A DNA stretch of 14,773 nucleotides from Gammaproteobacteria bacterium (GTDB lineage: Bacteria; Pseudomonadota; Gammaproteobacteria; GCA-001735895). The stretch covers positions 1 to 14,773 of the forward strand of contig JBNKUM010000074.1 in assembly GCA_050298595.1 (NCBI GenBank), given 5' to 3'. The notes beneath the pieces were generated by a model, which did no database searches, had not been told where the DNA came from, and saw nothing but the letters and a program-made list of their open reading frames with translations. Both the position numbers and the translations under genes were made by a program. Positions 1 to 14,773 of this stretch are shown here, in pieces (position 1 is the first letter of the stretch; every line of letters begins with the position of its first letter).

Positions 1-875
1 CAGTGATAGAGATTGGTGCGGCAGCTACACTAAAGCTCACAGTGCTGGTTGTGCCTGCCACAACATTATTGGCATCTTTAACCGAGAACACGACATTCGC
101 TGCTGTGTAGGTGGCAGTAGGTGTTCCTGTCACTTCTCCAGAGCTGGGGTTAAGGCTCAATCCCGCTGGCAGGGTGCCTGATGTGATGCTGAAGGTATAA
201 GGTGTTACGCCACCACTGGGGGTCAAGGGCGAAAAGCTGGTCATCGCCGTGCCAACAGTCAGGTTCTGTGCAGTGGTGGTTGCCGTGGCAGAAATCGAGA
301 CGGGTGCCGCTGCTACGCTAAAGCTCACGCTACTGGTTGTGCTTGCTGCAATATTGTTGGCATCTTTCACTGAGAAGACAACATTCGCTGTTGTATAGGT
401 AGCCGTAGGTGTTCCTGCCACCTCACCAGTGCTGGGGTTAAGGCTCAATCCCGCTGGCAGTGTACCTGATGTAATGCTGAAGGTATAAGGTGTTACACCG
501 CCACTGGGCGCCAGGGGCGAGAAGCGGGTCATCACCGTACCAACTGTCAGATTCTGTGCGGTGGTAGTTGCCGTGGCAGTAATCGCGACGGCTGCTGCAG
601 CTACGCTAAAGCTCACTGTGCTAGTTGTACCTGCCACAACATTGTTGGCATCTTTCACCGAGAAAACGACATTCGCTGTAGCATATGGAGCGGTTGGCAT
701 CCCATCCACTACTCCGGTACTGGTATTAAAGTTTAATCCTGCAGGTAATGTGCCCGAATAGCTGTAGGTATAAGGCGTTACGCCATCGCTGGGCGTCAGG
801 GGCGAGAAGCCAGTCATCGCCGTGCCAACCGTGAGGTTCTGTGCCGTAGTGTTGGCTGTTGCAGAGATTGCGACA
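1..875 (-). repeat. Intragenic tandem repeat, 288-bp (96-aa) period, at least 3 copies
   Basis: GGCATCTTT recurs at 71, 359 and 647 (288-bp spacing) with high flanking identity; the N-terminal copy is one codon shorter and more diverged. Confidence 0.92.
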
Positions 876-1003
876 CTTCCAGACGAACCGCCTGTACCGT
901 CCGACGAGGTGTTACTCGAAGTAGAACCACCGCAGCCTGCCAACAATAATGTGGTCGATAGCATACTTACAAAGAGCACACCAAATAAACTAAAACGTCT
1001 CAT
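1..1003 (-). CDS. Lipoprotein with tandem putative Ig (He_PIG-like) domains; 5' part only, runs off the left edge
   Basis: Manual translation from ATG at 1003: MRRFSLFGVLFVSMLSTTLLLAGC (lipobox LAGC, Cys24), Gly/Ser linker, then repeats of 'TAQNLTVGTAMT.FSPL.PSGGVTPYTFSITSGTLPAGLSLNPSTGEV.GTPTA.Y..ANVVFSVKDANN'. No stop before base 1, so it is absent from the ORF track. LPAGL..N..TG...GTP is typical of He_PIG domains. Confidence 0.9.
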   Translation of the reverse strand, partial: MRRFSLFGVLFVSMLSTTLLLAGCGGSTSSNTSSDGTGGSSGSVAISATANTTAQNLTVGTAMTGFSPLTPSDGVTPYTYSYSGTLPAGLNFNTSTGVVDGMPTAPYATANVVFSVKDANNVVAGTTSTVSFSVAAAAVAITATATTTAQNLTVGTVMTRFSPLAPSGGVTPYTFSITSGTLPAGLSLNPSTGEVAGTPTATYTTANVVFSVKDANNIAASTTSSVSFSVAAAPVSISATATTTAQNLTVGTAMTSFSPLTPSGGVTPYTFSITSGTLPAGLSLNPSSGEVTGTPTATYTAANVVFSVKDANNVVAGTTSTVSFSVAAAPISIT

Positions 1004-1403
1004 GAACAGTTTTCCTGGTAAAAAATGCCCCGTCAGCTAAACCGCGCAGGCTGATGTTGTTTGAAAAAAACGGGGAGTAATTCCGGTGGAGGCGCATCGT
1101 ACTTGAAGTATCCAGCTAACCCCACTCATAACTCATAGATAATAGATCATTTTTTGTAACTACTCAGCGTAAATTATTCATAAAAAAAAACTTTGACAGT
1201 TTTTTTGTGAAACCCTCAAAAGTTATCAATCGAACTATAATATGCACTCAGGCCGTATCAGGTGATGTTTAATTGCATCAACACAATGACAATGACCCGT
1301 TTCATGAATTCATTTTTTTACGGCGCACAGAGCCATACAATGAGAAAAAATCGACCCTGAAAATTCATGCGCCCCCCTGTACTGAATGAGACAGGTGTAT
1401 CCA

Positions 1404-1595
1404 TTGAAAATAGATTCGATTGAGGTTGAAAAGGCTATCCACAATGCCCGGCAACGGATTGACCAGGAACAAGGCCCGTCATCTTTTCTTCATGCCGCTC
1501 TTGAGGTTCTGTTGCTGTTAGTCACGGTGTTGATAAACCGCACAACACTGACCTGAAAAAACAGCAACAAGCCACCGTCAAGTGATCCGAATCGC
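1404..1595 (+). pseudogene. IS66-family transposase N-terminal remnant
   Basis: TTG at 1404 gives MKIDSIEVEKAIHNARQRIDQEQGPSSFLHAALEVLLLLVTVLINRTTLT*KNSNKPPSSDPNR. NS.KPPSSDP is the characteristic N-terminal motif of single-ORF IS66 transposases. In-frame TGA at 1554-1556; rest of gene absent. Confidence 0.72.
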
Positions 1596-1792
1596 CTGGA
1601 GACTACAGGCAATGGTTCTCGGGACACAACACTAATTTATTTAAGCTTTATGGACGTTTGGTATAGCCGCAGGGCTGCATTCCACTCAGGACATAATGGG
1701 GACGTAGGTGGTACGAACTCAAGGACGAGCGAAAGTAGGACAATGCAGGATGCCAGAGCCGAGCATGAAATCGAGGTAGTCATCTAGGCTGC

Positions 1793-2752
1793 CTACTCCA
1801 CCCTTGCATTATGCACATTAATATATCGATCAGGATTTTTTTCATAAACTGCATCAATATGTACTAGTATCATCGCATCGATACAATTGGAAAATTCAGG
1901 GTCAACGTTTAATTCCAGAAGTTCACAACCACCCAGTTCACATAGCTCGACATACTGCTTGAACAAAGTCTGAACTCTGACCCTTAATAAATCCAGTTTC
2001 TGTTTCAGGCGCGAATAAGCCAGCTTATATTCTGATTCCTGATTAACCAGCTGGAACTCCGCATATTCTCTGGTAACAGGATAATCATAAGGCAATCGGG
2101 GTTTCACCAGACTCTGATTATTACAGAATAATTGCTGATAGAAGTTTACAATTTCATGCCTGGCGGCTTCCGGGTATGTGGCACTCAGGATAACCGGCCC
2201 TATCATATATTTAACCTGTGGATGCCTTTGAAGATAAGCACTAATGCCATACCACAGGTAATCAAGACTGCGCTTGCCCCAGCAACGTGGCTGGATAAAG
2301 CTACGACCCAGCTCGATTGATTTCTCCAGATCGCTCACCATGTCTCCCTGCAACTCAAACAGGGTATTGGTATAAAAGCCCTGTATACCGTGTTGCGCAA
2401 GAATACGCATGCCTTCACCGATACGATAAGTGCCGATGATCCCCAGTTGCTTGTCATCCCATAACACCTGGTGGCGATAATAACGATCGAACTCATCGAT
2501 AGACTTACCTGTACCCTCATGCAGCTGTCGAAACAACAACTCTCTAAGCCTGCCAATCTCACGAATCACACTCGAATTAGAACGGTAATCAAATAAATAG
2601 ATTTCCATTCCACCCTGTGTTGAGCCTATGAATTCAGATTGCTTGAGTTCATCACGGATACTTTTACGATTAACCGGATGCTCAATATTCTCAACGGCTT
2701 CGAACAGCAGCTTCTTATAATTTTTTGCCAGCCTGTAAACCTGCTTACGCAT
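1793..2752 (-). CDS. GNAT-family N-acyltransferase domain (C-terminal half of an OlsF-like ornithine-lipid acyltransferase); probably a pseudogene fragment
   Basis: Motifs EIGRLREL.FR..HEGTG, FDRYY, IGTYRIG, IELGRSFIQP..WGKRSLDYLW.GI, LFKQY, NVDPEFSNCID. Frameshifted away from its N-terminal part upstream. Confidence 0.8.
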   Translation of the reverse strand: MRKQVYRLAKNYKKLLFEAVENIEHPVNRKSIRDELKQSEFIGSTQGGMEIYLFDYRSNSSVIREIGRLRELLFRQLHEGTGKSIDEFDRYYRHQVLWDDKQLGIIGTYRIGEGMRILAQHGIQGFYTNTLFELQGDMVSDLEKSIELGRSFIQPRCWGKRSLDYLWYGISAYLQRHPQVKYMIGPVILSATYPEAARHEIVNFYQQLFCNNQSLVKPRLPYDYPVTREYAEFQLVNQESEYKLAYSRLKQKLDLLRVRVQTLFKQYVELCELGGCELLELNVDPEFSNCIDAMILVHIDAVYEKNPDRYINVHNARVE

Positions 2753-3119
2753 CTGCCTGCCGATTTTTTTTAGATGGCAAATCCAGTAATCTCATTGAAT
2801 CAACCGGGATCGGTTTTCCGACTCTAAATGAAATTTCCTGATTCTGTTTATTAAAAACATATCCATCACCAGCATCAGCGTACCCAGCGGGGATATTGTC
2901 ACGGTCCCGATTAGAGAGGCTATATTTGAAATCAAAATGATTCAGCACCACATCCAGAAACTCAAAGCCCTCCAGATGCTTAAGGGTATCGATAAACAGA
3001 TTGATCTCATCCTGATGCAAATCTTTTTTAATATTGCTACTGCGGTTTTATACAGACATTTCTTTTTGTTTCTAAAAATCTGGCAAGAAATTATCCAGCA
3101 TTGCTTCGACATTGATCAT
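2745..3119 (-). pseudogene. Disrupted N-terminal part of the OlsF-like acyltransferase (copy 1)
   Basis: ATG at 3119 gives MINVEAMLDNFLPDF* then LHQDEINLFID...EGFEFLD.VLNHFDF...DRDNIPA, which jumps directly to GTLMLV...ISFRVGKPIP: most of the PlsC-like domain is deleted at about 2887, with stops and frameshifts. Confidence 0.75.
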
Positions 3120-3184
3120 GTCAGTCACTCATTGATTTATTTAAAAAAAACTCAAGCCTATTGGGAGATTATTTCAGTTTGATA
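2887..3184. repeat. ~300-bp direct repeat, copy 1 (copy 2 at 4570-4865)
   Basis: GCGGGGATATTGTCACGGTCCCGATTAGAGAGGC...CAGTTTGATA occurs twice with 1683-bp offset and scattered substitutions. Confidence 0.95.
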
Positions 3185-3548
3185 AAATTGGTGTTTTTAC
3201 CTTTAACTGGACGAGGTGTCGAGTTTTAATCTATGCACCCTGAGGGGGGGGAACTTTCAACAATAAGCGATATATATCGTGACAAGGTCAAGTATTGCAG
3301 TGACACAGCCACAGGAGAGTGTAAACAGTTGCACAACAGCGACTAAAAAATTTCAACGGCAGCTTTCAAGACCAGTCATTAAAATATATCTGGTGAACAG
3401 GTGCTATCGACCTTTGTCGTCAATCAATATTTTTCAATCGATTCTTTTGATTTTGTCAGTTTTTTTGAATTTCATGTTGTGCAGAGAATACTGTCAAAAC
3501 AAGATTTGTTGCAAACCGCCTGGCCAACCTGCTTTTGAAAAGTTGTTT

Positions 3549-3580
3549 GCCCGGACTCAGCGGCGCTTCATCCGGGCTAC
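3549..3580 (-). repeat. GTAG-type REP palindrome just downstream of cytochrome b561
   Basis: Minus strand GTAGCCCGGATGAAGCGCCGCTGAGTCCGGGC: GTAG foot followed by a GCCCGGA/TCCGGGC stem. Confidence 0.65.
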
Positions 3581-3586
3581 ATTTCC

Positions 3587-4135
3587 TTATCCGCGGTCGG
3601 GGAGTATCCGGGTCAGCGTATTGTCATGCTTGATGTAGTGATGATAGACCCCAGCTACCGCATGCAGACCGATGAGGTAATAGCCCGCAGTACCGACGAA
3701 CTCATGCAGTTCCTTGATCTGACCTGCAAGATCTTTGTTTTTGCCGATCAGTGCCGGTAATTCCAGACCGAAGAATGGAATTGGTTTCCCTGCTGCGCTG
3801 AGTAACAGCCAACCGGTTATCGGCATGCCTATCATCAGCACATACAATGCCAGATGCAGCAGATTGGAAGATATTTCCTGGCTGCGCGGCAAAGCTGGCT
3901 GGATTAGCGGGGTTGGACCAGAAAAACGCGCCGCCAGGCGCAACCAGACAAAACCGAACGTCAGCAAGCCTAGCATGAAATGCCAGGTTTTTAACTCCTC
4001 GCGTGGATCGCTGCCTTTGGGGAATAGCTCCCGCAAATTAATGCTGGCATATACCGCGATGAAAAGTATCAGCATAAGCCAGTGGATACTGATGGATAAA
4101 GATCCATAACGAAGTGTGGTGTTTTTCCAGCTCAT
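3587..4135 (-). CDS. Cytochrome b561 (CybB/YodB/YceJ family di-heme membrane cytochrome)
   Basis: 182 aa, four hydrophobic segments, conserved histidines in IHW, WHFMLG, LHEFVG and LHAVAG, plus LLHLALY...P.TGW and YHHYIKHD.TL.RILP; AAGGAG RBS upstream. Confidence 0.93.
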   Translation of the reverse strand: MSWKNTTLRYGSLSISIHWLMLILFIAVYASINLRELFPKGSDPREELKTWHFMLGLLTFGFVWLRLAARFSGPTPLIQPALPRSQEISSNLLHLALYVLMIGMPITGWLLLSAAGKPIPFFGLELPALIGKNKDLAGQIKELHEFVGTAGYYLIGLHAVAGVYHHYIKHDNTLTRILPDRG

Positions 4136-4410
4136 TGACTATCTCCTTTAAAAAGTATAATTGAACGTATATTTTGGGTATTTTTGACGAAGGTTTCTGT
4201 ACGCTACCGCGCATAGAATGGAAATTGCAACCACATTTAACTACTCGGTATCTTCCGATAAGAAGTCACCGCTCAACATGAACCTTGCATTGTAATTTAA
4301 GAAAAAGAAGAATAAAAGATACATTTCTGGCAAACCAATCACTCATTTTACAGTAGCGGTGCATTCACCCTTAATGAGCCAAACAAAAAGTCTTCCAGTT
4401 GTATATAGGT

Positions 4411-4484
4411 TTTCTAAGATACTGTGCGGCAGTGAACTGTAGACCCACGCTCCCTCTTGAACTATATAATTTCCAAGCTGCCTG
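4411..4484 (-). CRISPR. Type I-F CRISPR remnant: partial repeat, 32-bp spacer, degenerate repeat
   Basis: 4411-4437 TTTCTAAGATACTGTGCGGCAGTGAAC (two substitutions and one deletion versus the copy at 9421); exactly 32 bp TGTAGACCCACGCTCCCTCTTGAACTATATAA (4438-4469); 4470-4484 TTTCCAAGCTGCCTG (14/15 match, truncated). Confidence 0.8.
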
Positions 4485-4532
4485 ACACTATAACAAAACG
4501 GATCTAATTAATCCTCGTCCTGAGCAACGAAG

Positions 4533-4802
4533 GCCTGGGCGAATAGCTACAATAATCACACGACCCTGCGCGGGGATATTGTCACGGTCCCGATTAGAGA
4601 GGCTATATTTGAAATCAAAATAATCCATCACCGCACCCAGAAACTCAAAGCCCTCCAGATGCTTATGGGTATCGATAAACAGATTGATCTCATCCTGATG
4701 CAAATCTTTTTTAATATCGCTACTGCGGTTTTATACAGACATTTCTTTTTGTTTCTAAAAATCTGGCAAGAAATTATCCAGCATTGCTTCGACATTGATC
4801 AT
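4533..4802 (-). pseudogene. Second 5' fragment of the OlsF-like acyltransferase (copy 2)
   Basis: Same N-terminus and same early stops as copy 1, but continues DNIPAQGRVIIVAIRP (a decayed IVANHP acyltransferase motif) and then ends. Confidence 0.75.
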
Positions 4803-4865
4803 GTCAGTCACACATTTATTTATATAAACGACTCAAGCTTATTGGGGGATTATTACAGTTTGATA
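4570..4865. repeat. ~300-bp direct repeat, copy 2
   Basis: Matches 2887-3184. Confidence 0.95.
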
Positions 4866-5445
4866 CAATAAGCGATGATATTGATACAGTCTGGGCTGGT
4901 AACCCCGGAGGACTTGCGCAGCTGGAAAAAAGTTGAGTGGAACTGTTCTTCGGTACCGTGCTGTTTTAAACTAATCAACCAACCTGACCCCTATTAAATA
5001 TTTTGAATCGCTTTTACAATTTTGATTAACCCCCTTGTGATCAAGAACATTAATTATGCGATACCTACTGACTCACTGGTCGAGTAATCAGGACTAAAAT
5101 TAATGACAGTAAATAATTCGTTTTTTAATAAGTATTTTTTAACCCTAAAACGGATTTAGAAATTATAACTGATCGATTAACATATAAGGCGTTTCAAAGT
5201 ACTCGACCAAACGATGAAGCTCCAGGACGGACTAATGGTATGACTATTACTGCAGTTGATTTATTACGTTATTTCAGCAGTGAACCTTTCTCGGGATCTT
5301 TTGAGGGTCAAACGAACAGATTGACCGGGATATATACGGCTCCATAAATTTACCAATAGTTGCGATAACTCAGAGATCTCGTGATGGATATATCACGGAA
5401 GTCCTGTTGTAGTAAGAATATATATAATAGTAGAGGATACAGGTT

Positions 5446-8400
5446 ATGTTCATTCGAAGTTCTCATTACCAGGTGCAGCGCATATTTTTATTGCTACTGG
5501 CTGTTCTACTGCTATCCAGCTGCGGTGTCAGTGATAGCATCAGTGATACTGATGATAATCCATCAAACAGCAATCCTCCTATACAGAGCGATGAAATCAT
5601 AGAGCTTAAGGCCAGAGCGGGTACCATAATCGAAACCACTACCGGAATGTTGATTCAACTCGACGGTTCCAGTTCCAGTATTGCCTCATCAAGTCCATCC
5701 TTCGATCCTAACAGTGTTACACTGAGTTACCACTGGTTACTGAACTATCGCCCTGATACAAGTCAGGCGTCATTGATGAATGCCGAATCGGCAACACCCA
5801 GTTTCATAGCTGATGTTGGAGGCACTTATATTTTTCAACTTAATGTGAGTGCATTAGGCGAAACCAGTAAGCGTGATCTGGTGACTGTGATTGTTAAAGG
5901 TGAAACAAATAATTTTATCTTCCCTCATGCGGGCCTGACTTCCAACTGTTCAAATTGTCACAATGGGGTAACCGAGTGGGTACCAGGCGGTAGCAAGGTG
6001 ATGGGGAAATCGCCAAACCACATGGCGGTCAGTATGGAATGTGCGGCCTGTCATACAACATTTGGGTTCGATGAAATACTACGGGTCGATCACCAGGAAG
6101 TCTTTGGCTCCTGCAGTGAATGTCATAACGGGGTGATAGCAATCGGTAAATCGGATTCTCACCCGATCACCAGTGCCGAGTGTGATAACTGTCATACCAC
6201 CACCAGCTTCCTGACCCTGAATCCAGACGGCAGCTTTGATCACGCTGGCATCACACACGATTGCCAGAGTTGCCATAACGGCAGCACTGCAACCGGTCCC
6301 GATAACTCGGTGTTTATCCATGAAGCTGGCGCCGATTGCAGTAACTGTCACAACACGATCACCTTCAGCGGCACTCACCCTGACCATACCAGTACCGAGA
6401 TCACCAGTCAGCGCTGTGATGCCTGTCATGGCGTCACCGCTACAGGTCCGATCAGTGGTCATCCCGGCATCAACCCTGCCCTGGATTGCAACGCCTGCCA
6501 TACTATAACCAGCTTCAGTATGGGTGGGGTTTATAACCATAGCTCGGTGGACGCCTCGATACAGTCCTGCGATTCCTGCCACAACGAGAGTACCTCGATT
6601 AATGCAGTAGTTAAGCCAGCAAGTCACATTATAACCAGCTCAGATTGCGGTAATTGCCATACCACAGTCGGCTTTTTGCCCGCCTATGTCGATCACAGTG
6701 GCAGCGACGTTGTTGGGCATACCTGTGTCAGTTGTCATGACGGCAACAACATCGGTGTGACCGGCAAGTCGGCCAACCATCTACCTACCGGAGAGGACTG
6801 TGTGGTGTGTCATTCCCCCGGCACCTTCACTACGGGTAAGTTCACACATGCAGCCAGTTACCTCGATACGCTCCACTGCGCTGCCTGTCACGATGATATG
6901 ATCACTATCGGCAAGGGCGTTAACCACCTGCCCACTATACAAGACTGTGGCGTCTGCCATAACACCAGCGCCTTCACCCCTACATCGTTCAACCATGTAG
7001 GCATAGATACCAGCAACTGTGCGCAGTGCCATAACGGCAGCATCAGTACCGGCCTGCCCCGCAATCATGTGCCGACCTCTGATCAGGACTGCTCGGCATG
7101 CCATAGTGGCTATGACACCTTTACTGGTGCGCTATACAACCACCAGGGCATAGACCCCAGCAACTGTGCTATGTGTCATGACAACGGCATCGCCCCTGCT
7201 AAACCGGTCAACCATATCCCGGCGCTCGGCGAATGTAGCCAGTGCCACGACTCCACCGCGACATTCAAGTCAACGACCTTCCGTAACACAGTGCACCAGA
7301 ACCTGACCCAGGGCTGCGAAGGCTGCCATGTGAAAGCCTTCCTACCAGCCGTAGTGGAAGTGAAAAGCGCCAGCCACCTGCCCACCGCACAGGATTGCTA
7401 TGTGTGCCATACGGTGACAGCCTTCACCCCATCGATCTTTGCACATAAAGGTATCGCTAATAACTGTGTGGCCTGTCATGACGGTAATGCCGATCATATT
7501 GCTGCGGGCGCCATCGGCGCAACCCGTTCAGCGATCCACCAAAATACCAGCGAAGACTGTGGCATCTGTCACAACACAACGCGATTCGCCAACGCCTTTG
7601 TAAACCATAGCGGTCCGACCGTGACTGCCAATCGATGTGATACCTGTCATAATGGAAGTGATGCGATCGGCAAAAGTGCAAAGACCAATCCACCGCATAT
7701 CACTACCACACAAGACTGTAAGGTCTGTCATACCAGTGGGGGATCCTTTAAACAAGCCTCCTTCTCGCATAACGGTATCACGAGTAATTGTGCCAGCTGT
7801 CACAACGGCAGTCAGGCGCAGGGTAAATCAAATACTCATCTGGCGACCTCAAAGGACTGTTCGGTGTGTCATAACACCGATGGATTTGCGGGTGCGAAGT
7901 ATGACCATAGCGGGATCAAGGATAACTGCTCCTCCTGCCATGGCGCTGGCTTTGCAGTGGGTAAACCCAGCGACCATGTACCAACCAATCAAGATTGTCA
8001 TTTATGTCATCAGACTACGGGCTTTTTGCCAGCAAAGTTTGATCATAAAGGGATAGTGGATAACTGCTCCTCATGCCATGGCGCTGGTTTTGCAGTGGAT
8101 AAACCTAATGGGCATGTGGCGACCAATCAAGATTGCGGGGTCTGCCATAATACGACAACTTTTAAAGGTGCGACCTTCGACCATACCGGTATTGTTGATA
8201 ATTGCGATTCCTGTCATAACGGTAGTACGGCCAAAGGCAAGAACAATACGCATATACAGACAAATCTAGATTGTCATTTCTGCCACACCACTGCTACCTT
8301 TGTTGGCGGTAGCTGGAATCATCAGGGTATCACGAATAACTGTACATCCTGCCATGATGGAAGACTGGCGTCGACGCATTCGTCATGGCACTTCATCACT

Positions 8401-8736
8401 ACGCAGGATTGTAATGTCTGCCATGTAACCAGTGGCTGGGCACCAACCAGATATTCGCATCAGGCATATGGAGGCTATCCAGGTGATCATGCCAAAAATC
8501 TAGGCTGTCAGTCCTGTCATCAGCAGAATAATGAAAAGATTAGCTACAGATACTCTAACTATGCTGGATATTGTGCTGGTTGTCATGCGGGTGATTACAA
8601 GCCCGGAGAAGATGAGCATCACGGGTTAAGTAGAGATAAGGATTGTGGACGATGCCATCGAGTCAACAGTCGTGAATGGGATGGGGATGATGATCACGAT
8701 GATCACGATGATCACGATGACGATGATGACGATTAA
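5446..8736 (+). CDS. Giant multiheme c-type cytochrome lipoprotein (37 CxxCH) with N-terminal PKD/Ig-like domain
   Basis: AGAGGA RBS; signal peptide with lipobox LSSC (Cys26); PKD-like segment (LDGSSS...LSYHW...SATPSF.AD..GTY.FQL.V); 37 CxxCH motifs counted by hand in residues 168-1071, nearly all preceded by an extra His; D/H-rich tail. Confidence 0.96.
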   Translation: MFIRSSHYQVQRIFLLLLAVLLLSSCGVSDSISDTDDNPSNSNPPIQSDEIIELKARAGTIIETTTGMLIQLDGSSSSIASSSPSFDPNSVTLSYHWLLNYRPDTSQASLMNAESATPSFIADVGGTYIFQLNVSALGETSKRDLVTVIVKGETNNFIFPHAGLTSNCSNCHNGVTEWVPGGSKVMGKSPNHMAVSMECAACHTTFGFDEILRVDHQEVFGSCSECHNGVIAIGKSDSHPITSAECDNCHTTTSFLTLNPDGSFDHAGITHDCQSCHNGSTATGPDNSVFIHEAGADCSNCHNTITFSGTHPDHTSTEITSQRCDACHGVTATGPISGHPGINPALDCNACHTITSFSMGGVYNHSSVDASIQSCDSCHNESTSINAVVKPASHIITSSDCGNCHTTVGFLPAYVDHSGSDVVGHTCVSCHDGNNIGVTGKSANHLPTGEDCVVCHSPGTFTTGKFTHAASYLDTLHCAACHDDMITIGKGVNHLPTIQDCGVCHNTSAFTPTSFNHVGIDTSNCAQCHNGSISTGLPRNHVPTSDQDCSACHSGYDTFTGALYNHQGIDPSNCAMCHDNGIAPAKPVNHIPALGECSQCHDSTATFKSTTFRNTVHQNLTQGCEGCHVKAFLPAVVEVKSASHLPTAQDCYVCHTVTAFTPSIFAHKGIANNCVACHDGNADHIAAGAIGATRSAIHQNTSEDCGICHNTTRFANAFVNHSGPTVTANRCDTCHNGSDAIGKSAKTNPPHITTTQDCKVCHTSGGSFKQASFSHNGITSNCASCHNGSQAQGKSNTHLATSKDCSVCHNTDGFAGAKYDHSGIKDNCSSCHGAGFAVGKPSDHVPTNQDCHLCHQTTGFLPAKFDHKGIVDNCSSCHGAGFAVDKPNGHVATNQDCGVCHNTTTFKGATFDHTGIVDNCDSCHNGSTAKGKNNTHIQTNLDCHFCHTTATFVGGSWNHQGITNNCTSCHDGRLASTHSSWHFITTQDCNVCHVTSGWAPTRYSHQAYGGYPGDHAKNLGCQSCHQQNNEKISYRYSNYAGYCAGCHAGDYKPGEDEHHGLSRDKDCGRCHRVNSREWDGDDDHDDHDDHDDDDDD
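8689..8715 (+). repeat. (GATGATCAC)x3 microsatellite encoding DDH repeats in the cytochrome tail
   Basis: Directly visible; the C-terminus reads DGDDDHDDHDDHDDDDDD. Confidence 0.9.
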
Positions 8737-8990
8737 TAACTACTGCGTGAATCCCATAATTATATACTCAAGTTTCGGAGTTCAAATTAAGCCTTTAAAA
8801 AGAGTCTAAGCATTTGATTTAAATAATAAGATTAGCCTTACACATGGTAAAATGTTTGTGTTTAAATCCAGACAATAAAACCATCCGTTGGCACCATTGA
8901 ACGCACCCTGCTACGTCGCCTACAAGGATAATGGTGAGGGGCGTGAGCAGAATGCGGGAAGCTTTGTCGCTCTTATTAAGGGAATAGCCA

Positions 8991-9095
8991 TTAATGGCGA
9001 ACGACTCTCAGACCATTGCGGCAGGATTCGTAGTAGTCTCGCGCTGCTTTGATGCCCTGTTCCGCCTCCTTACGGATTGTAAGAGTGTACTTCAT
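8991..9095 (-). pseudogene. Truncated ParE/RelE-family toxin
   Basis: MKYTLTIRKEAEQGIKAARDYYESCRNGL... resembles ParE-type N-termini (EAE.DI..A..YY....GL); start overlaps the antitoxin stop (ATGA); ends after 34 aa. Confidence 0.7.
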
Positions 9096-9292
9096 TCGGC
9101 CACTATTCTGAGCTTCACCGATTCCCTGTCATCGCCGATATCCCCATCAATCTCAAATTGCGTCAATCGCCTGTCCAGTTAGAGACGATGTGACTCCGAC
9201 AACTCGTCATTACCTGCTTCGGCTTGAACACTCACCCATAGCTCTGCTGCGAGCAGGATTTTTTCGCTAGCAGTCAGATTTTGAATATTCAT
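9092..9292 (-). pseudogene. Addiction-module antitoxin (TIGR02574-like) with an internal stop
   Basis: MNIQNLTASEKILLAAELWVSV...LSESHRL*LDRRL...ESVKLRI matches the L...E...L...LW.S...LDRR....VK.R pattern; TAA at 9179-9181. Confidence 0.75.
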
Positions 9293-9420
9293 AACTTACT
9301 CCAAATTTGTCTGGAATTTACTATCTGGCTGCAGATTCATTTGATAATTAACCTGTAAACCATATACGCCTTCATACATTCAGACAACTCATTACACAGT
9401 CATTGAAGCGTGGCCTGCGT

Positions 9421-9448
9421 TTTCTAAGCTGCCTGTGCGGCAGTGAAC
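9421..9448 (-). CRISPR. Solitary intact type I-F CRISPR repeat
   Basis: Minus strand GTTCACTGCCGCACAGGCAGCTTAGAAA: canonical 28-nt I-F repeat with CTGCC/GGCAG stem and 8-nt CTTAGAAA handle. No cas genes in the window. Confidence 0.88.
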
Positions 9449-9474
9449 TTGATTTTAATTTAAATAGGGAAGCG

Positions 9475-9497
9475 TCCCCTTTTATCAAAAAAGGGGA
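9475..9497. repeat. Short palindrome TCCCCTTTT-ATCAA-AAAAGGGGA
   Basis: 9-bp perfect stem with 5-nt loop; REP-like or terminator-like. Confidence 0.5.
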
Positions 9498-9709
9498 TTT
9501 TAGTGGACGACTCTCTTCCATTTTTATTGCTCACGTTTTGTTCTCATTCAACTTTAGTCAGTCGAATGCAAGAGATTGCAAGCTTTTGTTCCAATATCCT
9601 GGAAAATTGAGTTAATATTACAGCGCCGGTCAACGCAGTAGACAGTTTGGAATTGATATAACTCACTGAAATATATTAAATAAACTAACCTTACCAGCCT
9701 ATCTGATTG

Positions 9710-9893
9710 GGATAATGTTTTGAGTATATGACGCAAGTTGAGTCTTTTTCACAAGCCTAAACTCTGAGAAACCCGATCCATGTTCTTCTTAAACCACTGA
9801 TTTAAAGGGAAATGAAATGAAAGAACAGGAAATAAGCCGTAATTTACCCTTGCATGATATGACTCAACTTGAGGCAGATTCCTACTGTTATGC
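9710..9893 (+). other. Degenerate or expanded attC-like junction with an internal inverted repeat; its R' box GTTATGC starts cassette 1
   Basis: GTTATGC (9887-9893) is the exact complement of GCATAAC (10281-10287). Inverted repeat CAAGTTGAGTC (9734-9744) / GACTCAACTTG (9861-9871). Only a weak R''-like GGATAAT at 9710. Confidence 0.5.
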
Positions 9894-9908
9894 ATTAAAA
9901 GGATCACT

Positions 9909-10286
9909 GTGAAATACATCGATTCAAACCAACTAAAAACATATTTGAAATTGGGTCGTGAGCTTCATCAGTTTCTTGGGTTTGGTGAATATTTCGAATC
10001 AAAAACATTTGAATGGGCTAACTTATCTGGGAATCCAGAAAATGCAAAAATAAGTCTCATCCGTTCATATGATTCAGGTTCGGATTGGGGTTGCTACGAT
10101 GTCCTATCATTTGGGCAAGTCGCTGATGATGATCCAAGTGAAGAAAAGTACTTTAGTGGTACTTTAGAAGAATGTTTGGTTTGGCTTGAATCAGAGCTCG
10201 GCGGTAGTAGAGATAAATTTGTAGGCCAAGGTATGATTGATGCCATTTACGAAAAATACGTCAAGGAGAGAAACGCCGATGCATAA
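9909..10286 (+). CDS. Hypothetical protein (cassette 1)
   Basis: 125-aa ORF, GTG start after AAAGGA, stop TAA lies inside the attC R'' box. No family recognised. Confidence 0.85.
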   Translation: MKYIDSNQLKTYLKLGRELHQFLGFGEYFESKTFEWANLSGNPENAKISLIRSYDSGSDWGCYDVLSFGQVADDDPSEEKYFSGTLEECLVWLESELGGSRDKFVGQGMIDAIYEKYVKERNADA

Positions 10287-10355
10287 CAATTGGCTGCACT
10301 GGACATTTTGCTCCGCTGGCGCTGCACAAAATCCCAGTGAGCCTGAGCGTTAGGC
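10281..10355 (+). other. Intact attC site (75 bp)
   Basis: R'' GCATAAC; L'' GGCTGCACTGG pairs with L' CCAGTGAGCC leaving one extrahelical base; inner ATTTTG/CAAAAT stem; R' GTTAGGC. Confidence 0.93.
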
Positions 10356-10362
10356 AACCATT

Positions 10363-11247
10363 ATGACTCTACCAACACTACCATTCTGGTTAGTTGACGT
10401 ATTCGCTCGTGAGCCTTTGTCCGGTAATGGTTTGAGTATTTTCTTGCTTGATGATGAGTTGCCCACACATGTCATGCAGCGCATCACCCAGGAGATGCGC
10501 CAGTTCGAGACAATCTTTCTGCGTCGTATCGAACAATCATCAAGATTTAATGCTCGAATCTTCACCATGGAAGAGGAACTTCCCTTTGCAGGGCATCCAG
10601 TCATCGGTGCAGCGGCCTTGTTACACTCCGAGCTATATCCGACAGAGAATGTAGCACATCTTGAGTTTGTCTTGCATGACCGAAGCATCAACGCTGTGAG
10701 CCGCCGTCAAGGCACATCCTATGTCGCAGAAATGGATCAAGGTATTGTAACCGTCAGACCACCGATTCCGGCGGCCAAGAGTGAGGCATTCTTAAAAGCG
10801 CTGAACCTTTCAATTACAGACTTGACTGCTGATCTTCCATTACAGGTTGTTTCAACAGGATTGCCTTACCTAATTGTGCCGATCGATTCAAACCTTGAGA
10901 ACGCCCAAATCGTAGTTCAAAATTTTGAGGCCATGCTGGCAACAGTGGGCGCAAAATTTGTCTACGTCTTTCAAGTAAACCGTCTCGAAGGCCGAACCTG
11001 GGACAATGATGGTCGTGTCGAAGATATTGCAACTGGTAGTGCAGCTGGGCCGGCTGCAGCGTATTTAGTTACGCATAAACGGGCCTCATCTGGCGAGAGC
11101 CTTGTTTTGACGCAGGGACGATTTCTTAATCGGCCGAGTGAGCTACATGCTTCAGTTCAAGAGGGTACCGAGATGAGTGTCATTATCAAAGGACAAGTCT
11201 GTTTTGTCGGAAAAGGAACGCTACAGCTGCCTAACAAGCAAACGTAA
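10363..11247 (+). CDS. PhzF-family isomerase/epimerase (cassette 2)
   Basis: VDVF...PLSGN, ETIF, RIFT..EELPFAGHP, STGLP and EDIATGSAAG motifs. Confidence 0.93.
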   Translation: MTLPTLPFWLVDVFAREPLSGNGLSIFLLDDELPTHVMQRITQEMRQFETIFLRRIEQSSRFNARIFTMEEELPFAGHPVIGAAALLHSELYPTENVAHLEFVLHDRSINAVSRRQGTSYVAEMDQGIVTVRPPIPAAKSEAFLKALNLSITDLTADLPLQVVSTGLPYLIVPIDSNLENAQIVVQNFEAMLATVGAKFVYVFQVNRLEGRTWDNDGRVEDIATGSAAGPAAAYLVTHKRASSGESLVLTQGRFLNRPSELHASVQEGTEMSVIIKGQVCFVGKGTLQLPNKQT

Positions 11248-11495
11248 AAGGGGACGGAGGGATTATTTTTTGATCAATCCATCTGCTTACTCGACCTTCC
11301 GTAATGCAACTGGCCTGGTTTTTTCCCAATTCGCTTTTCCGACCATGCAATTGTCAAAATTTAATCCCTCCGTCCCTATTAATTGCCCTGGCCTGCTTTT
11401 GTTGTTCAACCTTGGCTACTTAATGCAATGGCTGTACTATTAATCAAGTTAACAGGTACAGGCAGCAGGATAAACCTACGCTGTTAGCGTTATAC
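11229..11495 (+). other. attC site interrupted by an inverted-repeat element
   Basis: R'' GCCTAAC at 11229-11235 (complement of the cassette start GTTAGGC) and R' GTTATAC at 11489-11495; about 267 bp, too long for a plain attC. Confidence 0.6.
11251..11376. mobile_element. MITE-like element with 15-bp perfect terminal inverted repeats
   Basis: GGGACGGAGGGATTA (11251-11265) and TAATCCCTCCGTCCC (11362-11376); no credible ORF inside. Confidence 0.65.
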
Positions 11496-11536
11496 AGAGA
11501 GGAGCGGTTGTAAAGTTTCTATTCAATAACCTTTTC

Positions 11537-12658
11537 ATGGACGGAATGCTGATGAATCCACTACAAATTGAACACGCGCAGAATTCACGCTTAACACAGG
11601 CGTATTTGTCTGAACTCGTGAGCAAAGCAAGAGAGAATTTCAAAGTTCCAGCGATTGCTGTATCTGTAATGAACGTGGACGCGATTTATCTCCAGGAAAT
11701 CCAGGGGGTACGAGTAGTTGACAAGCCGGACCAATCCACACTCGATGATTATTTTCACATTGGTTCTTGTTCGAAATCCGTGCTTGCCGTGATGGCAGCA
11801 AAACTCATAGAGCAGAACAAAATCACATGGCAAACGAGATTCTTCGATATGTTCCCGGAGCTGAAAGCTAACGCAAATGCCGCGTATAGCGATATTTCAT
11901 TGGAAGACCTGTTTCTTTGCGAGGCGGGAATCAAGGCATATACGAACGCAGAGGCAGACCCTTTCCCAGACTATGAATCATCGGTCAGCGACAGAAGATT
12001 GGAGTTTGTTAACTATCTGATCGCGCAACCACCCTCGTCTGAAAAGAAGGATGGCAAGTTTCAGCACTTGTACTCCAATGCGAGTTACACGATGGCATCC
12101 GCAATGCTCGAAAGAGTATCGGGCCTCAGCTATGAGGATCTTGTAAGGAGGACATTGACTGATGACTTGGGCATATCAGTCCATATTGGCTGGCCCAACA
12201 GCATCGGTGTTGATCAACCATGGGGCCACACGATTACTAAAGACAAAGTCGAGCCATTCCCTCCTGATCATGACTACAAGCTCCCATACTTGATTACCCC
12301 GGCGGGGGATTTGAGCATGACGCCCAGGGACTACGCAAAATACACGCAATTACACTTGCGCGGCTTGAAGGGCAACGACAACTACATTTCCAGCAAGGCA
12401 TATCGTCATATTCATTTCGGTCACGCCGGGTTCTCTCTCGGTGTGGCTAGCAGCGTAATGGGGGGTAAGAGGTGCTCCGGGTTTGATGGTTCCGCGGGGA
12501 CATTCTTCTGCCGTTCAATCATTGTTCCGGAATCAGATTTTGCTTTTACGATCATGACAAATGCGGGCTCTGGCACGGGCTCAATGGAAGCAGTCGATTG
12601 GTTGACCATGCGGATTGTAAAAGAGCACTTCAACTGGTGGTGGAAATTCTGGCTGTGA
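11537..12658 (+). CDS. Serine hydrolase of the beta-lactamase/AmpC-like family (cassette 3)
   Basis: F.IGSCSK (SxxK), YSN (YxN), PAGDL motifs; third motif reads FDGS rather than HTG/KTG. Confidence 0.9.
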   Translation: MDGMLMNPLQIEHAQNSRLTQAYLSELVSKARENFKVPAIAVSVMNVDAIYLQEIQGVRVVDKPDQSTLDDYFHIGSCSKSVLAVMAAKLIEQNKITWQTRFFDMFPELKANANAAYSDISLEDLFLCEAGIKAYTNAEADPFPDYESSVSDRRLEFVNYLIAQPPSSEKKDGKFQHLYSNASYTMASAMLERVSGLSYEDLVRRTLTDDLGISVHIGWPNSIGVDQPWGHTITKDKVEPFPPDHDYKLPYLITPAGDLSMTPRDYAKYTQLHLRGLKGNDNYISSKAYRHIHFGHAGFSLGVASSVMGGKRCSGFDGSAGTFFCRSIIVPESDFAFTIMTNAGSGTGSMEAVDWLTMRIVKEHFNWWWKFWL

Positions 12659-12664
12659 AAATCT

Positions 12665-13139
12665 GCATAATCGGGTAACCGGGGGTCTCTAACCCCCAGC
12701 CCCCACAACACCCTGCATGTGGGTCCGCACACGACTGCATCATTTACAGTGGCCGTTAAATCACATGGCTTCGTCGTCTTGGACCCAAAGCGCTTCGCGG
12801 GGCCGGCACTGCCAACTCGCCTTCAGCCTACGCCTAATATGATGTTCTTGTTCATCAGCTCGCAGTTTTGCTAGCGGCTTGACCGCCATGGATGGTGGAA
12901 ATGCAGGTTTTGCAGGAGCATAAACCTGTCCTTCAGACTTTTCCTCACGGATCAGCCCTTGCCATTCGCTAGTAGTTATCATCTAATAACAGTATAAGCT
13001 GCTAAGGATGGTGACCTTCCTACAGAGGACTTTCACCTCATTAGTTAATGCCCATGTCGGGCGTACACAAGGCCATTAAATTCGCTCCCTACGGTCACCG
13101 GACGGTCGCAAGCTCGCGTCGTTTATGGCAGCGTTATGG
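12665..13139 (+). other. attC site split by a group II intron
   Basis: Removing 12670-13066 restores GCATAACAAGGCCATTAAA...TTTATGGCAGCGTTATGG, with L boxes GCCATTAAA/TTTATGGC and R' GTTATGG at 13133-13139. Confidence 0.88.
12670..13066 (-). mobile_element. ORF-less, internally deleted group IIC-attC intron (397 nt)
   Basis: Minus strand 5' end GTACGCCCGACATGGGC..GAGGTGAAAGTCCTC; 3' end with degenerate domain V (12705-12738) and domain VI GGGGGTTAGAGACCCCCGGTTACCCGAT; exon junction TTGT|intron|T in the attC bottom strand. Confidence 0.88.
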
Positions 13140-13159
13140 TAAATAAAAGGAGATTTGAG

Positions 13160-13630
13160 TTGAGGATTATATTTTTCTTATTTGTGTTTTTTATTAGTGC
13201 ATGTGCAAGTTTTGGTGGGTCAAAAGGAACTGAATATAATGGATTATCTAAAATTAAAGAAAATACTGGACAGATATATTTATACAGGCCATCACGCTTT
13301 ATCATGAGTTACGCTATCCCTACAGTTAAGATAAATGGTGACCAAGCCCTGCCTGTTAGAAATGGTAGCTATGTGGTATATGATCTGGCGCCTGGTGAAT
13401 ATACAATTTTCATAGGTGACAACGCTAATTGGAGCCTATCCGATATTGAGTTTAAGGTTCAAGTAGAGCCGAATAAAAGGCAGTTTTTCCGATTAGTAAC
13501 TTCACTTGGCTCTTTTATTCCTCTTGGGTCGTTGATATATTCAAGGCTAGACGGGCATCTTAGTAAGGTATCAAGTGAATTCGCTGAATCTGAACTTTCT
13601 GATCTTTTACATACGGGTAATTGGCCATAA
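13160..13630 (+). CDS. DUF2846-like lipoprotein (cassette 4)
   Basis: Lipobox ISAC, IYLYRP, V.ING....VRNGSY....LAPGEY. TTG at 13160 (7 nt after AGGAG) is preferred to the ATG at 13136, which lies in the attC core. Confidence 0.85.
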   Translation: MRIIFFLFVFFISACASFGGSKGTEYNGLSKIKENTGQIYLYRPSRFIMSYAIPTVKINGDQALPVRNGSYVVYDLAPGEYTIFIGDNANWSLSDIEFKVQVEPNKRQFFRLVTSLGSFIPLGSLIYSRLDGHLSKVSSEFAESELSDLLHTGNWP

Positions 13631-13698
13631 TCGGGATAGAGAGCTACTCAAGTACCCCCTCCCACAGCACCGTACATACGGGTCCGTATACGGCGCCT
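13630..13698 (-). mobile_element. 3' end (domains V-VI) of a second, different group IIC intron inserted in the R'' box of cassette 4
   Basis: Minus strand AGGCGCCGTATACGGACCCGTATGTACGGTGCTGTGGGAGGGGGTACTTGAGTAGCTCTCTATCCCGAT|TATGG; CGC triad as in class IIC. Confidence 0.88.
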
Positions 13699-13723
13699 GA
13701 CCAGGTCCGTGCTTATACGCTTA

Positions 13724-14663
13724 TACCGGGTTGGACCTAAGTAACCCATTGATTCTATGGACTTATTCCCCATATAACCCTATGATTTATCCCTTAAAGG
13801 GCCCATTTAACAGGGAAAAAACAAACTTTAAGGAAAAAGACCATGCCCCGAGCTAATCGATATTTTCAACCGGGATATATTTGGCACATAACACACCGCT
13901 GCCACAAAAAAGAATTCTTACTAGAATTTTCCAGGGACCGTGAGCGTTGTATCTCATGGTTATTCGAGGCCAGGAAACGCTATGGCTTGTGTGTATTAAA
14001 CTATGTGGTCACCTCTAACCACATCCATCTACTGGTAAAAGATACTGGAAAAAATGTCATCGCTAAAAGTCTGCAGTTAATAGTTGGACGTACGGCTCAG
14101 GAATATAACCAGCGTAAACAACGCAAAGGAGCATTTTGGGAAGATCGTTATCACGCCACGGCAGTCGCGTCGGACGAGCACTTTATTAAATGCCTGGTTT
14201 ATATAGACCTCAACATGGTCAGAGCGGGTGTTGTAGAACACCCTGCAATATGGCCTCACGGTGGTTATCAGGAAATCCAGCAGACACCAAAGCGCTATAG
14301 AATCATAGATACCTCAAGCTTAATGGAAATAGTTGGGATTCAGGATATCGAGACTTTGCAACAACAGCATTTGCAATGGCTGAACAATGAGCTCCTAAAC
14401 CTGAATGCTGAAAAAGATATCAACTGGAGTGAAAGCCTGGCGGTAGGCAGTGAATCCTTTGTTGATGAAGTACGTGCCTTGCTTGGGTATAAGGCCAGAA
14501 AAAGAAAAAATGCAGCCATTGATGAAAAGCATGTGCTTCGTGAAACGCCAGAACTTTACAGGGTTGATTTTGATAGTGAAATGGGCGGTTTAAGCCTGAA
14601 TAATCAACTTTTCTGGGATAAAATATTAGTATAAACAATAGCTTACTTAGGTCCGACCCGGTA
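13724..14663 (+). mobile_element. 940-bp element: HUH transposase bounded by 21-bp terminal inverted repeats
   Basis: TACCGGGTTGGACCTAAGTAA (13724-13744) and TTACTTAGGTCCGACCCGGTA (14643-14663), 20/21 complementary. Confidence 0.85.
13843..14634 (+). CDS. Y1 HUH transposase, RAYT-like (IS200-like fold)
   Basis: MPR start, WHITHR, HUH motif in NHIHLL, FWEDRYH, YIDLNMVRAG (catalytic Tyr region); AAGGA RBS. Confidence 0.92.
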   Translation: MPRANRYFQPGYIWHITHRCHKKEFLLEFSRDRERCISWLFEARKRYGLCVLNYVVTSNHIHLLVKDTGKNVIAKSLQLIVGRTAQEYNQRKQRKGAFWEDRYHATAVASDEHFIKCLVYIDLNMVRAGVVEHPAIWPHGGYQEIQQTPKRYRIIDTSSLMEIVGIQDIETLQQQHLQWLNNELLNLNAEKDINWSESLAVGSESFVDEVRALLGYKARKRKNAAIDEKHVLRETPELYRVDFDSEMGGLSLNNQLFWDKILV

Positions 14664-14773
14664 GTCGGTTTAGGCTTGAAATCCCTTATGATCTAGGCTT
14701 TCTAACAGCAAAATGAACGTTATACTGTTTTCTATTCATGTCAGGTATTCTGTATTTTATCAAGTTTGTAGAT

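Follow-up and report, generated by a model that had tools for sequence, protein, structure and literature searches.

A predicted 37-heme lipoprotein related to PCC3-type giant cytochromes in Gammaproteobacteria

The window, the whole stretch of 14,773 nucleotides that we have analyzed, contains an uninterrupted open reading frame (5446-8736, + strand) coding for a lipoprotein of 1096 amino acids with 37 CxxCH motifs. On sequence grounds, this protein is a variant of the giant cytochrome wires predicted for PCC3 clusters. Among the components of bacterial extracellular electron transfer known only from prediction, giant single-chain heme wires of this kind are some of the most widespread, and the 37-heme subfamily nearly always accompanies PCC3. 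With modest confidence, we consider the protein to be an outer-membrane-anchored bis-His lipoprotein which acts in trans with PCC3, probably as a surface accessory similar to MtrC/OmcA. As regards the window itself, we mainly arrive at a correct annotation and revise the original prediction, which had called the cytochrome stand-alone.

According to He, Barco, Emerson & Roden 2017 (PMC5566968), a PCC3 cluster codes for a porin, a periplasmic cytochrome with roughly 21 hemes and an inner-membrane protein of roughly 300 amino acids. They give a median of 34 CxxCH, and up to 63, for the "extracellular" cytochromes of these clusters. Together with Hoover et al. 2023 (PMC10734462), they describe PCC3 cytochromes as having 10-63 hemes, built from repeats and rich in T/S/A/G, with long and linear models. 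PCC3 has been predicted from genomes, and is called "functionally unverified" in a 2025 paper (PMC12442390).

The gene and its protein

The gene is real, and its 3.3-kb frame is intact. The features of the gene and its protein are shown in Table 1. The Shine-Dalgarno-like site lies close to the ATG. A sigma-70-like site is found at 5321-5350, a type of site which in our scan is no commoner than in shuffled sequence. The original prediction had placed the gene amid pseudogenes, which our analysis does not support: The ORFs on either side are intact and match Pfam families. The flanks (1.3 kb and 1.2 kb) are AT-rich and contain only short frames, with no Pfam match for three ORFs found there. 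A blastx comparison of these flanks (4136-5445 and 8737-9908) with the ORFs of this genome and the neighbour ORFs of 73 loci gave only a local repeat and no pseudogene-like match.

Table 1. Position of the features in the window.
Feature	Position	Strand	Evidence
Shine-Dalgarno-like AGAGGA	5433..5438	+	7 nt 5' of ATG; sequence reading
Signal peptide and lipobox, residues 1-26 (L-S-S-C26)	5446..5523	+	Translation, C26 conservation
Ser/Asp/Asn/Pro-rich tether, residues 27-50	5524..5595	+	Translation; pLDDT <50 at residues 25-47
PKD-like (K319L-type) Ig domain, about residues 51-151	5596..5898	+	PF22352, AlphaFold2, Foldseek
Heme array, residues 161-1071: 37 CxxCH, 17 alternating di-heme units and a 3-heme C-terminal part	5926..8658	+	Motif listing, Pfam
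Last heme site, canonical CGRCH	8644..8658	+	Alignment of 114 relatives
Conserved family C-terminus RVNSREW	8659..8679	+	Tails of 114 sequences compared
Acidic, His-rich tail DGDDDHDDHDDHDDDDDD, lineage-specific	8680..8733	+	DNA reading: GAT/GAC/CAC repeats

The original prediction had described a lipid-anchored, extremely heme-dense cytochrome with a PKD-like spacer, and our analysis agrees. The N-terminus is MFIRSSHYQVQRIFLLLLAVLLLSSC, and C26 is the last residue of its lipobox. The sequence has the usual features of a bacterial lipoprotein: a positive n-region, a hydrophobic core and a [LVI][ASTVI][GAS]C motif. A helix is predicted by AlphaFold2 at residues 2-23, and C26 is conserved in 90% or more of 114 relatives, AGCGG being the consensus. 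The PKD-like domain matches PF22352 with 28.9 bits over residues 83-150 (cut-off 27), and AlphaFold2 models it with pLDDT >90 at about residues 50-150. Its best Foldseek matches are PKD domains, those matched being extracellular domains. Residues W97, P103, S106, F120, D123, G126 and Y128 of this domain are invariant in the 114-sequence alignment.

The rest of the protein is practically a string of heme sites. Residues 168-1071 amount to 904 amino acids for 37 hemes, or 24.4 amino acids per heme (29.6 over the whole protein), in agreement with the claim of about one CxxCH every 24 amino acids. Spacing between motifs is 22-32 residues, mostly 23-27. The two alternating motifs of the original prediction are also found, as 17 A/B pairs which span sites 168 to 989, followed by three sites of another type (1021, 1043 and 1067). 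CX3CH, CX4CH and CxxCK variants are absent from the 1096 amino acids. The array matches PF14522 (Cytochrome_C7) in 15 stretches, with E = 9.6e-48. Serine (114), threonine (104), glycine (97) and alanine (82) are abundant among the 1096 residues. In a six-frame scan of the genome (5.49 Mb), only 24 stop-to-stop frames have at least four CxxCH and only three have more than 21, so an array of 37 is far beyond chance.

None of the 37 heme sites is lost in more than one of 114 relatives. As for histidines outside the motifs, 36 occur in 90% or more of the 114 sequences, and H566, the 37th, in 86%. A spare His before almost every heme, another feature of the original prediction, is conserved in the family: It is found 6-10 residues upstream at 35 of the 37 sites, with none for site 1043 and two for site 1021. 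The family alignment has no conserved Met, and all distal ligands appear to be His. Bis-His ligation is likely, because there is one conserved spare His per heme. We infer that all 37 sites would carry a heme. MtrA fits 10 hemes into about 8 nm, GSU1996 12 hemes into about 12 nm; scaled from these dimensions, a linear heme chain would be about 30 nm long.

Structure models, made with no hemes, give confident results only for the PKD-like domain. The full-length AlphaFold2 model (114-sequence alignment) has a mean pLDDT of 59.1 and a pTM of 0.35, and its only Foldseek matches in the PDB are to PKD and Ig domains. For residues 318-642, modelled from 45 orthologs, mean pLDDT is 55.7; this low-confidence model has no Foldseek match at E <= 0.001, the best one being GSU1996 (3ov0) with E = 1.6.

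Relatives of the protein

Species genomes contain 559 confirmed homologous stretches, which match the protein in length and share about 50% identity with it. With hundreds of co-linear orthologs, the protein is not unique, so its novelty had been overrated in the original prediction. The subfamily is found in hundreds of species, mostly uncultured Gammaproteobacteria, including symbionts and sulfur oxidisers from sediments. One ortholog (P0057, WP_455222965.1) belongs to a named species, Kaarinaea lacus. Its signature is easy to spot: a lipobox, a PKD-like domain and exactly 37 heme sites, a number which is fixed across the 114 relatives. Two paralogs, with 38 and 76 CxxCH, are present in the genome of the window.

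In our literature searches, we have found no paper joining multiheme, PKD domain, lipoprotein and extracellular electron transfer, and none joining Thiodiazotropha and multiheme cytochromes. Among the matches listed for 35-, 36- or 37-heme proteins, no title or abstract points to the lipobox-PKD subfamily. PCC3 is unmentioned in PMC13741234 and PMC11748539.

The family differs from the protein of the window at the C-terminal end. In 112 of the 114 relatives, the last heme site has two Cys 3-6 residues apart (CX4CH in 68 cases, CX6CH in 39). Nearly all relatives stop at the conserved family C-terminus, on F/W, with or without one extra D or G. The 18-residue acidic and His-rich tail is found in only one of the 114 aligned sequences, that of the window itself, and is identical in the near-identical proteins P0002 and P0127. 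A 98.5%-identical relative has 16 substitutions, which spare all Cys and His of the motifs and all distal His. One of the genomes carrying the family, G324, comes from approximately the same organism as the genome of the window. Near-identical fragments of the gene are also found in DNA runs of two further studies (contigs of four runs compared); runs X5 and X6 cover 19 and 24 of 30 bins, where gaps are uninformative. Among the data sets listed for the gene, none is of RNA.

PCC3 and possible roles

The description of the cytochrome as stand-alone is correct for the locus and incorrect for the genome. ORF and Pfam annotation of the 14.8-kb window shows no porin, periplasmic cytochrome, inner-membrane protein of about 300 amino acids or ccm gene, as the original prediction had said. 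A full PCC3 block is found in the same genome, on contig C62, with an inner-membrane protein, a 21-heme and a 13-heme cytochrome, a porin and an Fe-S flavoprotein. A host with no cytochrome c maturation system had been named as grounds for refuting the prediction; in fact, ccmABCEFGHI are present on contig C8 as eight adjacent ORFs with Pfam matches (ABC_tran, CcmB, Cytochrom_C_asm, CcmE, CcmF_C, Redoxin, CcmH, and TPR_CcmH_CycH with Ig_CycH). Two GspD secretins, DsrA and SoxB are also above their cut-offs, and by its gene content the host is a sulfur oxidiser of the Dsr/Sox type.

We suggest that the general Ccm system attaches the hemes in the periplasm and that Lol sorts the protein to the outer membrane, as may be expected from the absence of Asp at position +2. 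The protein would then act in trans with the separately encoded PCC3 conduit. Its most likely role would be that of a cell-surface accessory similar to MtrC/OmcA, which would extend the conduit to minerals, partner cells and other extracellular donors or acceptors, and might buffer up to 37 electrons. The observations in favour of this reading are the conservation of heme sites and distal His, the lipobox, the homology of the repeats, linkage, co-occurrence, the Ccm genes and the T2SS secretins. Surface exposure, contact with PCC3 and the direction of electron flow are what we infer from them. The features relevant to an extracellular location are the lipobox, the PKD-like domain and GspD.

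A lipid anchor fits a protein facing the periplasm equally well as one exposed on the surface, and facing the periplasm is the default for lipoproteins sorted by Lol in Gammaproteobacteria. The protein might be an electron store or distributor on the inner face of the outer membrane, lying along the membrane or across the periplasm, and might relay electrons between PCC3 and enzymes of sulfur oxidation or respiration. We consider this alternative unlikely. It agrees with the metabolism of the host, and the heme number, fixed at 37 where cytochromes of PCC3 clusters vary from 7 to 69, fits a fixed cellular dimension or stoichiometry. Hoover et al. (PMC10734462) also raise the idea of a capacitor for PCC3 cytochromes. 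Nevertheless, a 21-heme periplasmic cytochrome is already part of PCC3, and a linear chain of the length estimated above would exceed the usual width of the periplasm. Ig domains of the PKD type are typical of surface or extracellular proteins, and the Foldseek matches of this one are extracellular domains.

The genes found near the orthologs are variable. No neighbour is common to all loci, and the commonest non-cytochrome neighbour family is found in 13 of 74. A cytochrome b561 gene lies 1.3 kb upstream of the 37-heme gene in the window; it is not a recurrent neighbour of the orthologs. A PCC3 porin is present at most 10 kb upstream in 9 of 45 full-length orthologs, and some PCC3 part, or its flavoprotein or ankyrin partner, is near 11 of the 45. 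The porin-linked orthologs are scattered on the tree (8 changes for 9 rows). Neither PCC3 nor maturation genes are found nearby in 25 of the 45 loci, including that of the window, or in 13 of the 22 whose flanks extend to 5 kb or more on each side.

Such isolated loci would suit a self-sufficient surface or periplasmic reductase, oxidase or electron sink independent of PCC3, fed by small soluble cytochromes and acting, for example, on soluble metals, humics, polysulfide or reactive oxygen. The tail of this lineage, acidic and rich in His, could bind metal cations, and four of the 45 carrier genomes have no detected porin. We judge this alternative improbable. The four genomes are metagenome bins of unstated completeness, linkage to the porin recurs in different parts of the tree, and 31 of 35 other carrier genomes have a PCC3-type porin elsewhere in the genome. 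Overall, the porin is found in 41 of the 45 carrier genomes, counting that of the window, versus 40 of 301 in an evenly drawn sample of the class, and 23 of the 24 genomes of this sample with a match to the 37-heme protein at E<=1e-50 also have it; these counts include related genomes and are not independent. On the other side, PCC3 does not need the 37-heme protein, since a full-length ortholog is present in only about 3-4 of the 40 genomes of the class sample that have the porin.

It is very improbable that the gene is a decaying or silent copy, belonging to a set of three giant paralogs in a region rich in repeats: Both repeats and an IS200-like gene are found on the contig, the end branch of the protein is the second longest in the tree (0.71 versus a median of 0.23), and the C-terminal end is altered by the tail and by a last motif unlike that of 112 relatives, but the frame is fully open after a Shine-Dalgarno-like site, every heme site and distal His is intact, both here and in the 98.5%-identical relative, and near-identical fragments recur in the two further studies.

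The surface accessory acting in trans with PCC3 is the reading we prefer. A bolder version of it, which we find rather doubtful, takes the lipobox-PKD 37-heme proteins as distinct "plug-in" cables of fixed length which would dock in trans on PCC3. Their conserved end, formed by a last site of the CX4CH/CX6CH type and the terminal F/W, might be a signal for maturation or docking, read by the CcmI-like and CcmG-like proteins whose genes are neighbours at 11 and 7 of the 45 loci, respectively (L061:13511-14335 is one of the CcmI-like neighbours). In the lineage of the window, this end would have been replaced by a canonical CxxCH and a tail with a possible affinity for metal cations or mineral surfaces. 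Among the 45 loci, the CcmI-like neighbour and the type of last heme motif do not go together, and this genome has only the housekeeping CcmI and no private CcmI-like gene. If the protein is indeed the surface end of the PCC3 conduit, sulfur oxidisers would gain a buffer of 37 electrons and could reach minerals or partner cells about 30 nm away. Fixed length and private CcmI-like neighbours are handles for experiments.

Comparison with known systems

The best match of the family profile among solved structures is chain A of the 6r2q complex (E = 1.2e-11), which we take to be MtrA. Next come the heme domains of MtrC and MtrF, with E about 1e-9 for domain II of MtrC; the Pfam family PF22113 (MtrC/MtrF domain II/IV) gives 62 bits. 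Scores for whole families of this type are below the cut-offs: 81.9 versus 209.3 bits for OmcA/MtrC (TIGR03507), and 106.4 versus 192.2 bits, in 8 stretches, for DmsE/MtrA (TIGR03508). MtrC/OmcA and MtrA of Shewanella (6r2q, 4lm8) share with our protein this remote similarity and a chain of bis-His hemes, predicted in our case. MtrC/OmcA are lipid-anchored, as is the 37-heme protein by its lipobox. On the other hand, the Shewanella proteins have 10 hemes, versus 37 in one chain, and our protein lacks the split beta-barrel flavin-binding domains of MtrC/OmcA.

GSU1996 of Geobacter (3ov0) is also built from concatenated small modules similar to c7/c3, with about 25 amino acids per heme. The c7-type triheme "nanowire" domain (TIGR04257) is found in two stretches of our protein, with 63 bits (cut-off 40), a likeness at the level of domains only. 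GSU1996 has a triheme unit and 12 hemes, while the 37-heme protein has a di-heme unit. GSU1996 has His-Met hemes and is not known to have a lipid anchor, and in both respects it differs from a family with a lipobox and no conserved Met.

Our protein also resembles the "extracellular" cytochromes predicted for PCC3 clusters, and here the original prediction holds. They share a very large number of CxxCH, few amino acids per heme, a composition rich in T/S/A/G, heme-bearing repeats of similar sequence, and co-occurrence and partial linkage with the porin. For example, the repeats are 30-40% identical, over about 100-225 amino acids, to the L061 cluster cytochrome, a small one found in front of a PCC3 porin. 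The C-terminal 330 amino acids, approximately, have 37-55% identity, over about 170-345 amino acids, with cytochrome-like frames of other genomes; by their coordinates, many of these adjoin a PCC3 porin on the same contig (G212, G176, G044 and G294, for example). There are also differences. The 37-heme gene sits outside the PCC3 cluster in this genome, and linked orthologs lie behind the porin as an additional gene, besides the second cytochrome of the cluster itself, as in L061. The 16 PCC3 cluster cytochromes we have examined have a plain signal peptide with no lipobox, followed by F-D-H-x-x-T-G-F-x-L-x-G-x-H, and a variable heme number is found in these clusters, while the 37-heme protein has a lipobox, a PKD-like domain and a fixed number of hemes.

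The 37-heme protein and its family

The long open frame of contig C74 is a real, conserved gene coding for a lipid-anchored 37-heme cytochrome, P0001. The protein starts with a positive n-region, a Leu-rich core and the lipobox L-S-S-C26, followed by a tether rich in Ser, Asp, Asn and Pro (pLDDT below 50 at residues 25-47). A PKD-like domain covers approximately residues 50-150, with AlphaFold2 pLDDT above 90; PF22352 (Pfam) gives 28.9 bits, with a cut-off of 27, and PKD domains are the top Foldseek matches of the model. Two motif types alternate in the heme array, as the original prediction had described: Sites 168-989 form 17 pairs, and three further sites of another type end the array. Pfam finds Cytochrome_C7 in 15 stretches (E = 9.6e-48), with further matches to Cytochrom_c3_2 and to the MtrC/MtrF domain II/IV family. 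Among NCBIfam models, the protein is above the cut-off for a c7-type triheme "nanowire" domain and far under those of the DmsE and OmcA/MtrC decaheme models.

Coordinates of the features described (window features unless a contig or locus is named)
Feature	Location	Strand	Description
37-heme cytochrome ORF	5446-8736	+	Open frame, 1096 aa
Shine-Dalgarno-like AGAGGA	7 nt upstream of the ATG	+	Sequence inspection
Heme array	residues 161-1071		37 CxxCH, spacing 22-32 residues, 24.4 aa/heme
Last heme site	8644-8658		Canonical CGRCH
Acidic, His-rich tail	8680-8733		GAT/GAC/CAC repeat
Ig-repeat (He_PIG) lipoprotein	2-1003	-	Truncated by contig end; three near-identical ~95-aa He_PIG repeats
GNAT-type acetyltransferase			Second in window order
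Cytochrome b561 family gene	3587-4135	-	
ORF of 125 aa			After b561 gene in order; no family given
PhzF-family protein			After 125-aa ORF in order
Beta-lactamase-family protein			After PhzF in order
DUF2846 lipoprotein			After beta-lactamase-family gene in order
IS200-like Y1 transposase			Last in order
Direct repeat	2887-3188, 4570-4869		302 bp, 94% identity
Short multi-copy repeats	12659-13135, 13631-13842, 13843-14634, 14672-14773		Adjoin the transposase gene
Paralog, locus L076	C5 9387-12929		38 CxxCH + one CX3CH; lipobox
Paralog, locus L077	C91 19029-25334		76 CxxCH + one CX3CH; lipobox
PCC3 block	C62		Inner-membrane protein (263 aa), 21-heme cytochrome, 13-heme cytochrome, 705-aa porin
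PCC3 block, divergent genes	C62		Fe-S flavoprotein; ankyrin/Sel1 protein
Porins of genome G324	C159:5266-7380, C21:31433-33547		
CcmI/CycH-like neighbours	L061:13511-14335, L064:13586-14437, L002:8193-9152, others		270-320 aa
Gene order in locus L061			Inner-membrane protein, 21-heme, 9-heme, porin, 35 CxxCH, CcmI-like

A word-indexed protein search, in which 8000 candidates were scored, gave 978 proteins at E <= 0.001. The best 120 of these are nearly all 1050-1130 aa long, with 43-54% identity and 94-98% query coverage. When the cluster representatives were searched exhaustively, 6463 matched at E <= 0.001 and 579 at E <= 1e-30, with repeat giants as long as 3949 aa among them. Each of the 37 heme sites is kept in at least 113 of 114 aligned sequences; this fixed number of sites is a new observation for the family. 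Thirty-six His outside the motifs are kept in at least 90% of the 114 sequences, and one more in 86%; no conserved Met is found in the alignment. Since there is one spare conserved His per heme, bis-His ligation at all hemes is the natural reading of the sequences. At residue 427, where the window protein is canonical, 30 of the 114 sequences have CX3CH or CX4CH instead.

Most relatives have only 36 CxxCH by count. Their last site has two Cys 3-6 residues apart in 112 of the 114 sequences (CX4CH in 68 and CX6CH in 39, together 107), and nearly all end 7-9 residues past the last heme His with F or W, with or without one D or G. The tail DGDDDHDDHDDHDDDDDD, beyond this family end, is found only in the window protein among the 114 sequences. 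Two near-identical proteins share exactly this tail; one of them has 16 substitutions outside the tail and none at heme Cys, heme His or distal His. Both family traits, the atypical last site and the aromatic end, are new findings, as is their replacement in the window's lineage. Contigs from public runs break or are mis-joined within the tail repeat, with loose ends at 8689-8729, and one of them "goes back 45" with extra letters. This may reflect strain-to-strain differences in tail length, or just the difficulty of assembling such a repeat.

Neighbourhood and host genome

The window is the whole of contig C74 (14,773 bp), in a draft genome of 5.49 Mb (119 contigs, 45% G+C). The original prediction placed no porin, periplasmic cytochrome or ccm gene beside the 37-heme gene, and indeed none is found within the window. 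It also described pseudogenes around the gene, of which we see no sign: At 38-44% G+C, as against ~53% in the gene, the flanks (4136-5445 and 8737-9908) are rich in AT, and they hold short frames only. Compared with the ORFs of this genome and the neighbour ORFs of the 73 loci described below, they gave a 302-bp direct repeat as the sole match. This repeat flanks the cytochrome b561-family gene, and may have been left by a small insertion or duplication event. The short multi-copy repeats of the window are common to contigs C18, C56, C9, C75, C53, C23, C100 and C57, and C74 itself terminates in a repeat.

A six-frame scan of the genome gave 24 frames with at least four CxxCH. The 38-CxxCH paralog has a PKD-like Pfam match under the cut-off (20.4 bits), while no such match is found in the 76-CxxCH paralog. 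The latter is the whole 37-heme array doubled in tandem, its first half being 45% identical to the entire P0001 and its second half 58% identical to residues 183-1072. Relatives with 66-80 sites are also found elsewhere (loci L001, L003, L004, L009, L014, L039 and L047). A search for porin and ccm genes located a PCC3 porin on contig C62, as part of a complete PCC3-type block, and ccmABCEFGHI on contig C8, so the host has a cytochrome c maturation system. The 37-heme gene sits apart from the PCC3 conduit present in the same genome. Two GspD secretins are over the curated cut-off; DsrA and SoxB are over theirs, so the host is a sulfur oxidiser.

Association with PCC3

One genome per species was scanned, with tblastn confirmation: 559 stretches were confirmed and 73 loci kept. 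They belong mostly to Gammaproteobacteria, including Thiodiazotropha, Sedimenticolaceae, Thiotrichaceae, Ectothiorhodospiraceae and Pseudomonadales bins; a few are labelled Nitrospirota, Myxococcota or Spirochaetaceae. ORFs were called in all loci and clustered, and no neighbour is universal across them. Proteins of 1030-1200 aa with 35-38 CxxCH were taken as full-length orthologs (45 with the window's), and neighbours were considered within 10 kb. A PCC3 porin is found upstream in 9 of the 45 loci, and any PCC3 part, or a PCC3 flavoprotein or ankyrin partner, in 11. A small CcmI/CycH-like protein (PF23892) adjoins the gene in 11 loci, and a CcmG-like redoxin is present in 7. None of these neighbours is found in 25 of the 45 loci, or in 13 of the 22 flanked by 5 kb or more on each side. 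When linked, the 37-heme gene is the fifth gene, behind the porin. Porin linkage is scattered on a FastTree tree of the 45 proteins (8 changes for 9 rows), where the window protein has a long branch (0.71, median 0.23).

The CcmI-like neighbours have TPR and Ig_CycH domains. Strong homologs of the L061 type are found in only 8 of the 45 carrier genomes, always adjoining the 37-heme gene. Such private, clade-restricted CcmI-like and CcmG-like neighbours have been detected here for the first time.

A PCC3-type porin lies elsewhere in the genome for 31 of the 35 orthologs' genomes without a linked porin, and 41 of the 45 carrier genomes, the window's included, have one. In 301 genomes evenly drawn from the class, the porin is found in 40 and a match to P0001 with E <= 1e-50 in 24, 23 of which also have the porin; the counted genomes are mutually related, and G324 is almost the window's organism, so all these figures describe an association and are no test. 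These co-occurrence counts are also new. A full-length ortholog is present in only 3-4 of the 301 genomes, so the 37-heme protein is accessory to PCC3, not core. G324, which contains locus L071, is the same organism as the window's or a very close one. Of its two porins, one matches the porin of the window's genome at 100% identity and the other at 78%; this bin is possibly mixed with a relative.

We see two N-terminal classes among the PCC3-type cytochromes, a division new in this work. Sixteen cytochromes with 7-69 hemes have a plain signal peptide, then F-D-H-x-x-T-G-F-x-L-x-G-x-H, and no lipobox (loci L078-L083, L062, L067-L069, L072, L073, L007, L042, L043 and L046); in the loci retrieved, most of them belong to a PCC3 block or adjoin one. 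The motif is never present in lipobox-type cytochromes. It is degenerate in the 13-heme cluster cytochrome of the window's genome (ERFDHDETHFSLDIVH).

Proposed role and published cytochromes

A profile search of solved structures gave only remote relatives of the window protein. The best is 6r2q chain A (E = 1.2e-11), which we take to be MtrA (the table label differs), followed by heme domains of the MtrC, MtrF and OmcA family; no close characterised relative turned up. Two AlphaFold2 runs, without hemes, have low confidence in the heme array, and Foldseek gave no significant match for it. The length of the array may be estimated at ~30 nm from the dimensions of MtrA and GSU1996. By analogy with MtrCAB, the cluster cytochromes would take up the space in the periplasm and in the porin, and the 37-heme lipoprotein may be an MtrC/OmcA-like surface partner of PCC3.

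We lean, by a little, towards a protein anchored in the outer membrane that serves as a heme wire or electron buffer together with PCC3. An electron store in the periplasm is a possible but rather doubtful role for the same protein. A role independent of PCC3, to be weighed beside both the many unlinked loci and the shared occurrence with the porin, seems improbable. The gene is found in contigs of four DNA runs, and fragments 90-99% alike are present in two further studies (sediment, salt-marsh metagenome), with 19 and 24 of 30 bins covered; no RNA runs containing it were found. That the gene is a silent paralog is hardly to be expected.

For PCC3 cytochromes, He et al. 2017 (PMC5566968) give median heme-site numbers of 34 and 21, a heme site in each repeat, and T, S, A and G as abundant residues. 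The range is 10-35 hemes in Hoover et al. 2023 (PMC10734462), who show AlphaFold models which are "long and mostly linear" and raise the idea of a capacitor. PCC3 is still termed functionally unverified in a 2025 paper (PMC12442390). The window protein is similar to the published PCC3 cytochromes in make-up and homologous to them in its repeats. Within the giant PCC3-type cytochromes it represents a variant with a lipobox and a PKD-like domain.
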